Shown here: one piece after another, positions 1 to 64,000 of the stretch
Numbering within the stretch: the first letter of the stretch is position 1
Layout of the letters: each line of letters opens with the position of its first letter
Origin: an uncultured bacterium
GTDB lineage: Bacteria; Actinomycetota; Acidimicrobiia; Spongiisociales; UBA5794
NCBI GenBank assembly: GCA_963801165.1
Contig: CAWDDT010000005.1
Coordinates: forward strand, 1-64,000
Direction of reading: 5' to 3'
DNA length: 64,000 nt
The notes under the pieces: model-generated
Told to the model about the DNA's origin: nothing
Database searches by the model: none
What the model saw: the letters and a program-made list of their open reading frames with translations, nothing else
Position numbers and translations under genes: made by a program

Positions 1-217
1 TGTACCGCATAATCGCAAAAACAATCAACCCCATCACGAGCAACCCGACGACGGCGGCCACAGAGACAAACACCGACCAGAGCGAACTGATGTCTTTGCC
101 CTGAGTCGTGACCGGTGACGGGGGCCCGAGCGACGAGCCAGAACAGCCCGACAGCAGAGTTGCCAGAGCCACAACACCTACCCATCGAATGTGTGTGGAA
201 CCAGCAACCCTGATCAC
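1..217 (-). CDS. ctaC: Cytochrome c oxidase subunit II, N-terminal part (runs off the left edge)
   Basis: Not in the ORF track; translated by hand from GTG at 217 (RBS GAAAGGGA). It reads MIRVAGSTHIRWVGVVALATLLSGC (lipobox)...PVTTQGKDISSLWSVFVSVAAVVGLLVMGLIVFAIMRY, a typical CoxB N-terminus. It lies next to ctaG, ctaE and qcr. Confidence 0.8.
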   Translation of the reverse strand, partial: MIRVAGSTHIRWVGVVALATLLSGCSGSSLGPPSPVTTQGKDISSLWSVFVSVAAVVGLLVMGLIVFAIMRY

Positions 218-356
218 CCACGGATCCCTTTCAGGGACCTTCATTGAGCCTCCACTAAACGCCGAACGATATCGCCGGACATGGTAAGCACCGGACGACA
301 CCATAATTTCACCCACCGAGACCGGTCTCGCCGCCAGGGGGCACCTGGCACAAGCG

Positions 357-1223
357 CTACAAGGACCCGCACTCGACCGCACGGTCGGCGCGCCGTGCCT
401 CGCGGAGATCGGATTGCCGCCATCGCCAGGCGATGACGAGCAGGGCAACGACCGTTACAATCGCACCGCACACCCACATCAGCACACCCCCGGCCTGCTG
501 GTCCGCAACGAGTGACGGACCCCAATCGCGGTCGAGCTGCCGATAGAAATCGCCACCGAGGATCTCACTCGACGACAGAATGGCAACGCCGAGAAAGGCG
601 TGGAATGGCATGGCGGCGAGCAGAGCCAGGATCCGAGCCGGGTAGCCAACCGTATTCGGTCCCTGGTCGACACCTATCACCGACCAGAAAAACAGCGAAC
701 CGACAAACAAGAACGCCACGTGAACCAGTTCATGAGCGAAGTCACTGCGCAGCGAGAGGCCGTAGATCGGGGAGAAGTAGTACGCAAACATGATGGCCGC
801 GTACAGCACCCAGGCGAATAGGGGCCGGGTCAAGAAAGTGATCGTTCTCGAGCGCATGAAGCTGACGATGCCCACCTGGAGATGTCGATCCGCTGCCTGG
901 ATGGCAAGAGTGACAGGTGCCCCGGCAACCAGAAGCAGCGGCGCCACCATGGCGAGCATGACATGCTGTACCACGTGGATGCTGAACAGAGTCGTGTCAT
1001 ACACACCGATGAAGCTCTGCGTTGCGAGCATCACTACAATCAGACCACCAAAGAATGACAGGGTTCGCATCGGCGGCCAACGGCGGTTTCGGTTCTCCAC
1101 GCGACGCAATGACAGCCAGTACAGAGTCCCGACCACTACAACAAGACCGGCCACGAGGCCGTCGAAGCCCCACGAGCGAAGCGCGGTCGAGACATCGAGG
1201 GATGGCAATCCGGCGCCAATCAT
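357..1223 (-). CDS. ctaG: Cytochrome c oxidase assembly factor, caa3-type CtaG family
   Basis: Multi-TM protein with FSIHVVQH, PLLLVAGAP, PFHAFLG and DQQAGGVLMW motifs; sits in the cta/qcr cluster. Confidence 0.85.
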   Translation of the reverse strand: MIGAGLPSLDVSTALRSWGFDGLVAGLVVVVGTLYWLSLRRVENRNRRWPPMRTLSFFGGLIVVMLATQSFIGVYDTTLFSIHVVQHVMLAMVAPLLLVAGAPVTLAIQAADRHLQVGIVSFMRSRTITFLTRPLFAWVLYAAIMFAYYFSPIYGLSLRSDFAHELVHVAFLFVGSLFFWSVIGVDQGPNTVGYPARILALLAAMPFHAFLGVAILSSSEILGGDFYRQLDRDWGPSLVADQQAGGVLMWVCGAIVTVVALLVIAWRWRQSDLREARRADRAVECGSL

Positions 1224-1289
1224 GACACCATCATCTCACGGTTTCCACCCGACAGAGAAAGCCACCAGACAAAGGGCACGACGCTTCGC

Positions 1290-1850
1290 ATGACCGCTTC
1301 CGCTTCCTCTCGCACATCTCGCAGCCCGAGCCGGCTCGAGGTAGGCATGACACTGTGGCTTGCGTCGGAGCTCATGTTCTTCGCCGGTTTGTTTGCCGCC
1401 TACTTCACGTTGCGAGCGGAGAGCACAGCATGGCCCCCGGTAGGCGTTGACCTGGCAGTGGGGAGAACCGCCATCGCAACCGTGATCCTGGTGCTGTCGA
1501 GCGGCACCCTATGGAAGGGCGAGCGGGCCGTCGAGTCCGGCAACGTATCAATCGGGCGTCGCTGGTTCCTGGCAACCCTCGCACTCGGCATCGCGTTCAT
1601 CACCATGCAGGCAATCGAATACTCGACGCTGGGGTTCAGCATCTCGTCGCACACCTACGGCTCCATCTTCTACACGATGACCGGGTTCCATGGGATCCAC
1701 GTCATAGTGGGATTGTTCCTCATCACCCTGATGACCACGATGCTCACCCCCCGGCCCAACCGCCGCCTGTTGCGAGGTGTCGGCCTCTACTGGCATTTTG
1801 TCGATGCAGTCTGGATCGGGCTGTTCGCAACCATCTATCTGTTGCAATGA
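1290..1850 (+). CDS. ctaE: Cytochrome c oxidase subunit III
   Basis: WLASELMFFAGLF, TGFHGIHV and YWHFVD motifs; precedes qcrCAB as in other Actinobacteria. Confidence 0.93.
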   Translation: MTASASSRTSRSPSRLEVGMTLWLASELMFFAGLFAAYFTLRAESTAWPPVGVDLAVGRTAIATVILVLSSGTLWKGERAVESGNVSIGRRWFLATLALGIAFITMQAIEYSTLGFSISSHTYGSIFYTMTGFHGIHVIVGLFLITLMTTMLTPRPNRRLLRGVGLYWHFVDAVWIGLFATIYLLQ

Positions 1851-2587
1851 AGAAATCCACCCGGGTACTCATTCTCGTGCTAACACTGGGCGGGATGGTG
1901 ACCGCAGCGTCGATCGCGACCGCAGCCGACGGCGAGACCCAGGCATCCAACGGTACCGCAACTGGTCGAGACCTCTATGTGCAGCGCTGCTCAACGTGTC
2001 ACGGGCTCGACGGGACCGGAGATATCGGTCCCTCCCTGCACGGAGTCGGAGCGGCCTCCGCCGACTTCCAACTGCGGACGGGGAGAATGCCTCTTGCCGA
2101 GGTCGGCGCGCGGCCCGGCCGGAAACCGACACCCTTCACGGCTGACCAGATAAGCGCCCTCACCGCGTACGTCGCATCCCTCGGACCGGGACCGGCCGTA
2201 CCCGTCGTCGATATCAACACAGCGGACCTGCCACGCGGTGGTGAGCTCTTTCGCACCAACTGCGCCTCATGCCACGGGTCCGCTGCCCGCGGGGGCGCTC
2301 TCTCCAACGGCTTGAGCGCACCGAACCTATACGACGCCACGCCCGTCGAAGTCGTCGAGGCGATGCGGACCGGTCCGAGCCAGATGCCCATCTTCGACGA
2401 GGACCACATTTCCCCGGCAGACGCCGATTCCATCGCTCGCTACGTGATCTTCCTCCAGACTGAGCCAGACCCGGGTGGATTCGGGCTGGGACGGATCGGG
2501 CCGGTTCCCGAGGGCATCGTGGCGTGGGCGTTTGGCCTCGGCGTTGTCATTCTCGCGGCCGTGTTCATCGAGCGAGGCAGCAGATGA
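1847..2587 (+). CDS. qcrC: Diheme cytochrome c subunit of the bc1 (bcc) complex
   Basis: Two CxxCH motifs (CSTCH, CASCH), TGRMP and C-terminal GPVPEG plus TM helix. Start ATG 1847 overlaps the ctaE stop (ATGA). Confidence 0.93.
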   Translation: MKKSTRVLILVLTLGGMVTAASIATAADGETQASNGTATGRDLYVQRCSTCHGLDGTGDIGPSLHGVGAASADFQLRTGRMPLAEVGARPGRKPTPFTADQISALTAYVASLGPGPAVPVVDINTADLPRGGELFRTNCASCHGSAARGGALSNGLSAPNLYDATPVEVVEAMRTGPSQMPIFDEDHISPADADSIARYVIFLQTEPDPGGFGLGRIGPVPEGIVAWAFGLGVVILAAVFIERGSR

Positions 2588-3381
2588 GAAAGCCATCGGC
2601 CGTCGGAGCATCATTCGCGCTGGGCGCCGCAGGTGGCATCGGGCTGATCGCCTCCGGCATCTTGAAGCTCTCCACGCAGTTCCTGGGGGTGATGCTGGCT
2701 ATCGCCCTGACCGGCATAGGTGTCGGCCTCGTTGTTTTCGCCCATCAGCTGAGAGACGGAGACGCCACCGAGGAGCGCCACGAATTTCAAAGCGAGCCTC
2801 CGGTGGAGACCCCGGTCAGCGACCGCGCTCGCCGCTCATTCCTGCGTGGCCTCACCGCGGCACTAGGCGCGCTCGTTATCGGGCTCGCCGGTCCGCTGCG
2901 ATCGCTCGGGCGCGACCCCACCCCTGCCTTGAAGAGCACCTCGTGGGAGTCCGGCCTGCGTCTCGTCAACTCCGACGGCCATCCCATCAAGGCCGGAGAA
3001 GTCACCCAGGGCAGCGTGGTGACGGTGTTCCCGGAGGGCCACATCGGCGATGCCATGGCCCAGGCGCTGCTGATCCGGGTCGATCCGGCAACCCTCGACC
3101 CCGACCGGGCAGGATGGGCCCCTGACGGCCACCTCGTCGTTTCCAAAGTGTGCACGCACGCGGGCTGCCCCGTCGGACTCTACGAGGCACAACGAAACCA
3201 GCTTCTCTGCCCGTGCCACCAATCGACATTCGATCTCACCAACGGAGCGAAACCGGTCTTCGGCCCCGCGGCACGGCCACTCCCGCAACTCCCGGTCGCC
3301 ATCGACGACCAGGGATGGCTGATGGCCACCGGCGACTTCCCCGAACCGGTCGGGCCCGGCTTTTGGGATCGTGGCCGATGA
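2584..3381 (+). CDS. qcrA: Rieske iron-sulfur subunit
   Basis: CTHAGC and CPCH boxes; two N-terminal TMs, then an internal Tat motif RRSFL before TM3; ATGA overlap with qcrC. Confidence 0.93.
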   Translation: MRKPSAVGASFALGAAGGIGLIASGILKLSTQFLGVMLAIALTGIGVGLVVFAHQLRDGDATEERHEFQSEPPVETPVSDRARRSFLRGLTAALGALVIGLAGPLRSLGRDPTPALKSTSWESGLRLVNSDGHPIKAGEVTQGSVVTVFPEGHIGDAMAQALLIRVDPATLDPDRAGWAPDGHLVVSKVCTHAGCPVGLYEAQRNQLLCPCHQSTFDLTNGAKPVFGPAARPLPQLPVAIDDQGWLMATGDFPEPVGPGFWDRGR

Positions 3382-4733
3382 TCACGAGTCGCATCTCCGA
3401 CTGGGTAGAGAGCCGAGTGGGCGGTCGCTCCGTGATCCACGCCGCGATGCGCAAGGTGTTCCCCGACCACTGGTCGTTCCTCCTCGGCGAAGTCGCCATG
3501 TACAGCTTCATCGTGCTGCTCTTGACCGGGGTGTATCTGACCTTCTTCTTCGTACCGGACGCCGAGCAGATCGTCTATCAGGGCAGCTATAACGCCCTCA
3601 ACGGTATCGAGATGTCACGTGCATACGAGTCGACTCTGCGGCTTTCGTTCGATATCGACGGCGGTCTGCTGATAAGACAGATGCACCACTGGGCGGCTCT
3701 GGTCTTCGTCGCCGCCGTTTTCGCCCACCTGCTGCGCATCTTCTTCACCGGCGCGTTCCGTCGTCCCCGGGAGATCAACTGGGTGATCGGGCTCACCATG
3801 CTGCTGCTGGCCATCGTGAACGGATTCGCAGGCTACTCGTTGCCAGACGATCTCCTCTCGGGCACCGGGCTCAGAATCGCCTATTCGATCGCAGAGTCCG
3901 TTCCGATCGTCGGGACACGTCTCGCCGGTCTCGCCTTCGGCGGTGCGTATCCGTCGGCTGAGATCATCCCGCGCCTTTACACGCTCCATATCTTGCTCGT
4001 CCCGGTGCTCATCGGTGTTCTGCTCAGCGTGCATCTCGCCCTGCTGGTTCGACAGAAGCACACGCAGTTCTCGGGACCTGGCCGCACCGCAAGTAACGTC
4101 GTAGGTACCCGGCTATGGCCTGGCTTTGCGGCGAAGACGGTCGGCTTGTTCTTCCTGGTGGCGGCAACACTTGCCCTGCTGGCAGGTCTCGCTCAGATCA
4201 ACCCCATCTGGCTATACGGCCCATACCATCCGGCGCAAGTGAGTGCTCCCGCACAGCCAGATTGGTACATGGGATGGCTCGAAGGTGCATTGAGGCTCTT
4301 CCCCGGATGGGAAACCCGGGCGTTTGGTTTTGAGATTCCGAACCCCTTCTTCCCCGGCGTGCTCCTCCCCGGCATCACCTTCACTGCGCTCTACCTCTGG
4401 CCCTTCCTCGAAGCGCGCTTTGTTGGCGACCACGAGATTCATCATCTGGCCGACCGGCCGTCGGATCGTCCCTGGCGGACCGCAATCGGGATCGGGGTGC
4501 TTGCGTTCTATGGAATCCTGTTCATTGCCGGAAGCAACGACATCCTCGCTTCCAGGCTTCACCTCTCAATCAACGCGGTCACCCAAACCCTGCGCGTGTT
4601 GCTGTTTATCACACCGATCATTGCGGGTTACGTGGCATACCGCCTCACGTCGGAGCGCGGTCGGCAGAAGCTGAAGCCACGTCGAGTGTCGGTTTCTCAG
4701 ACCAGCGATGGGGGTTTCGACACCGAGGAGTGA
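3378..4733 (+). CDS. qcrB: Cytochrome b subunit
   Basis: FPDHWSFLLGE, RQMHHWAA, GYSLPDDLLSG and QPDWY motifs; ATGA overlap with qcrA. Confidence 0.95.
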   Translation: MITSRISDWVESRVGGRSVIHAAMRKVFPDHWSFLLGEVAMYSFIVLLLTGVYLTFFFVPDAEQIVYQGSYNALNGIEMSRAYESTLRLSFDIDGGLLIRQMHHWAALVFVAAVFAHLLRIFFTGAFRRPREINWVIGLTMLLLAIVNGFAGYSLPDDLLSGTGLRIAYSIAESVPIVGTRLAGLAFGGAYPSAEIIPRLYTLHILLVPVLIGVLLSVHLALLVRQKHTQFSGPGRTASNVVGTRLWPGFAAKTVGLFFLVAATLALLAGLAQINPIWLYGPYHPAQVSAPAQPDWYMGWLEGALRLFPGWETRAFGFEIPNPFFPGVLLPGITFTALYLWPFLEARFVGDHEIHHLADRPSDRPWRTAIGIGVLAFYGILFIAGSNDILASRLHLSINAVTQTLRVLLFITPIIAGYVAYRLTSERGRQKLKPRRVSVSQTSDGGFDTEE

Positions 4734-4938
4734 CACCGGACGGCGGTAGGCGCGTGACGCCGATGGTGCTGAGCAGGCCTGCCCCGGGCAATTGTCCCGG
4801 CTCACCCACACCGATGGACTCTACCGGCGACGCCTCTGAGCACCTACGTTGTCCGGGAACGGCAGCAGCTCGAGAGGAGCAGTCCCATATGACCGATTAC
4901 CGGAGGTATGGCTGGAAGACGATACGGGAGAGGTCCTG

Positions 4939-5535
4939 ATGGCCGACTTAGCAAGTGACACAGTGAAGCTGACCGATCTGACTGCCAACCCGGCACCGCT
5001 CGGTCTGCTCGGCTTCGGTACCACCACCGTCCTGCTCAACATGCACAACGCCGGCATATTCGCACTGGGAAGCGCCATCCTTGCGATGGGTGTCTTCTAC
5101 GGCGGCCTGGCGCAGATCTTTGCAGGCTGGATGGAATGGAAGAAGGGCAACACGTTCGGTGCGGTCGCCTTCACTTCCTACGGCCTCTTCTGGGAGTCCC
5201 TCGTTCTCCTGGTACTCATGCCGGCTTGGGGATGGACCGAGGCGACGTCACCGGGCGGCATGGCCGCCTACCTCTGGACCTGGGGTGTGTTCACCTTCTT
5301 CATGTGGTTCGGCACCTTCAAATCCAGCAGGGCGCTCCAGGTCGTGTTCCTGACACTGTGGATCCTGTTCCTGTTGCTCGGTCTCGGTGAGGTTGTCGGC
5401 GGCGACGCTGGCTCCACGATCACCAAGATCGCCGGCTGGGAAGGCATCGTCTGCGGCGCTTCGGCCATGTACACGGCCGCTGCCCTGATCCTCAACGAGG
5501 TATTCGATCGAACCGTGCTGCCGGTCGAGTTCTAG
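4939..5535 (+). CDS. satP: Acetate/succinate uptake channel, GPR1/FUN34/YaaH (SatP) family
   Basis: Signature [17 protein letters not shown] and GNTFG..AFTSYG; RBS GGAGAGG before ATG 4939. Confidence 0.92.
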
Positions 5536-5564
5536 AACGGCAACATCGCCCATCGGGTCATAAG

Positions 5565-5596
5565 GAAAGGGGCGGGCCTTTGGGCCCGCCCCTTTC
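5565..5596. terminator. Probable bidirectional intrinsic terminator between convergent satP and the thioredoxin gene
   Basis: Perfect 14-bp stem GAAAGGGGCGGGCC-tttg-GGCCCGCCCCTTTC. Confidence 0.8.
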
Positions 5597-5613
5597 TCGT
5601 GCAACCGTTTCGA

Positions 5614-6066
5614 TCACATCGCTGAACGGTTCCCCGGGTAATTGGCGTATCCGGCCACGCCCGCCCCAAGCGCAACCAGCGGCCAGATGGGACCTGTCAG
5701 CAAACCGACCGCTACCAGACCCGCCCCGCCGAGAGTCCAGACCACCCGGTCGCCGGCCCCGATGCGGGCAACGGCGACCGCGGTCCCGGCGGCAACCTGG
5801 GTGAACATCACCTGTAACTCGCGCCTGGTGCGGCGACCGGTGAACCGGGCTACCTCCGCTCCGTCCCGGACGGCCAACAGGGTCGGCGTGCCGAGCACCC
5901 CCAACGCTGCTGCGAACTCAGGATCGAAACTCGCATCGATGACCACGAGGTCGACATCGTCGAACCCGGCCGCCACCGCCTCGAGGTCGGGCTTCATCGC
6001 CCGACACTCGACACAGTGCGGAGTCACCACCTCAACGAGGGTCGGTCTGATGAAACCCGCAAGCAC
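5614..6066 (-). CDS. Thioredoxin-fold protein with C-terminal membrane hairpin
   Basis: CVEC motif, cis-Pro loop GTPT, and two hydrophobic C-terminal helices. Confidence 0.75.
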   Translation of the reverse strand: MLAGFIRPTLVEVVTPHCVECRAMKPDLEAVAAGFDDVDLVVIDASFDPEFAAALGVLGTPTLLAVRDGAEVARFTGRRTRRELQVMFTQVAAGTAVAVARIGAGDRVVWTLGGAGLVAVGLLTGPIWPLVALGAGVAGYANYPGNRSAM

Positions 6067-6081
6067 GCCGTCTCGTAACTA

Positions 6082-6276
6082 CTACTTGGTGCTGAACTTG
6101 AAGACCGAATAGAGCGGGCACCAGCCCACGATCCCTGTTACCAGAGGCACAAACCCGATGATCCCGACGGCGATTCCGAGACCACCGCTGATAACGCTCG
6201 AGAAACCTAGATAGATGAGGACGATGCCGAGAATGACCCTGGCGATACGATCCCAACTCGCTTCGTTGAATGACAT
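6082..6276 (-). CDS. DUF2892 / YgaP-like membrane protein
   Basis: N..xDRIAR..LG, two TMs, conserved GWCPLY; RBS AAGGAG. Confidence 0.88.
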   Translation of the reverse strand: MSFNEASWDRIARVILGIVLIYLGFSSVISGGLGIAVGIIGFVPLVTGIVGWCPLYSVFKFSTK

Positions 6277-6386
6277 TTTCTCTCCTTGGTAGGGCTTGGC
6301 GCTCTCAGATATATCGCGCTTGGTGCATACAACACCAACTGACTACAGATTATTCGACCTTTCCAGTTGTTGACCCGGTCGCGGCG

Positions 6387-6419
6387 GGTCGCCCCCCGGG
6401 GAGTCTGCGGGGGGCGACC
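6387..6419 (-). terminator. GC-rich hairpin downstream of the 6446..7405 gene
   Basis: Perfect 12-bp stem GGTCGCCCCCCG/CGGGGGGCGACC; no strong U-tract. Confidence 0.55.
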
Positions 6420-6445
6420 GTGATACCGAAGTACATATAGTTCGG

Positions 6446-7405
6446 CTAGCTGTCCTCACGCACCTTGATGCGAACCTGACCGTCCTCGAGCTCGGCGCTG
6501 AACCGGATGCGCCGATCTCCGTTGCGGAAGTCCACGTCGATCTCACGACCGGAGGCAGCCTCTACCTCCGGCGACCATCCGGCGGAAGGACCGGTGCCGA
6601 CAAGCGTCAGCGTCGTTCCGTCGAAGGTGATCGTCACGGTTCCACCGTCACCTGCGTCGTATGTCACGGTGCTGGTCGCCGGCGGCATGGTTGTCGAAGA
6701 CGTCGGAGGCACCGTCGTCGTCGGGGCCATGGTGGTGGTCACGCCGTTGTCGTCGTGATGGCCCGACCGATCGTCGGAGCTAGACCCGTCATCGCTGCCC
6801 GACTTGTCATCATCCGCCGACGTGTCGTCGCTGCCCGACCTATTGTCATTAACGGAGTCGTCACCAACGGAGTCGTCGCTGACGGACTGGTCGTCGCTGC
6901 CCGACTTGTGATCACCGGACTTGTGATCATCCGCGGACGTGTCGTCGCTACCCGACCTATCGTCGCCAACAGAGTCGTCACCAACAGAGTCGTCACCAAC
7001 AGAGTCGTCGCCAACTTTCGCGGTGTCATCGTTGGCCTCGACCTTGGCTTCGATCTGGCCTCCGTCGATCTCGGCTTTGAAGTGGATCTGACGGTCGCCG
7101 TCGCTGAATTGCGCCTCGACCTCGCGGCCGCTGGGCCCCTCGATCTCACCAGACCAGCCTTCGGCCGGCTCGATTGAGGCGATCTCCAGAGCCAAACCGT
7201 TAGAGGTCACCGACACGGTGCCTGCATCGGCGACCTCGTAGATGATCGCATCCGCCGTCGCCACCTCGGCGGACGTTGCCGCAACAGGTTCCGATGAGCT
7301 GCCTACCGGCAGCCCGGCATTTGAGTTCACCAGAGCCGAAGCCATGCCGACGGCCATGAGCGCGGTCAGCACGGTCCCTATCAAGACTGCGAGTCTCCTG
7401 AACAT
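6446..7405 (-). CDS. Secreted protein with two copies of a ~65-aa beta domain separated by an Asp/Ser/Gly/His-rich repeat linker
   Basis: Signal peptide ending MASA; RBS AAGGAG; internal duplication GWSGEIEGPSGREVEAQFSDGDR vs GWSPEVEAASGREIDVDFRNGDR. Confidence 0.8.
   Translation of the reverse strand: MFRRLAVLIGTVLTALMAVGMASALVNSNAGLPVGSSSEPVAATSAEVATADAIIYEVADAGTVSVTSNGLALEIASIEPAEGWSGEIEGPSGREVEAQFSDGDRQIHFKAEIDGGQIEAKVEANDDTAKVGDDSVGDDSVGDDSVGDDRSGSDDTSADDHKSGDHKSGSDDQSVSDDSVGDDSVNDNRSGSDDTSADDDKSGSDDGSSSDDRSGHHDDNGVTTTMAPTTTVPPTSSTTMPPATSTVTYDAGDGGTVTITFDGTTLTLVGTGPSAGWSPEVEAASGREIDVDFRNGDRRIRFSAELEDGQVRIKVREDS
6959..7015. repeat. 15-bp tandem repeat (about 3.8 units) encoding VGDDS, within a longer low-complexity tract (~6745-7030)
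   Basis: agagtcgtcaccaac x2 plus agagtcgtcgccaac plus a partial unit; block RSGSDDTSADD also occurs twice. Confidence 0.9.
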
Positions 7406-7462
7406 TTCCTAGCTCCTTTTGAGTGCATGGGGACACGATGCAGGAACGCGGGTTCGAGAGTC

Positions 7463-7480
7463 CTCCAACGATGGTTAGAG
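7463..7480 (-). promoter_or_regulatory. Putative response-regulator box (copy 1)
   Basis: CTCTAACCATcgtTGGAG on the minus strand, 22 nt upstream of a weak -10 (CATCGT, 7440-7435); matches copy 2 at 9531. Confidence 0.55.
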
Positions 7481-8791
7481 AAACCTCTTCTCTCGAAGGG
7501 TCTCGGAGGCACCACCGGCGAGAGGTATGAGGAGTGTGACGACCGTTCCTCCGGACGACCCGTCGCGCCATTCGGCGGTGCCCCCGGCCGCCTCGGCGGT
7601 ACGGCGCACGATGTCAGCTCCCAGCCCCGTAGAACCGGCGCCGCTCGAGCCCCGCTCCAGCAAGGCCGGGTCAGCGATGCCCGGGCCTGCGTCGGTGACC
7701 ATCACACGCACGTGGTTCGGGGCGGCTGGATCCATCTGCACCCGATATGCGATCCCCGGCGGAGTGTGCGCAAAGACATTGCCCAGCAGCGCGTCGAGCA
7801 TCGCCTCGAGATCGGAGCGATTGCCGGCTACGACAAAGGTGCCCGGTGCCACGTGGAGCTCCCAACTCCGCTTCTGGTCATCGGCGAGGTATCCCCAGTA
7901 GCGGACCCGCTCCGACACGATGGCTCCCAGGTCGCCGACCACACCGCCACCGTCGCGCACCGAGCGGCGTGCCTCGCTGATAACGTGCCCGACTACTCGT
8001 TCGAGCTCGTCTACATCTCTCTGCAGCTTGGCCACATCGACCTCTCGCTCCAGGGCCTCGATGTCGAGCTTGAGTGCGGTCAGAGGGGTACGGAGCCGGT
8101 GCGAGACGTCGGCGGCCGTCTCCCGTTCTCTGTCCATCAGCGCGCTCACCCGCTCCGTGAGGGCGTTGAAGGCACTGCCGACCTCAGCGAGCTCACTCGG
8201 TCCGGAGGGCTGGACGGCGACTGTCAACTCGCCCCTGCCAAGCCGATGCGTGGCATCAACCAGGTCGTCGATGGGCTTTACAACGGCCCGGCTCATACGC
8301 TGGGCAACGGCCAGCGCGAGGATGATGAGGACCACACCGAGCCCGCCCAGCACCGCCCAGGCGAAACCAACGCTCCTCGTGAGTTCCGCACCCGATACGG
8401 TGACGACAACGACCCACGGGGGCCCGTCTCCCCGGAAAACGGGCACGATCACGGCCTGTCCGCCATCGAGCGGCTGGCGGTACGCCTGGCCACCGTGCTG
8501 CGCCGCCGTCAGGTCGACATCAGAAGGGAGGGCGGCACCGAGCAGCGTGCCGTCTGCCAGGACGATCGACGTGTCCGAAGTAACCAGAACAGCCGCATCC
8601 AACTCCCTGATTGAGTCCTCGCTGCCGTCGACCGTAGCGGCAAACCGTGCCACCGTTTGAGCCTCACGCTCGGCTGCGGTCAGTGCCCGGTCGGCGGCGA
8701 GGTCTCTGACCAGTACGGCAAGAGGCACGAGGAAAGCAAGGATCACTATCGACGTGATCGAGAGCGCATACAGCGCCAGCCAACGTCTCAC
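7475..8791 (-). CDS. HAMP-domain sensor histidine kinase
   Basis: Two TMs, HAMP, H-box SHRLRTP, N-box GNVFAH, DAGPG and GLG boxes; GTGA overlap with the response regulator. Confidence 0.93.
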   Translation of the reverse strand: MRRWLALYALSITSIVILAFLVPLAVLVRDLAADRALTAAEREAQTVARFAATVDGSEDSIRELDAAVLVTSDTSIVLADGTLLGAALPSDVDLTAAQHGGQAYRQPLDGGQAVIVPVFRGDGPPWVVVVTVSGAELTRSVGFAWAVLGGLGVVLIILALAVAQRMSRAVVKPIDDLVDATHRLGRGELTVAVQPSGPSELAEVGSAFNALTERVSALMDRERETAADVSHRLRTPLTALKLDIEALEREVDVAKLQRDVDELERVVGHVISEARRSVRDGGGVVGDLGAIVSERVRYWGYLADDQKRSWELHVAPGTFVVAGNRSDLEAMLDALLGNVFAHTPPGIAYRVQMDPAAPNHVRVMVTDAGPGIADPALLERGSSGAGSTGLGADIVRRTAEAAGGTAEWRDGSSGGTVVTLLIPLAGGASETLREKRFL

Positions 8792-9471
8792 GAGTCGGGC
8801 GCCACCAGCTTGATCCCGACTCCGTGCACCGTCTGGAGGTAGCGAGCATCGGCAGCGGTCTCCCCCAGCTTGCGACGCAGCACTGACAGATGGACGTCAA
8901 CGGTCTTGTCGGCCCCCCCATACGGCTGCCGCCAAACCTCGGCCAGCAACTCCCGCTTGGAAACCACGACACCGGTACGTTCGGCTAGGTAGGCGAGGAA
9001 GTCGAATTCCTTCCTCGTGAGCTCGAGTGGAGACCCGTCGAGCTCTGCTATCCGCTGGTTCACATCGATCTGCAGCCCGCCGACGACGTAAGGGCCCTGC
9101 GGAGCTCCCGGCGCGGTACGTCGGAGAATCGCTTCGATTCGCGCAAGCAGCTGGGCCCCCGAGAACGGCTTCACCACGTAGTCGTCAGCGCCGTCGCGGA
9201 GAACACGCACGATCTCGGTCTCCTCGTCACGGGCGGTGGCGACGATAACGGGCACCGAGCTCACTCCGCGGATCATCTTGAGGACCTGGCCGCCGTCGAT
9301 ATCGGGCAGACCGAGGTCGAGCACAACCACATCGAAGCCGCCGGCGGCGATACGCTCGACACCTGCCATCCCCGAACTGCACGTCTCGGCAGATTGCCCT
9401 GCGTCCGCGAGGAACCTCGCCAGACCCTGTCGAATGGCTGCGTCGTCTTCGATGATGAGAACCGCCGGCAT
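8788..9471 (-). CDS. OmpR/PhoB-family response regulator
   Basis: IEDD, LDLGLPD, KPF and winged-helix TVHGVG; leaderless-type TAGGAT 6 nt upstream of ATG. Confidence 0.95.
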   Translation of the reverse strand: MPAVLIIEDDAAIRQGLARFLADAGQSAETCSSGMAGVERIAAGGFDVVVLDLGLPDIDGGQVLKMIRGVSSVPVIVATARDEETEIVRVLRDGADDYVVKPFSGAQLLARIEAILRRTAPGAPQGPYVVGGLQIDVNQRIAELDGSPLELTRKEFDFLAYLAERTGVVVSKRELLAEVWRQPYGGADKTVDVHLSVLRRKLGETAADARYLQTVHGVGIKLVAPDS

Positions 9472-9530
9472 GGCGCCATCCTATTCCGTGTCGGCCGCCG
9501 AACCCGCTCGATCCCACCGACTTTGCAAAG

Positions 9531-9548
9531 CTCTAACCATTCCTGGAG
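9531..9548 (+). promoter_or_regulatory. Putative response-regulator box (copy 2)
   Basis: CTCTAACCATtccTGGAG, 22 nt upstream of a weak -10 (GATAGT, 9571-9576) that lies 6 nt before ATG 9583. Confidence 0.55.
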
Positions 9549-9582
9549 AAAGCGACAACGGTGAGCGTGCGATAGTGGAGCC

Positions 9583-10233
9583 ATGCCGGGATGGACAAAG
9601 CTTGCAATCGGGTGGGTGGTGGCCGCAGCGCTGGCTGTGACCCTGTCCTGGACGGCGGTCGCCCAGGTGCGGGACCGCGTCATCCGGCCGTCGATTGCCA
9701 TCCCGACCACAACACTCGCGACCCAGGCCGCCGCCGGCACCGCCACGTCCACCGTGATCCGGCTCGACCCGGAGTCGACGACGTCCTCGCCACGGAACGC
9801 AACCACCACCTCGGCCCTCGCACCCGCCACCACGGTTCCGAGCACAACACCCCCCTCGCATTCGACAACCAGCACGTCCGCGGCCGGGAGCGAATCGCAG
9901 CCGACCACTACAGCGGCCCCGCCCGCGACTACGACGACGACCACCACTCCGACAACCACCACCCCGACAACCACCACGGCGACAACCACCACGGCGACGA
10001 GCCAGACGACCAGCTACGAGCTCAGCGGTGGCGTCGTCACGATCTCCTACTCGCCTGGTGTTGTGGAATTTGTCTCGGCGATACCGCAGCCCGGCTTCAG
10101 CACCGACATCAGGAACTCCGGACCTGAGGAGGTCCGTGTCCGGTTCGAGAGCCCGACTCACACCTCGGAATTCCGTGCCAGGTGGAATGGGGGACAGCTC
10201 GAGATCACCAAGGATGAGAACGGGGGCGGCTGA
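9583..10233 (+). CDS. Exported/membrane-anchored Thr-rich protein with a C-terminal beta domain homologous to those of 6446..7405
   Basis: N-terminal hydrophobic segment, long T/S/P linker, C-terminal YELSGGVVTISY...P.PGFS...EVRVRF domain. Confidence 0.8.
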   Translation: MPGWTKLAIGWVVAAALAVTLSWTAVAQVRDRVIRPSIAIPTTTLATQAAAGTATSTVIRLDPESTTSSPRNATTTSALAPATTVPSTTPPSHSTTSTSAAGSESQPTTTAAPPATTTTTTTPTTTTPTTTTATTTTATSQTTSYELSGGVVTISYSPGVVEFVSAIPQPGFSTDIRNSGPEEVRVRFESPTHTSEFRARWNGGQLEITKDENGGG

Positions 10234-10287
10234 CCGCTTCAGTCGAAGCTGACACCTCGGCTGCAGAGCTGCGCACGCCCGGGCAGC

Positions 10288-10692
10288 TCACGACGAACCG
10301 GAGCCGTCCTCGTTTGCTGCCGATCCCCGGCCGTCGTGTGGGATCCGCGATCCGAATCGGATGAGGTTGGCATCCCGATCGAGACAAGCCCCTTCTCGCA
10401 ACCCGTAACTCGTGTCGGTCGGCTCGACCAAGCGCCCATCGAGTTCGGCTCGGCTCCACTCTCTATAGAGCTCGTCGGCGTCATCGACATACAGATACAC
10501 CGCACTCATGTTCCGTTCGGGACGCAGGTCGTCGACTTGTGCGAGGTGAAGCTCGATGCCATCACGCTCGGCAAAGGCGTAGGCATCCGGGCCCTCGTAA
10601 CGGCGAACCAGGAACCCGAGCGCGTGGTAGTGCTCGACTGCGCGCTCAATATCGCGAACCGGGAACACGGGCGACAATTTCTCGAACCTCAC
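10288..10692 (-). CDS. VOC/glyoxalase-bleomycin resistance family protein
   Basis: PVFPVRDIERAVEHY..LGF and YGLREGACLDRDANLIRF; TAGGAT 6 nt before GTG. Confidence 0.85.
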   Translation of the reverse strand: MRFEKLSPVFPVRDIERAVEHYHALGFLVRRYEGPDAYAFAERDGIELHLAQVDDLRPERNMSAVYLYVDDADELYREWSRAELDGRLVEPTDTSYGLREGACLDRDANLIRFGSRIPHDGRGSAANEDGSGSS

Positions 10693-10775
10693 GCACTAAT
10701 CCTATCTAGCCGGAGTCGCCGGGCGACCTCCGACGACCCGAAATCCTTGGGGTTGAGCCCCATACCGGTTTTCAT

Positions 10776-11963
10776 GTGACCGACATGTACCGGAGACTCC
10801 TACTTCTGCTCGGGGTGCTGACCCTGACGGCTTGTGCCCCGGCCGCGGCAACGACGCTTTCCGACGCCGTCCGCCTCGACCCGCTTCCGCCCGTCACCAC
10901 CACCCCGACGGCGCTACCGGGACCACCGGTGACGACACTCCCACCTAGCAACGAGCTCGAACTGGTGAAGGTGGGAACCATAGGAGGGGACATCGCCCCG
11001 AAGTCCGTTGTCGCCACCGGCCACGGGCTGGTCTTCGCCCAAAACATGATGTATCGCCACACTGTGACCGTCTACGACGAGGAGCGTCGGCTCGTGGCCA
11101 CAATCCCCGACACGGTCGTTTTGGGTGACTTCGGCCTCGGACCGACCAAGACGAGTTACCAGGGGGCGCCGGTCGAGGCGGCGGCGACGGCAGACGGCGC
11201 GTACGTCTATGTCTCCAACTACCAGATGTACGGACCGGGTTATGCAAACGCCGGTGACGACGAGTGCGACCTCGACGGTTGGGACGACAGCTTCGTGTAC
11301 CGGATCGCCGCAGACACGTTCACCATCGATCAAGTGATCCCGGTCGGCGCCGTTCCCAAGTTCCTGGCGCTGACACCCGACGACACAACACTGCTCGTCT
11401 CCAACTGGTGCAGCTTCGACCTGTCGGTGATCGACACGGCGAGCCGGACCGAGACCGCCCGCATCCCCCTCGGCAGACACCCGCGCGGGATCGCCGTTAC
11501 CGCCGACGGTGCGACGGCATACGTCGCCGTCATGGGCAGCACCGACATCGCGGTCGTCGACCTCGGCACACTCGCAGTGGGGTGGATCAAGGGCGTCGGC
11601 GAGAACCCGCGTCACCTCGTGCTCTCCCCCGGCGGCCGGTATCTATACGCCACTCTCAACGGTGACGACCGGGTCATACGTATCGACCTCGAGACGAAGT
11701 CCGTCGTCAACCGGATCAGCACGGGCGACGCCCCGCGCAGCATGGCGGTATCGGACGATGGGCTGTCCCTGTACGTCGTCAATTACAACTCAGACACTCT
11801 CAGCAAGGTCGACACCGCCACGATGAGCGTCATCCAGGAGATCCCCGTCGCACACCACCCCATCGGCGTCACCTTCGACAGCGCCGCCCGCGCAGTGTGG
11901 GTGGCGTCGTACTCGGGGGCGATCACCGTCTTCGCCGAACAGGACTCAGCGCAGTCGGAGTGA
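10776..11963 (+). CDS. YncE/YVTN-type beta-propeller lipoprotein
   Basis: Lipobox LTAC; repeated YV(S/V)N and IPVG..P..(L/I)A...DG blades; start could be ATG 10785. Confidence 0.85.
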   Translation: MTDMYRRLLLLLGVLTLTACAPAAATTLSDAVRLDPLPPVTTTPTALPGPPVTTLPPSNELELVKVGTIGGDIAPKSVVATGHGLVFAQNMMYRHTVTVYDEERRLVATIPDTVVLGDFGLGPTKTSYQGAPVEAAATADGAYVYVSNYQMYGPGYANAGDDECDLDGWDDSFVYRIAADTFTIDQVIPVGAVPKFLALTPDDTTLLVSNWCSFDLSVIDTASRTETARIPLGRHPRGIAVTADGATAYVAVMGSTDIAVVDLGTLAVGWIKGVGENPRHLVLSPGGRYLYATLNGDDRVIRIDLETKSVVNRISTGDAPRSMAVSDDGLSLYVVNYNSDTLSKVDTATMSVIQEIPVAHHPIGVTFDSAARAVWVASYSGAITVFAEQDSAQSE

Positions 11964-12014
11964 CGTTTCCGCCCCGGTGGGGTGGGGCACTAGTCTCCAG
12001 GCAACGTGCAGTGC

Positions 12015-12043
12015 GGAACTTCTGTTCCTGGTGACGGGTCTCA
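12015..12043 (+). promoter_or_regulatory. Putative ECF sigma promoter for the OmpA/BON operon
   Basis: GGAACTT-N16-GTCTCA, resembling RpoE-type ECF promoters. Confidence 0.4.
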
Positions 12044-12093
12044 ATGCTCGATTACGGCATTTCGGCCACGAGATACGGAGGACAGTGACAAGG

Positions 12094-13200
12094 ATGAGCC
12101 CAGGGGACGAGAGGCGCTCCGGGTTCCCGAAGGCGGTGTGGGCCTGGATCCTGGCATGGGTCGTGCTGGCCATCCTCACCGTCGCGTGGGGAGTGCCCAA
12201 CGAGCAGAACGACCTGACGAATCGCGCCGATGCGCTGCTCTCGGGCGGTGGGCTCGACGTCGTTTTCCACGGTCGTGACGCCACAATCGCCGGAACGGCC
12301 GAGCAAGCCGCTATTGATGCCGCAGCCAGCGCGGTGAAAAACATGCGCGGCGTGCGTCATGTCGATGCATCGGGCGCCCGGGCCGCGGTGCCGCAGACGA
12401 CAACAACTGCCCCACCGGCCACAACGACTACAACCAGCGCCCCCCAGACAACAACCACAAACGCCACGATGCCAGACCCGAGCTTCAGGGCAAAGGTGAC
12501 GGACGGAGCCGTCGAACTCACCGGCACACTTCCGGATCAGGAGACCATCGATTCCATTGCGGCGGCCGCTACCGCAACATACGGAGCGGACAACATGGTC
12601 AATCAACTGCAGGTCGGCGACGTAGCCCGGACTGCTTCGCTCACCTCTCTGGCGCAGATCTTCGACATCGCCAACGGCCTCGACCCATGGGAGTTCTCCC
12701 TCGACAACGAACAGGTCACATTCACCGCTATGGGGCCGGACCGCGAGACAGTCGCCGCCAGGCGGGACGCCCTCGGCGCTTATCGCCGATCTGCCGCCTT
12801 TGCCGGAGCCGACATCACAATCGAGATCGACCCCAGAGCCGTTGCCGCCTCGCTCACCGAGCTTCTGGCGGGTGGAGCCAACTTCGAGACCGGAAGTGCG
12901 ATCCTGTCCGCCAACGCCAAGATCAAACTCGACAAAGTCGCTGGCATCATGATGGAGAACCCGTCGACGGTACTCACCGTCGAGGGTCACACCGACAACC
13001 AGGGAGACCCAGCATCGAACCAGGTGCTCAGCGAAGCCCGTGCCCAGGCCGTGGTCGTCTATCTCGTCGCCGGTGGTATCTCCGCCGACCGTCTCACCGC
13101 GGTCGGTTACGGAGAGGATCGACCTATCGCCAGCAACGACACACCGCAAGGCCGGGCCGAGAACCGGCGTATCGAGTTCGTTGTGACTGAAGGAGAGTGA
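12094..13200 (+). CDS. ArfA/Rv0899-like protein: TM anchor, BON-like domains, OmpA C-terminal peptidoglycan-binding domain
   Basis: VEGHTDNQG, NQVLSEARA, VGYGEDRP and GRAENRRIEF; BON-like LTGTLPD...YGADNMVNQLQV. Confidence 0.88.
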   Translation: MSPGDERRSGFPKAVWAWILAWVVLAILTVAWGVPNEQNDLTNRADALLSGGGLDVVFHGRDATIAGTAEQAAIDAAASAVKNMRGVRHVDASGARAAVPQTTTTAPPATTTTTSAPQTTTTNATMPDPSFRAKVTDGAVELTGTLPDQETIDSIAAAATATYGADNMVNQLQVGDVARTASLTSLAQIFDIANGLDPWEFSLDNEQVTFTAMGPDRETVAARRDALGAYRRSAAFAGADITIEIDPRAVAASLTELLAGGANFETGSAILSANAKIKLDKVAGIMMENPSTVLTVEGHTDNQGDPASNQVLSEARAQAVVVYLVAGGISADRLTAVGYGEDRPIASNDTPQGRAENRRIEFVVTEGE

Positions 13201-13203
13201 ACA

Positions 13204-14343
13204 GTGGAAGGTACTGGATACGCCATAACAGAGATCATCTGGTGGCTGCTGGTCTCTGCCCTCATCGGGTTTGTGATCGGATGGCTGCTCCGGAAGTGGT
13301 TCCTCGACCGCCAGGAGGACGAGAAACTCGCTGAACTCGAGGTGGAACAAGAAGAGCAGCGCACTGCGCTGCAGGCGGAACTCGACAATTGGAAGGGAAA
13401 GGTAGCCGGGCTGTCGAATGATCTCGACCAGCGTTCGGCGGACCTCGACCGGATGAAGAAACAGGTTGACGAGCGCGACCAGAAGATCGCCGGCTTCGAG
13501 CAGAAGGCCTCGGCCCATCGCAGCGAGGTGACCAAGCTCCAACAGAAGGTAGAGGACCGCGAGGCAACAATTGCCTCGTTGCGCAACGACAAAGGCAAGG
13601 AAGACAGCCAGGTCCCCGGTCTCCGCAGGGAGATCGACGCCGCCATCGGCACCATCGGTGCTCTCCGCAAGGACACCGACGGCTACAAGAGCACCATCGA
13701 GGCGCTTCGCGCCGACCTGGACAACGAGCGCCACACGCAAGCCCGTCTCGAGGAGGAACTGGCCGCCGCCAGGAGCGAGGCCGCGGCGGCGACCTCCGCG
13801 CTGGCGAACACCCAGAACTCCGCAGACGGACTGCAGGCACGCATCGACGAGCTCGAGTCGATGACCTCCGGTGCTGGTGATCTGGAAGCGAGGATCGCCT
13901 CGCTCGAAGCTCAGCTAGCCACCGTCAGCAGCGAACGCGACACAACCGCAGCCAGTCTTGCCGAGCTCGAGGCGGAGCATGCCGATGGTGGGGCGCGGCT
14001 AACCGCCGCCCAGGACGCGGCTGCGGGTGCTCCGGCGCCGCTCCCCGACCTCCCCGCCAAGGACGTTGCCGTCGCCAAAGTTGCCGAGATCGCACGCCGT
14101 ACCCGGGGCGATGGCCCCATGGTCGACGATGACCTGAAGAAGATCCACGGGGTCGGACCCAAGCTGGAGCAGCTGCTCAAGGGCATGGACATCACGAGCT
14201 TCCGGCAGGTCGCCAACTTCACCGTCGACGACATCCAGTACGTCACTGCAGCCCTGGACGCCTTCCCGGGCCGTATCGAACGCGACGACTGGATGTCGAG
14301 CGCCGCCGACGAGCACCTGAAGAAGTATGGGGATCCCGCCTGA
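13204..14343 (+). CDS. Membrane-anchored coiled-coil protein with a C-terminal helix-hairpin-helix (COG3743-like) domain
   Basis: N-terminal TM (WWLLVSALIGFVIGWLLR), ~230-aa heptad region, C-terminal DDLKKIHGVGPK...GRIERDDW. Confidence 0.8.
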   Translation: MEGTGYAITEIIWWLLVSALIGFVIGWLLRKWFLDRQEDEKLAELEVEQEEQRTALQAELDNWKGKVAGLSNDLDQRSADLDRMKKQVDERDQKIAGFEQKASAHRSEVTKLQQKVEDREATIASLRNDKGKEDSQVPGLRREIDAAIGTIGALRKDTDGYKSTIEALRADLDNERHTQARLEEELAAARSEAAAATSALANTQNSADGLQARIDELESMTSGAGDLEARIASLEAQLATVSSERDTTAASLAELEAEHADGGARLTAAQDAAAGAPAPLPDLPAKDVAVAKVAEIARRTRGDGPMVDDDLKKIHGVGPKLEQLLKGMDITSFRQVANFTVDDIQYVTAALDAFPGRIERDDWMSSAADEHLKKYGDPA

Positions 14344-14367
14344 CGCTGAGCAAAGCTCAGCGTCAGG
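14339..14367 (+). terminator. Perfect hairpin at the operon end (terminator-like or REP-like)
   Basis: 13-bp stem CCTGACGCTGAGC-aaa-GCTCAGCGTCAGG. Confidence 0.6.
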
Positions 14368-14376
14368 TTCGAGGGT

Positions 14377-14403
14377 GGAATCAAACGGTACGCACCGGGG
14401 TTG
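14377..14403 (+). promoter_or_regulatory. SigH/SigR-type promoter for the DUF1684 gene
   Basis: GGAAT-N18-GTTG, ending 8 nt before ATG 14412; no SD present. Confidence 0.6.
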
Positions 14404-14411
14404 TTGCCGCC

Positions 14412-14930
14412 ATGAACGCCGAGACACTTGCGACTCACCGCGCCGATAAGGACGAATACCTCCGCTCCGGCAGTCACTCACCCATCCCACGCGAATACAG
14501 GGATTCGTTTGCGGGTCTCCCCTACTACGACTGGAACGAGGACCTCGTGTTCACCGTGCCCGTCGAGCAGGCCGACGGATCCGAGATCACCGTCGCCACC
14601 TCCGACAATACCGAGCGCATCTACCGGCGAGCCGCCACGGTCGACCTCGCTATCGCCGGTCGGGCGCAAACGCTCACGTTGTACGACACCGGACACCCCG
14701 GGCTGTTCCTGCCGTTTCGGGATGCGACCTCCGGTGGGGAGACGTACGGCGGTGGCCGCTATCTGGATATCGAGCCGAACGCGGACGGCACCGTCACGAT
14801 CGACTTCAACCTGGCGTACAGCCCGTACTGCGCCTACAACGACGCATACTCCTGCCCGCTGCCCCCGACCGAGAACTGGATGAAGGTCGCGGTAGAGGCA
14901 GGCGAGAGAACGTGGCTCAAGCCGGTTTAG
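14412..14930 (+). CDS. DUF1684 family protein
   Basis: FLPFRDATSGGETYGGGRYLD, DFNLAYSPYCAY and CPLPP.EN motifs. Confidence 0.92.
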   Translation: MNAETLATHRADKDEYLRSGSHSPIPREYRDSFAGLPYYDWNEDLVFTVPVEQADGSEITVATSDNTERIYRRAATVDLAIAGRAQTLTLYDTGHPGLFLPFRDATSGGETYGGGRYLDIEPNADGTVTIDFNLAYSPYCAYNDAYSCPLPPTENWMKVAVEAGERTWLKPV

Positions 14931-14939
14931 CTCCGCCGT

Positions 14940-15163
14940 ACGGACACATCCGGAAGGACATCCTCACGCAAGGCCCTCGTCGCCTGAGCTTCGCTCAGGT
15001 TCGAGTCTGCTACGCAGACTCGGGCCGGGATTCGCTCAGGCACTTCTCCCATAGGGCCTCGCCCTTCGCTCGGGAGTGGTCGAACAACGAACGGCCACTC
15101 CGGAAGGACCTTTTCATACAGGGCCCTCATCGCCTTCGCTTCGCTCGGCACTTCTTTTATAGG
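14940..15163. repeat. Composite REP/BIME-like element: two degenerate ~70-nt direct repeats with nested hairpins
   Basis: Unit 1 is 14940-15056 and unit 2 is 15091-15163. They share TCCGGAAGGAC...GGCCCTCRTCGCCT..GCTTCGCTC..GGCACTTCT...ATAGGG. Hairpins CCTGAGC/GCTCAGG and CGAGTCTGC/GCAGACTCG. Confidence 0.75.
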
Positions 15164-15923
15164 GAGAAGATAGGACCAGGGGGCAGTTGCGGAGGGGGTG
15201 GTCGATGACTTGCATCGAGTAGCTGTAGGCCGCAGACAACAACTCGCTCGTCAGCACCTCGCGTGGTGTGCCGTATGCGGCGGCGGCGCCGGCATTCAGA
15301 AGAAGCAGCCGGTCGGCGCTGGCCGCGGCGAGGTTGAGATCGTGTAGTACGGCGACGACTGCCACTCCGTCGTCGGCGAGTGCCCGCAGCACCTGCATCA
15401 CCTTCTCCTGATGCCCGACGTCGAGCGCCGAGGTCGGCTCGTCGAGAAGGACGACCGGTGTCTGCTGAACAATGGCGCGGGCAAGATGAACACGCTGTTG
15501 CTCCCCCGATGACAGTGTGCGCATCACCCGGTGGCTGAGATCGGCGACATCGAGATCCGCCATTGCCGCCGCGACCACATCGTCTCCAGTCTCGGGCTGC
15601 GAGTCGAGCACCGGGTGCCGCCCCATTGCGACCACATCGCCGGCCCTGAAGGCAACGTCGCTTGCCAACTGCGGGCCGACGAACGCTCGCAGCGTCGCCA
15701 ACCTGCGCAGCCCGGCCGCGGAAACGTCGACGTCACCGATCAGCGCCTTCCCCGAGTCGGGGTGGATGTCGCCAGCGAGAACACGCAGCAAGGTCGACTT
15801 GCCGGCACCGTTTGGGCCGACAATGCCGACAACCGAACCTGCCGGCACCTCTAGCGATACATCGTGCAGCAAGGTGCGCCCTTCCCGCACGACCCCTATC
15901 ACCGAAGCCGACACGGCGGTCAT
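15114..15923 (-). CDS. ABC transporter ATPase, HmuV/FecE/BtuD type
   Basis: GPNGAGKST, LSSGEQQR, LLDEPTSALD and VLHDLN; true start ATG 15923 overlaps the permease stop. Confidence 0.92.
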   Translation of the reverse strand: MTAVSASVIGVVREGRTLLHDVSLEVPAGSVVGIVGPNGAGKSTLLRVLAGDIHPDSGKALIGDVDVSAAGLRRLATLRAFVGPQLASDVAFRAGDVVAMGRHPVLDSQPETGDDVVAAAMADLDVADLSHRVMRTLSSGEQQRVHLARAIVQQTPVVLLDEPTSALDVGHQEKVMQVLRALADDGVAVVAVLHDLNLAAASADRLLLLNAGAAAAYGTPREVLTSELLSAAYSYSMQVIDHPLRNCPLVLSSPYKRSAERSEGDEGPV

Positions 15924-16948
15924 TGCGCCCTCCGCAGCAAGAACCAGACCAGAACCGGTGCCCCGCCCACTGCGGTGATCAAACCGACCGGGATCTCGAT
16001 CGGCGCCGCGACCGTGCGGGACACGATATCGAGAGCCGCAAGGGCGATCGCGCCGCCTACCGCCGACAGAGCAATGAGGCGGCGGTGTGACGGACCGAGC
16101 CAGTGACGCAAGAGCGTCGGGACCACGAGGCCGACGAAGCCCACGACCCCGGAAAGGGCCACCGCGCCGCCCACTGCAACGCCGACTCCTCCAAGCACGA
16201 GGGCACGCACCCTGGCAACGTCCACACCGAGATGGCGGGCCTCGTCCTCCCCGAGCGCAATCAGATCGAGAGGGCGTGCCACCGCCGCAATGGCAGCGAT
16301 TCCGGCGGCAACGAAAGGTGTCGCAGTGAGCACAACCGACCAGGTGGCCCCGGACAAGCCCCCGAAGACCCAGAACGTGAACGTGGGTACCCGTGGGCTG
16401 TCCCATCCGAGCACGATCGCCCCGAGCGCGGCGAGCACGGCGAACCCGATGGCGATACCGACCAGGACGAGCTGCCCGCTGTCGACGACGTTGGCGGCGA
16501 TGCGCTGCATCACGAGTGCCAGGACGATACCGCCCAGTGCCGCCCCCAGCACCATCGGCAACTGGCTGCCCAGAGCGGGCGTCACCGCGATGCCAAGCAC
16601 CGCACCGAGCCCTGCCGCCGGGCTGATCCCGATGAGGTGGGGATCAGCCATCGGGTTACGAAACGCACCCTGGAGCGCAACCCCGGCTGCCCCCATACCG
16701 GCCCCCGCAACGAGACCGGCGAGTACCCGGGGAAGCCTGATCGCCCATAGCACCGAGTCGGTGAGCCGGTCCGGCTCGTCGATCAGCCCGAGACGGACAC
16801 CGGCCATGTGCCACACATCGGCGGGGGTCACCGCAACGGCTCCGGCGATCATCCCAACCAGCAGGACCGCGACCAACCCGGCACCGAGCACCCAACCAAC
16901 CATTCGGACGCGTTCGCGTGGTGATCTGGCGGTTGGCGTGGCCCTCAC
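15920..16948 (-). CDS. FecCD/BtuC/HmuU-family ABC permease
   Basis: IRLPR, FRNPMADP, LGEDEARHLG, GFVGLVVP and EIPVG motifs. Confidence 0.93.
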   Translation of the reverse strand: MRATPTARSPRERVRMVGWVLGAGLVAVLLVGMIAGAVAVTPADVWHMAGVRLGLIDEPDRLTDSVLWAIRLPRVLAGLVAGAGMGAAGVALQGAFRNPMADPHLIGISPAAGLGAVLGIAVTPALGSQLPMVLGAALGGIVLALVMQRIAANVVDSGQLVLVGIAIGFAVLAALGAIVLGWDSPRVPTFTFWVFGGLSGATWSVVLTATPFVAAGIAAIAAVARPLDLIALGEDEARHLGVDVARVRALVLGGVGVAVGGAVALSGVVGFVGLVVPTLLRHWLGPSHRRLIALSAVGGAIALAALDIVSRTVAAPIEIPVGLITAVGGAPVLVWFLLRRAQ

Positions 16949-16950
16949 AG

Positions 16951-17916
16951 TCAGGACTCGAGCACCGAGCGGAGATCGGCGATGAACCGGCGCAGCGAAT
17001 CGCCGATACGTGGCCCAAAGGTCAGAAAGTCGCCTTCGGGATAAGCGAGAATGTGGCGCGCCTTGCCGGCGGGGGTCTCGGCGAAGCCCGGGATAGCGAG
17101 CAGACCGTCGATCCCGCCGAGCACGTCCAGCCCCTCCTGGGGCACCACGATCACATCGGGTGCAGCGGCGACCAGTGCCTCCGGCGTGACCGAGACGGTG
17201 CCCACCACACCCGATTCGGCACCAACGTCGCGGCCACCGGCCGCCTCGATGAGGGGCTCTGTGGTCATCCCGGCACCGAACAGCAGCATCACGTCGGGAC
17301 CGCGGGTATAGATGAACGCCACTCCGGGAGCAGGGTCGAGAGGGGTGGCCGTGGCCATGGCGTCATCGACCGCAGTCTTGGTCTGTCTCGCCAACTCCTC
17401 GCCCTTGTCGGGCACGCCAAGGGCAGTCCCGATGGCGCGGGCTTTGTCGTAGAGCTCGGCGAACGAGGTCGGCACATCGAAGATGACGACCGGCACTCCG
17501 GCGCTGCGGATCTGGTCGATCGCTTCCGGGGGAGATGTCTGGGTGTCACCCAACACGAGCGTCGGGTTCTCGGCGAGAACACCCTCTGCCGTGAGGTACC
17601 GTCCCAAGCCGACGATAGGCAGGTCGAGCGCCTCCTGGGGAAAGACCGTGGTCACGTCGCGACCGACCATGTCCGCCCCGAGACCCATGGCGTATACGGC
17701 CTCGGTGAGGTCTCCGCTGAGAGTCACGATCCTGCTGACGTCGGTGATCGTCGACTGGATCCCGTCGGCGCCAACGAAGACGGTACCGTCCGGGGACGCG
17801 GCAACCGCGGTTGAGGTGGTGGCCGCCGCTGTGGTCGTTGTCGTAGCGGCGCTCCCCCCGCCGCACGCGCCGGCGAGAAGACAGAGGACCGCAGCGGGGA
17901 TCGACAGACGGCGCAT
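16951..17916 (-). CDS. ABC substrate-binding lipoprotein, HmuT/BtuF class
   Basis: Lipobox AGAC; RIVTL, TEAVYAMG, GRDVT and FGPR motifs. Confidence 0.88.
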   Translation of the reverse strand: MRRLSIPAAVLCLLAGACGGGSAATTTTTAAATTSTAVAASPDGTVFVGADGIQSTITDVSRIVTLSGDLTEAVYAMGLGADMVGRDVTTVFPQEALDLPIVGLGRYLTAEGVLAENPTLVLGDTQTSPPEAIDQIRSAGVPVVIFDVPTSFAELYDKARAIGTALGVPDKGEELARQTKTAVDDAMATATPLDPAPGVAFIYTRGPDVMLLFGAGMTTEPLIEAAGGRDVGAESGVVGTVSVTPEALVAAAPDVIVVPQEGLDVLGGIDGLLAIPGFAETPAGKARHILAYPEGDFLTFGPRIGDSLRRFIADLRSVLES

Positions 17917-18483
17917 CTACGCAGCGGGACAGGCGGAGCGGGCGTGAGCCATCAGAGTGCAGAACACGTCCCGGGGCACCTTCCATCCGTCGGCAGTGCG
18001 CACAGCGGTCCCGGTCTGGTCGGGATACACGGGGTTGCCGTTGAAGAGCAGGTCGTAGCTGACGTCGGCGGTGTCGCCGTTGACGACGACATCGGTGACC
18101 GAGACACCTACGCCTCCCATCGACTCGCCGGTTGCCGTGTAGGTGGCGACGGTGTCCTCGAGCCCGCTCGGGTCGTCGATGTACTGGGCCTTCGTCTCGT
18201 AGTCAGATGTGCTGTCGAAGGCGACGGTGAAGGCCATGGTGACTGCGTCAACATCGGGATCGCCACTGGATGCCATCGTGGTGGTGGTCGCCGCCTCCGA
18301 TGTCGTCGTTGCTGCGGTCGTGGTGGTCGTTGCCTCCGATGTCGTCGTTGCCTCGGTGGTCGTCGGCGCGGCGGTGGTCGTCGGTGCGGCGGTCGTCGTC
18401 GTCTCGTCTCCGGCGTTCCCGCCGCCACCACAGGCGGCCGTGACGACCACGAGTGCCACGACAGTTATCAACAGCTTCCTCAT
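17917..18483 (-). CDS. Thr-rich lipoprotein with a C-terminal NTF2-like/MTB12-like domain
   Basis: Lipobox TAAC, PTTT repeats, C-terminal GWKV...FC.L......C; RBS AAGGAG; first gene of the ABC operon. Confidence 0.75.
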   Translation of the reverse strand: MRKLLITVVALVVVTAACGGGGNAGDETTTTAAPTTTAAPTTTEATTTSEATTTTTAATTTSEAATTTTMASSGDPDVDAVTMAFTVAFDSTSDYETKAQYIDDPSGLEDTVATYTATGESMGGVGVSVTDVVVNGDTADVSYDLLFNGNPVYPDQTGTAVRTADGWKVPRDVFCTLMAHARSACPAA

Positions 18484-18634
18484 TGGGGACTCCTTGTTTC
18501 AGAACGACGATTGTGCGACCCGGTTCCCTCGACAGCCAGTCGGGGCGCCTGTCACCACCCGGAATCTGCTGATGCCAAACCTCGTCACATGTGGCATAAT
18601 TGGAGCGTTCACTCAAAATCTGAGAGGTTGGGTC

Positions 18635-19930
18635 ATGTTGGGAGTTCACAACGGAAGAAGAGTCGCCGTCGTCGCGGGGCTGCGCACCCCCTTCATGAAG
18701 GCGGGATCCAGGTTCCGCAACCTATCGACGCTCGACCTCGGCGCCATGGTCACCAACGAGCTTCTCCAGCGCTCCAGTCTCGACCCCGGCCAGGTCGATC
18801 AGGTCATCGCCGGAGCCGTCGTCGCCGACGTGGCAGCCCCCAACATCGCCCGCGAGATCGTCATGCGGTGCAACATGCCGGCTTCGGTAGACGCCTACTC
18901 GGTGAGCAGAGCGTGCGCCACATCGACCCAGGCCATCGTCAACGGCGCCAGGGCGATCCTCCTCGGCGACGCCGACATCGTGCTGGCCGGCGGTTCCGAC
19001 ACCCTCTCCAAACCCCCGATCACCTACGACCCGAAGGTCGTCGACGCCCTGATGGCCGCCAACGCCGCCAAGGACATCCCGTCCAAGGTCAGGGCTTTCA
19101 CCAGGCTCCGCCCCGGCGACCTCGCCCCGCGCCCACCGGCGCTGGCGGACCTCGCCAGCGGTCTCACCATGGGCGATGCTGCCGAGAAGATGGCCAGAGA
19201 GAACGAGATCAGCCGCGAGGCACAGGACCAGTACGCATACGAATCGCATATGAAGGCAGTGACCGCCTGGGAGAAGGGAGTCTTCGCCGACGAGGTGATG
19301 CCCATCCCCCTCCCACCGAAGTACGACGAGACCGTAGCGCAAGACGGCATCCCCCGGGCCGACACCACCCCCGAGAAGCTCGCCGCGCTTCGACCCGTCT
19401 TCGACAGGAGGTACGGATCGGTCACCGCGGGCAACTCCTCCCCGCTCACCGACGGAGCCGCGATGGTGCTGCTCATGGAGGAGGGGACTGCGAAGCAGCT
19501 TGGTTTCGAGATCAAGGCGTATATCAAGGCGTGGGCATTCGCCGGCCTCGATCCCTCATGGCAGATGCTGATGGGGCCGTCGTTTGCGACACCATTGGCG
19601 CTCGACCGGGCAGGTCTGACCTTTGCGGACATCGACGTCATCGACATGCACGAAGCGTTTGCTGCCCAGATGCTGTCGAACATCAAGGCATTCGCCTCCG
19701 CGGGGTGGGCCAGGATCCACCTCGATCGCGACGAAGCGATAGGTGAGATCGATCCCGAGAAGCTGAATCTCTACGGTGGCTCTATCTCGCTCGGGCACCC
19801 GTTTGCCGCAACCGGTGCCCGGCAGACGCTGACGATGGCCAACGAGCTGCAACGCCGCGACAAGGGAACGGCACTGGTCACCCAGTGCGCCGCGGGCGGG
19901 CTCGGTGCCGCCCTGATCCTCGAACGCTGA
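18635..19930 (+). CDS. fadI: Acetyl-CoA C-acyltransferase (3-ketoacyl-CoA thiolase), FadI type
   Basis: RTPF, catalytic SRACATS, HEAF, GHPFAATG and CAAGGLG; start ATG 18635 (RBS GAGG). Confidence 0.92.
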   Translation: MLGVHNGRRVAVVAGLRTPFMKAGSRFRNLSTLDLGAMVTNELLQRSSLDPGQVDQVIAGAVVADVAAPNIAREIVMRCNMPASVDAYSVSRACATSTQAIVNGARAILLGDADIVLAGGSDTLSKPPITYDPKVVDALMAANAAKDIPSKVRAFTRLRPGDLAPRPPALADLASGLTMGDAAEKMARENEISREAQDQYAYESHMKAVTAWEKGVFADEVMPIPLPPKYDETVAQDGIPRADTTPEKLAALRPVFDRRYGSVTAGNSSPLTDGAAMVLLMEEGTAKQLGFEIKAYIKAWAFAGLDPSWQMLMGPSFATPLALDRAGLTFADIDVIDMHEAFAAQMLSNIKAFASAGWARIHLDRDEAIGEIDPEKLNLYGGSISLGHPFAATGARQTLTMANELQRRDKGTALVTQCAAGGLGAALILER

Positions 19931-19943
19931 AAGGAGCCACATC

Positions 19944-22127
19944 TTGGACCTCACCCATATCCGATTCGGCGTCAACGACGAAGGGGTGGCAACCGCACTC
20001 CTCGACAAGAAGGATGAGCCCTTCAACACCCTCGGTCCCGAGCTCGCCGCCGACCTATTCGCCGTCGTCCAGCACGTGGAAGACAACGACGACATCAAGG
20101 CTCTAGTCATTGCCTCGGCCAAGAAGGACAACTTCGTCTCGGGCGCCGACATCCGTTGGCTGCAGACCCTGGACGATCCCGACACCGCCCTGGAGCTGCT
20201 CGAAGCCGCCCAGCGAGGGTTCATGCAGCTCGAGAGATTGACCACCGAGCACGGCAAGCCGGTGGTCGCCGCCATCCATGGCGCGTGCCTCGGCGGAGGA
20301 ATGGAGCTGGCCCTGGCCTGCTCGATGCGCATTGCCTCGAACGACGAGAGAAAGACCCAGCTGGGTCAGCCCGAGGTTCAACTCGGTTTGATCCCCGCGG
20401 CCGGCGGCACGCAGCGGCTACCCCGTCTGATCGGTATCGCCGCCGGTCTCGACCTCATCCTCACCGGTCGCTCGGTGCGGCCGCGCCAGGCCATGAAAAT
20501 GGGGCTCATCGACGAGGCGTGTCCGGTGGAGATACTGCTCGACGTCGCCAGGAAGAGGGCACTGGAGGCGGCCATCAACCCCACCACACCGGAATCGAGC
20601 GGGAGCGGCTTCGGAAGGTTGCGTAGCTTCCTGGCACCGAGCCACTTGCAGCAGCTCGCTCTCGAGGAGAATGCCGTCGGGCGTCGCGTGCTGTTCAGCA
20701 AGGCCGAAGAGAAGATGCTGGAGACCACAAAGGGCAACTACCCGGCCCCACCCGCGGCCCTGCGAGCCGTCAGGGCCGGTGTCGAGCAGGGGCCGGACGT
20801 TGGCTACCGCACCGAGCTCGACGAGTTCAAGAACCTCGTCGTGTCACCCGAAGCGAAGGCGTTGATATCGGTATTTTTTGCCACCCAGGCGCTGAAACGT
20901 GACCCGGGGGTGGAGTCGGGGGCCGAGCCGGTGACCGTCACCAACACTGCGGTGCTCGGCGGGGGCCTCATGGGCGGCGGGATCGCAGCCGTCAACACCA
21001 CCAGAGCCGGGGTGCATACCAGGATCAAGGAGATCGACGATGCCGGGGTGCGGCGTGGCCTGGCGTACGTGAACAAGGTCATCGACGGCCAGCAGAAACG
21101 CCGGCGGATCGACCTACGACAATCGCGCACGATGCGCCACCTCGTCACCGGGACCACCGAGTGGCGCGGCTTTGGCAAGGTGGAGCTCGTCATCGAAGCT
21201 GTCTTCGAGGACGTCGATCTGAAGCGGTCGATGGTCGAGCAGGTGGAGGCGGTGACCGGACCGGACACGATCTTCGCATCCAACACCTCCTCGATCCCGA
21301 TCGCCGAGATTGCCGCGGCCGCGGCCCGGCCGGAAAACGTCATCGGAATGCACTACTTCTCGCCCGTCGAGAAAATGCCACTGCTCGAGATCATCGTGAC
21401 CGACAAGACCGCCGACCGGGTAACGGCAAGTGCGGTCGCCTTCGGCAAGCGGCAGGGCAAGACGGTCATCGTCGTCAACGACGGCGCGGGCTTCTACACC
21501 TCGCGCATCATCGCGCCCTACATGAACGAGGTCGGATGGCTCCTGGAGGAAGGCGTGAGCATTGAGGCCATCGACGCCGCGATGACGGCGTGGGGTTTCC
21601 CGGTTGGCCCCGTCCAGCTCACCGACGAGGTCGGGATCGACGTCGGCGCCAAAGTCGGCAAGGTGATGGTCGGCGCCTTTGGCGAGCGGTTGAGCCCACC
21701 TGAGGGATTCGCCCGGCTTCTCGCCGATGAGCGCTATGGCCGCAAGAACGGGCGGGGTTTCTACCGGTACGAGGACGGCGAGCGCAAGGGCGTCGATCAA
21801 TCCGTCTACGCAGTGTTGGGAACCCCCGCACACAAGACGATGCCGCGTACCGAAATCCAGGACCGGCTCGCCCTCCAGATGATCAACGAGGCGGCCCGGT
21901 GTCTCGAGGAGGGGATCCTCCGCTCTGCCCGCGACGGCGACATCGGCGCCATCTTCGGGCTCGGGTTTCCGGCGTTTACGGGTGGTCCGTTCAGCTACAT
22001 AGATCGGGTCGGTGCCGCACAGGTTGTCGCCAAGCTGCATGGGTATGCCGCCGATCACGGTGAGCGATACACACCCGCGCTGATCCTCGAACAGCACGCC
22101 GAGACGGGAGAGCCGTTCCGAAGCTGA
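19944..22127 (+). CDS. fadJ: Fatty-acid oxidation complex alpha subunit (enoyl-CoA hydratase/3-hydroxyacyl-CoA dehydrogenase)
   Basis: CLGGGMELALAC, PEVQLG, GGGLMG, ASNTSS and GMHYFSP; TTG start with RBS AAGGAG. Confidence 0.92.
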   Translation: MDLTHIRFGVNDEGVATALLDKKDEPFNTLGPELAADLFAVVQHVEDNDDIKALVIASAKKDNFVSGADIRWLQTLDDPDTALELLEAAQRGFMQLERLTTEHGKPVVAAIHGACLGGGMELALACSMRIASNDERKTQLGQPEVQLGLIPAAGGTQRLPRLIGIAAGLDLILTGRSVRPRQAMKMGLIDEACPVEILLDVARKRALEAAINPTTPESSGSGFGRLRSFLAPSHLQQLALEENAVGRRVLFSKAEEKMLETTKGNYPAPPAALRAVRAGVEQGPDVGYRTELDEFKNLVVSPEAKALISVFFATQALKRDPGVESGAEPVTVTNTAVLGGGLMGGGIAAVNTTRAGVHTRIKEIDDAGVRRGLAYVNKVIDGQQKRRRIDLRQSRTMRHLVTGTTEWRGFGKVELVIEAVFEDVDLKRSMVEQVEAVTGPDTIFASNTSSIPIAEIAAAAARPENVIGMHYFSPVEKMPLLEIIVTDKTADRVTASAVAFGKRQGKTVIVVNDGAGFYTSRIIAPYMNEVGWLLEEGVSIEAIDAAMTAWGFPVGPVQLTDEVGIDVGAKVGKVMVGAFGERLSPPEGFARLLADERYGRKNGRGFYRYEDGERKGVDQSVYAVLGTPAHKTMPRTEIQDRLALQMINEAARCLEEGILRSARDGDIGAIFGLGFPAFTGGPFSYIDRVGAAQVVAKLHGYAADHGERYTPALILEQHAETGEPFRS

Positions 22128-22179
22128 TTCGCTACCTATCTACGCCACCGGCGCCGGTCGACCGGTAGGCTGACGAGAA

Positions 22180-25100
22180 GTGGATACGTCGGAGTCGACC
22201 AGCGAAACGGCAGCCGCAGACATCGAGGCTGCGATCAAACACGTCGCGGACTTTGTGGCGGTCGATTCGCTCCCTATGGTCCGCGACTTCGCCCGTCTGT
22301 ATCTGCGCCGGGCGGGCGACGCCCCGATGTTGGAGCTTCCACCAGGCGAGCTCGCTGCCCACGTCGCCGGTCTGTTCAACTTCGCCAGCGGGCGCGGGCT
22401 GAATCCGATCGGGGTGCGGGTATTCAATCCTTCGTCGGAGAACCACGGATACCACGGCAAGGGCACGATCGTCGAAGTCTCGACCGGCGACCGCCCTTTC
22501 CTGATCGACTCTGTGATCGGGGCGATCCAGAGCCACGGAGCCAAGGTCGAATACGTCATCCACCCGGTGATAGGCACCGTCCGTGACGACGACGGCTACC
22601 TGGTCGACGTGTCGCCGGCACGCAGCGCCACGACCCGGGAATCTATCCAGCACTACTGTCTGGATCGGCTGCTCACCAGCCGGGAGCGCGAGCAAGTGCA
22701 CGACGAGGTGGTGAGAACCCTCGGTGACGTGCGGCGGGCCGTCGATGACTTCGAGCCGCTGACCCGGCGAATCCCGCGCATGATCGAGCTCGTGCACCAG
22801 GCCGCCAACCGCTACGACTCAGGCGAGGTCAAAGCCGCCGAATCATTCCTCGACTGGCTACTTGACCTCAATTTCATCTTTCTCGGCTATCGCGAATACG
22901 AGATCAAGGATGTAGACGGAGTTCAGTCTCTATCGGTGGTACCCGGATCCGGGTTGGGCATCCTCCGCGGCGAGAAGCACTCGGCATATCGCGAGCCGGT
23001 CCCGCTGGACGACTTGAAGCCCGAGCTTCGTGCTCGCTACCAGTCGGGGGACCTGCTCGTGATCAGCAAGGCGAACAGCGTGTCGACCGTGCACAGGCGG
23101 GTCAGACTCGACTATGTCGGGATCCATACGGTCGACGCACAGGGCAACGTCAACGGTGAGGCCCGGCTGCTCGGTCTCTTCACGTCCAAGGCATACATGG
23201 CACCGGCGTCGCAGGTGCCACTCCTCGACCACAAGCTGCAGCAACTCGTCGAGGCCGAGGATCTGATCGAGGGCACCCACGACCACAAGGCGACTGTCGA
23301 GATCTTCGAGACCTTCCCCAAGGAAGAGCTGTTCTCCGCAACGGTCGACGAGCTGCGCCGCTCCGTCATAGGCATCGTCCAGCTGCGGGAGAGCAAGAGC
23401 GTCAAATTATTCGTCCGCCGCGACCTGTTCAACCGCAGCGTCGCCATCGTGGTCGCCTTGCCCCGCGATCGCTTCAACGGACCACTCCGCAAGGAGCTGC
23501 AGCAGCTGTTCCTCGACCGGTACCGCGGCACGTCCGTCGACTACCACCTCGCCCTCGGGGAATCCGATCCGGCGCAGATCTACTTCACCGTCTGGGTCAT
23601 GGAAGGCGAGATACCGGAAGTTCCCTTCCTGGAGCTGGAGCAAGAGGTAGTCGCCATAACCAGGACGTGGGAGGATCGGCTCCGTGATCAGCTCACGGAG
23701 CGGGTCGGCGAGGAGGAGGCTAAGCGGATCGCCGGCACCTGGGCCTCCCGCCTTCCCGATTACTACAAGACATCGGTGCAGCTCGGTATCGCCGCAGGCG
23801 ACGTCCTCGAGTTGGACAGACAAGACCGCAACGGCAACGCCATCGTCATCGGCCTGCAGAACGAGGTCGCCGAGTCGGACCGGGACACGCTCACCCGTCT
23901 TGCCGTCTACCGGCGCGGTGACAAGATGCCATTGTCCGGAATGATGCCCCACCTGGTTGCGCTCGGGCTACACATTGTCGAAGAGGTCCCCACCCGGCTC
24001 GAGAACGGCAATCAGGACCTGTTCATCCACGACTTTGGGGTCTTGACCGCGAGCGGCGAGCAGCTCGACATCGCCACCAGCAAGGAGAGGCTCGCCGCCG
24101 CACTCGATGCGGTCCTCGAGAACGGGGCAGAATCTGACTCGCTCAACAGGCTGCTCATCTCGACCGGGCTCGATCACCACCAGATCGGTGTGCTGCGCGC
24201 CTATCGCACGTACTTGCAGCGGGTGGCCGCCATGTTCACCGCGCAGTACATGAACGACACGCTGGCGGCTCACCCCAAGCTGGCCGCCAAGCTGTACCGC
24301 CTCTTCGAGGCGCGCTTTGACCCGAACACCCAACCCGGCATCGAGACGCAGATCCGGGCCGACATCCTCGACTCGATCGACCGCGTGGCCTCGCTCGACG
24401 AGGACCGCATCCTGCGCGGCTTCCTGGGCGTGATCGATGCGACGGTACGGACCAACTTCTTCAGGCAGTTCCGCAACAGCATCGCCTTCAAGCTGAGGTC
24501 GGCGGACGTACCGAACATGCCGCCCCCCCATCCCCTATACGAGATCTTCGTTTACTCACCGCACGTCGAGGGCGTCCACCTGCGTGGCGGGAAGGTCGCT
24601 CGAGGCGGCATCCGCTGGTCAACACGCCGTGAGGATTATCGGACCGAAGTGCTGGGTCTCATGAAGGCGCAGATGACCAAGAACGCGGTGATCGTCCCCA
24701 CCGGCTCCAAAGGTGGCTTCGTACTGCGACAGTCATCGGACCAGATAAGCGATATCGGTGAGGAGGTCCGGCTTCGCTACACGACGTTCATCGAGGGTTT
24801 GCTCGACGTCACCGACAATCTCGTCGAAGGCCAGGTCGTCCATCCCCCGGACGTTCGCATCCATGACGGCGACGACCCCTATCTGGTCGTGGCCGCCGAC
24901 AAGGGGACCGCTGCGCTCTCCGACACCGCAAACGAGGTCGCCGAGAAATACGGATTCTGGCTGGGCGACGCTTTCGCTTCGGGTGGTGCTCACGGCTATG
25001 ACCACAAGGAGCTAGGGATCACGGCCCGGGGTGGGTGGGAGTCGGTAAAGCACCACTTTCTCGAGCGTGGAACCGATATCCAGAACGAGCCGTTCACTGT

Positions 25101-26985
25101 CGCCGGCATCGGCGACATGTCGGGCGACGTCTTTGGCAACGCCATGCTTCTGTCACGTCAGATCCGGCTGGTGGCCGCATTCGATCACCGCGACATCTTC
25201 ATAGACCCCAACCCCGATCCAGCGGCCAGCCATGAGGAACGGCAACGTCTCTTCGAGATGCCTGCCAGCTCGTGGCGCGACTACGACGTGAGCCTCATGT
25301 CACCGGGAGGGGCGGTGTTCTCCCGGCAGGCCAAAGAGGTGACGCTGTCACCGCAGGCAAGAGAGAGGCTCCAGATCGAAGCCATCTCGATGACACCGAA
25401 CGAGCTGATCCGGGCGGTGCTGGCGGCACCGGTCGACCTGCTCTGGAACGGTGGCATCGGCACATACGTCAAGGCGAGTGACGAGACCAACGAATCGGTC
25501 GGTGACCGGGCCAACGATGCGGTCCGGATCGACGGCAGCGCTCTGCGCTGCTTGGTCATCGGCGAGGGGGGCAACCTGGGCTTGACCCAGCGCGGCCGGA
25601 TCGAGTTCGCCATGGCGGGAGGCTCGATCCAGACCGATTTCATCGACAATTCAGCCGGGGTGCACTGCTCCGACCGGGAGGTCAATCTCAAGATCCTGCT
25701 CGGCCTCGCCGAGGAACGGGGCGAGCTGAACCGTGCCCAGCGAGATGAGCTGGTCAACGAGGTCGCCGGGGACGTCACCGCGGCGATCCTGTACGACAAC
25801 TTCCTCCAGGCCCAGATCCTGTCGCAAGAAGCCGCTCACTCCGCCCGGTCGATGGAGACGTACGAGCATGGCATCGCGCTGCTCGAGAACCAGGGCATCC
25901 TCGACCGGTCCCTCGAATACCTGCCGTCGGCAGACGCCATGACCGAACGCGCCCGATCCGGCCAGGGTCTGACCAAGCCCGAGCTATCCGTGCTCCTCGC
26001 TTATGCCAAGCGCAGCCTGTACGAGGCGCTGCTGGATTCGGATATAGTCGACCACCCCTACTTCCTCGCCGACCTCCGCCGCTATTTCCCCCCTGCCGTC
26101 GTCGAGCGATTCGGCCATCTCGTCGACCAGCATCCGCTGCGCCGCGAGCTCATCGCCACGATCCTCGCTAACCAGGTCACCAACTCAGAGGGCATCACCT
26201 TCGTGATGCGGCTGATGGATCAAACCGGCGCCGACCCGGCCATGGTGATCCGGGCTTACCGGATCGCCCGCACCATCACGGGCGCCGAGAGAAGGTGGAC
26301 GGAGCTCGAGGCCATGGTCGGCACCGTTGATCCGGGCTTGATTCGCAAGCTGCTCGACAACGTCGACTGGCTCGTTGAGACCACTGCCAGGTGGTTTCTC
26401 AACAACCCGTCGGCGCGCGCGCCTATCGACGAGGTAATCCCCACGTTCGCCGCGGATTTCCAAGCCCTCACCGAGTCGATTGGCACGATGGGAGCCAATG
26501 CCTGGCAACAAGCCCGCGCTGCTGCGGCAGAGCAACTAGTCGCTCTCGGCATCCCGCCGGCGATAGCCAGGGATCATGCTTTCATCGAAGATCTTGTTCA
26601 CGCCCCCGACATAATCGAGCTCGCTCAGCAGACGGGACGCTCGGTATCCGAAGTATCGGGAGTGTTCTTCCGCATCGGGCGAGCCATCAGAATCGACTGG
26701 CTGGAGCAGCAGATCGCCACGATCGAGCCGACCGACAGATGGGAGCGTCTCGCCAAGCAGGCCGCGGAGGCCGATCTCGTCGCACTGCGCCGCCGCCTTG
26801 CCGAGAAGGTGCTGGCCCGAGCCGGATCGAGGGCGCCACGCGACGCGGTACGCCGATTCCTCGCCGAGCGGGCAGCTGCCCACGGCAGGACCTTGACATT
26901 CATGCGTCAGCTCGCCACCGAGGGTATGGATTCCATCGATGCTGCGATCGTTGCCACCCGTCAGATCGAGCGAAACATGACATGA
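22180..26985 (+). CDS. gdhB: Large NAD-specific glutamate dehydrogenase (~1600 aa)
   Basis: RGGIRWS, KAQMTKNAVIVP, VAADKGTA, GYDHK, GIGDMSGDVFGN and EGGNLG motifs. Confidence 0.95.
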   Translation: MDTSESTSETAAADIEAAIKHVADFVAVDSLPMVRDFARLYLRRAGDAPMLELPPGELAAHVAGLFNFASGRGLNPIGVRVFNPSSENHGYHGKGTIVEVSTGDRPFLIDSVIGAIQSHGAKVEYVIHPVIGTVRDDDGYLVDVSPARSATTRESIQHYCLDRLLTSREREQVHDEVVRTLGDVRRAVDDFEPLTRRIPRMIELVHQAANRYDSGEVKAAESFLDWLLDLNFIFLGYREYEIKDVDGVQSLSVVPGSGLGILRGEKHSAYREPVPLDDLKPELRARYQSGDLLVISKANSVSTVHRRVRLDYVGIHTVDAQGNVNGEARLLGLFTSKAYMAPASQVPLLDHKLQQLVEAEDLIEGTHDHKATVEIFETFPKEELFSATVDELRRSVIGIVQLRESKSVKLFVRRDLFNRSVAIVVALPRDRFNGPLRKELQQLFLDRYRGTSVDYHLALGESDPAQIYFTVWVMEGEIPEVPFLELEQEVVAITRTWEDRLRDQLTERVGEEEAKRIAGTWASRLPDYYKTSVQLGIAAGDVLELDRQDRNGNAIVIGLQNEVAESDRDTLTRLAVYRRGDKMPLSGMMPHLVALGLHIVEEVPTRLENGNQDLFIHDFGVLTASGEQLDIATSKERLAAALDAVLENGAESDSLNRLLISTGLDHHQIGVLRAYRTYLQRVAAMFTAQYMNDTLAAHPKLAAKLYRLFEARFDPNTQPGIETQIRADILDSIDRVASLDEDRILRGFLGVIDATVRTNFFRQFRNSIAFKLRSADVPNMPPPHPLYEIFVYSPHVEGVHLRGGKVARGGIRWSTRREDYRTEVLGLMKAQMTKNAVIVPTGSKGGFVLRQSSDQISDIGEEVRLRYTTFIEGLLDVTDNLVEGQVVHPPDVRIHDGDDPYLVVAADKGTAALSDTANEVAEKYGFWLGDAFASGGAHGYDHKELGITARGGWESVKHHFLERGTDIQNEPFTVAGIGDMSGDVFGNAMLLSRQIRLVAAFDHRDIFIDPNPDPAASHEERQRLFEMPASSWRDYDVSLMSPGGAVFSRQAKEVTLSPQARERLQIEAISMTPNELIRAVLAAPVDLLWNGGIGTYVKASDETNESVGDRANDAVRIDGSALRCLVIGEGGNLGLTQRGRIEFAMAGGSIQTDFIDNSAGVHCSDREVNLKILLGLAEERGELNRAQRDELVNEVAGDVTAAILYDNFLQAQILSQEAAHSARSMETYEHGIALLENQGILDRSLEYLPSADAMTERARSGQGLTKPELSVLLAYAKRSLYEALLDSDIVDHPYFLADLRRYFPPAVVERFGHLVDQHPLRRELIATILANQVTNSEGITFVMRLMDQTGADPAMVIRAYRIARTITGAERRWTELEAMVGTVDPGLIRKLLDNVDWLVETTARWFLNNPSARAPIDEVIPTFAADFQALTESIGTMGANAWQQARAAAAEQLVALGIPPAIARDHAFIEDLVHAPDIIELAQQTGRSVSEVSGVFFRIGRAIRIDWLEQQIATIEPTDRWERLAKQAAEADLVALRRRLAEKVLARAGSRAPRDAVRRFLAERAAAHGRTLTFMRQLATEGMDSIDAAIVATRQIERNMT

Positions 26986-27078
26986 GCATGGGTCGCTCGA
27001 CCCAAATGAATGCCTGCGGCCCCAGATCGGTAAACTCTCCCCTTCAGTTCGGCCGTCCTCCCGCCGATTGGTAAAAGC

Positions 27079-27261
27079 ATGATCCGACGCTCACGCAGGA
27101 AGAACACCAGAAACCACGGAGAGTCGTCCGCGCGAGCGCGCGAGCTCGCGATGAGGGAACGCCTCGAGAGCATCTCCGGATATGACTTTGACGAAGACTC
27201 GGCCAAAGAGGTCGAGCAGCGTATTCGTCGGATGAGCTACGGCCACAAGGTAGAGAAGTAA
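27079..27261 (+). CDS. Small hypothetical protein (60 aa)
   Basis: Fills an intergenic gap with genome-typical codons; TAAACT upstream; no family recognised. Confidence 0.45.
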   Translation: MIRRSRRKNTRNHGESSARARELAMRERLESISGYDFDEDSAKEVEQRIRRMSYGHKVEK

Positions 27262-27301
27262 ACCACCTCTCTGGGTTCAGAGGGCCAACCCGTCCGCAAC
27301 A

Positions 27302-27376
27302 TTCATTGCCGGACACAGGTTCATTGCCGGACATAGGTTCATTGCCTGACACAGGGTTCATTGCCTAGACATAGGG
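27302..27376. repeat. Four tandem 18-20-bp repeats upstream of mtnN
   Basis: TTCATTGCCGGACACAGG / TTCATTGCCGGACATAGG / TTCATTGCCTGACACAGGG / TTCATTGCCTAGACATAGGG. Confidence 0.92.
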
Positions 27377-27405
27377 TGGTAACGTTGCCGCCCGGGAGGC
27401 CAGCG

Positions 27406-28164
27406 ATGCAACCGGTAGCGATCCTAAGCGCCATGGACCAGGAGAGTTCGATGGTCGTCGACCGGATCGTCGACCCGGTCCACCATGAGTTTCTAGGGCA
27501 GAGCTTTCTCACCGGCACGATCGCCGGCATTGATATCGTCACGGCGACGACCGGTTATGGGAAGGTGGGGGCGGCCGCGACCACCGCTACGGTGCTGCAT
27601 CACTTTGGCCCACGGGCGGTCGTCTTCGGCGGTGTCGCCGGTGGGATCCGCCCCGACGTCAAGATTGGTGACGTTGTTATCGCGGACCGGCTGATCCAGC
27701 ACGACTACGACGCCAGCCCGCTGTTCGATCCCTATGTCATACCGTCCCTCGGCGTAGCTGAGATAGCCGCCGACGGGGACCTCACCGACCGGCTCATGGC
27801 CGCCGCACGAAAATACCTCGAGACCCGGGCGTACGATGAGATAGTCGCGGTTCCGGCAGACCTTTTCACGCCGGCTTCCATGACCCTGCATCGGGGCTTG
27901 ATCGCGTCCGGCGACCAGTTTCTCAGCGGCGTCGCGGAAGCGGGCAATCTGCACCACCGGCTGCCCGAGGTGCTTGCCGTGGAGATGGAGGGAGCCGCGG
28001 TGGGCCAGGTTTGCGCGGAACGGGATGTGCCGTTCGGCGTCTTCCGGCTCGTCTCGGACCGGGCCGACCAGGATGCAGAGGTCGACTTTCTGTCGTTCGT
28101 TGCATCGGTAGCAGCACCGCTGACCGCGGGAATCGTCGACGAGTTCCTCGGCGGCTTCAACTAG
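27406..28164 (+). CDS. mtnN: 5'-methylthioadenosine/S-adenosylhomocysteine nucleosidase
   Basis: SAMDQE, GYGKV, GVAGG, SGDQF, EMEGAA and RLVSD; RBS GGAGG before ATG 27406. Confidence 0.9.
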   Translation: MQPVAILSAMDQESSMVVDRIVDPVHHEFLGQSFLTGTIAGIDIVTATTGYGKVGAAATTATVLHHFGPRAVVFGGVAGGIRPDVKIGDVVIADRLIQHDYDASPLFDPYVIPSLGVAEIAADGDLTDRLMAAARKYLETRAYDEIVAVPADLFTPASMTLHRGLIASGDQFLSGVAEAGNLHHRLPEVLAVEMEGAAVGQVCAERDVPFGVFRLVSDRADQDAEVDFLSFVASVAAPLTAGIVDEFLGGFN

Positions 28165-28184
28165 TTCGGCCTGCAGGCGGCGTC

Positions 28185-29876
28185 CTAAGCGGAGCGCGCT
28201 TGCTCGGCCGCAACCGGTCTCGGGAGTTCCAGCGTGAACACGCTCTCGCCATCATGCCGATACGTCAGCTCGCCACCCATGGCCCTGGCAAGCTCACGCG
28301 AGACCGTCAGCCCGAGACCCGCCGACGTCGTCATCCCGGGTGTCTGCCGAGCCCGGTAGTAGCGCTCGAAGACCCGGCCGGCCTCTTCGTCGGCGATCCG
28401 CTCCCCGCCGTCACGAACCTCGACCCAGACCCCGTCATCTGTGCCGAACACCACAACCCGGATCGGTTCGGTTCCGTAGCGCTTGGCGTTGACCAGGAGA
28501 TTGCGCAGAATCTGCCTCACCCTCCCTGAGTCGGCGTGGACGATCGGCACGACTCCGATTGTGTGACAATCCACTTCCTGCTCGACGTCGAGACCACGCA
28601 GCGTGGCCCTGACCTCCAAGTGCAGGTCAACCGGTGCCATTGCCACCTGCAACGTGCCGGATTCGGCGCGGGCCGCGACGAGCAGGTCATCGACTATGGT
28701 CGCTGCCTCCATGCTCTGGTCGGCGATCATCTGGAGTAACTCTCTGATCTCGTGCTCCCCAAAGTCCTCGAAGTGGTCGTTCAGCTCGGAGGACAGACCA
28801 ACGACGGTTGTCAGCGGTGTGCGCAGTTCGTGGCTGACTGTTGCAATCAGCTCGTCCTTGGAACGGAGGGACTGCTCGATCCGTCGCCTCGTGTTGTGCA
28901 TCTCGCTCACGTCGATCACCGAGACAATTACCCGGCTCAAATCGGGCTCGCCGAGACGCTGCTGAACGACCCAGTGCAGAAGGCCTTCGATGGTGTTGCC
29001 CTTCACTGTGTAACCCTGGTGGACTTCGACCGTCACCTGGTCCTGGCCGGTCCAGATCGCCTCGAACTGGGCGACCATAGAGGGCAATGAGTCCTCAGGA
29101 AAGGTCTCCGGTCGCAACCGGCCGACGAGATCGCCCGGATCATCGACCTCGAGGAACCGCGCCGCTTCACGATTGACGCGGATAACTTCAATGAGCCCCA
29201 TGCCGTCGCGGAGAGCGGACGGATTGGCAGCGAGGTAGCCTCTGAGGTCGACCACACCCCGGGTGCGAAGCCTGGCGAGCCACTCGCCAACCTTCGAAAA
29301 GTCCTCCTCCCATAGCGAGACTGGCGCCCTCTCGAACAGATTGAGGAAGCGGCCTGCCGAATCGAGAAACCGGTTGCGGATCCAGTGGGTCCCGATCGCC
29401 CCGGTCAGGAAAGCGGATACAACCACCGCAGCATCGAGAGACGCGGCTACACCCCGGCCCGTCTCGATCAAGGTCGCCACGACCAACATCGCCGAGTATG
29501 CGACGACGAATATCCGTGTCCGCTCGCGAATAAACGCTACGGTCACGATGCCCGCAAATACCAGCCCCAGTAGCGAGAACAGCCGGACAGGCTCTAGATC
29601 CGTCAGCTCGCCTACCACAACGAGACAGGGATAGGCGGGCAGAAGGGCGACTACCGCGCGTTCCCGCGCCGAAACAACCTGCCATAGCGATGCGAGTGCC
29701 AGCGCCAGCGAGCCCAACGTTCCGGCGAGCATGGCGGGATCGCGTCCTATCAGCCAGATGCACCCGGCTACGAGGCCGGCGACGGTCGCTGCAAACAGAA
29801 GCAGACGCACAAATGGCGCCTCCATATCGGCGATGAGCAACGGTCCTGTGGACGGTCCCCTCTGAAATAGACTCAT
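28185..29876 (-). CDS. Orphan multi-TM, PAS-like sensor histidine kinase
   Basis: About 6 TMs, LFERAPVSLWEEDFS PAS-like segment, SHELRTP, NLLVNA and GLGL. Confidence 0.9.
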   Translation of the reverse strand: MSLFQRGPSTGPLLIADMEAPFVRLLLFAATVAGLVAGCIWLIGRDPAMLAGTLGSLALALASLWQVVSARERAVVALLPAYPCLVVVGELTDLEPVRLFSLLGLVFAGIVTVAFIRERTRIFVVAYSAMLVVATLIETGRGVAASLDAAVVVSAFLTGAIGTHWIRNRFLDSAGRFLNLFERAPVSLWEEDFSKVGEWLARLRTRGVVDLRGYLAANPSALRDGMGLIEVIRVNREAARFLEVDDPGDLVGRLRPETFPEDSLPSMVAQFEAIWTGQDQVTVEVHQGYTVKGNTIEGLLHWVVQQRLGEPDLSRVIVSVIDVSEMHNTRRRIEQSLRSKDELIATVSHELRTPLTTVVGLSSELNDHFEDFGEHEIRELLQMIADQSMEAATIVDDLLVAARAESGTLQVAMAPVDLHLEVRATLRGLDVEQEVDCHTIGVVPIVHADSGRVRQILRNLLVNAKRYGTEPIRVVVFGTDDGVWVEVRDGGERIADEEAGRVFERYYRARQTPGMTTSAGLGLTVSRELARAMGGELTYRHDGESVFTLELPRPVAAEQARSA

Positions 29877-29883
29877 ATGCTCT

Positions 29884-29891
29884 CTGTCGGC
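29884..29891 (-). promoter_or_regulatory. Possible sigma28-type -10 element before the orphan kinase
   Basis: GCCGACAG 7 nt upstream of ATG 29876; the -35 is poor. Confidence 0.35.
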
Positions 29892-29903
29892 ACTCCCGTC
29901 ACA

Positions 29904-29939
29904 ACAATCAAGCCATTGTCCACAATCAGGCCCTTGTCC
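29904..29939. repeat. 18-bp tandem duplication in the divergent kinase/nfnAB promoter region
   Basis: ACAATCAAGCCATTGTCC then ACAATCAGGCCCTTGTCC (16/18 identical). Confidence 0.8.
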
Positions 29940-30013
29940 GTGGAGAAGGGCCTAGTACGTTCGGGCCGAAGTGCCCTTGTGACTAATGGCGGCCTCGGCC
30001 ACGGTGTTACCAG

Positions 30014-30853
30014 ATGTTCCGCATCGCCGAGAGCAAGTTCATAGCACCGGAGGTCAAGCGCTTCCAGGTTGAGGCACCCCACGTTGCCAGCCATTGGCGC
30101 GCCGGCCAGTTCGTCATCCTCCGGGTCGACGAAAACGGAGAGCGCATCCCGCTCACGGTGGCCGCAGCCGACACGGATCGGGGCATCATCACCCTGTTCG
30201 TGCAGGGCATCGGCAAGACGACTCGACTCCTCAACACGAAGGAGTCGGGTGACGACCTGGCAGGCGTCGCCGGGCCGCTTGGCAAGCCGTCCGAGATCGA
30301 ACGCTACGGAACGGCAGTCGTGGCCGGCGGCGGCGTCGGCACCGCGATCGCCTACCCCGTCGTCGCCGCGTTGCGTGAGGCGGGGAATCGGGTGATCGCG
30401 GTTGTCGGAGGCCGCAGCCGCGAATATGTACTGCTCGAGGACGAGATAAAGGCGACCGGCGCCGAGTTCGTCGCCTGCACCGACGACGGTTCGTACGGCC
30501 GGCACGGGTTCGTCACGGAGGCTCTTGCCGACACCATCAGCCGCGATCATGTCGACGTAGTGTTCGCGGCCGGGCCGGTGCCGATGATGCGGGCGGTGGC
30601 CGAGGTAACCCGTCCCGCCGGCATCCGCACCATTGCCTCTCTCAATCCGATCATGGTGGACGGAACCGGGATGTGCGGTGGTTGCCGCGTCGCAGTCGGC
30701 GGGGAGACGTTGTTTGCCTGTGTCGACGGCCCGGAATTCGATGCCCACCTCGTCGACTTCGACCTGCTGGCCCGGCGCAACCAGGCGTATCTCGACTTCG
30801 AACGAGATCGGTTGCAGACCTTCGACCGTGGATGCCGGGCGGAGCCGCGATGA
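30014..30853 (+). CDS. nfnA: Electron-bifurcating transhydrogenase small subunit (NfnA/SudB type)
   Basis: GERIPLT, GPLG, AGGGVG and the [2Fe-2S] motif DGTGMCGGC...CVDGPEF. Confidence 0.88.
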   Translation: MFRIAESKFIAPEVKRFQVEAPHVASHWRAGQFVILRVDENGERIPLTVAAADTDRGIITLFVQGIGKTTRLLNTKESGDDLAGVAGPLGKPSEIERYGTAVVAGGGVGTAIAYPVVAALREAGNRVIAVVGGRSREYVLLEDEIKATGAEFVACTDDGSYGRHGFVTEALADTISRDHVDVVFAAGPVPMMRAVAEVTRPAGIRTIASLNPIMVDGTGMCGGCRVAVGGETLFACVDGPEFDAHLVDFDLLARRNQAYLDFERDRLQTFDRGCRAEPR

Positions 30854-32301
30854 GCGAGCCACTCAGCAAGAGGGAGCGGATGAAGCTCGACAGGGTCGCC
30901 ATGCGCGAGCGTGACGCAACCGAGCGGGCTCGATCCTTCTCGGAGGTCAATCTGGGATTCACAGCCGAGATGGCCAAGCTGGAGGCGATGCGCTGTCTCG
31001 AGTGCGCCAGGCCAAAGTGTGTCGAAGGGTGTCCGGTGGGCGTTCATATCGACGAGTTTGTCGGCCATGTGGCTAGCGGTGACATCGAAGCTGCGGCGCG
31101 TGTCATCCAGCACGACAACCTGCTGCCCGCCATCTGCGGCAGGGTCTGCCCCCAGGAGAACCAATGCGAGGGCGCGTGCGTGCTGGTCAAAAAGGGCCGG
31201 CCTCTCGCCATCGGCCATTTGGAGCGATACGTGGCGGACTACATCCGCGACGAGGGTCTCCGGTTGGTCGCCGGCCCCACCGATACCACCGGGCGCCGGG
31301 TCGCCATCGTCGGCAGTGGGCCTTCCGGCCTGGCCTGCGCCGGTGACTTGATCCAATCGGGCCACACCGTCACCGTCTATGAGGCGCTGCACGAGCCCGG
31401 CGGCGTACTCGTCTACGGCATTCCCGAGTTCCGGCTTCCCAAGGAGATCGTCAGCGCGGAGATCGCAGGTCTCGAGGAGCTCGGCGTGCGTTTCGAGATG
31501 AACGCCATCGTCGGAAGGACCCATACTCTCACCGAGCTGCTTGCCGAGAACGATGCCGTGTTCATCGGCGTTGGGGCGGGGCTACCGCGCTTTCTCGACA
31601 TCCCGGGCGAGAACCTGATCGGGGTCTACTCGGCGAACGAGTTCCTCACCAGAGTCAACCTCATGAAGGCATATCTGGCGACGAGCGACACGCCCGTGCT
31701 CGACGTCAGGGACAGGCGGGTCGTCGTCTTTGGTGGCGGGAACACAGCCATGGATGCCGCCAGGACTTCGCAGCGGCTCGGTGCTGGTGACGTCCGGATC
31801 CTCTATCGCCGCACCGAGCAAGAGATGCCTGCCCGACGGGAAGAGGTGAGACACGCCCGCGAGGAGGGGATCAACTTCGACTTTCTCGTGTCGCCGACGG
31901 ACTTGTTCGGGACCGACGGCGTGCTCACCGGGCTCACCCTGCAAGAGATGGAACTCGGCGAGCCCGACGATTCGGGACGCCGCCGCCCTCACCCCGTCGC
32001 AGGTGCCATCCGCACACTCGACGCAGATCTGGCCATCGTGGCCATCGGCAACGGAGCCAACCCGCTGCTCCTGTCGACGGTTCCGGAGCTCGAACGCACC
32101 CGGTGGGGAACGATTGCCGTCGACGAAGCCACCGGTAGGACCAGCATGCCCGGGGTCTTTGCCGGGGGTGACATCGTTACCGGCGGCGCCACGGTCATTC
32201 TCGCCATGGGTGCGGGGCGACGCTCCGCAGCCTCCATCGAAGACTGGCTACAGGACCCGACTTGGGAAACGGCGGATCCCGAGGAGATCGCCCCGGCATA
32301 G
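30850..32301 (+). CDS. nfnB: Electron-bifurcating transhydrogenase large subunit (NfnB/SudA, GltD-like)
   Basis: RCLECARPKCVEGCP, CGRVCPQENQCEGAC, GSGPSG, GGGNTAMD and YRR; ATGA overlap with nfnA; no gltB nearby. Confidence 0.88.
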   Translation: MSEPLSKRERMKLDRVAMRERDATERARSFSEVNLGFTAEMAKLEAMRCLECARPKCVEGCPVGVHIDEFVGHVASGDIEAAARVIQHDNLLPAICGRVCPQENQCEGACVLVKKGRPLAIGHLERYVADYIRDEGLRLVAGPTDTTGRRVAIVGSGPSGLACAGDLIQSGHTVTVYEALHEPGGVLVYGIPEFRLPKEIVSAEIAGLEELGVRFEMNAIVGRTHTLTELLAENDAVFIGVGAGLPRFLDIPGENLIGVYSANEFLTRVNLMKAYLATSDTPVLDVRDRRVVVFGGGNTAMDAARTSQRLGAGDVRILYRRTEQEMPARREEVRHAREEGINFDFLVSPTDLFGTDGVLTGLTLQEMELGEPDDSGRRRPHPVAGAIRTLDADLAIVAIGNGANPLLLSTVPELERTRWGTIAVDEATGRTSMPGVFAGGDIVTGGATVILAMGAGRRSAASIEDWLQDPTWETADPEEIAPA

Positions 32302-32347
32302 CCAGCGTCGCCGTGGTGCGAATACAATCGACGGAGATGGGTGTGAC

Positions 32348-33226
32348 ATGACCGGATTGTTTGTAGACATGCTCGGGGCGGGCAGGGTCCTCATTGCCGA
32401 CGGCGGCATGGGCACCCTCCTGCTGGAGCGAGGGCTGAAACGAGGCCAGTGCCCGGAGCTGCTCAACGTTGAGCAGGCACAGCTCATTGCCGATATCCAC
32501 CGCCAGTACGTCGACGCCGGAGCCGACATCATCCTCACCAACACATTTGGAGGGACCGCACCCCGACTCGAGAATTTCGGGCTGAGTGATCGGGTCCGTG
32601 AGCTCAATGCGGCAGGTGCCGCTATCGCCCGCGAAGCGGCAGCCGCGGCGGGCCGACCGGTGGCGGTCGCAGGCAGCATGGGACCGATAGGCGAGATGTT
32701 CGCACCCTTCGGCCCGCTCGATCCGAAGCGGGCTATCGAGGCGTTCGGGGAACAGGCCGGAGCGCTGGCGGAAGCCGGGGTTGACGCACTGTGGATCGAG
32801 ACAATGTCGTCGCTGGACGAATTGGACGCGGCTTTCACGGCCGCAGCGGGCACCGGTCTACCCACCGTGGCCACGATGAGCTTCGACACACACGGCAGGA
32901 CGATGATGGGCGTTGGCCCTTCTCAGCTGGGCGAGTGGGCCGGCCGCCAGACGGAGGCTCCCGCGGCGATCGGGGCAAATTGCGGCGTGGGTCCGAGCGA
33001 CGTGGTGGCCGCGGTCGAGGCGATGGCTGCAACCGGCATTGCCACGGTGGCCAAAGCCAACTGCGGGCTACCCCGGCTCATCGACGGTGTCGTCCGCTAC
33101 CCGCTGCAACCGACGGACATGCCGGAATACACCGCGGCGGCGCTGGCAGCGGGGGCGCGTATCGTCGGGGCATGCTGCGGCTCAACACCCGCCCACGTCG
33201 CCTCCATAAGAGGTGCCGCCGTCTGA
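32348..33226 (+). CDS. Stand-alone homocysteine S-methyltransferase domain (Bmt / split MetH type)
   Basis: DGGMGT, AGADIILTNTFG, IETM, and Zn ligands GANCG and GACCG. Confidence 0.88.
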   Translation: MTGLFVDMLGAGRVLIADGGMGTLLLERGLKRGQCPELLNVEQAQLIADIHRQYVDAGADIILTNTFGGTAPRLENFGLSDRVRELNAAGAAIAREAAAAAGRPVAVAGSMGPIGEMFAPFGPLDPKRAIEAFGEQAGALAEAGVDALWIETMSSLDELDAAFTAAAGTGLPTVATMSFDTHGRTMMGVGPSQLGEWAGRQTEAPAAIGANCGVGPSDVVAAVEAMAATGIATVAKANCGLPRLIDGVVRYPLQPTDMPEYTAAALAAGARIVGACCGSTPAHVASIRGAAV

Positions 33227-33308
33227 TCGACGGTAGATCTCGACAACACCCCTGCGGGGAGTCTTCTGCGACCTTCACGCCTGTCCGGCGGGCCAATATG
33301 ATGTGCGT

Positions 33309-34331
33309 ATGCCGGCGAACGTGACGCCCGATTACAAGGCCGCCGAGGTAGCGTTCCGGAAGGCGCGCGATCCGGAGGAGCGGCTCACGTGTCTGCGCGA
33401 GATGCATCGCACCATCCCAAAACACAAGGGTACCGAGCACATCCGCGCCGATATCAAGACCCGCATCAAGGAGATCACCGACGCACTCGCGGGACCGAAA
33501 AAGGGAGCGACTCGCACCGGGCCTGCCACGGTCGTTCGACCCGACGGTGCCGCTCAGGTGGCACTCCTCGGACCACCGAACAGTGGCAAGTCGGCGCTCC
33601 ACTCGCGTCTGACCGGATCGCATTCGCACTCTGAGCCATACCCGTTCGCCACCCAATACCCGAAGCCGGGAATGATGCCGGTCGACGACATATATCTCCA
33701 GCTCGTCGACCTCCCGTCTCTGGCCCCGGAGCATCCGATTGCGTGGATCGGAAACGCTCTTCAGCCGGCGGACTGCTGCCTGCTCGTCGTCGACCTGGCC
33801 CACCCCGGGACAATCGACCGGATCGGTGCGCTCCACGAGCTGCTCGCCGCGCGGCGGGTCCATCTGGTCGATCGCTGGCCCTGCCACGGCGACACAGCCA
33901 CGGCGATTGCCGATCCCGACCCATTTGCCGTGTATCTGCCCACGGTGCTCGTCGTCAACAAGATCGATCTCGAGCCCGACTTCCACGACGACGTGGAGGT
34001 CTTCGAAGATCTGACCGGATATACGTACCCGTACCTCGGCGTTTCGGCGGCAACCGGTGTGGGTCTAGACGATCTCGGCAAGTGGCTCGTCGACCACCTG
34101 GATGTGGTGCGCGTCTATACCAAGGTTCCGGGCACGGAGGCCGATTTGACCCGGCCTTTCACCGTGCGGCGTGGACAGACAGTCCACGATGTAGCCCGGC
34201 TCGTTCACAAGGACGTCGCCCGCACCCTGAAGTACGCACGGGTTTGGGGCCCGGCGTGCTTCGCCGGCCAGCATGTCGGACCGGAGCACGAGGTCGTCGA
34301 CGGCGACATCCTCGAGCTGCATTCGAGCTAG
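33309..34331 (+). CDS. DRG/OBG-family GTPase with C-terminal TGS domain
   Basis: MPANVTPDY, PKHKGTE, GPPNSGKS, YPFAT, NKID and TGS ending DGDILELH; TATGAT 6 nt before ATG. Confidence 0.88.
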   Translation: MPANVTPDYKAAEVAFRKARDPEERLTCLREMHRTIPKHKGTEHIRADIKTRIKEITDALAGPKKGATRTGPATVVRPDGAAQVALLGPPNSGKSALHSRLTGSHSHSEPYPFATQYPKPGMMPVDDIYLQLVDLPSLAPEHPIAWIGNALQPADCCLLVVDLAHPGTIDRIGALHELLAARRVHLVDRWPCHGDTATAIADPDPFAVYLPTVLVVNKIDLEPDFHDDVEVFEDLTGYTYPYLGVSAATGVGLDDLGKWLVDHLDVVRVYTKVPGTEADLTRPFTVRRGQTVHDVARLVHKDVARTLKYARVWGPACFAGQHVGPEHEVVDGDILELHSS

Positions 34332-34546
34332 CTCGCCCGGCGGTTCACCGCCGAGATCACTGCGTTCTGGATGTCGGACAGCTTCTCCTCCGGCACCCGG
34401 CTACCGAGTTTGTCGGCGAGGAATGCCCGCTGTTCTTCCTCGCTCATTGCGAGAAACTGACGCTTCTGTTCGTTGAGCTTGGCGACACCGACGCCGATGC
34501 CGACGGCGATGGCGAGAATGATCAGCAGTTTCACAAGCTTGGCCAT
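34328..34546 (-). CDS. Small membrane-anchored hypothetical protein
   Basis: Strong RBS AAAAGGAGG, N-terminal TM and helical C-terminus. Confidence 0.7.
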   Translation of the reverse strand: MAKLVKLLIILAIAVGIGVGVAKLNEQKRQFLAMSEEEQRAFLADKLGSRVPEEKLSDIQNAVISAVNRRAS

Positions 34547-34643
34547 GAGGCCTCCTTTTTGCTTCCTCCCGCTACGGTACCGCAGCCGGGACTCAACTTC
34601 GCCTGGTTTCCACGGCCACTCAGTCCGCTACCATCGGCGCGCT

Positions 34644-36467
34644 ATGACCCCACCCTCCTTCCGCAATATTGCATTGATCGCGCACGTCGACCACGGCAAA
34701 ACCACCCTGGTCGACGCCATGCTGCGCGCCGCCGGCGTTTTCGGGGCACATCAGGCCGTCGTCGACCGGGTAATGGACTCCAGCGACCAGGAGCGGGAGC
34801 GGGGAATCACGATCCTGGCGAAAGCGGCATCGATCGAGTGGAAGGGGACCCGGATCAACCTCGTGGACACCCCGGGCCACGCCGACTTCGGTGGTGAGGT
34901 GGAACGGGCCTTGATGCTCGTCGACGGTGTGCTCCTTCTCGTCGACGCGGCCGAGGGTCCGATGCCCCAGACCCGGTACGTGCTGACCAAGGCGCTGGCC
35001 AGGGGCTTGCCCGCCGTCGTGGTGATCAACAAGGTAGACCGGCCCGACGCCCGGATCGACGCGGTCGTCGACGAGGTGTACCAGCTGTTTTTCGATCTCG
35101 ATGCCGAGGATCGCCACATCGAGTTCCCCATCATCTCCTGCATCGCCCGCCAGGGCATCGCGGTGAAAGGAATCGGGATGCCCGATCCCGAATCCGACCT
35201 CAGCCCATTGCTGGACACGATCGTCGCCACCATCCCCGAACCGGCGGGTGATTCCGAGGCGCTACTGCAAGCGATCGTCACCAACCTCGACGCGTCGGAC
35301 TACCTGGGTCGGCTCGCCATCGGCCGGGTGATCCAGGGAACCCTGCATCGCGGCGAGCTGGTGACACTGTGCCACTCGCGCCAGGAAGAGCCACCGCTAC
35401 GGCGGAAGCTGACCCAGCTCATGGGCTTCACCGGTCTGGAGCGGACCGACGTCGACGAGAGGACGGCGGGCGATCTCTTCGTGATTGCCGGGTTCCCCGA
35501 GGTAGAGATCGGCGACACGATCGCCGACGCCGACGACCCTCACCCACTGCCGAGAGTGGAGGTCGACGAGCCTGTCCTACGGATGACGTTCGGCGTCAAC
35601 ACGTCGCCGGTAGCCGGTCGGGAAGGCAAGTTTGTGACCTCGCGCCAGATCCGGGACCGTCTCGAACGCGAGGTTCTCGGCAACGTCTCGATACGGATCG
35701 GCCCCACTGCGTCGCCCGAGATCATCGAGGTGGCGGGACGGGGCGAGCTCCAACTGGCCGTACTCATCGAGTCGATGCGGCGCGAAGGCTACGAGGTGCA
35801 GGTAAGCAGACCCGAGGTCATCATCCGCGAGATCGACGGCAAGCCGCACGAGCCTCTGGAGCGGGCGGTAGTCGACGTGCCCGACGAGTACGTGGGCGTG
35901 ATCACCCAGACCGTCGCCCCGCGCAAGGGCAAGGTCACCGACCTCCGCCCCGGTGATACCGGGCGCACCATCGTGACCCTCGAGGCGCCGGCACGTGGTC
36001 TGCTCGGGTTTCGCTCGCTGCTCATGACGTCGACCCGCGGCACCGCGCTTGTGCACCAGCAACATGCCGGGTGGATGCCGTGGGCGGGCGACCTCCCCCA
36101 CCGCGTCGGCGGAGCGATGATCGCCGACCGGAAGGGCAAGAGCACGGGGTTCGCTCTCGACAACCTCCAACAACGCGGTGAGCTGTTCATCGGGCCTGGT
36201 GTCGAAGTCTACGAGGGGATGGTCATCGGCGAGGCATCGCGACCGCAGAACATGGTTGTCAACCCCACCAAGGGCAAGCAGCTGACCAACATCAGAACCC
36301 ACCAGACCGACGAGGCCATCAAGCTGAAACCTCCACGCGAGCTCACCCTGGAGACGGCGATCGAGTGGATCGCCGCCGACGAGCTCGTCGAAGTGACGCC
36401 CGAGTCGATACGGGTAAGAAAGCGGCTACTTGCCGACAGCGACCGGAAGCATGCCAAGCAGCGCTGA
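34644..36467 (+). CDS. typA: Translational GTPase TypA/BipA
   Basis: RNIALIAHVDHGKTT, ERERGITI, DTPGHADFGGEVER, GRGELQL and DELVEVTP. Confidence 0.96.
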   Translation: MTPPSFRNIALIAHVDHGKTTLVDAMLRAAGVFGAHQAVVDRVMDSSDQERERGITILAKAASIEWKGTRINLVDTPGHADFGGEVERALMLVDGVLLLVDAAEGPMPQTRYVLTKALARGLPAVVVINKVDRPDARIDAVVDEVYQLFFDLDAEDRHIEFPIISCIARQGIAVKGIGMPDPESDLSPLLDTIVATIPEPAGDSEALLQAIVTNLDASDYLGRLAIGRVIQGTLHRGELVTLCHSRQEEPPLRRKLTQLMGFTGLERTDVDERTAGDLFVIAGFPEVEIGDTIADADDPHPLPRVEVDEPVLRMTFGVNTSPVAGREGKFVTSRQIRDRLEREVLGNVSIRIGPTASPEIIEVAGRGELQLAVLIESMRREGYEVQVSRPEVIIREIDGKPHEPLERAVVDVPDEYVGVITQTVAPRKGKVTDLRPGDTGRTIVTLEAPARGLLGFRSLLMTSTRGTALVHQQHAGWMPWAGDLPHRVGGAMIADRKGKSTGFALDNLQQRGELFIGPGVEVYEGMVIGEASRPQNMVVNPTKGKQLTNIRTHQTDEAIKLKPPRELTLETAIEWIAADELVEVTPESIRVRKRLLADSDRKHAKQR

Positions 36468-36542
36468 AGGCCCGTGGAGCCAGCCTCAGAGTGGGGCGAG
36501 CACCATTGATACACTGCGGCACACTCTTCTCAGGAGCTCTCC

Positions 36543-37502
36543 GTGCCGCACCCCGCTGTTTCTTTCAACGATGTTCAAACCGCCGCCGAACAGATCGAGC
36601 CGTTTGTCCATCGCACCCCGGTAGCCACGTCGGCGACACTGAACAGGCAGACCGGCGCCGAGATCTTCTTCAAATGCGAGAACCTGCAGAAAGTAGGTGC
36701 GTTCAAGGCAAGGGGGGCGGTCAACGCAGTCATGTCGCTCGACGACGCCGGTGCGGGCGTGGTGACGCACTCCTCAGGCAACCACGGAGCGGCGCTGGCG
36801 TACGCTGCGTCCATCCGCGGCATCCCCTGCACCGTCGTCATGCCGGAGGACGCCCCCCGGGTCAAGGTCGACGCAGTCCGAGGCTACGGAGCAACCATCG
36901 AGCTCTGCAAGCAGATGGAGCGGGACAGCACGGCCAGGCGGGTCGTCGAAGAGACCGGAGCGACCATGATCCATCCGTTCAACAACGCGGCCGTCATCGC
37001 CGGCCAGGGCACCGCGGCGCTCGAGCTCATCGAGGATGTCGGCGACCTCGACATGGTGATCGCGCCGATTGGAGGGGGCGGTCTCCTCTCCGGTACCGCC
37101 GTCACAACGAGGGCCCTCCTCCCGACCGCACGGGTCATCGGCGCCGAGCCGTTCGAGGTCGACGATGCCTACCGCTCGCTCGAGACGGGGATCATCCAGC
37201 CCCGGGTCGAGGGCCCGAGCACCATCGCCGACGGTCTGCTCACGGCGCTCGGGGATCTCACTTTTGACACGCTGCGGTGGGCAGGCGTGGAGATCGTGAG
37301 GGTCAATGAGGATGCGATCGTCGAGGCGGCGCTGTTCCATCTGCACCGGATGAAGCTACTGGTCGAGCCGTCGGGAGCCACCGGTCTCGCTGCGGTGCGC
37401 GCCCTGGGCAGCACCATCGCCGGCGAGCGCGTCGGCATCATCATCAGTGGCGGCAACACAGACCTGCGCTGGCTCCCCCAACTCAATCCGATTCCGGCGT
37501 AG
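36543..37502 (+). CDS. PLP-dependent serine/threonine dehydratase or serine-racemase-like protein
   Basis: KCENLQKVGAFKARG, HSSGNHG, PIGGGGL, EPSGA and SGGN; no ACT domain. Confidence 0.9.
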   Translation: MPHPAVSFNDVQTAAEQIEPFVHRTPVATSATLNRQTGAEIFFKCENLQKVGAFKARGAVNAVMSLDDAGAGVVTHSSGNHGAALAYAASIRGIPCTVVMPEDAPRVKVDAVRGYGATIELCKQMERDSTARRVVEETGATMIHPFNNAAVIAGQGTAALELIEDVGDLDMVIAPIGGGGLLSGTAVTTRALLPTARVIGAEPFEVDDAYRSLETGIIQPRVEGPSTIADGLLTALGDLTFDTLRWAGVEIVRVNEDAIVEAALFHLHRMKLLVEPSGATGLAAVRALGSTIAGERVGIIISGGNTDLRWLPQLNPIPA

Positions 37503-37541
37503 CGCGCCCCGGGACCCCGGCATTGTCTACGCAAGAAGCGC

Positions 37542-38426
37542 TCAGATGGTGCGGAAGTAATGACCCTCGGGGAGAGGGGCACCGACCCGGGTGAGTGCGA
37601 TGCGCCAGGAAGGGGACGACCCGAGGAAGGCGCGGAGCACGCGGATGAGCAGCCGGCCGACGATGATGGCACCCGGTCGCCGCTTGACCCCGATGGTGGT
37701 GCGTAGCGAGTCGGGGATGGTCGCCACGGCGGCCCGGAAGAGTACTCCGTAGCCGAGCCGGATGTTCCACCGCAGCGGGGGACGGCGGAGAAAGGAGACG
37801 GCATTGAGCATCCCTGGTGACGGTCCGATGTCGGGGTGGTTGACCACCCAGCCGGCCAGCTCGGCCGCGGTATCCGGCATCGGGTCTGCGTCGAGAAGAC
37901 GACCGACTTTGGTCTGTTCCGCAACGAACCTGTCTGCATCGGCGGCGCTCAAGCGATCCCTCCCGTACCACTGGTAAGCGACGAGAAACGAGTCGGTCAG
38001 TACGTTGTGTACCCAGGCGGCATCTGCCGGATCGTCTGCGGCGTAGGGGCGGCCCCGGTCCGACTCGCCGCGTACGGGCCGGTGTGCCCGGCGCACGATC
38101 TGTACCGCCTCCTCCACCTCGGGTATCGCCCCGAACGCCGTCGCGGTCACGTACGCCGACGTTCTGGACAGCCGGCCGAGCGGATCCTCCTGGTACCGGG
38201 AGTGATCGGCCACCCCGGCCGCCACCTCCTGGTGGGCCGCCTGCACCAGCAAGGCCCGGATCCCACCAACGAAGGTGGTGACATCGCCGATCACCCGCCA
38301 GGTGACCGAGTCGGGCCCGAATAGCCCCGGATCTCCCCGGTAGTCGAGGGAGTGCTCGAGCGGGTAGGGGGCGTGAGCGAACAGACCGGTAGTCGCCTGG
38401 ACTACGCGTTGCCGCAAACCGCGCAC
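37542..38426 (-). CDS. Oxygenase MpaB / DUF2236 family protein
   Basis: GLFGPDSVTWRV, RALLVQAAH, GVADHS, GRLSRT and AWVH; start approximate (GTG 38426). Confidence 0.82.
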   Translation of the reverse strand: MRGLRQRVVQATTGLFAHAPYPLEHSLDYRGDPGLFGPDSVTWRVIGDVTTFVGGIRALLVQAAHQEVAAGVADHSRYQEDPLGRLSRTSAYVTATAFGAIPEVEEAVQIVRRAHRPVRGESDRGRPYAADDPADAAWVHNVLTDSFLVAYQWYGRDRLSAADADRFVAEQTKVGRLLDADPMPDTAAELAGWVVNHPDIGPSPGMLNAVSFLRRPPLRWNIRLGYGVLFRAAVATIPDSLRTTIGVKRRPGAIIVGRLLIRVLRAFLGSSPSWRIALTRVGAPLPEGHYFRTI

Positions 38427-38442
38427 CGAAGCCGGCTGAGGT

Positions 38443-39423
38443 TCAGGAGAATGCCGGAAAGACCTCACGAGCGAAAAGCTCCAGACCGGATGTGTCGTAC
38501 GCCGCATCCTGGAAATAGACAATCGCATAGGTGAGCCCGGCTGCAACCCACGGCTGCAGCTTGGCCACCAGCTGCTCGGGTGTACCCGCCGTGGCCCGGA
38601 ACATCCGCTCCAATCCTTCGAGTCGGTCCGGTGTGACAAATGGCCGGTAGCGATCGAGGATCGCGCCGACTTTGTCATCGACCTCCGCCTCTGTTGCGGC
38701 GCACACCACGTTGAAGTTGGATGACCGCACGATTGCATCGAAGTCCGAGCCGACGTCGACGCAATGGCCCGCCAGTACCTCGGATTTGTGCACGAACTCG
38801 TCCACGTCGATGCCAAAGTTGGTGTAGGAGGCGTAGCGGGCCGCGACATTGAGGGTGAGCTTCTCGCCCCCGCCTGCGATCCAGAACGGGATGTGCGGTT
38901 GCTGCACCGGCTTGGGACGGCAGATCGCTCCATCGAGCGTGTAGTGCTTGCCTTCGAAGTGGACCTCGTCCTCGGTCCACAGCCGTTTCATGATCTCAAC
39001 GGCCTCACCGAGCTCACCGATTCGGACCGAGGGCTTGGGAAACGGGAAGCCATAGCCGTTGTACTCGTGCTCGTACCAGCCGGCACCGATCCCCATCTCG
39101 ACCCGCCCGCCGGATATGGCGTCGATCGAGACGGCGACCTTGGCAAGGTACGAGGGCGACCGGTATCCGTTGCAGGTACACATCTGGCCGAGACGCACCT
39201 TGTCGGTGGTGGCGGCCAGGGCAGCCATGAGCGTCCAAGCCTCATAGGTGACTTCCTGGGTGGGCACCGGGACGGTGTGGAAGTGGTCGTACACCCACAC
39301 CGACTCATAGCCGGCGGCCTCGATTGTCTTGGCGACCGACAGCATCGTCGGCCATTGCTGCTCGGTCTCGATCCCGACCAGATCGAGACGCCATCCTTGC
39401 GGGACAAATGCTCCGAATCTCAT
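38443..39423 (-). CDS. F420-dependent LLM-class oxidoreductase
   Basis: FVPQGWRLDL, WVYDHFH, RLGQMCTC, GIGAGWYEHEY and IAGGGE; TAGTTT 6 nt before ATG. Confidence 0.92.
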   Translation of the reverse strand: MRFGAFVPQGWRLDLVGIETEQQWPTMLSVAKTIEAAGYESVWVYDHFHTVPVPTQEVTYEAWTLMAALAATTDKVRLGQMCTCNGYRSPSYLAKVAVSIDAISGGRVEMGIGAGWYEHEYNGYGFPFPKPSVRIGELGEAVEIMKRLWTEDEVHFEGKHYTLDGAICRPKPVQQPHIPFWIAGGGEKLTLNVAARYASYTNFGIDVDEFVHKSEVLAGHCVDVGSDFDAIVRSSNFNVVCAATEAEVDDKVGAILDRYRPFVTPDRLEGLERMFRATAGTPEQLVAKLQPWVAAGLTYAIVYFQDAAYDTSGLELFAREVFPAFS

Positions 39424-39490
39424 GAGGGGAAACTACACCAAACACCGGCAACGTTCGCCGATGGCCACACGCCGGGCCGGAAACAACGTC

Positions 39491-39518
39491 TTGACCGCCC
39501 TTTGATCTGAGCTACTCT
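39491..39518 (+). promoter_or_regulatory. Housekeeping-sigma promoter of the Cys leader and operon
   Basis: TTGACC (39491-39496)-N16-TACTCT (39513-39518), 8 nt before ATG 39527. Confidence 0.7.
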
Positions 39519-39526
39519 GAATGCCG

Positions 39527-39595
39527 ATGAAGTACGCACTCGCCGCCGCCGCATGTTGCTGTTGTTGTTGCGACAGCACAATGCCGCGCGGATAG
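39527..39595 (+). CDS. Polycysteine leader peptide (attenuator sORF), MKYALAAAACCCCCCDSTMPRG
   Basis: Six consecutive Cys codons TGT TGC TGT TGT TGT TGC at 39554-39571, directly upstream of a cysteine-synthase-family gene. An in-frame ATG at 39521 is too close to the -10 to be transcribed. Confidence 0.88.
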   Translation: MKYALAAAACCCCCCDSTMPRG

Positions 39596-39634
39596 GACGA
39601 GATGTAGCCACAACTAGCAGCACAAGACTCAACC

Positions 39635-39670
39635 ACCCGTGACGGCAAGCCGTTACGGGTTTTCTTTTTC
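39635..39670 (+). terminator. Attenuator intrinsic terminator in the 5' leader
   Basis: ACCCGTGACGG-caag-CCGTTACGGGT (11 bp, one G-U) followed by TTTCTTTTTC, ending 11 nt before the downstream ATG. Confidence 0.88.
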
Positions 39671-39681
39671 TGGAGCATGAA

Positions 39682-40668
39682 ATGACAGCCACCATCTCGA
39701 ATACGGAGACATCTCTCGGTACCGACACCGGGGTACGCCGGTTCGACGACATCCGGGATCTGCTCCCGAACGTCGACAACCCCACACCCCTCGTTCGACT
39801 CAACCATGTCGCCCCGAACACGTATCTGAAGCTCGAGTGGCTCAACCCGTTCGGCTCGGTAAAAGACAGGGCCGCGGCCTACCTGCTCGCCGGAATCATC
39901 GAACGGGGCGAGCTGGACGGGCGTGATCTCGTCGAAGCGTCATCCGGAAACACCGCGATCGCTCTGGCCGCTCTCGCCGGGCTCGTCGGAAAACGGCTCA
40001 CTGTCACCATCCCCGATGGCGTCCCCGAAGAGAAGAAGGTGATGTTGCGGATGCTCGGCGCCGAGGTGTGGGAGACACCCGACGATCTGTGCCCTGTCGA
40101 CCACCCCAAGGACGGTGCCATCGCCCTCGCACGCTCGCTGGCCGCGTCGGAGGGCGGGAGGCGCTTCGTGATGGCCAACCAGTACGAGAACGAGGACAAC
40201 GTCAAGGCTCACTACGAGACCACCGGCCCTGAGATATGGCGCCAGACAGATGGCCGCGTCAGGTACTTCGTCGCCGGTCTCGGAACGACGGGAACGATCA
40301 CGGGGACCGGCCGCTATCTCAAGGAGCGGGATCCGTCCATCCAGGTCATTGCCATCGAGCCAAACCCGGGCCATCGCCTCCCCGGGCTCAAGAGCTTCGC
40401 CGAGGCGAAGGAGCCGGGAATCCTCGACTGGAGCGTTATCGACGACGTGGTCCGCGTCGCCGACGAGGACGCCTATGAGATCACCAAACGTCTGCACCGT
40501 GAGGAGGGCCTCATCGTCGGCCCGTCGACCGGCGCCGTCGTCCACGCCATGACCGGGCTTGCCGACACCGACTCCGCCATCGCAGTCGGGATCTCTCCCG
40601 ACTCCGGTTCCAAGTACTCGAGCTACTTCGCCGGCATCCTCGGCGACGAGGGCCTCCCCCGAATCTGA
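39682..40668 (+). CDS. PLP-dependent cysteine synthase family protein (CysK/CysM-like)
   Basis: NPFGSVKDR (PLP Lys), ASSGNT, GLGTTGT, GPSTGA and PDSGSKY; RBS GGAG. Confidence 0.9.
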   Translation: MTATISNTETSLGTDTGVRRFDDIRDLLPNVDNPTPLVRLNHVAPNTYLKLEWLNPFGSVKDRAAAYLLAGIIERGELDGRDLVEASSGNTAIALAALAGLVGKRLTVTIPDGVPEEKKVMLRMLGAEVWETPDDLCPVDHPKDGAIALARSLAASEGGRRFVMANQYENEDNVKAHYETTGPEIWRQTDGRVRYFVAGLGTTGTITGTGRYLKERDPSIQVIAIEPNPGHRLPGLKSFAEAKEPGILDWSVIDDVVRVADEDAYEITKRLHREEGLIVGPSTGAVVHAMTGLADTDSAIAVGISPDSGSKYSSYFAGILGDEGLPRI

Positions 40669-40679
40669 TAGGAAGAACC

Positions 40680-40931
40680 ATGGATATTGAACAGCTCGAA
40701 GCAACCGACACTCTCGACACCAGCGGGCTCTTGTGCCCCCTCCCGGTTTACAAGGCCGGAATCGCGCTCGGCAAGCTCGAGCCCGGCCAGATTCTCCGCT
40801 TGATTTGCACCGACCCCGGCTCTCTTGCCGACATCCCCGCCATGGCGCGCCAGCGGGGCGACACGCTGCTGGCCAGCGACAGCACGGAAGGTTCGCAGGT
40901 GTTCTGGATCGAGAAAGGGTCACAGACATGA
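40680..40931 (+). CDS. tusA: TusA/SirA-family sulfur carrier
   Basis: LDTSGLLCPLP (CPxP persulfide site), L.PGQIL, TDPGS..DI and terminal IEK. Confidence 0.9.
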   Translation: MDIEQLEATDTLDTSGLLCPLPVYKAGIALGKLEPGQILRLICTDPGSLADIPAMARQRGDTLLASDSTEGSQVFWIEKGSQT

Positions 40932-41440
40932 CTGCACTCGAAAGACCGGCCGATCTCGAGCCCGGTGCGGAACCCGCACGCAAGCGACTGGCGCTGGTGG
41001 CTTCGAAAGGAACTCTGGACCAGGCCTACCCCCCGCTCATCCTGGCGACCACCGCGGCCAGCCTGGGCTGGGAAGTCGGCATCTACTTCACCTTCTACGG
41101 TCTCGACATCCTCCACAAGGATCGTATGGAGCACCTCAAGGTGGCATCGCTGGCCAACCCTTCCGGCCCGATTCGTGTTCCCAATCTCCTGGGGGCGATG
41201 CCCGGCGCAACTGCGGCCGCAACCAAGATGATGAAGAACTGGATGAAGAACGCAAAGATGCCCGACCTCGCCGAATTCATGGACATGGCCCGCGATCTCG
41301 GCGTCACGTTGTTCGCCTGCGCCACGACCATGGGCGTGATGGGGGTCAAGGACTCAGACTTGATCGAGGGGTGTGATATCGCCGGAGCCGCCGCCTTCCT
41401 CGACTTCGCCGCCGGCGCCGACGTCCAATTGTTCATCTGA
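40928..41440 (+). CDS. DsrE2-like (DsrE/F/H family) sulfurtransferase
   Basis: KGTLDQAYPPLILA, YFTFYGL, FACATTMGVMG, GAAAFL and QLFI; ATGA overlap with tusA. Confidence 0.88.
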   Translation: MTALERPADLEPGAEPARKRLALVASKGTLDQAYPPLILATTAASLGWEVGIYFTFYGLDILHKDRMEHLKVASLANPSGPIRVPNLLGAMPGATAAATKMMKNWMKNAKMPDLAEFMDMARDLGVTLFACATTMGVMGVKDSDLIEGCDIAGAAAFLDFAAGADVQLFI

Positions 41441-43075
41441 GACCGGGAGCTGGAGCCGGAAGTTGGCCTCCGTCCCATCGTGGTGATAGCTGAGTTCGCC
41501 ACCCATCAACCTGGCGAGGACCCGTGCCACGTGAAGACCGAGCCCGACCGAGCCGACGACACCAGTGTCGCCGACTCGTTCGTACGGCTCGAAGATTCGT
41601 TCCCGAGCCTCGGTTGGGATCGGATCGCCCGTGTCCCGCACCTCGGCGAGTGCCCATCCCGCCTCCGCCCGGACCGTGATGCGGACCTCGTCACCGCCAT
41701 GGCGATGCGCATTCGAGACGAGATTGCGCAGCACCTGGCGGAGCCGTCCCGGGTCGGCACGAGTCCAGACGGTCTCGGTGATGGTGGCGACGTCTCCGAG
41801 CAACTCAGCCACGCGGTGGGCCTCGGCACCGAGATCGCAACGCTCCAGGCTCATGGTGAGCTGGCCGGACTCGGCGCGGGCGGTGACCAGCAGATCTTCA
41901 ACGATGTCAACGACATCCCGGGTCTCGGCGGCGACGATACCGAGCAGCTCCGCCTGTTCGGCGGCGGCAAAGTCGTCGGGCCGGTTCACCAGCTCTTCGG
42001 TCAGGCCCAGGATCGAGGTGAGCGGGGTGCGCAGCTCGTGGCTGACGCTGGCGACGAATTGGTCCCGCTCTTGGAGTTGGCGCTCCAGCCCTCGCTCGGC
42101 CTGGCGCAACCGGGTCACATCGGTCGCCACGAGCACGAGCCGGTGGGGTGCCGATCGTCCGGCGACCCGACCAAGGCTCCACAGGAACACATAATCCCGT
42201 TCCGTTCCGTCGGTGTGGGCAAAGGTCACCTCGCCCGAGCCGGCGGTGTTGCCGCTTACCAAGGCCGTCAGCATCGACCAGGCCACGTCCCGGACCCCGG
42301 GTAGGTTGGGACCGGCGACGAACGTTTCCCAGACACCGAAGTCCTCCGCCATGTCGTCGGCCACCTGGTTTGTGTACGTGAGCCGCACCATATGCATCAT
42401 CTCCGCATACAGGCCATCGAGCGACGTGGCGGGCAAACCGGTCTCCGCCATCGTGCGAACAAGAGCAATCACCCCTGAGATGTCGAATTCGAAGGTGGCA
42501 ACGGGGATGACACTTGCCAGATCGCTGTACCTGCTCTGGGAAACGGCGAGCGATTCCAGAACTCTGATCACGAGATACATGACGGTTCCCAGCACCGCCA
42601 CCACCACCAGACAGTCCGAGACGATCTCGAGAGTGAGCCCGTTGAGGGTGATCTGGCTGATGAGGACGATGACCAGGGCGGCCGAGAGAAACCCTGTGGC
42701 GACCCGCCAGTGCTTGTCTCTTGCGATGAAGACAGCGAGCACCCCGAGGCCGAAAACGACCACCTCACCCCCGACCCCGGCGACATATTCAGTCGCGCCG
42801 CGTACGGCGGCAAACGCCTCAGCCGCGATTGCGAACAACACAATCAACGCCAGCAGGGCGATCACGTTGGGACGGTTCTGGCGAAGCATGACCAGGGCCA
42901 CCCCGGCGGTCAGCAACGCCGCGACCAGCGTGATGACGCCACCCGGCTCCCCGACAATCACCTGCACGGTCGACGAGAGGGCAAGAGCGACGCCACCGAT
43001 CAAAGCAAGTCGGACCGCACTGCGCCTGGCTAGTTCGAGCACAGGGTCGGAGCCCGCTGTGGAGATCGGATTCAT
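41354..43075 (-). CDS. Orphan multi-TM sensor histidine kinase (paralogue of 28185..29876)
   Basis: About 6 TMs, SHELRTP, LLVTARAESG, NLVSNA and GLGL; start set at ATG 43075; 3' end overlaps dsrE by 87 nt. Confidence 0.88.
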   Translation of the reverse strand: MNPISTAGSDPVLELARRSAVRLALIGGVALALSSTVQVIVGEPGGVITLVAALLTAGVALVMLRQNRPNVIALLALIVLFAIAAEAFAAVRGATEYVAGVGGEVVVFGLGVLAVFIARDKHWRVATGFLSAALVIVLISQITLNGLTLEIVSDCLVVVAVLGTVMYLVIRVLESLAVSQSRYSDLASVIPVATFEFDISGVIALVRTMAETGLPATSLDGLYAEMMHMVRLTYTNQVADDMAEDFGVWETFVAGPNLPGVRDVAWSMLTALVSGNTAGSGEVTFAHTDGTERDYVFLWSLGRVAGRSAPHRLVLVATDVTRLRQAERGLERQLQERDQFVASVSHELRTPLTSILGLTEELVNRPDDFAAAEQAELLGIVAAETRDVVDIVEDLLVTARAESGQLTMSLERCDLGAEAHRVAELLGDVATITETVWTRADPGRLRQVLRNLVSNAHRHGGDEVRITVRAEAGWALAEVRDTGDPIPTEARERIFEPYERVGDTGVVGSVGLGLHVARVLARLMGGELSYHHDGTEANFRLQLPVSDEQLDVGAGGEVEEGGGSGDITPLDQV

Positions 43076-43082
43076 GATCGAC

Positions 43083-43109
43083 CAGTCGGCAATGCCACGT
43101 TTCACTTGA
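43083..43109 (-). promoter_or_regulatory. sigma28/WhiG-type promoter for the orphan kinase
   Basis: TCAA-N15-GCCGACTG, 7 nt upstream of ATG 43075. Confidence 0.55.
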
Positions 43110-43258
43110 GCGCGGGCACGGTGCCCCCCATACCCGGGCGAATCGCAGTACGCTCGTTGCGGGGTCTGGTGGCGGATGTAGGGGGTCTCCAGACTCTAGC
43201 TATCGTTGGACTCATGCAACATGGTTAAAAGCAAAAAGGTCCAGGAGGCCGGGTTGAA

Positions 43259-45940
43259 ATGCGTCCCCATTACTTAAGCGAGCTATTCGCCCCCAAATCG
43301 GTGGCGATGTTCGGTGCCAGCGAAACGCCAGATTCCGTAGGGCAGGTTGTCTTCAAGAACCTGCTCGAGGCAGGCTTCTCCGGAGACATCTACGCCCTGA
43401 ACCCCAAACGAGAGACCGTTCAAGGCCAGAAGGCCTACAACAACCTCGATGAGATCGGCAAGGACATCGACCTCGCCATCGTGGCGACACCGGCGCGAAC
43501 AGTCCCGGGCATTGTCGAGCAGTGTGGCACCTACGGCATCAAGTCCATGATCATCCTCTCTGCGGGTTTCCGCGAGATCGGAGAGCAGGGGCGGGCCATC
43601 GAGGACAAGGTCCGTGACGCCGCTCGCTCCCACGGGATCCGCTTCCTGGGCCCGAACTGTCTCGGAATCATCCGCCCCAGCATCGGCTTCAACGCCACGT
43701 TCGGCAACAACAACGCCTCAGACGGCGGGATCGCTCTCGTCTCGCAATCCGGTGCGTTGTGCACGTCGATCCTCGACTGGGCCGAGAACCGCGACGTGGG
43801 CTTTTCCGCCGTGGTTTCGACAGGTATCGCCGCCGACCTCGACTTTGGCGACATTCTCGATTATCTAGCTTCCGATCCCAAGACCGAGAGCATCATCCTG
43901 TATGTCGAGGGTCTCACCGATGCCCGCCGCTTCATGAGCGGGCTGAGGGCGGCGGCACGCATCAAGCCCGTCATCGCCATCAAGGCTGGACGCTCGACCG
44001 AGGGAGCGGCAGCGTCGATGTCGCACACGGGGGCCCTCGTCGGCGGCGACGCCGCCTTCACCGCTGCTCTCAACCGATCCGGTGTCGTCCAGGTCGACAC
44101 CATCAGCCAGGTGTTCGCTGCGGCCAGCACCCTGTCTTCGAAGTACAAGGCCGTCGGCAAGCGCATGGCCATGATCACCAATGCCGGTGGCCCTGCCGTT
44201 CTCGCCACCGACCACGCCCACGGCGCCGACCTCGAGATCGCCACGCTCGGCGAGGAGACGATCAAGGCACTCAACGAGGCGCTACCGGATACCTGGTCGC
44301 ACGGCAACCCGATCGACATCATCGGAGATGCTACGCCGGAGCGCTACCAGGAGGCCATCGACATCGTACTGAAGGATCCAGGTGTGGACGGTGTCCTCGT
44401 GATCCTCACCCCGCAGGCGATGACGGCGCCGTACGAGGTCGCAGAGGCTGTGGTGAAAGCGGCCGAGAACAACCGGAAGCCGATTATCACGTCCTGGATG
44501 GGGGGCAAGCAGGTCGACCCGGCCCGTTCTCTGTTCCGGCAGGCGCGGATCCCGACGTTCAACACCCCCGAGGCCGCGGTAGATGCGTTCCACTACCTGG
44601 CGTCCTACAAGGCCAACCAGCAAAACCTGCTGCAGACTCCAGGGCGCCTCCCCATCGAGCACGAAGAGCCAAACGTGGAAGCCGCCCGGCTGATAATCGA
44701 GTCGGCTCTCAACGAGAAACGCTCCGTGCTGACGGAACCCGAATCGGTCGCGCTTCTCGAGGCATTCAACGTCCCGACCGTGCGCAATGGCATCGCCCGC
44801 TCCGCCGAGGAAGCCCTGGTGCTGGCAACCTCGATAGGTTTCCCGATCGTCATGAAGATCTACTCCGGGGACATCTCGCACAAGTCGGATGTGGGCGGGG
44901 TGAAGTTGAACATCCGCAACGCCGCCGATGTGCGTGGCAGCTACCGCGAATTGGTGGAGAGGGTGCAGAAGAACCGTCCCGACGCAGCGATCGCCGGAGT
45001 GACCGTCGAGGCGATGCACCGCACCACCAATGGCCGCGAGGTCATGGTCGGCGTGATCAACGACCCCGTGTTCGGACCGGTGATCAGCTTCGGAGCGGGT
45101 GGCACCTTTGTCGAGGTGATGGGAGACGCCTCCATTGCCATTCCTCCGATCAACGAGCGTCTGGCCAGGAACCTGATCAGCCGCACCAAGGTGTCGAAAG
45201 CGCTGGGTGAGTTCCGCAACATGCCCGCGGCAAATGTCGACGCGCTAGTCGACGTGCTGCTCCGTGTCTCCAACATGGCCTGCGAGCTGCCCTGGCTCAA
45301 GGAGATGGACATCAACCCGCTCATCGTCGACGAGCGCGGAGCAATGGCCGTCGACGCCCGCATCGTCGTTCACATCCCGAGGCCTTCCCCGGACGCCTAC
45401 GCCCATATGGCCATCCACCCCTACCCGACGGATCTCGAGTCGGTGTTCCAGCTGCCCGACGGACGCGACGTCACCATCCGCCCGATCCGGCCGGAGGACG
45501 CCCAGATCGAGCAGGACTTCGTGAGGAACCTATCCGACGAGGCCAAATACTTCCGGTTCATGCATTCCGTGCATGAGCTGACGCCGGAGATGCTGGTCAG
45601 GTTCACCCAGATCGACTATGACCGGGAGATGGCCCTGATCGCCACGACGTCCGACGACGGGAACGAGGTCGAGCACGGGGTTGTGCGGTACGTGACCAAC
45701 CCCGATCGGACGAGCTGCGAGTTTGCAGTTGTCGTCTCCGATGAGTTCCAGGGCCACGGTATCGGCCAGCGCATGTTGACCCGTCTCATGGAGATTGCCC
45801 GCTCTCGCGGCCTCGACATGATGGAGGGCGAGGTGCTGACGGCGAACCACCGTATGCTCGAGCTGGTGCGCTCGATGGATTTCCAGATCGAGCGCAGCCC
45901 GGAGAACCCCGGCGTCCAATACGTCTGGACAAAGCTGTAA
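43259..45940 (+). CDS. pat: NDP-forming acyl-CoA synthetase domain fused to GNAT (protein lysine acetyltransferase Pat/YfiQ type)
   Basis: GPNCLG, SQSGA, SHTGAL, TNAGG, NPIDI, HKSDVGGV, HPYP, RPIRPED and C-terminal GNAT FQGHGIG. Confidence 0.9.
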   Translation: MRPHYLSELFAPKSVAMFGASETPDSVGQVVFKNLLEAGFSGDIYALNPKRETVQGQKAYNNLDEIGKDIDLAIVATPARTVPGIVEQCGTYGIKSMIILSAGFREIGEQGRAIEDKVRDAARSHGIRFLGPNCLGIIRPSIGFNATFGNNNASDGGIALVSQSGALCTSILDWAENRDVGFSAVVSTGIAADLDFGDILDYLASDPKTESIILYVEGLTDARRFMSGLRAAARIKPVIAIKAGRSTEGAAASMSHTGALVGGDAAFTAALNRSGVVQVDTISQVFAAASTLSSKYKAVGKRMAMITNAGGPAVLATDHAHGADLEIATLGEETIKALNEALPDTWSHGNPIDIIGDATPERYQEAIDIVLKDPGVDGVLVILTPQAMTAPYEVAEAVVKAAENNRKPIITSWMGGKQVDPARSLFRQARIPTFNTPEAAVDAFHYLASYKANQQNLLQTPGRLPIEHEEPNVEAARLIIESALNEKRSVLTEPESVALLEAFNVPTVRNGIARSAEEALVLATSIGFPIVMKIYSGDISHKSDVGGVKLNIRNAADVRGSYRELVERVQKNRPDAAIAGVTVEAMHRTTNGREVMVGVINDPVFGPVISFGAGGTFVEVMGDASIAIPPINERLARNLISRTKVSKALGEFRNMPAANVDALVDVLLRVSNMACELPWLKEMDINPLIVDERGAMAVDARIVVHIPRPSPDAYAHMAIHPYPTDLESVFQLPDGRDVTIRPIRPEDAQIEQDFVRNLSDEAKYFRFMHSVHELTPEMLVRFTQIDYDREMALIATTSDDGNEVEHGVVRYVTNPDRTSCEFAVVVSDEFQGHGIGQRMLTRLMEIARSRGLDMMEGEVLTANHRMLELVRSMDFQIERSPENPGVQYVWTKL

Positions 45941-45981
45941 CCCACTGGACGGTGCGGCCGCGACATCTCGTCGTGGCCCGT

Positions 45982-46734
45982 TCAGGCCCCGGCGGTGCGC
46001 CACTCCATGAGGGTGCTCTCGATCGTCTGGCGGGCCCTGGCGATGAGGTCGGCCGGGTCCTCGCCGGCAAGGCGTTGCAGCGGATCGGAAAACCGCACCC
46101 GGACCCTGGTACCGAACGGAACGGGAAACAGCTTGTCTTGGAGCAGCTTCCAGGAACCGTCGATCGTCGCCGGGACGACGGGCAGGTTCGGTGCCGCGGC
46201 GAGCAGCTCCTTGAGACCACCCATCCGGAAAGTCTTGAGCCTGCCGTCACGTGACCGGGTACCCTCCGGAAAGATCACGACGGCGACGTTGCGCCTCTCG
46301 GCGGCCTCTCCCAGCTCCCGGATCGCCCGGCGAGCCTGAGCCGGATCGTCACGGTCGATGACCGCGTTGCCGCCGTGGTTGAGATTGAACGAAATCGCCG
46401 GCAGCCATCGCTTCAACTCCCGCTTCGCCACGTACTTCGGGTAATTGCTGAAGAGCAACCCGCCGAAGATGGGGACGTCGAACAGGCTCTGGTGGTTGGA
46501 CACGATGATGTAACCGGTCCGGGGATTGATGCCTTCCGAACGCTCCACCTGGAGCCGGGTCCCTGTCATTGCAAAGATACCGAGCAGTGTCTGCTGCATC
46601 ACCCCCATGGTGACCTCCATGGGTCGGAGCCCGAACAGCCGGGCGATCCGGGCGATCGGCTCGAAGATCGCGAGCGTCAGCCCGAACAGGATCAGGAACG
46701 GGATGGTGCACAGCCAGTCGAGGATCTTCTTCAC
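45982..46734 (-). CDS. 1-acyl-sn-glycerol-3-phosphate acyltransferase family
   Basis: NHQSLFD, AKREL and FPEGTRS; start GTG 46734. Confidence 0.9.
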   Translation of the reverse strand: MKKILDWLCTIPFLILFGLTLAIFEPIARIARLFGLRPMEVTMGVMQQTLLGIFAMTGTRLQVERSEGINPRTGYIIVSNHQSLFDVPIFGGLLFSNYPKYVAKRELKRWLPAISFNLNHGGNAVIDRDDPAQARRAIRELGEAAERRNVAVVIFPEGTRSRDGRLKTFRMGGLKELLAAAPNLPVVPATIDGSWKLLQDKLFPVPFGTRVRVRFSDPLQRLAGEDPADLIARARQTIESTLMEWRTAGA

Positions 46735-46797
46735 GCGAACTCCGGAATCAGCTGTATCAGCATGGCAGCTCGAGCGCATAACGCAAGCTCGGCGTCT

Positions 46798-47970
46798 TCA
46801 CGTCGGGTCAGACCGTGTGGCGACGCGACCCACGGCTGCGATGGCGACGGAAGCTACAGCCAGCGCGGCGCCAACGAGGATCCAGATCGCATCGAAACCC
46901 CACCGCTCGGCCACAACACCGATCACAACGGGGCCGGCACCGGCACCGAAGAAGATCCCGGCCTGGGTGATCCCCGACGATCTCGCCGCCGAGCCCGTGT
47001 TGGCGTTGACAACGGTGAAGGTCATCAGCCCGGGCCAGCCCCAACCGGTGGCAAATGCCGCCAGGACGAGAGCAGAGAACGCCACGCCCGTCACCGTACC
47101 GAACACCCAGAAGACGATCACGCCGACTGCGGTCAGCGCCGTCATCGCCCCAAAGCCTCTGCCGTTTCTCCGATCGGTGACGTACCCGACCGCGACCCGT
47201 CCGGCGATGCTCGCCGCAGAGCCGGCGAAGAGAAGCCAGCCGGCGGCCGCTTCCGTGAAGCCACGGTCGACGGCTGCGGCGACGAGGTATGTGCTCAACG
47301 CGATCGCCCCCCAGGTCGCCATGGATGCGCCGATCGCCAGCCCGACTAGAAGCCGCGTCGTCATCGGCTCGACACGCCGTCTCGTGTCTGCAGGGGGGAC
47401 GTCTCCGGGGGTGAACTCACCCGCTGCCAACAGCCACACGACAACACCGAACAGGGCAGCGAAGACATAGGCGCTGCGCCAGCCCGTATGGAGGATCACG
47501 ACCGGGATGGCGAGACCGGCGAGGAGAGTAGATGCCGGGATCCCGGCATGCTTGAGACCAAAAGTCATCGCCCGCCTGGCGGGGTCGACGTGCTCGGCGA
47601 GTGCCAGGTTGGCGGCAGGATTGGCGAGGCCATAGACGATCCCGCCGACAACAATCAGGCTCGCAAAGACAACGAGGTTGTGAGCGACAAGCGCGATCAG
47701 CATCAGAATCACACCCGAGATCGTCGCGTTGAACCGGACGGCCCGTTGCCAGCCCACGCGCTGTACCAGGCGACCGAGCGGAGCCGATGCTGCAGAGGCG
47801 GAGAGGAAGAAGGCCGCGGTGAGGACACCAAGCCCGGTGGTCCCGAACCCGAACTCAGGGCCGATGCTGAGAAAGGCTGCGCCCAGCAGGAACACCGGCT
47901 GCGTGCTCACAACGACGATCGAGACTGCCAGGAGGACCAAACGCCAGGGGATTTGCCCGGATCGGGTCAC
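46798..47970 (-). CDS. MFS transporter
   Basis: About 12 TMs, GRLVQRVGWQR and GYVTDRRNGR loops; GTGA overlap with azlD. Confidence 0.85.
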   Translation of the reverse strand: MTRSGQIPWRLVLLAVSIVVVSTQPVFLLGAAFLSIGPEFGFGTTGLGVLTAAFFLSASAASAPLGRLVQRVGWQRAVRFNATISGVILMLIALVAHNLVVFASLIVVGGIVYGLANPAANLALAEHVDPARRAMTFGLKHAGIPASTLLAGLAIPVVILHTGWRSAYVFAALFGVVVWLLAAGEFTPGDVPPADTRRRVEPMTTRLLVGLAIGASMATWGAIALSTYLVAAAVDRGFTEAAAGWLLFAGSAASIAGRVAVGYVTDRRNGRGFGAMTALTAVGVIVFWVFGTVTGVAFSALVLAAFATGWGWPGLMTFTVVNANTGSAARSSGITQAGIFFGAGAGPVVIGVVAERWGFDAIWILVGAALAVASVAIAAVGRVATRSDPT

Positions 47971-48284
47971 AGCAACCAGTCCAGGAGCCACAGCGACCCC
48001 ATCCCGACGGCAACCACGAGGGACACGTTCCGCCATTTGTAGGCGACCAGCGCCGCGATCACCCCGGCGAGAAACCTGGGGTTGATCGTCGGGAGAAGCT
48101 CGACGGCACCGTTCGGCATGACGATGGCGGGCAGGACGATGGCTCCCAGCACGGCCGGGGCTACGTATCGCAACGGCAGCTCCATCCAACCCGGCATCTC
48201 CCGCTCCCCGAAGAACCCGATGAAGGACAGCCTGGTGAGGAAGGTGCCGACGCCGATCACGATGACGGAGATCCACATCGTCAC
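47967..48284 (-). CDS. azlD: Branched-chain amino-acid exporter small subunit, AzlD family
   Basis: GTFLTRLSF, LRYVAPAVL and hydrophobic profile; follows azlC. Confidence 0.85.
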   Translation of the reverse strand: MTMWISVIVIGVGTFLTRLSFIGFFGEREMPGWMELPLRYVAPAVLGAIVLPAIVMPNGAVELLPTINPRFLAGVIAALVAYKWRNVSLVVAVGMGSLWLLDWLL

Positions 48285-48979
48285 GGCTCACCAGCCTTCT
48301 CGAGCGCAACGCCTGTGCCGACGCCTACCACAGCTCCGATCACGAGACCGAGATGGAATGGGACCCCGTTGGCAACCACGGCAAGCAGCCCACCGGCCAG
48401 CGCAGCTGCGAGACCGGGTCGGGTCTGGATGACCGGGATCAGCAGGACGAGGAATACCAGCGGGATGGCGAACTCCAGACCAACAGATTCGGGGATCTGC
48501 GCCCCGACGACGATACCGGCGATGGTGGCGAGCTGCCACGGCACCCAGAGCCCCATGCCGGCACCGAAGAAGAACCAACGACGGTAAGCCGGATCGTCGT
48601 TCTTCTCGAACTGCAGGATCGACAGGGCGAAGGCCTGGTCGGTGAGGAGATATGGAAGGAGCAGCCGGGAGCGCCGCGGGAAGTCGCGGAAGGCGGGCGC
48701 CAGAGCCGCGCTGTACATCAGGTGCCGGATGTTCACGACGAGGGCGGTGACAACGACGATGACCGCTGCTGCGTGGTCGTCGAACAGCTGCACGGTCACC
48801 AACTGAGCGGCCCCGGCAAAGATTATTTGCGACGAGGCTATCCCGAGACCGCTCCCCACAACCGAGCCGGCGGCGGTCACTCCCAGCACGAGCCCGAAGG
48901 GAACGATGGCAAGCAGCAGCGGAGCCATGGCCCGCAACCCGTCGGCGAACGCACTGCGTCTGATATCAGCGTCTCTCAT
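48281..48979 (-). CDS. azlC: Branched-chain amino-acid exporter, AzlC family
   Basis: FAGAAQL, VNIRHLMYS, LTDQAFA and GLEFAIP motifs. Confidence 0.9.
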   Translation of the reverse strand: MRDADIRRSAFADGLRAMAPLLLAIVPFGLVLGVTAAGSVVGSGLGIASSQIIFAGAAQLVTVQLFDDHAAAVIVVVTALVVNIRHLMYSAALAPAFRDFPRRSRLLLPYLLTDQAFALSILQFEKNDDPAYRRWFFFGAGMGLWVPWQLATIAGIVVGAQIPESVGLEFAIPLVFLVLLIPVIQTRPGLAAALAGGLLAVVANGVPFHLGLVIGAVVGVGTGVALEKAGEP

Positions 48980-49063
48980 CAATCCTGCTCCCGAGGAACG
49001 CGCCACGATACCGGCCTTTGCCCCGGGCGCGGATCGCACCGGTGGCGCTCTACTCTCCCACCC

Positions 49064-50326
49064 ATGAGCAGCCCAGACCTCCTCGCCGGATTCGACGAGC
49101 TCCGAGCCGGCCGGCTACGACGCATGAAGCTGGGCGCGGCCGGGTTGCTGGTGTTGGCGGCACTCGTGTTCATCGCCACCTTCGTCTTCACCGACGGGAC
49201 GGGCTGGTCCGGTTATGTACGCGCGGCAGCTGAGGCCGGGATGGTTGGCGGGATCGCGGACTGGTTCGCCGTCACCGCGCTGTTCCGCCACCCGCTCGGA
49301 ATCCCGATCCCCCACACCGCCTTGATCCCCCGTGGGAAGGATGCGATCGGCAGGGGGCTCGGCGAGTTCGTACAACGCAACTTCATGCATCCGGATGCGC
49401 TGGTCGCCCGGGTGCGGGACGCCCGGGTCTCGCTACGAATCGGCGAATGGCTGGCGAACCCGGACAACGCCCGGGCCGCGTCCCGTCAGGCCGCCGGTGT
49501 CATCGCCGCCGTCGCCGAAACCGTCAACGAGGACGAGATCCAGGACAGCCTCCGGGAAATGATCGCAACCCGGATAGAAGGCGTGGACGTTGCTCCCCTG
49601 CTCGGCAGCGTCCTCGACAAGGCGGTGTCCGGCGGCCACCACGAGGCAATCATCGCAGCGGGTCTGCGCGGGGTGAACAATGCAATCACCGAGAATCGGG
49701 ACCTGATTCGCAAGCGGATCTACGAGGAGGCACCCGGCTGGGTTCCGGGCTACGTCAACGAGATCGTCTTCGAGAAGATCTACATCAGCCTGCGCCAGTT
49801 CGTAGCTGAGATTGCCGCAAACGAGGACCACGAGATACGGCGAATACTCGAAACCAAAATCATCGACTGGATCGAGCAGTTGCGGACATCGCCCGAGCTC
49901 GCCGAACGGGGCAACGAGCTGAAACGCCAGCTGCTCGAAGACCCCGAGTTCAGGTCGTGGACGGATGGCATCTGGGCCTCGGTCAGGGAGAGCATCAGCG
50001 CCGCGGCCGAGCAACCCGAATCCGATCTGCGCAAGCGGCTCGAGCAGCTCGCCCTCTCCACCGGAGAGCGATTGGTCTCCGATGGGCAGGTGCGGGAGAG
50101 CGTCGACGCCTGGATCTCCAACCTCGCCCGTCATCTCGCCGAGAGGTCCGGGCCGGAAGTGGCGTCGCTCATCGAGACCACGGTGCAGCGCTGGGATGCC
50201 GATGAGACGTCGCACCGGCTCGAGCTCCAGGTGGGCCGTGATCTCCAGTTCATCCGGATCAACGGCACGATCGTCGGCAGCCTGGTCGGTCTGTTGCTGC
50301 ATGCCGTCGTTCAGGTGCTCGGATGA
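49064..50326 (+). CDS. DUF445 family membrane protein
   Basis: EAGMVGGIADWFAVTALFRHPLG.PIPHTA and GRDLQFIRINGT; TACTCT 7 nt before ATG. Confidence 0.92.
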   Translation: MSSPDLLAGFDELRAGRLRRMKLGAAGLLVLAALVFIATFVFTDGTGWSGYVRAAAEAGMVGGIADWFAVTALFRHPLGIPIPHTALIPRGKDAIGRGLGEFVQRNFMHPDALVARVRDARVSLRIGEWLANPDNARAASRQAAGVIAAVAETVNEDEIQDSLREMIATRIEGVDVAPLLGSVLDKAVSGGHHEAIIAAGLRGVNNAITENRDLIRKRIYEEAPGWVPGYVNEIVFEKIYISLRQFVAEIAANEDHEIRRILETKIIDWIEQLRTSPELAERGNELKRQLLEDPEFRSWTDGIWASVRESISAAAEQPESDLRKRLEQLALSTGERLVSDGQVRESVDAWISNLARHLAERSGPEVASLIETTVQRWDADETSHRLELQVGRDLQFIRINGTIVGSLVGLLLHAVVQVLG

Positions 50327-50385
50327 CAATCGCTTCGTGCGTAGGACCTGCCGGAGTACCGGCATCCGCTACGCAAGAATGCTCT

Positions 50386-50811
50386 CTAGCTACGGAGCAA
50401 CGGGCGCAATTGATCCACCAGGTCTTTGCGCCCGAGGGCATCAGCGACCGCGGCCACAACCCTTCCATCGTCCTGAAGCCCGTGAACCGAGGAGAAGTCG
50501 GCGTCGGCGTCGTCGCTTCGCACGAAGTACTCGACAGCGCCCGCGAGCAGCCGCCGGTCGATGTATGCCCATTCGTCGGCATGACCGAGCAATGCGATCA
50601 GCGTTGCAGCGATTGGGCCGGCCAGGGCACCATCGGGGACGTTGCCGTCCTCCATCCCCTTTTCGATGACACCGAGGTATGACCGAACCCGCTTCTGATC
50701 GGCCAGCAGGTCTTCCGCCGATCTTGCTTCGCACAACTCCAAGAACACCAGGCGCTCTTCAACACTCAGCGCAGATTCGGCAACTGCCCGGACGACGTCG
50801 TCCCTCGTCAT
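50386..50811 (-). CDS. YkvA/DUF1232-like protein
   Basis: YFVRSDDADAD...GLQDD motif; TACCAT 6 nt before ATG 50811. Confidence 0.6.
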   Translation of the reverse strand: MTRDDVVRAVAESALSVEERLVFLELCEARSAEDLLADQKRVRSYLGVIEKGMEDGNVPDGALAGPIAATLIALLGHADEWAYIDRRLLAGAVEYFVRSDDADADFSSVHGLQDDGRVVAAVADALGRKDLVDQLRPLLRS

Positions 50812-50880
50812 GGTCGTATGGTAGAAGAATCCAAAGGTGGGGAAAAGGCGAAGGTCTGCGTCGTCCCGTACCCTGTCCGG

Positions 50881-51306
50881 GTGCGCGACAACACCGCTAA
50901 GCAACTCTCGACGTTGCACCGTGTCCTGTACCGGGTGACGCGAGGGAGAATCGGCCGCCGTCTGGTCGACAACGACATGTTGTTGCTCACTACCACCGGT
51001 CGACGCACGGCCAAGAAGCACACGGTCCCGCTGCTCTATCTCCGCGATGGCGACGACCTGGTCGTGATCGCATCCTGGGGCGGCCGGGACCACCATCCCG
51101 AGTGGTATCTGAACCTCCTCGCCAACCCCGCCGCGGCGGTGCAGATCAACGGCGATCGCATTGCCGTTACTGCGGCAACCGCTGATGCCGCCCGAAGGGC
51201 GCGGCTGTGGCCACGGGTGCTGGCGGCGTACGACGGTTATCGCGTGTACGAATCCCGCACCGATCGGGAGATCCCGGTCGTCATCTTGAGCCGGCCCGAT
51301 AGCTGA
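50881..51306 (+). CDS. Deazaflavin (F420H2)-dependent nitroreductase/quinone reductase, Ddn family
   Basis: LLLTTTGRRT, VIASWGG, HPEWYLNL.ANP and YESRTDREIPVV; start uncertain (50818-50881). Confidence 0.9.
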   Translation: MRDNTAKQLSTLHRVLYRVTRGRIGRRLVDNDMLLLTTTGRRTAKKHTVPLLYLRDGDDLVVIASWGGRDHHPEWYLNLLANPAAAVQINGDRIAVTAATADAARRARLWPRVLAAYDGYRVYESRTDREIPVVILSRPDS

Positions 51307-51309
51307 GGC

Positions 51310-51999
51310 TCAACCAAGGGCAGCGTCCACAGCCGCCAGCGCATGAAGGCGAGTGGTCGGGAAGTACGGCACGCTCACGTCGGCCGGCGTCACCAGCAAC
51401 TCGATCTCCGTGCAGCCGGCGATCACTCCCGTCGCCCCCCGGGCAACAAGCCGGTCGATGATCTCCAGGTAGCGTCGCCGGGACTCGTCACGGATGAACC
51501 CTTGTACCAGCTCGTCGTATATGACGTCGTTGACCACGATACGGTCGGCCTCGCCGGGCACCAGCACCTGGAGATGATGTGACTCGAGCCTGCCTCGGTA
51601 GAAGTCCATCTCCATGGTGAACCGGGTACCGAGCAATGCAACAGTCTCCACACCAGCGGCTATGACGGCCTGCGCCGTGGCATCGGCGAGATGGAGAAAC
51701 GGGACGTCAACGGCGGCTTCGATGGCAGGTGCGACCAAGTGCATCGTGTTGGTGCACAACACGATCAGCTCCGCTCCGGCGTGTTGGAGTTGACGGGCGT
51801 CGGCCGCAAGCAGCCTACCGGCAGCCTCCCAGCCACCGGCTTCTTGCAGTTCCTCGATTGCGGCGAAGTCGTAGGAGCGGACAATGAGATCGGCCGAATG
51901 CACGCCGCCGAGCCGGCGCCGCACCTCGGTGTTGATGATGCGCTCGTACTCGATCGACGACTCCCAGCTCATCCCACCGAGCAGACCGATTGTCTTCAT
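51310..51999 (-). CDS. Aspartate/amino-acid racemase (YgeA/RacX family)
   Basis: MKTIGLLGGMSWES, CTNTMH and GCTEI (two catalytic Cys); RBS GGAGGTG. Confidence 0.93.
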   Translation of the reverse strand: MKTIGLLGGMSWESSIEYERIINTEVRRRLGGVHSADLIVRSYDFAAIEELQEAGGWEAAGRLLAADARQLQHAGAELIVLCTNTMHLVAPAIEAAVDVPFLHLADATAQAVIAAGVETVALLGTRFTMEMDFYRGRLESHHLQVLVPGEADRIVVNDVIYDELVQGFIRDESRRRYLEIIDRLVARGATGVIAGCTEIELLVTPADVSVPYFPTTRLHALAAVDAALG

Positions 52000-52037
52000 G
52001 GCGTGCTCACCTCCGACAACCGGAGGCTATACGCCGA

Positions 52038-52643
52038 TCACGATTGCGTGCACTCGGTTTCTGCGAGGAACACGAGATCGAACACGTCACGAGCGGACGG
52101 CCCGTAGTCGCGAAGATAGAACGACTTGGTTGCGCAGAACACCTCCTCGAGGCGTTCGATCCTATCCGGCTCGCGCGGTGTGCGCTCGTACTCGATGCTC
52201 AGCGCTTGATCGAGCGCCCCCAGGACGACTAGAAGCCAATCGCCATACACTTCCTCAGTACTGGCATCACCCTTGGGGTCTCGTTCTCTCAGGTAGAGCG
52301 ACGCGCTGTTATAGAGACTGGACCAGAATCTCTCGACTGTGCCATCGGCGTACGCTTGAGCGACCAGGTACACGGCGTAGCGTGCATCCTGGCGGCGCTG
52401 GTCCCACGCCTTCACCAGCTTGTCTCGGTCCTTCTCCCGCAAGCCTTCGTCGACCAACTGCTGCGCCGCTTGGTCCGTCTCCGTTGCCGTGGCCACGTGC
52501 CCGGCCGCCGCTTCGGCGGGGTTCTCGCTGGTCCGCAGATCCTGGTCGGCGAAGATCTCCCCCAGCTCCTGGGGAGTGCAAGCCGCCACAACCAACGACA
52601 AGAGAAGCACAACAACTACCAGGCCACGTCTCCGCACCATCAC
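52038..52643 (-). CDS. Hypothetical lipoprotein
   Basis: Lipobox VAAC; helical body; GTGA overlap with the upstream gene. Confidence 0.65.
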   Translation of the reverse strand: MMVRRRGLVVVVLLLSLVVAACTPQELGEIFADQDLRTSENPAEAAAGHVATATETDQAAQQLVDEGLREKDRDKLVKAWDQRRQDARYAVYLVAQAYADGTVERFWSSLYNSASLYLRERDPKGDASTEEVYGDWLLVVLGALDQALSIEYERTPREPDRIERLEEVFCATKSFYLRDYGPSARDVFDLVFLAETECTQS

Positions 52644-53425
52644 GACCCCCGGTCCACTTGCACGAGGAGCGCATCGCCGAGATCGGCGCCCGTCTGGTAT
52701 GCCTCCCTGAGGGCGTCGATCGACACCGCAAACGTCAAGGCAAACGGCCCCTCCTCATCCACTCCCCGATACACCATCACCAGCTCGGTGATCGATGCCG
52801 TCTCGATCTCGGGCAAGGCCAGGAGCGCACCGGTGATGTCGGCTCCCGCCTCCGGCGTGAGCAAGCCACCAATCGCGTCTTCGTCGCCCAACTCCATCAC
52901 GAGCAGCGAGGCATCGATCCCGGTGATCGGGAGTACCGATAGCGTGATCCCGGTGAGGTCGACCCCGGCTTCGCCAAGACCAAGGCTGATCGCAGCTGCG
53001 GCATAGACATCGGGGCTACCCCCGAGGTAGACGTCGGGACCCTCGGTCGGCGCTTGAGGGACTTCGTCAGCTTCAAGGGCCGCCCGGAAGACTGCTTCCG
53101 GCGTGTCCGTTTCATCAGGCGACGACCCCACCTCGCCGGCGTCGGGTTCGGTGCCGTTGTCTTCCTGACTGTCGACCGCCGGCTCTGGAGACAGCGTGAC
53201 ATCCTCCGTCGGCTCGGAAGTGTCCGCGACGTCTCCTGTATCTGAGCCGGCAGGGTCACCAGGGGCGGATGCCACGACCGGCTGGGTAGTTGGAGCGGCC
53301 GATGACGTCGTCGATGCCTCACCAACGGCGCCCTCCCCCGTCCCACACCCGGCAGTGAGCACGGCGAACATCGCGATCAAACCGAGGATTCTCGATACCT
53401 GACGGCTCGTCGATTGACACATCAT
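52640..53425 (-). CDS. Hypothetical acidic lipoprotein
   Basis: Lipobox TAGC, long acidic disordered linker and a compact C-terminal domain. Confidence 0.65.
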   Translation of the reverse strand: MMCQSTSRQVSRILGLIAMFAVLTAGCGTGEGAVGEASTTSSAAPTTQPVVASAPGDPAGSDTGDVADTSEPTEDVTLSPEPAVDSQEDNGTEPDAGEVGSSPDETDTPEAVFRAALEADEVPQAPTEGPDVYLGGSPDVYAAAAISLGLGEAGVDLTGITLSVLPITGIDASLLVMELGDEDAIGGLLTPEAGADITGALLALPEIETASITELVMVYRGVDEEGPFALTFAVSIDALREAYQTGADLGDALLVQVDRGS

Positions 53426-53536
53426 CGCGTCCCACCGATGGTTGGCACCTCGAGAACATCGTCACGATGATGGGATCACTGTAGAGAAGGGCGAACGCCG
53501 AAGATCGTATCCACCAGCTATGTTCTGGGAATGCCC

Positions 53537-54175
53537 ATGCAGATCGCCATCCCGGTCTTCGACAAGATAACCGCCCTCGACGCCATCGGGCCTTATGAGG
53601 TGCTGCAGCGTCTCCCCGGCAGCAAGGTCGTGTTCGTCGGTCACGAGGCCCGCGTCGTCCGCACCGACAATGGGTTTCTGGGCATCGCCGCAGACGCCGT
53701 CTTCGAAGACGTCCCCAACCCCGACGTGATTGTCTTCCCCGGCGGCATCGGCACCAGACCGATGATGAAGGACGAGCGGGTGCTCAACTGGTTGCGCAAG
53801 GCACATGAGACAACCCTGTTCACCACGTCGGTTTGCACCGGCTCACTCATCCTCGGCGCCGCCGGCCTTCTCGAAGGCCTGGAGGCAGCCACCCACTGGG
53901 GTGCATACGACATCCTGGAGAGCACCGGCGCCCTCCCGGTTGCCTCCCGGGTTGTAGAACACCTGGATGAACGTATCATCACCGCTGCCGGCGTGTCCTC
54001 GGGAATCGATATGGCGATGCGGCTGGCGGAGTTGCTCGTCGATGATGTCGCAGCCAAGGCAATGCAGCTCATGATCGAGTACGACCCGCAGCCGCCCTTC
54101 GACGCCGGCAGCGTGGCCAAAGCCGGCGCCGACGTCATCGCACGAGCCAAGCTGTACGCACAAGACCGCGACTGA
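53537..54175 (+). CDS. DJ-1/PfpI family protein (isonitrile hydratase-like)
   Basis: LDAIGPYEVL, FPGG, SVCTG, AAGVSSGID and EYDPQPPFDAG; start 53531 or 53537. Confidence 0.92.
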   Translation: MQIAIPVFDKITALDAIGPYEVLQRLPGSKVVFVGHEARVVRTDNGFLGIAADAVFEDVPNPDVIVFPGGIGTRPMMKDERVLNWLRKAHETTLFTTSVCTGSLILGAAGLLEGLEAATHWGAYDILESTGALPVASRVVEHLDERIITAAGVSSGIDMAMRLAELLVDDVAAKAMQLMIEYDPQPPFDAGSVAKAGADVIARAKLYAQDRD

Positions 54176-54210
54176 GCCGCATATGTAGCGCTCAGCGGTA
54201 ATGTCCGTGG

Positions 54211-55047
54211 ATGGCGGTTGTTACCAGGGGACGTCGATTAGCCCGCCGGCTGGTTCCTTTCCGGGTGCGCCGTGAGCTCGTTTGCCTGCGCCGCCTCCCC
54301 CGTTGGGTCGTTGAGCGCAACACGATCGCCTCCCACCACGCGACGCCCGGGGAGAGTGGTCGATACATCTGGCTGCTCGCGGGACACTCCTCACCGCTCA
54401 ACCGTATGCCGGGGTCGATCCCGGCTGATCTCCAGTTGGGCAAAGAAGCCAACATCGCAGTGGCTTCGTCTGCGCTCGACGGTCTGGTGGTGGTACCCAA
54501 TGAGACCTTCTCGTACCACCATGTTGTCGGCCGAACGACAAAGCGCCGTGGCTTCCGCAAAGGCATGGAATTGCAAAACGGGGACACGGCCGGAAGCTGG
54601 GGCGGAGGGCTGTGCCAGGTGTCGAACAGCTTCTACTGGGTGGCGGTGCGGGCTGGAATGCGGATTGTGGAGCGGCACCGGCACGGGCTCGATCTGTTCC
54701 CCGACCACGAGCGAACGGTTCCCTTCGGCTGCGGCGCAACCGTGGTGTACAACTACGCCGACTTCCGATTCGAGAACCCGTTGCCCCAACCGGTGATGCT
54801 GCGGGCGCGCGTCGAGGGCGGTGCCTTTGTCAGCGAGCTGTGGACTACCGGCGACCCCGGCTTCCGATTCGAAGTCGAGGAGGTGGACCACCGCTTCTAC
54901 CGAGACGACGAGGGATGGATGCGGGAGAACCGCCTTCGCCGCCGGGTCCGACGCCCCTCCGGTGAGTTGGTGAGCGACGTCGAGATAGCCCACAACACCG
55001 GCCGCGTGAGATACGAGCCGCCCACAAGCGAGGAGATGCAGCCATGA
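54211..55047 (+). CDS. VanW family protein
   Basis: P.ETFSY...VG, GGGLCQVSN, IVERHRH and GATV.YNY.DFRF.N; TAATGT 6 nt before ATG. Confidence 0.88.
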   Translation: MAVVTRGRRLARRLVPFRVRRELVCLRRLPRWVVERNTIASHHATPGESGRYIWLLAGHSSPLNRMPGSIPADLQLGKEANIAVASSALDGLVVVPNETFSYHHVVGRTTKRRGFRKGMELQNGDTAGSWGGGLCQVSNSFYWVAVRAGMRIVERHRHGLDLFPDHERTVPFGCGATVVYNYADFRFENPLPQPVMLRARVEGGAFVSELWTTGDPGFRFEVEEVDHRFYRDDEGWMRENRLRRRVRRPSGELVSDVEIAHNTGRVRYEPPTSEEMQP

Positions 55048-55988
55048 TCAGGGGCCTCGCCAAGGGTGCACTGTTCGCCGGATTTGGTGTCACCAGGTCG
55101 ACCGCACGGATGTATCGCACCGTCACCAGGGAGTGGATGGGAAGCCAGGCGACCCACGTCGACAAGCTGCGGCGGGTGTGGCCGGGTTACGTGGCGGTGT
55201 GGCGCGATCTCGGCATCGAACTCGAAGGCGCCACGGTTTGGGTCCATGAGGGGGGCTGGACGCCGTTCCCGTTCTTCGCCAACTATCTGGTGACCGGGTC
55301 GGCGGGCGTCGTCACCAACCACGAAGGTCGCATGCTCGATCGGTACCTGGCACGCGCCATCAACGGTGCGCTGACCTGTGCCCTGCCGGAGGACCTGCCC
55401 CTCGACGAGCGACGTCTCGAACTCGAGCCGCTGCGGTGGGCGGAGAGCGCTGCCCATGCCGTGGCACATCTCGGCGGAACGCTCCACGAGGGGGTCCGCG
55501 GCGACGCCATCCCGCTCGACGATAACTCAGCGGATCTCTGCCACTCGGGGGGAACGCTCGAGCATTACCACCCGACGGAATTGAAGAGCTTCCTCGGTGA
55601 GGCGATGAGAGTGCTGCGACCAGGTGGCACGATGTCGCACGTATTCGACCACCGCGACCATCTCCATCACGCCGATGCGCAGTGGCCTTATCTCCGGCAC
55701 TACGGCATGTCGGACATGACATACCGCATCTTCTGCGACAACCCGCTGCTCTACCACAACCGGCTGCTCCCCGGCGAAGTGGCCCGGCTCTTCGAGGATG
55801 CCGGCTTCGAGCTTGTGGTCATCCGGCGGATGATGCTGCCGTCGCGGCGGTACGTCGCAGACGGAGCGGACATGAGCGAAGGTGAGCCGGGCATCGTACC
55901 GGCGCGGCTGGCCGATCGTTTCCGCTACGCATCAGACGACGATCTGCGCACCGCCGCCGCCCACTACCTCTATCGCAAGCCCGGCTGA
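55044..55988 (+). CDS. Class I SAM-dependent methyltransferase-like protein
   Basis: IPLDDNSADL..S..TLEH, RVLRPGG, DHRDH and YHNRL; motif I is degenerate; ATGA overlap with vanW. Confidence 0.75.
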   Translation: MIRGLAKGALFAGFGVTRSTARMYRTVTREWMGSQATHVDKLRRVWPGYVAVWRDLGIELEGATVWVHEGGWTPFPFFANYLVTGSAGVVTNHEGRMLDRYLARAINGALTCALPEDLPLDERRLELEPLRWAESAAHAVAHLGGTLHEGVRGDAIPLDDNSADLCHSGGTLEHYHPTELKSFLGEAMRVLRPGGTMSHVFDHRDHLHHADAQWPYLRHYGMSDMTYRIFCDNPLLYHNRLLPGEVARLFEDAGFELVVIRRMMLPSRRYVADGADMSEGEPGIVPARLADRFRYASDDDLRTAAAHYLYRKPG

Positions 55989-55996
55989 GCCCATCG

Positions 55997-56021
55997 GGAA
56001 TGTCTGGCGCCCAACGGTGTT
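55997..56021 (+). promoter_or_regulatory. SigH/SigR-type promoter for doxX
   Basis: GGAAT-N17-GTT upstream of the RBS and ATG 56059. Confidence 0.45.
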
Positions 56022-56058
56022 CAGTAGGTTTGAAGCCGTCGCAACAAGGGAGAGCACG

Positions 56059-56553
56059 ATGAATTCGGCCAGTGCAGGTTTGCTCGTTCTCCGTCTTGCG
56101 CTCGGGTCGGTGTTTCTAGCGCATGGCGTCAAGCACTACCGGAACAAGAACGGGACCATGCGATGGATCGAGAGCATGGGCTTCTCGAACCCCACGCTTC
56201 AGTGGTTCTTCATGTCCTTTGCGGAAATCGGCGTCGGACTTTCGCTGATCTTCGGGCTGCTCACCTCGATCGGTGTCGCCGGCCTGGTCAGTCTCATGGT
56301 CGTCGCGTTCTGGACCGTTCACCGCCACGCCGGCTTCTGGGTGACCGCCCGCCCGGACGAGGGGTGGGAGTACGTGTTCGTGCTCAGCGCCGCAGCCGTC
56401 GCCCTGGCACTATTCGGCGCGGGCAGGTGGTCGCTCGATCACGCGCTCGGGATCGCCGAATCTCTCGATGCCTGGGTCGGGCTTGGTCTCGCCGCCGCCG
56501 GTGTTGTCGCCGCCGCGGGGCAGCTTGCGATCTTCTACCGGCGCGCCGAATAG
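56059..56553 (+). CDS. DoxX family membrane protein
   Basis: LLVLRLALG.VFLAHG..H, AE, GLLT, GWEY and GAGRWSLD motifs. Confidence 0.9.
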   Translation: MNSASAGLLVLRLALGSVFLAHGVKHYRNKNGTMRWIESMGFSNPTLQWFFMSFAEIGVGLSLIFGLLTSIGVAGLVSLMVVAFWTVHRHAGFWVTARPDEGWEYVFVLSAAAVALALFGAGRWSLDHALGIAESLDAWVGLGLAAAGVVAAAGQLAIFYRRAE

Positions 56554-56565
56554 CGGAGGCCTCCC

Positions 56566-57306
56566 TTACGAAGGGGGGTCGGCAACCGGCAACGTGCTAA
56601 CTGCCTGATAGAGCCCGGTTTGGCGCAGCCTGTCGACGTCGCCGAGGGCTCCCTCCAGCTCCGGGTCGTACGGGACCGCCCCCAGGTAGGTAACCCCGTA
56701 CCGGGTCGCCAGATCGGCGACGTTGTGGTCGGCACCCCGTTGCATATTCTCGAGCAGACCGATCATCGGCACCTTCAGCTCGGCAAAGAGCTGGAGCGCA
56801 CGACGCACGGACTCGATCACGACACGAGACCCATTGCCGACCAGGAGGAACTCGAGCCTGGGCAACAGCTGAATGACGTCGAGAGTCGTGTCGCTAAGCC
56901 CGGGAGGCATGTCGAGTACCAGGACATCGAGCTCGCCCCATCTGGTTATCGCCAGCAACTCGAGTAGGGCGCTGGTCGCCGCTTCGCCGCGTAGGGGCAC
57001 CGAGGCGTCTCCGGAGAAGAAGGCCACGGACATCATGTCGATGCCGTAAACCCGATGCGGGTCGATACCGAACTCCTCTTTGGGAAATCGGCGCTCGACA
57101 CCGAGAACCACATGATCGCTCGGCGAGGTGAAATCCAGGTCGAACAAGCCGACCCGGGACCCCGAATCGGCCAGCGCCAGGGCCAGCGTGGTAGCTACGA
57201 CGCTCTTGCCGATCCCGCCCTTGCTTCCCGTGACGCCAACGATTCGAGACACACCCGCCAACCGCTCGGCGACCACGACCGTGCGCGGGTCGAGGTCAAG
57301 ACCCAT
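56566..57306 (-). CDS. Mrp/MinD-family ATPase, probably an ATPase-type HypB (Thermococcales-like)
   Basis: KGGIGKS, DLDF, PLRG, TRWGELD, DMPPG and ENM; lacks the CxxC of ApbC/Nbp35; overlaps hypA. Confidence 0.82.
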   Translation of the reverse strand: MGLDLDPRTVVVAERLAGVSRIVGVTGSKGGIGKSVVATTLALALADSGSRVGLFDLDFTSPSDHVVLGVERRFPKEEFGIDPHRVYGIDMMSVAFFSGDASVPLRGEAATSALLELLAITRWGELDVLVLDMPPGLSDTTLDVIQLLPRLEFLLVGNGSRVVIESVRRALQLFAELKVPMIGLLENMQRGADHNVADLATRYGVTYLGAVPYDPELEGALGDVDRLRQTGLYQAVSTLPVADPPS

Positions 57307-57721
57307 CGTCTCCGCTTCCCTCGAGCCTTTGCAACGTGATCCCTCTGCCCTGCGTAATGTCGAAGTCGGGGCTGCCGCATTGGGGGCAGCGCGCAAACGC
57401 ATGCGACAGCTCCGGGATGAAATGGATCGCTTCACCCTCGTCACCTTCGCCATCTATCGCTACGTCGTCACGACCGTAGTCGTGCCCGCAGGAACGGCAG
57501 CGGAAGCGAACCCGCTCCTCGGTCACCACAAACTCTGCGTCGGTGAGCCGCGGGTCTTGCAGCGGCATCACGTTTGTCAGCGAGAACTCGAACAGCTCTC
57601 GTTCGATCTGTTGCAGCTCTCCGACCTTGACGATGATCCGGTCGATGTGGGTCATCCCGGCGTCGTCGGCGGCCTGCAGGGCGGCCTTCACCACCGAATC
57701 GGCAAGCGCTAGCTCGTGCAT
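57296..57721 (-). CDS. hypA: Hydrogenase nickel incorporation protein HypA (long, archaeal-like form)
   Basis: MHE N-terminus, VGELQ, CRSC and CPQC Zn motifs separated by a ~30-aa insert with HFIPE; RBS GGAGGA. Confidence 0.92.
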   Translation of the reverse strand: MHELALADSVVKAALQAADDAGMTHIDRIIVKVGELQQIERELFEFSLTNVMPLQDPRLTDAEFVVTEERVRFRCRSCGHDYGRDDVAIDGEGDEGEAIHFIPELSHAFARCPQCGSPDFDITQGRGITLQRLEGSGDDGS

Positions 57722-57855
57722 CTATCGTCCTCCGTGGGCCCGCATGCTAGAGCCAAGATCAGAGGCAATCGGAAGCGGGCGCCGCCGAGCTAGACCGTCC
57801 AGCCGTTCCAGCCACAACAGTTTCGGCGTAAGCTCCTAGCAGAGGGGGGCAACCG

Positions 57856-58707
57856 ATGGCCAAACCCGAGAAGACAGGCACGAGCACGACCACCCACGTC
57901 CGCGTTTCGGGCGTAGCCAGCCTCGCGGTCCACAGCCTTCTCACCGGGGCGGGAACCGAGGGGACTGTGGTACGCACCTCGGGGGAGGCGGTTTGGTTGC
58001 GCATTGGCGATCAGGTGCTGGTGGTTGCCATCGGCGACGAGGCGCGGCTGCCCAACGGGATCCATCTCCCGGGCAACACGGCACCCGACGTCTTGAGCCA
58101 GGCCACCGAAGACGCAACAGCGCTGATAGGTCGCGGGCGTCTCGTTATCAACGGGCTTTCGGTCACGGTCAACAGATGGTGGGATCCCCGTCCTGTCCTT
58201 CCCCGGTGCGACATGACCGATCTGGCGGCCAGGAGCGATGATCTGCCCTGGGAACTGCCCGACATCGACACGAGGAGACTCCGTGAGTCGCTGGCCCTCC
58301 GATCCGCCGGAGGCATCCTGCACACGTCGCGCACGCTACTCGGCAAGGGCCTGGGGGAAACTCCGGAAGGAGATGATCTCCTTATCGGCGCCATGGCATC
58401 CACACGACTCCTCGCCGAGGCAGCCGGCCAGGAACGCATTGTGGCGCTCGTTGCCGGCCTGTCCATGCCGTTGGTCAAGCTTGCTGAGGCGCGGACAAAC
58501 ATGTTGTCGACCGCGCTGATCCGGCTCGCTCTGCGCGGCCAGATCGCAGAACCCGCCGGCGACCTGATCCGTGCGTTGGCCGGAAAGGGCGACGTGGCCT
58601 CGAGTCATCTACACCTGATCAGACTCGGGCGAACCTCGGGACCGGCACTGGCGGCTGGCGTCGTGCTCGGCGCTCAGGCGCTTGTCACCCACGCACAGAA
58701 GCGCTGA
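57856..58707 (+). CDS. DUF2877 (YlbF-like) protein
   Basis: RLPNGI, LLGKGLGETPEGDD..IG, RTN.LS and GRTSG.ALA.G motifs. Confidence 0.8.
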   Translation: MAKPEKTGTSTTTHVRVSGVASLAVHSLLTGAGTEGTVVRTSGEAVWLRIGDQVLVVAIGDEARLPNGIHLPGNTAPDVLSQATEDATALIGRGRLVINGLSVTVNRWWDPRPVLPRCDMTDLAARSDDLPWELPDIDTRRLRESLALRSAGGILHTSRTLLGKGLGETPEGDDLLIGAMASTRLLAEAAGQERIVALVAGLSMPLVKLAEARTNMLSTALIRLALRGQIAEPAGDLIRALAGKGDVASSHLHLIRLGRTSGPALAAGVVLGAQALVTHAQKR

Positions 58708-58811
58708 CCGACCGGGCACATTTCCCGGAATTCGACAGGCTGCCGCCGCCCGACTGGGTCCCCTGGCCCAGCGAGTAACTTGGCCCCCTGCGAGCTCGAG
58801 AAGGCGGAAGC

Positions 58812-59555
58812 GTGAAGTTGAGATTGTCGATCGGCCTGGCACTCGTTGTGCTCGTCACCGCCTGCAGCTCGGGAACGACCGTGAACCCTGAGGAGCCCGC
58901 GACCATCGGCGATCTCGATGCCGCTGTGCAGACAGCGTCTCGAGCACTTCTCGCCAGGGATGCGATACCGATAGTCGCGGCCTATTTCGGCGTCGACGAC
59001 ACCGAGAAGATCATCAGATACGACTGGGTCGACTACCGCACGGCCGGCGATGTTCTCGCCGTCTTCAACTTCCTCGATCGCAGCCATATCGAAGGTATTT
59101 CCCACTCCGGCGGCCGCTGGATGACCGCGCTCATCTCCGCCGAAGAAACCCACCCGTGGCAAGCCGATTCGCTTGGCACACCGGCGGAGGCGATCCCGGC
59201 GATCAGCCGGCTCGAAGCGATGACGACACAGCAGACGGCCGATCAATCGGGGGCGGTCGCAACCAGACAGACCGCGTCCGATGGAAGCACCCGATGGGCG
59301 TTAACCACACCCCGGGACGATGGGACGGGCTCGCTCACACAAGAATGGATCGTCAATCCGAACGGGCTCGTGCAGTTCTACCGGGTCTCCAGCGACGCCG
59401 GCCTCGGCGACGGGGCGGGAGCGATCGTCTTCGAGTATGGGGTCGCCGACGCCGAGCCAGATCCCATAATCGTGCCGGTGGAAGGTACCCCGCTCGTTCT
59501 CGACGAGCTGGGCATCCCCCAGGCGCTGCGGGATGTCGAAACTCTCGAGGAATGA
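58812..59555 (+). CDS. Hypothetical lipoprotein
   Basis: Lipobox VTAC; beta-rich body. Confidence 0.7.
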   Translation: MKLRLSIGLALVVLVTACSSGTTVNPEEPATIGDLDAAVQTASRALLARDAIPIVAAYFGVDDTEKIIRYDWVDYRTAGDVLAVFNFLDRSHIEGISHSGGRWMTALISAEETHPWQADSLGTPAEAIPAISRLEAMTTQQTADQSGAVATRQTASDGSTRWALTTPRDDGTGSLTQEWIVNPNGLVQFYRVSSDAGLGDGAGAIVFEYGVADAEPDPIIVPVEGTPLVLDELGIPQALRDVETLEE

Positions 59556-60415
59556 GAGTTCCCGACAGTATCGCCGGTCTTCGCAACACCGCTTCGGGAC
59601 GAGATTGGCTGGATCGGCTGCCCGCCGTCCTGGCCGCGTGCCGGGAACGGTGGCGGCTCACCCTCGAGGGCCCCTACCCCGACTCGCATGTCGCCCTGGT
59701 CGTTCCGGCGACTACGGACCGAGGAGACCGGGTCGTCCTGAAACTCCAGTTCCCCCACCGCGAAAGCGAAACCGAAGCAGCCGCGCTCCGGGCCTGGGCA
59801 GGCGAAGGAGCCATCCGGCTCGTCGACCACGATTCCGCCGGCAGAGCCCTTCTGTTGGAGCGCTGCGAGCCGGGCGACCACCTGGCGACGGAGGACGCGG
59901 CGACGGCGCTCGGGGTGATAGTCGGGCTTCTCCCCCGGTTGTGGGTCTCCGCCGGAGCAGGTTTTGGCTCGCTGGCCGACGAGGCGGCTCGCTGGTGCCA
60001 CAACCTCCCTGAAGAGTGGGAGACGGCGGGAAGGCCTTTCGAACGACGCCTGCTGGACGCGGCCATCGAGACACTCACCGAGCTGGCGGCATCGCAGGGA
60101 GAGCAGGTCCTCCTCCACCAGGACCTCCACGGCGACAACATCCTGGCGGCACAAAGGGAACCATGGCTGGTCATCGACCCCAAGCCGCTGGTCGGCGAGC
60201 GCGAGTTCGGGTTGAGCCCGGTTATCCGCTCCTACGAGTTCGGCCACAGCCGTGACCAGGTCATTTGCCGACTCGATCGACTGACCGATGAGCTGGGTCT
60301 AGATAGGGAGCGCAGCCGTCTCTGGGCCTTCGGCCACGCCATCGCCTGGGGCTTCGAGAACGGCACAGTCCTGCCCCGCCACATCGAGACCGCCCGCTGG
60401 CTCCTGGCGGCGTGA
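59552..60415 (+). CDS. Aminoglycoside phosphotransferase family, APH(6)/StrB-like kinase
   Basis: WLDRLP, VLK, EAAALRAW.G.GAIRL, LLLER, LHQDLHGDNIL and IDPKPLVGE; ATGA overlap. Confidence 0.88.
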   Translation: MRVPDSIAGLRNTASGRDWLDRLPAVLAACRERWRLTLEGPYPDSHVALVVPATTDRGDRVVLKLQFPHRESETEAAALRAWAGEGAIRLVDHDSAGRALLLERCEPGDHLATEDAATALGVIVGLLPRLWVSAGAGFGSLADEAARWCHNLPEEWETAGRPFERRLLDAAIETLTELAASQGEQVLLHQDLHGDNILAAQREPWLVIDPKPLVGEREFGLSPVIRSYEFGHSRDQVICRLDRLTDELGLDRERSRLWAFGHAIAWGFENGTVLPRHIETARWLLAA

Positions 60416-60423
60416 GCCGACTG

Positions 60424-61392
60424 TCAGCGACTCGGAGTTGGCAGACCCTCGACGTCGAATGTGACATCGACCGGCAACGTCCCGATGAGCGTCACCGTCG
60501 CGTTGATCGACATCGTGTCTGCCGCTGCGCCGCCGATCTCCTGGCGGGTCAGACTAGCGACGCCCTGGGTGGCGATATCACCAATACCCGACCCAAAGTC
60601 AAATGTGGAGCCGTTCTCGAAGTAAAGGGCCGAGGCGTTCTGCTGATCGCCTATGGCGACGAAGAGCTGCACGCTACCGCCACGATCGCCGGCCCCGTCC
60701 AGGGTCCAGGTAGCCTCGCCGTCCGACTCCCCCAGCGATAGATCCACGGCCAGAGACACACCACCGCCGAGATCGATCTCGATATCGCTCAGCTCCGCGG
60801 GAACACCGGTGAAGGGCGCTTCGACTGTGCCGTCACGTCCGTCCATCGCCCACGTGTCGACGAGCCGGAGTTGGCGTTGCGTGACGTCACCCTCCTTGTC
60901 GAACTGCACGGAGAAGCCGCCGCCAACGGCCGTGTTGTACACGATGCCGCTCGAAGTCAGCTCGTCCCCACCGGCGGTCGTGAGCACCCAATCGCCACCG
61001 TCGAAGCCACCGGAACTCGTGAGACCACGACGGGTAGCGGTCGTGAAGGCAATGATCAGCTGGTCTCCCGTGTCAACCATGTATTCCGGCTTGATGGCGG
61101 TCATGTCGTCGACCTGCACGAAGCCCTCGGGGAAGTCAACGGGCACCTCGGAAACCGGGAGGCCCGTGGATGGGGTCGACGTCAGAACCACTTCTGTCGT
61201 TGTCGTCGTCGCTGCACTCGTCGCGTCACCACCTGAGGCGACGGCATAGCCGCCGATGACCGCCAGCGCTCCAATGGCAATGCCCGCAACGAGTGACCAT
61301 GGAGCCCGCCGACCTTTGCCACCCGGCTCGCCGGGTGTGGGCGCCCACGGCGATCGCAGGAGTTCGTCGAACGGGGACTGCTCGTCACTCAT
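60424..61392 (-). CDS. Hypothetical single-pass membrane protein with a beta-rich external domain
   Basis: One TM, Thr linker; ATG 61392 overlaps the upstream stop (ATGA). Confidence 0.7.
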   Translation of the reverse strand: MSDEQSPFDELLRSPWAPTPGEPGGKGRRAPWSLVAGIAIGALAVIGGYAVASGGDATSAATTTTTEVVLTSTPSTGLPVSEVPVDFPEGFVQVDDMTAIKPEYMVDTGDQLIIAFTTATRRGLTSSGGFDGGDWVLTTAGGDELTSSGIVYNTAVGGGFSVQFDKEGDVTQRQLRLVDTWAMDGRDGTVEAPFTGVPAELSDIEIDLGGGVSLAVDLSLGESDGEATWTLDGAGDRGGSVQLFVAIGDQQNASALYFENGSTFDFGSGIGDIATQGVASLTRQEIGGAAADTMSINATVTLIGTLPVDVTFDVEGLPTPSR

Positions 61393-62276
61393 GTCTCGCT
61401 CCACACCGTAACCGTCCCGTCGAGCGGCTCCCAGGACACCAACCGCGCCAGCACCCGGACGGTCTCAGGGGCAGTCGGCTCGCTCCACATGAGCTGGAAA
61501 CCGGTGGCGCCACCGGTCAAGCCGAGGCCTCCGATGGTCGACGCCGCGCTCTGCCACCCGGGACCGTCGCCGACGAACTGGGTGCTGGGCCCGAAGCCCT
61601 GGTCGAGCGCCACCCGCCAGGGATCGAAGGAACGATCGAGTTCGAAGCCGATGATCGCCCCGTTGCGTTGTTCGAGGATGGCGTTGATCTTCATGACCGT
61701 CCCGTCGTACAGCTGCGCCGAAGCGCCGTCGACGCCGGGCAGCTCGACCACAACCTCACCGGGTACGGCGACACGCCATGCCGTGACTTTGACCGAAGCC
61801 ACCGCATCCAGGTCGGTTTCGCCCTCGAATCGGATCGAATCGGCTACGCCCTCCTGGGGCTCCTGAGTGGGGACCTGGCTCGGACGCGGCGGACCAGAGG
61901 TGGCGTCGACAATCGTCCCGGACGTGGTGACCAGCTCCCATGTCTCGGGTAGGACCGGAGGGAGCTGGGAACCTCCGAAAGAGAAGCCTTGCGAACTACC
62001 GAGGGCGACGAGCCGGTAGTCGAGGACCGCGGTACTCCCGTCCACGTCGAACCCGTCGACGATGACAACCGTCGACTCGAAGCGAACGCCACCCTCGGCG
62101 GTCCACGCCGGTTCGGCGACGCTCGGCGTGGCCCGGGCAGCGGTGGTGGTTGTGATTGTGGCCGGTTGGTCCGCCCCAGGTTGCGCCGGACTGCCGTGTG
62201 CTCCCAACCAGAGACCGGCTGCGGCCAGCACTAGGCCGATGAGGGCGCCTCGCAAGATCCCGGTGCCGGTCTTCAT
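61389..62276 (-). CDS. Hypothetical exported/membrane-anchored beta-rich protein
   Basis: N-terminal hydrophobic helix, Thr linker; TAGACT 7 nt before ATG. Confidence 0.7.
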   Translation of the reverse strand: MKTGTGILRGALIGLVLAAAGLWLGAHGSPAQPGADQPATITTTTAARATPSVAEPAWTAEGGVRFESTVVIVDGFDVDGSTAVLDYRLVALGSSQGFSFGGSQLPPVLPETWELVTTSGTIVDATSGPPRPSQVPTQEPQEGVADSIRFEGETDLDAVASVKVTAWRVAVPGEVVVELPGVDGASAQLYDGTVMKINAILEQRNGAIIGFELDRSFDPWRVALDQGFGPSTQFVGDGPGWQSAASTIGGLGLTGGATGFQLMWSEPTAPETVRVLARLVSWEPLDGTVTVWSET

Positions 62277-62358
62277 CGCGGGGAGTCTATATGTGTGTCG
62301 TGCCGACTCACGGCTCGCGGGTGTTTGCCCTCCCCTTAAGATCGTCCGAAGGTTTCCC

Positions 62359-62385
62359 TAAAGACTCGAGGCGTCGTGCCGATAG
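62359..62385 (+). promoter_or_regulatory. sigma28 (FliA/WhiG)-type promoter for the HD-GYP gene
   Basis: TAAA-N15-GCCGATAG, near-consensus. Confidence 0.7.
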
Positions 62386-62408
62386 GCAACCCGAAGGAGG
62401 GCAGATTC

Positions 62409-62984
62409 ATGGATCCTGAGTTGGCACGTCTCGCTCTACACCACGGCCCCGGGTTTGGTGACCACGGCTCCCGGGTGGCACAACTGGCGGTGGCGACCGC
62501 CGAATACCTCGGGCTCGAGCGGCACGAGATGAAGCGGCTCTGGTTCGGCTCGCTGATCCACGATCTCGGGAAGACCGATGTGGACCAGTCGATCCTGGCC
62601 AAGACAACGGCACTCACCGATGACGAGGCCGAGGAGATCAGACGCCATCCTCAGATTGGATACGACAGTCTCTCCGACCTGGTGCATCCCAGCATCGCCG
62701 AGGCGGTGCTGTGCCACCATGAGCGATGGGATGGCTCCGGCTACCCAACTGGAGTCAAGGGGCGGTCCATACCGCTGATGAGCCGGATCATCTTCGTCGT
62801 CGACGCCTACGACGTCATGACCACGGGTCGTGACTACCGGGCCCAGCTCGGGATCCGAGCCGCCGGCGACGAGCTACTCAAGTGGTCCGGGCGCCAGTTC
62901 GACCCGATGGTGGTTGACGCTTTCGCTTCTGTGAGCCGTCCTCAGCTAGCTCCGCGTTACGCCGAGAACGGTCACCATCACTAG
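62409..62984 (+). CDS. Stand-alone HD-GYP phosphodiesterase
   Basis: H..RVA, HDLGK, HP..G, HHERWDGSGYP, DAYD and QFDP; RBS AAGGAGG before ATG 62409. Confidence 0.92.
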   Translation: MDPELARLALHHGPGFGDHGSRVAQLAVATAEYLGLERHEMKRLWFGSLIHDLGKTDVDQSILAKTTALTDDEAEEIRRHPQIGYDSLSDLVHPSIAEAVLCHHERWDGSGYPTGVKGRSIPLMSRIIFVVDAYDVMTTGRDYRAQLGIRAAGDELLKWSGRQFDPMVVDAFASVSRPQLAPRYAENGHHH

Positions 62985-63757
62985 CACCCACTGCCTTCGC
63001 TGCGACTCACGATACGGCCCTTTTCCGGGCGGGTGAGCCGCTGCACCTCTTTGACCATGTCGGCCAACCGCTTGTGATGGGAACCCTTCCAGAAGATCCG
63101 CCCACAGCCGGTGCAACGGCGGAACGCGTCGTAGTGGCGTTTGGTGAGCGGCTCCAGAAGATGCTCGATCTCTGCTTTCGCCACCGGCTCGATCCGACCG
63201 TTGCACTCCATACAGCGGGCAAACGGATCCATCGACTCCCGAAGGTCGAAACGTCGCATGACCTCCACGATCTGGCCCGGCGGCCAAACGGCACGCACGA
63301 AGTAGCCATGGACCACAACGGAACGCTTGAGAAGGTCGCGATCCTTGGTGAGGAGAATCCGGTTCTCGCCAACAGAGATCTCTGCCAGATCGCCGTCGTC
63401 AAGAGCCCCATCGCTGACCGCGTCGAACCCGAGAAGACGGAGGTATTTGGCCAGCCGTCCGAGATTCACGTCGACGACGAAGCGGCCCACCGGTGTCTCA
63501 GAACGAAGCCCTCCTTCGATCTCGAGCGAGCGGAAGACCGGGTAGACGCTGACCCAGTCGCCGGGCTGGAGCTGATAACCGAAGTCGACAGGTTCGCCGG
63601 CCACAAGGATTAGATCCACTTCGGTATGAGGGACCCCACAAGCCTCGATGCGGTCCTTCACGCTCGGAGAATCGGCGACGGTAACGGTGGCAAGCCGCTG
63701 CCCCGAGGGCAGGAAGTCGGTGAGCTCTCCGAAGAATCGCAACGTGGCCTGGTACAT
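62981..63757 (-). CDS. Mut7-C ubiquitin-like + PIN-like RNase + Zn-ribbon protein
   Basis: SVKDRIEACGVPHTEV, DVNLGRLAKYLRLLGFD, LLTKDRDL, RCMECNG and CTGCGRIFWKGSH; start ATG 63757. Confidence 0.9.
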   Translation of the reverse strand: MYQATLRFFGELTDFLPSGQRLATVTVADSPSVKDRIEACGVPHTEVDLILVAGEPVDFGYQLQPGDWVSVYPVFRSLEIEGGLRSETPVGRFVVDVNLGRLAKYLRLLGFDAVSDGALDDGDLAEISVGENRILLTKDRDLLKRSVVVHGYFVRAVWPPGQIVEVMRRFDLRESMDPFARCMECNGRIEPVAKAEIEHLLEPLTKRHYDAFRRCTGCGRIFWKGSHHKRLADMVKEVQRLTRPEKGRIVSRSEGSGC

Positions 63758-63888
63758 GACAAGGCCATCATTGCCCAACTCGGCGGCGTTCGTGACGCGA
63801 GATAGCGAAAAATCCGTCGATATGCGGCGAACTGCACGAATATGGTGAAGGCCCATCCACCCTCGATGACACAGAAAGAGGAGCCCGC

Positions 63889-64000
63889 GTGGAAGTGATC
63901 TCGATCCGGACCACCAGTCTCGGCGACACGACATACGTCGCGACACGCGGCAAGAACGCGATCGTCGTCGATCCTCAACGCGACATCGGTCGGTTCCTCG
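63889..64000 (+). CDS. MBL-fold hydrolase, N-terminal fragment (persulfide dioxygenase/rhodanese-fusion type; runs off the right edge)
   Basis: Hand-translated from GTG 63889 (RBS AGAGGAG): MEVISIRTTSLGDTTYVATRGKNAIVVDPQRDIGRFL; DPQRD is typical of this subfamily. Confidence 0.7.
   Translation, partial: MEVISIRTTSLGDTTYVATRGKNAIVVDPQRDIGRFL

Follow-up and report, generated by a model that had tools for sequence, protein, structure and literature searches.

In the analysed window (a 64,000-bp stretch of DNA from an uncultured bacterium of the class Acidimicrobiia), the region upstream of the cysM-like/tusA/dsrE2 operon very probably encodes a transcription attenuator of the classical ribosome-mediated type, with charged tRNA-Cys as the sensed signal. 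Conservation across orthologous loci, covariation and constrained folding all point to this reading. They also back the mechanism of the original prediction, in which a ribosome stalled on cysteine codons would let an antiterminator form, and a ribosome at the stop codon would let the terminator form. The features of the locus are as follows.

39491–39518, + strand: candidate housekeeping promoter TTGACC-16 nt-TACTCT (sequence; conserved −10 box)
39527–39595, + strand: leader ORF of 22 aa, MKYALAAAACCCCCCDSTMPRG followed by a stop codon (ORF reading; 113 homologous leaders)
39536–39605, + strand: predicted protector (1:2) hairpin, formed when the leader is untranslated, in which Ala/Cys codons hold segment 2 (−34.1 kcal/mol; folding)
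39554–39571, + strand: putative sensor, six Cys codons (codons 10–15), four TGT and two TGC (sequence)
39583–39591, + strand: segment 2, the antiterminator 5’ strand, GCCGCGCGG (duplex energy, conservation)
39596–39634, + strand: C/A-rich linker, the antiterminator loop (composition, spacing)
39635–39670, + strand: intrinsic terminator with the stem at 39635–39660 and the U-tract at 39660–39670 (folding, covariation)
39672–39675, + strand: GGAG, the Shine-Dalgarno (SD) sequence belonging to the first gene and located 12 nt past the hairpin (sequence)
39682–40668, + strand: PLP-dependent cysteine-synthase-like protein of 328 aa, closest to CysM (OASS-B) (PF00291)
40680–40931, + strand: TusA-family sulfur carrier of 83 aa (PF01206)
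40928–41440, + strand: DsrE2-like sulfur carrier of 170 aa, with an ATGA overlap with tusA (PF13686; NF047629 below the cut-off)

According to the proposed mechanism, the ribosome would load on the leaderless or nearly leaderless AUG of the leader ORF. When cysteine is scarce, it would stall on the Cys codons and leave segment 2 (39583–39591) exposed. The exposed segment would pair with the emerging 5’ arm of the terminator, the terminator would come too late, and the cysM-like, tusA and dsrE2 genes would be transcribed. When cysteine is plentiful, the ribosome would reach the stop codon and cover segment 2, or it would depart and the protector hairpin would take this segment. In either case, the terminator would form and transcription would end near 39666–39669. 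We infer the start site, the translation of the leader, the stalling and the termination as they would take place in the cell.

All elements of the leader named in the original prediction, that is, the promoter, the ATG at 39527 lacking an SD sequence, and the ORF of 22 codons, six of which encode Cys (four as TGT), are read directly in the sequence. The −35 box TTGACC occupies positions 39491–39496, and the −10 box TACTCT at 39513–39518 is followed by 8 nt and the ATG. The output of a consensus promoter scan did not include the TTGACC-16-TACTCT promoter (0 sites found). The TANNNT pattern occurs 4–11 nt upstream of the start in 110 of the 113 homologous leaders described below versus 66 of 5372 random ATG/GTG codons, a count favoured by the choice of the leader starts, which relied partly on the −10 score. 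At least four of six −35 positions match in 66 of these 110 leaders. The distance from TANNNT to ATG peaks at 8–9 nt in the 113 leaders and at 6–7 nt genome-wide, that is, the leader spacing is 1–2 nt above the leaderless peak of the genome, and therefore the mRNA may carry 1–3 nt upstream of the AUG. The predicted transcription start is 39525–39527, yielding a leaderless transcript or one with a leader of 1–2 nt. SD-like words precede the start in only two of the 113 leaders. The in-frame upstream ATG at 39521 was rejected as the leader start, since no more than 2 nt separate it from the −10 box.

The leader ORF ends with TAG at 39593–39595, and a second in-frame TAG is found at 39605–39607. 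Two close homologues (L002 and L025) have GAG in place of the former, and their stop matches the latter. Hence the TAG at 39593 is either a recent shortening of the ORF or an assembly error; both stops are compatible with the attenuator model. The run of six Cys codons is unique in six frames of the 4.55-Mb genome, where runs of three, four, five and six number 470, 35, 1 and 1, respectively. The 113 leaders contain 581 Cys codons, of which 308 (53%) are TGT; across 1285 long genomic ORFs the share of TGT is 29%. The folding z-score of the leader region is −2.46, with 6 of 200 shuffled sequences folding equally well. The tRNA genes detected in the genome include one tRNA-Cys(GCA) and a tRNA-Sec. 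The divergently transcribed neighbor (38443–39423, − strand) encodes an F420-dependent LLM oxidoreductase (TIGR03560), with a −10-like TAGTTT 6 nt before its ATG; this gene adjoins the locus in several genomes of the same genus. A single metatranscriptome run, with 0.06 of words present and no read cover over 39363–40325, was uninformative.

The sample for the conservation analysis comprised 401 genomes of the order. A close orthologue of the CysM-like enzyme (E ≤ 1e-100) was found in 115 genomes from 8 of 12 families; genomes G050 and G631 enter the tallies only. After nine duplicates were dropped, 120 distinct orthologous loci including the window were obtained, five of which are ended by the contig, leaving 115 assessable loci. 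The Cys-rich leader, the GCCGYGCGG-type segment and the terminator are present in fixed order and spacing in 113 of these 115 loci, a proportion that shows conservation and is not a probability, because related loci are not independent. The original prediction had proposed this comparison of orthologous upstream regions, and both the Cys-rich leader and a covarying terminator stem were indeed found in them. The 113 loci belong to Acidimicrobiia, except two records titled Gemmatimonadota (L063 and L064), both with tusA and dsrE2. In the other two assessable loci, the leader is frameshifted with the RNA elements intact (L187, genome G268), or a short direct repeat replaces the leader (L139, genome G206).

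The homologous leaders are 18–32 aa long and contain 2–8 Cys. The first Cys is at codon 5–13 in 112 of the 113 leaders, 96 have a run of at least two Cys and 17 have the CxC pattern only. The numbers of TGY triplets in the three frames of the leaders are 581, 104 and 98. Cysteine accounts for 23% of leader residues and a PRG/PCG word recurs, as might be expected if the ORF encoded a functional small Cys-rich peptide, binding metal or sulfur, on its own short transcript, with the terminator constitutive and leaky. However, the leader peptide is otherwise unconserved and the Cys spacing is variable, the longest run ranging from one to six; the PRG/PCG word derives from a nucleotide motif, other frames being used too; and Met or Thr codons occupy the same scaffold before metY or hom. 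A functional peptide is thus the explanation we hold hardly credible.

The transcription attenuator reading assigns two alternative partners to the 5’ arm of the terminator (segment 3), which can also pair with segment 2. The strong hairpin with a U-tract at 39635–39670 noted at the outset is present here, conserved and covarying. Its stem has 11 pairs (−18.6 kcal/mol) and the tail TTTTCTTTTT; across homologues 85% of alignment cells are paired, 51 are changed on both sides, and none of 500 shuffles scored as high. At least 6 U per 9 nt are found downstream of the stem in 90 of 113 homologues, and at most 4 U in the tail of 10. Weak U-tracts in some homologues, the C-rich and G-poor linker (A 33%, C 36% over the 113 loci) and the Rho-dependent control proposed for actinobacterial cys leaders in the accessible part of PMC1262725 would suit an attenuator with a different input or output, responding to general translation stress or to the depletion of Cys-tRNA by oxidation, or acting by Rho-dependent termination on the C-rich linker. 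Such an attenuator is nevertheless improbable, given the strong covarying stem and U-tract in most homologues and sensor codons that match the pathway in every pattern match with a leader and an identified gene (36 matches, see below).

Returning to the attenuator that senses tRNA-Cys and acts through the intrinsic terminator, segment 2 is complementary to the terminator 5’ arm in all 113 homologues. The conserved antiterminator is formed by 39583–39591 and 39637–39646, with 82% of cells paired in the plain MAFFT alignment of the 113 homologues versus 25–52% for slid partners of segment 2. The energy of this duplex is −15.7 kcal/mol here (median −16.2, range from −21.8 to −9.2 over the 113 loci). 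In 92 of 109 cases, no control window taken upstream pairs as well as segment 2; against shuffled segments, p ≤ 0.05 was reached in only 56 of 113. Covariation of the antiterminator is not significant on the plain MAFFT alignment (156 of 500 shuffles, with double-sided changes in only 8 cells), which is expected if one near-invariant arm serves two helices. All-against-all cross-pairing (residual −1.04 kcal/mol) was set aside as evidence, since it is inflated by kinship, and therefore a tree-paired test was preferred. For 38 independent pairs taken from the tree of downstream proteins, half of which are fragments of 50–74 aa, the pairing of segment 2 is stronger with its own arm than with that of the relative in 22 cases and weaker in 6, with 10 ties (sign test, p = 0.004). 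Segment 2 is read in all three leader frames (80/24/8), and therefore the constraint acts on RNA. The distances are restricted as well: the median from the last Cys codon to segment 2 is 8 nt, segment 2 starts 10–26 nt before the stop and is 38–53 nt from the terminator arm, and the stop-to-arm distance is 27–39 nt (5th–95th percentile).

Two helices of the original prediction had to be revised. The proposed antiterminator, 39587–39601 with 39628–39641, has the right register and a real duplex (−10.1 kcal/mol), but misses the GCCG:CGGC half, with which the full duplex reaches −20.4 kcal/mol. Its distal pairs, 39599–39601 with 39628–39630, form here but are only 34% paired across homologues; this distal extension was rejected as a conserved part, as it rises above shuffles only through the shared core. 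The second helix, between the Cys codons and the linker (39554–39570 with 39605–39622), does exist, at −16.3 kcal/mol, but is local to this genome. It forms here only with the ribosome parked on the stop codon (P 0.84), outperforms shuffled linkers in no more than 7 of 113 homologues and does not covary, and was likewise discarded as a conserved part. The conserved protector is the local hairpin between the Ala/Cys codons and segment 2, rather than the Cys:linker helix. In the folds without a ribosome, segment 2 is paired upstream with this local protector in 101 of 113 leaders, and 7 of 20 pairs are changed on both sides in the consensus fold of 16 close leaders. No Rfam family, including T-box, SAM riboswitch and amino acid leader models, matched at the gathering score; the four matches obtained scored 16–19 bits versus cut-offs of 45–78 (best E 0.16).

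The states of the switch were folded with a finite ribosome footprint (−18 to +12) on a transcript that stops 3 nt before the base of the hairpin. The probability of the terminator exceeds 0.5 in 81 of 113 leaders with no ribosome, in 19 with the ribosome at the first Cys codon, in 58 at the last Cys codon and in 73 at the stop; thus the originally suggested comparison of masked states came out with the terminator disfavoured at the first Cys and favoured at the stop. The ribosome-dependent shift of the terminator has the predicted direction in 58 leaders and the opposite one in 5. For 452 controls with a shuffled 3’ part of the leader, the terminator probability in the stalled state exceeded 0.5 in 66%. 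For the window sequence, it equals 0.00 and 0.04 at the first and last Cys, 0.55 at the stop and 1.0 for the untranslated leader. When all RNA 5’ of the leading edge of the ribosome was masked, the arm was held upstream in 108 of 113 leaders at the first Cys and in 1 at the stop. The stop state is less clean with the finite footprint (37 of 113 versus 1 of 113), for which this measure is poorly specific (above 0.5 in 42% of shuffled controls); it was replaced there by the probability of the terminator stem. With the full hairpin present and the ribosome stalled, the terminator still wins at equilibrium (P 0.98 for the window; 69 of 113 leaders), and therefore the switch needs kinetic control, presumably of the kind known for trp.

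The same folds bear on translational attenuation as in mycobacteria, where the position of the ribosome would gate the SD of the first gene, the hairpin being only a part of the fold. The sole poly-Cys leader shown experimentally, Ms5788A, acts translationally and not by termination, according to the accessible part of bioRxiv 10.1101/834739. Moreover, little distance separates the hairpin from the SD here (median 14 nt over the homologues), and weak pairing of the SD with the U-rich tail is possible (mean unpaired 0.32–0.35). But the access to the SD changes by more than 0.3 between stall and stop in only 4 of 108 leaders, and its constancy in the remaining 104 argues against the mycobacterial mechanism. 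Further, the distance from the hairpin to the SD varies from 9 to 70 nt, while the U-tract keeps its fixed place at the stem. Translational control of this type is very improbable.

The first gene under the candidate transcription attenuator encodes a CysM-like protein, which matches cysKM/cysM models with E 1e-74 or better, yet below every curated NCBIfam cut-off, and its reaction is a prediction; the best PDB match is OASS-B 2jc3 (E 2.8e-59). In 54 orthologous loci with enough DNA, tusA is found downstream of the cysM-like gene in 52, and dsrE2, in 49. We infer that the operon works in the biosynthetic direction. A histidine kinase ORF on the minus strand shares its last 87 nt (41354–41440) with the end of dsrE2.

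When the genome was scanned blindly for the combination of a −10 element, a short ORF (sORF) and a terminator, the search yielded eight leaderless sORFs at 212 terminator-like sites. Six of them are matched to the downstream gene by amino acid: Trp/trpS-like, Leu/leuS-like, Phe/pheS-like, Phe-Tyr/DAHP synthase, Met/metY and the Cys leader of the cysM-like gene, the trpS-, leuS- and pheS-like names being read from N-termini only. Therefore the organism uses leaderless attenuators routinely. Individual sites include Phe/Tyr before DAHP synthase (C4:157343), FAF before the pheS-like gene (C6:171884), LL before the leuS-like gene (C9:180452, − strand) and WW before the trpS-like gene (C11:110167, − strand).

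Covariance model R1 of the scaffold detected two further copies in the genome of the window. One (L204, G000:C5:313851–313972) has a CCC leader and the same type of hairpin with a U-tract, and precedes a cysK gene scoring above the cut-off and a cysE-like gene; it has counterparts in L296, L293, L249 and L252. The other (L203, G000:C11:28770–28901) carries an MMCM sensor on the same scaffold before metY and a metX-like gene, and is a candidate methionine attenuator. Met-rich leaders precede metY in 24 of the best 30 loci (one at a contig end, five without a leader), with 135 of 201 genomes matched. Thr-rich leaders on the same scaffold were observed in two relatives before the homoserine dehydrogenase gene hom (L265, G152:C7:159597; L308, G096:C9:118763). 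In three loci (L307 of genome G322, L358 and L373) the cysM-like gene is absent and the Cys leader directly precedes tusA-dsrE2; therefore the sulfur carriers alone would be under leader control there.

A scaffold pattern blind to the sensor gave 50 matches in metagenomes: 29 Cys leaders, 10 Met leaders and 11 matches without a leader. The Cys leaders precede the cysM-like gene in 24 cases and tusA in 2 (in 3 the gene was not read), and all Met leaders precede metY. The sensor codons fit the downstream pathway in all of the 36 matches with a leader and a gene identified by N-terminus reading. The shared core words and spacing suggest a common origin of the Cys, Met and Thr scaffolds. It is rather probable that these elements form a modular attenuator family in which one scaffold (GCCGYGCGG ... 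CCGCACCGG ... GCGG-U tract) has been duplicated with only the sensor codons swapped. This reading covers Cys (cysM-like/tusA/dsrE2, cysK, tusA), Met (metY) and Thr (hom) in one Acidimicrobiia order and has the scaffold reaching Gemmatimonadota and Acidobacteriota; it also includes that the family is undescribed and that sulfur amino acid synthesis is run by ribosome attenuators.

Beyond the close orthologues, five distant paralogues (L026–L030) have no leader. Model R1 applied to 67 more distant homologues (L065–L131) gave full matches with E < 1e-6 in three (L093, L104 and L105), all Acidobacteriota-type records. About a dozen distant homologues (L081, L112, L082, L084, L099, L109, L111, L118, L119, L126, L129 and L130), in records titled Acidobacteriota, Phycisphaerales, Myxococcaceae, Planctomycetaceae and others, have a Cys-rich sORF without the scaffold terminator or without its U-tract; possibly, these are translational or Rho-dependent variants. 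The covariance-model search outside the order produced no strong match (best E 4e-4 in the class sample and 3.7e-5 in the phylum sample), and none of the six class-sample matches examined was a Cys leader. Three leaders from other classes of this phylum have terminators on different scaffolds: a Cys leader upstream of a gene for a NirA-type reductase (L272, G654:C35:3601), a Met/Cys leader (L276, G551:C8:31771) and a Phe/Tyr/Trp leader (L267, G641:C20:37181).

The locus resembles trpL, hisL, leuL, thrL and pheL in having a short upstream ORF (uORF) with cognate codons, a protector, an antiterminator and a terminator with a U-tract, and downstream genes that are predicted to match. The Cys codons are clustered and in frame, the terminator is intrinsic, the antiterminator excludes it, and the spacing fits, with a folding contrast between stall and stop that is weaker for the finite footprint; the downstream CysM-like, TusA and DsrE2-like proteins score below curated cut-offs, and the sister copy precedes a cysK above the cut-off. 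By these testable features the element is most likely a classical leader-peptide transcription attenuator of textbook design with a new sensor, cysteine; it differs from classical attenuators in this sensor and in sharing its scaffold core with versions for Met and Thr found in the same order. A comparative survey of attenuators was reportedly published in 2010 by Lopatovskaya, Seliverstov and Lyubetsky. A literature search restricted to papers outside subscription did not turn up a cysteine attenuator of the terminator type or any work on the cysM-like/tusA/dsrE2 operon.

In the accessible parts of PMC1262725 and PMC8079986, actinobacterial trp, trpS, leuS and ilvB leaders are described as classical attenuators. 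The latter source, to the same extent, reports leaderless trp, leu and ilv attenuators; trpL1 and leuL2 of S. lividans are leaderless with intrinsic terminators, as proposed here. It also gives a precedent for the Met sister element, the leaderless S. lividans metL with Met/Cys codons before metNIQ, which, as described there, has no typical intrinsic terminator and controls import, not synthesis. The portions of PMC3766115, PMC2965389 and PMC5314783 that were available contain no cysteine leader.

Mycobacterial Ms5788A and Rv2334A, as far as the available text of bioRxiv 10.1101/834739 describes them, are leaderless short ORFs with runs of Cys codons upstream of operons for cysteine metabolism, and a genome carries several of them. 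The leader ORF considered here, with its predicted leaderless or nearly leaderless start, is similar. The original prediction noted that such sORFs act mainly by SD sequestration; in that text this holds for Ms5788A, the only member dissected, with no termination, whereas at the locus considered here the intrinsic terminator covaries and SD masking does not depend on the ribosome state. Of the traits of the mycobacterial class, it has consecutive Cys codons (six), but not SD masking without a terminator, and it is not a member of this translational class. The same preprint text states that uORF attenuation for cysteine was previously undescribed, and the accessible part of PMC13236596 still handles cysteine loci as translational. 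The cys leaders predicted in PMC1262725 (Cys runs before cys/cbs operons of Mycobacterium, Propionibacterium and Bifidobacterium) have, in its accessible part, no conserved terminator hairpins and a proposed Rho dependence, in contrast to the terminator found here.

If the attenuator reading is true, cysteine, and methionine via the sister element, would join the amino acids for which classical attenuation by a terminator and an antiterminator is known; the cysteine case published so far is translational. It would tie the CysM-like/TusA/DsrE2 operon, whose function is predicted, to cysteine supply, and would provide a portable switch of 150 nt whose input is apparently changeable by codon swap. 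It would also show how sulfur amino acid synthesis is controlled in an abundant uncultured group; if the modular family is true as well, this synthesis would be run there by ribosome-read transcription attenuators.

Follow-up and report, generated by a model that had tools for sequence, protein, structure and literature searches.

Inorganic sulfur enters biomass by way of cysteine synthesis, for which the known bacterial routes use either free sulfide or thiosulfate, as CysK and CysM do, or a thiocarboxylated carrier protein, CysO. The CysM of Mycobacterium tuberculosis accordingly obtains its sulfur from a protein carrier, and it uses O-phosphoserine. Gene neighborhoods of this pathway have been described (accessible part of PMC1779556). 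As stated in the accessible portions of two further reports, DsrE3A of Metallosphaera hands its sulfur irreversibly to TusA (PMC4175335), and mycobacterial polycysteine leaders were shown to be cysteine-responsive attenuators (10.1101/834739). Within the window (the whole stretch of DNA analyzed here, 64,000 nucleotides), we describe three genes that we lean toward reading as a biosynthesis operon induced by cysteine shortage, in which sulfur would reach the synthase through a persulfide relay from DsrE2 via TusA to Cys137, and not as free sulfide.

The operon encodes, in this order and all on the + strand, a CysM-like PLP enzyme, a TusA and a DsrE2, behind a leader ORF with six cysteine codons and a terminator. 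The first gene (39682..40668) specifies a fold-type II PLP enzyme of 328 aa (Pfam PALP), to which we refer as the loop-Cys cysteine synthase, and is preceded by a ribosome-binding site, GGAG (39672..39675, + strand, read from the sequence), 6 nucleotides 5' of the ATG. It is followed by genes for a TusA-family sulfur carrier of 83 aa (40680..40931; Pfam TusA) and a soluble DsrE2-family protein of 170 aa (40928..41440; Pfam DrsE_2). The tight linkage of the three genes noted in an earlier, sequence-only reading of this DNA is evident from the 11-nucleotide gap between the synthase and TusA genes (40669-40679) and from the ATGA shared by the TusA stop and DsrE2 start (40928-40931). Equally in line with that reading, none of the genes adjoining the trio encodes CysE, CysO, Mec or MoeZ; the neighbors belong to other families, namely a luciferase-like monooxygenase, an MpaB-like oxygenase, a second PALP enzyme, a histidine kinase and an acyl-CoA-synthetase/GNAT protein. 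Nor was a ThiS/MoaD-like carrier, a JAB peptidase (Mec) or an E1-rhodanese (MoeZ) found among the ORFs of positions 36000-45000 or among the conserved neighbors of 52 loci. Separately, one RNA-library run yielded two 151-nucleotide contigs, on the synthase and DsrE2 genes (1 and 2 mismatches, respectively), which may be DNA carry-over, give no level and are no evidence of expression; nor does the lack of contigs on the remaining parts carry any meaning.

The synthase matched Pfam PALP (PF00291) with 224.7 bits (cut-off, 35) but remained under every NCBIfam equivalog cut-off, including those of the CysM models TIGR01138 (251.1 versus 394.2 bits) and NF008735 (237.1 versus 413) and of the CysK model TIGR01139 (232.8 versus 350.95), and it also stayed below the cut-off of the CysK/CysM subfamily model TIGR01136 (259.6 versus 344.15). 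Its best match among solved structures was Salmonella OASS-B, i.e., CysM (E = 2.8e-59), while the ESM Atlas returned generic PALP clusters only. The PLP lysine Lys61 (codon 39862-39864), the asparagine loop S88-G-N-T91 and Q167 are invariant among the 52 orthologues, and the residue aligned with CysM Arg210 is basic in all of them (K in 47, R in 5). An extra, cysteine-bearing loop had been reported where CysK and CysM have a short, Cys-free one, and this loop, ETPDDLCPVDHPKDGAI, is indeed present: its cysteine is residue 137 (codon 40090-40092), within a D134-D-L-C-P138 insert, and an HMMER alignment showed the corresponding region of E. coli and Salmonella CysM to be five residues shorter and free of cysteine. 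The methionine at the active-site entrance of CysK/CysM maps a few residues after the insert, and residues 136-140 had a pLDDT of <50 in an AlphaFold2 model that reached 86.5 for the enzyme. Conservation of this residue, which the sequence-only reading had made a condition of its proposal, proved nearly complete: Cys137 is kept in 51 of the 52 orthologues, in 30 of which it is the sole cysteine of the enzyme, and the single Cys-to-Ser variant (L087) has lost TusA and DsrE2 as well. The phylogenetic placement suggested earlier was carried out with 183 rows; in this tree, built with FastTree only, the synthase fell inside a 96-row group containing all D-x-L-C/U-P sequences (SH-like support of the subfamily branch, 82), separate from the clades in which the members tested score above the CysM, CysK or CBS-like models' cut-offs, and thus outside the CysK and CysM clades.

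Both putative carriers retain the residues on which a relay would depend. TusA scored 63.9 bits against PF01206 (cut-off, 28.6) but falls short of the equivalog cut-off for the E. coli protein (45 bits versus 78); its active-site motif, C19-P-L-P (Cys codon 40734-40736), bears out the CPLP noted before, with Cys19 present in 48 of 48 orthologues. DsrE2, with 147.9 bits against PF13686 (DrsE_2; cut-off, 25) and 150.3 bits against NCBIfam NF047629 (under the cut-off of 210), likewise keeps the cysteine of its F-A-C motif: Cys131 (codon 41318-41320) occurs in all 41 orthologues and a second cysteine, Cys149, in only 20 of the 41. The host genome encodes, on another contig (C6), a TusA-DsrE2-DsrE-LbpA set of the kind known from sulfur oxidizers, of which the window TusA and DsrE2 are distinct paralogues (42% and 50% identical, respectively).

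Upstream of the synthase gene, a leader ORF on the + strand (39521..39595; MPMKYALAAAACCCCCCDSTMPRG, likewise read off the DNA, with a second in-frame ATG at 39527) contains six consecutive cysteine codons (39554-39571), and a consensus scan located an intrinsic-terminator-like hairpin behind it (39635..39670, + strand), with 11 pairs, 7 of them G-C, a loop of 4 and then TTTCTTTTTC. The RNA of 39525-39685 folded with a z score of -2.84. According to ViennaRNA, the last part of the leader ORF (UGCCGCGCGG) might base-pair with the 5' strand of the terminator hairpin to form a candidate antiterminator (39582..39647, + strand); the fold of 39581-39649 had an energy of -23.1 kcal/mol, and when a stalled ribosome was mimicked by masking, the minimum-energy structure stayed that of the terminator, with no switch to the candidate antiterminator. 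A Cys-rich leader ORF was found upstream of 48 of 49 orthologues, ending 63 to 162 nucleotides before the synthase gene; the antisense strand, which served as control, had one in 2 of 49. Consecutive cognate codons, a terminator ahead of the first gene and a conserved ORF, the hallmarks of a leader-peptide attenuator, thus occur together, as the earlier description of a Cys attenuator in front of the trio had it. Rfam, searched over 38900-41800, returned only a chance-level gyrA match (E = 0.93), and no catalogued RNA family accounts for the leader. Given this leader, induction is expected when cysteine is scarce, which argues for biosynthesis and against a desulfhydrase, and so upholds the assimilatory role previously deduced from cysteine-starvation control.

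The regulatory argument also bears on the possibility that the enzyme works in the opposite direction, as a cysteine desulfhydrase or desulfurase analogue that would take sulfur from cysteine onto its loop cysteine and pass it on, via TusA or rhodanese, to the thiolation of cofactors or tRNA. IscS, with its cysteine on a mobile loop and TusA as a partner, offers a formal parallel. However, besides the conserved Cys-rich leader, the poor match to the Cds1 desulfhydrase model (48.5 bits; cut-off, 600) speaks against such a function, as does the finding that in five near-complete relatives devoid of CysE and CysK the synthase is, apart from a CBS-like gene, the sole gene of the cysteine-synthase type. 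The desulfhydrase reading, named at the outset as one that would undo the proposal, was set aside on regulatory grounds, and we consider the reversed direction highly improbable.

These relatives also illustrate the sulfur metabolism in which the operon is found. In five near-complete trio-bearing genomes, CysE was absent (best score, 36.6 bits) and nothing exceeded the cut-off for cysKM; the only other synthase homologue, in the three such genomes checked, was CBS-like. The host genome itself, which is 98% complete, lacks a detectable NIR_SIR sulfite reductase and encodes a YeeE-family transporter, and it also has a bona fide CysK (455.1 bits, passing the model) beside CysE; given this CysK next to CysE, the operon is not essential in the host genome. 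Within the order, a link between the trio and the absence of sulfite reductase was considered and dropped: no more than 8 of 201 genomes yielded NIR_SIR, among them one (G194) that also has the trio, and with nearly the whole order lacking the reductase, such a correlation cannot discriminate.

Conservation of the three-gene linkage, a second condition set by the sequence-only reading, held up well, with the complete trio present in 13 of the 13 closest public loci and in 29 of the 38 orthologues that we identified in 400 other Acidimicrobiia genomes. Adjacent TusA genes accompany 35 of these 38, and neighbor clustering revealed no conserved fourth gene beside the trio. The membership of DsrE2, on the other hand, stood only in part: six orthologues lack DsrE2 and consist of synthase and TusA alone, so that it appears to be dispensable in some of them. 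In two orthologues (L090 and L094), the loop cysteine is retained and the adjacent TusA is missing.

Beyond this class, the D-x-L-C-P loop turned out to mark a multiphylum subfamily outside CysK and CysM. Among 80 public loci, which are the top tblastn matches to the window synthase and hence not an unbiased sample, 70 of the 76 with a loop Cys or putative Sec had a sulfurtransferase fused to the synthase or encoded ≤1.5 kb downstream: TusA plus DsrE2 in 13 of the 76, TusA in 7 (fused in 6), a fused rhodanese in 19 and an adjacent tandem rhodanese in 31. The neighborhood survey proposed for synthases with the DDLCP insert therefore yielded a sulfurtransferase partner as expected, but the insert is not specific to this operon, and the usual partner is a rhodanese and not TusA/DsrE2. 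Most often, the partner is a tandem rhodanese that resembles CysA2 and has a CRIGERS loop, a motif that we take to be linked to thiosulfate sulfurtransferases. In 25 loci, the synthase and TusA or rhodanese are joined in one fused protein, an arrangement that speaks for transfer between them; the fused TusA domains retain their active-site cysteine, as do 20 of the 20 fused rhodanese domains aligned (the 19 loci and P0130). In a nested clade without the loop cysteine, by comparison, none of 4 loci had a sulfurtransferase partner, and loss of the cysteine accompanies loss of the partner in two cases, L087 and this no-Cys clade. Finally, eight relatives carry an in-frame TGA in place of the cysteine codon, in all eight exactly at the Cys column, and SelA was found in all five TGA-form genomes tested, exceeding the cut-off in four. 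A conserved GGUCCCC-GGA-GGGGGCC hairpin lies 3' of the TGA, with a folding energy no better than that of shuffled sequences (four stretches). The apparent exchange of Sec and Cys at the loop points to catalysis.

Taken together, linkage, loop cysteine, joint loss of cysteine and partner, fusions and putative Sec forms lend comparative support to the protein-persulfide-fed synthesis first suggested for this operon and, as far as comparison of sequences goes, to a putative persulfide relay ending at the loop cysteine. The same observations weigh on a simpler scheme, in which an ordinary synthase would use sulfide or thiosulfate, TusA and DsrE2 would act only upstream by freeing diffusible sulfide from thiosulfate, polysulfide or low-molecular-weight persulfides, and the loop cysteine would be protective or regulatory, for example, as a persulfidation switch. 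Such a scheme would accommodate the orthologues without DsrE2 or adjacent TusA, the YeeE-family transporter of the host and the basic residue at the CysM Arg210 position in all 52 orthologues, and it would fit the decomposition of thiosulfate, with release of sulfide, by the TusA-family protein YeeD (accessible part of PMC11073785). Set against it are the 25 loci with a synthase fused to TusA or rhodanese, the apparent replacement of Cys by Sec in the loop of some relatives and the loss of the cysteine together with the partner in both cases, and we regard it as unlikely.

Alternatively, thiosulfate might react with aminoacrylate as in CysM, after which the loop Cys or Sec would attack the resulting S-sulfocysteine in place and sulfite would leave; TusA, DsrE2 or rhodanese would then resolve a disulfide or carry a thiosulfonate. 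This would be at odds with scores far under both CysM equivalog cut-offs, with the placement outside the true CysM clade and with the general role of rhodaneses and TusA, which are known as sulfane-sulfur donors and not as disulfide reductants. In its favor, CysM is the closest solved relative, the commonest partner is the CysA2-like tandem rhodanese with its CRIGERS loop, and DsrE3A and TusA of Metallosphaera carry Cys-S-thiosulfonates (accessible part of PMC4175335). On balance, we judge the S-sulfocysteine route to be rather improbable.

Returning to the persulfide relay, we picture its operation as follows. When Cys-tRNA is scarce, ribosomes would stall on the six leader cysteine codons, and a stalled ribosome would bring about read-through of the terminator and expression of the three genes. 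The synthase would make aminoacrylate from an activated serine, probably O-phosphoserine in relatives without CysE, while sulfane sulfur, as a persulfide, would pass from DsrE2 Cys131 to TusA Cys19 and on to Cys137, the loop Cys (probably Sec in some relatives) being the one putatively reactive residue on the inserted flexible loop. The Cys137 persulfide would then attack the aminoacrylate, and cysteine might be released by thiol exchange, or sulfide might be liberated within the active site; neither a carrier-loading enzyme nor a product-releasing reductant is encoded in the operon. We infer in which direction and order the sulfur moves, which activated serine serves as substrate, where the sulfur comes from, how the product is released and what chemistry takes place at the loop cysteine. 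For CysK2 of M. tuberculosis, the accessible text of PMC13712938 relates that the donor of such enzymes was unreadable from sequence and was revised by experiment.

More tentatively, and with slightly less confidence than would make it an even call, we propose that the D-x-L-C-P enzymes form a widespread, unrecognized class of synthases fed with protein persulfide via a mobile-loop Cys or Sec by a donor of their own, whether TusA, DsrE2 or rhodanese and whether fused to them or encoded next to them, and that they provide the sole de novo route to cysteine in many Acidimicrobiia. In such genomes, devoid of sulfite reductase, CysE and CysK, sulfane sulfur (from thiosulfate, polysulfide or persulfides) together with O-phosphoserine would be the sulfur entry point if the class is real, which would explain how such lineages make cysteine. 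A persulfide relay to a synthase that has a catalytic Cys or Sec of its own would also constitute a third mode of sulfur delivery, give TusA and DsrE2 an assimilatory role outside sulfur oxidizers and add one more selenoprotein family. A literature search, which left subscription journals mostly uncovered, found no report of a cysteine synthase that has a loop Cys, is linked to TusA or is fused to rhodanese, nor of a Sec form. Across Acidimicrobiia, Chloroflexota, Planctomycetota, Verrucomicrobiota, Acidobacteriota, Myxococcota and archaea, members of the subfamily carry the annotation "cysteine synthase" or "CysM", and a wrong substrate assumption thereby spreads into metabolic models.

Compared with described systems, the synthase most resembles CysM of E. 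coli and Salmonella (PDB 2bhs and 2jc3), with which it shares the fold (Foldseek TM, 0.78 to 0.80; 36 to 38% identity), the PLP lysine, the SGNT loop and the basic residue at the Arg210 position; those enzymes, however, lack the inserted loop and its cysteine and take free thiosulfate or sulfide as donor with no carrier partner. A tested member of the true CysM clade, P0167, passes the CysM models, whereas the window enzyme lies outside that clade. M. tuberculosis CysK2 (Rv0848), compared by description only, is likewise an extra actinobacterial cysteine synthase, stress induced and O-phosphoserine dependent, but it is reported to use sulfide, and the accessible part of that report mentions no carrier partner (PMC13712938). 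Regarding control, the mycobacterial polycysteine short ORFs (Canestrari et al., 10.1101/834739, accessible part) similarly place consecutive cysteine codons upstream of cysteine-related operons that they regulate; control by Ms5788A is translational according to that text, whereas the intrinsic terminator following the window leader makes control here look transcriptional. The CysM-CysO-Mec-MoeZ pathway of M. tuberculosis also centers on a CysM-like synthase but relies on a ubiquitin-like thiocarboxylate carrier, activated by an E1-rhodanese and relieved of its product by a JAB peptidase, in place of which the window operon has the persulfide proteins TusA and DsrE2 and a synthase with a putatively reactive cysteine of its own. 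The rhd-tusA-dsrE2 and DsrE3A-TusA systems of Allochromatium and Metallosphaera, finally, employ the same two families, with the same cysteines and side-by-side genes; as described in the accessible parts of PMC4175335 and PMC11094781, these relays feed dissimilatory oxidation (DsrC, sHdr), whereas TusA and DsrE2 of the window go together with a synthase and with control specific to cysteine.

The operon (39682-41440) comprises three open reading frames (ORFs), all on the forward strand, encoding a PALP-family synthase (39682-40668; Pfam, 224.7 bits), TusA (40680-40931; Pfam TusA, 63.9 bits), and DsrE2 (40928-41440; Pfam DrsE_2, 147.9 bits). The tight linkage described in the sequence-only reading was confirmed, with an 11-nt gap between the first two genes and an ATGA overlap between the last two, as was its observation that no cysE, CysO, Mec, or MoeZ gene is adjacent: the flanking genes encode a luciferase-like monooxygenase, an MpaB-like oxygenase, a second PALP enzyme, a histidine kinase, and an acyl-CoA-synthetase/GNAT protein. 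The second PALP enzyme (36543-37502, forward strand; 252 bits), 2.2 kb upstream of the operon, looks by its size like a serine/threonine dehydratase or racemase, and the 893-amino-acid protein that combines acyl-CoA synthetase (NDP-forming) and GNAT domains (43259-45940, forward strand) is unrelated to the operon.

The NCBIfam models nearest to the synthase are cysteine synthases, and it missed every curated cut-off: 259.6 bits against 344.15 for the cysKM subfamily, 251.1 against 394.2 (TIGR01138) and 237.1 against 413 (NF008735) for CysM, and 232.8 against 350.95 for CysK; the Cds1 desulfhydrase model gave 48.5 bits (cut-off, 600). Its closest solved structures are CysM of Salmonella and Escherichia coli (E = 2.8e-59 to 1.5e-56), in which the loop that carries Cys137 in the window synthase is five residues shorter and Cys free, bearing out the proposed extra loop. 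An AlphaFold2 model (pLDDT, 86.5) resembled O-acetylserine sulfhydrylase structures (TM, 0.75-0.83), and residues 136-140, around the loop Cys, were its sole internal stretch with a pLDDT of <50. Aligned with CysM, the window synthase has its loop Cys six residues ahead of the position of Met119, which we take to be an active-site entrance residue, a role with which the titles of M120A mutant structure entries are consistent.

Both the three-gene linkage and the loop Cys, on whose conservation the sequence-only reading had depended, proved to be widely retained. Among the 80 best public loci (the top tblastn matches to the window synthase, a biased sample), the 13 closest (best-segment identity, 66-82%) all carry synthase, TusA, and DsrE2 in the same order; two of these come from metagenome-assembled genomes (MAGs) labeled Gemmatimonadota. 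Within the class Acidimicrobiia, 39 of 401 genomes (own genome counted) encode an orthologue (63-77% identity), and all 39 belong to one order. The full trio was present at 29 of the 38 other orthologous loci, synthase and TusA only at six (one of them too near a contig end for DsrE2 to be judged), and the synthase alone at three. Since clustering of neighboring ORFs at 52 loci revealed no fourth conserved gene, the unit consists of three genes.

A 52-sequence synthase alignment shows no variation at the PLP lysine, the SGNT loop, or Gln167; the position of CysM Arg210 is always K or R, and Cys137 is kept in 51 sequences, 30 of which have no other cysteine. TusA Cys19 (48/48) and DsrE2 Cys131 (41/41) are likewise conserved, and the second cysteines of both proteins are variable. 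The single exception at Cys137, a serine in the synthase of locus L087 (3491-4486, reverse strand), is found at one of the three loci without TusA and DsrE2; its genome, G266, is among the few of the order having CysE, and the six-Cys leader is retained. The nearest Cys-less relatives, four loci forming one clade nested beside the trio clade, have no sulfurtransferase partner either (0/4; at one of them, a TusA-domain gene lies 4.4 kb upstream). Loss of the loop Cys and loss of the partner thus go together, coinciding in both independent cases seen.

The D-x-L-C-P loop marks a subfamily far wider than the window operon. The motif was found in 68 of the best 80 public loci, under labels including Chloroflexota, Planctomycetota, Verrucomicrobiota, Acidobacteriota, Myxococcota, and archaea, among others, and in 28 of 149 representative proteins (P0121-P0269). 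A FastTree phylogeny of 183 sequences, from which representatives outside 285-520 residues and four rows with short matches had been dropped, placed every motif-bearing sequence in a single 96-row group (SH-like support, 82), separate from clades in which the members tested pass CysM/CysK models or score best as cystathionine beta-synthase and apart from the window genome's own CysK. At eight further public loci (L035, L041-L044, L053, L060, and L067), all encoding synthase/rhodanese fusions, the Cys codon is replaced by an in-frame TGA (e.g., L035 6382-6384). Sequence 3' of the TGA is conserved, synonymous positions included, and SelA was detected in all five TGA-form genomes tested (above cut-off in four); the folding energy of the hairpin following the TGA was not significant by itself. 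These fusions are a candidate selenoprotein family, and exchange between Cys and Sec typically points to a residue that is catalytic or redox active.

A sulfurtransferase is fused to the synthase, or encoded on the same strand no more than 1.5 kb downstream of it, at 70 of 76 Cys or Sec loci, which were drawn from the same biased set of 80 matches. The partner is TusA plus DsrE2 at 13 loci, TusA at seven (fused in six), a C-terminal rhodanese fusion at 19 (all eight Sec forms among them), and an adjacent two-domain rhodanese at 31; three of the six partnerless loci stop within 442 nt of the synthase. Rhodaneses, whose consensus carries a CRIGERS loop, accounted for 20 of 24 downstream ORFs scanned with Pfam. 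The active-site Cys is retained in the fused TusA domains and in 20/20 aligned fused rhodanese domains (the 19 loci and P0130). At L007 (931-1812, forward strand), TusA and DsrE2 matches share one stop-free frame with only a short TusA piece matched, reflecting either a fusion or a frameshift in MAG assembly. That the carrier proteins act only upstream of the synthase, producing free sulfide, is an alternative that we consider unlikely.

Upstream of the operon, a 24-codon leader ORF (39521-39595, forward strand) with six consecutive Cys codons (39554-39571) is followed by a G+C-rich, terminator-like 11-bp hairpin and T-tract (39635-39670, forward strand; sequence scan and folding), then GGAG and the start codon of the synthase. 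Base pairing is possible between a segment in the last part of the leader ORF and the terminator's 5' arm (-23.1 kcal/mol), giving a candidate antiterminator; this is the classical attenuator layout. No Rfam family covers the leader region. Mycobacterial polycysteine leader ORFs have been shown to act as cysteine-responsive attenuators (10.1101/834739). A Cys-rich short ORF ending 63-162 nt 5' of the synthase occurs at 48 of the 49 orthologous loci with enough upstream sequence, compared with 2/49 on the antisense strand and none in stretches downstream of the operon.

The window's own genome (4.55 Mb, 98% complete) has no match to the NIR_SIR sulfite reductase. It carries one PAPS-reductase-family gene, a YeeE-family transporter, and, at another site on the contig of the operon, a canonical CysK-CysE pair. 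The YeeE/Sulf_transp-family membrane protein (contig C9, 41914-43535, reverse strand), adjoining or fused to a weak rhodanese match, possibly imports thiosulfate or a related sulfur compound. A second, distinct relay cluster, whose TusA and DsrE2 share 42% and 50% identity with those of the window operon, encodes TusA, DsrE2, a DsrE-like protein, and an LbpA-like (GcvH-like) lipoate-binding protein (L081 8291-15098, i.e., contig C6 about 264290-271100). Directly after these come a [NiFe] hydrogenase small subunit, an unassigned ORF of 225 amino acids, an HdrD/CCG-type iron-sulfur protein, and the large subunit of the hydrogenase, a set resembling an Isp-type hydrogenase with ties to sulfur metabolism. 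Near-identical DNA was found in runs labeled soil and salt-marsh metagenome, including one 2469-letter contig spanning 39576-41500 with 37 differences; two read-length contigs from an RNA-library run, on the synthase and on DsrE2, are no demonstration of transcription.

Most members of the order seem to be missing the textbook sulfate-to-cysteine pathway, with NIR_SIR in 8 and CysE in 15 of 201 genomes. Five near-complete relatives bearing the trio (1-9 contigs) lack CysE (best match, 36.6 bits) and have nothing above the cut-off of the cysKM model; each encodes only one homologue besides the trio synthase, and in the three relatives checked this scores best as cystathionine beta-synthase. Judged by gene content, the loop-Cys enzyme would be the sole candidate de novo cysteine synthase there. 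Because no serine acetyltransferase was found in these relatives, the substrate is likely O-phosphoserine, with which the basic residue at the Arg210 position is compatible, without being proof. A reversed, desulfurase-like role is contradicted both by the Cys-rich leader and by these genomes in which the loop-Cys enzyme is the only synthase, and we consider it very improbable; a biosynthetic role, taken alone, we hold with considerable confidence.

We propose, with a modest leaning in its favor as a whole, that cysteine shortage would relieve attenuation, that the synthase would form aminoacrylate, and that sulfane sulfur would be handed by DsrE2 to TusA and then to Cys137 on a flexible loop close to the entrance of the active site; the Cys137 persulfide would then attack aminoacrylate, and thiol exchange would free cysteine. 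TusA is the probable proximal donor, since other lineages have it as a fusion with the synthase, it adjoins the synthase in the window operon, and six orthologous loci have it without DsrE2; transfer from DsrE to TusA has precedent in an earlier study (PMC4175335). A route through S-sulfocysteine, in which the loop Cys would expel sulfite, appears unlikely.

No description of the loop-Cys subfamily, its fusions, or its Sec form was found in a literature search whose scope excluded most subscription journals. A comparable known system is CysM-CysO, in which sulfur is likewise taken from a protein, as proposed for the window synthase. However, the CysO carrier belongs to another family and delivers a thiocarboxylate, whereas the window system would use a persulfide, and the window synthase, unlike its CysM counterpart, has a reactive Cys (or, in relatives, Sec) of its own.
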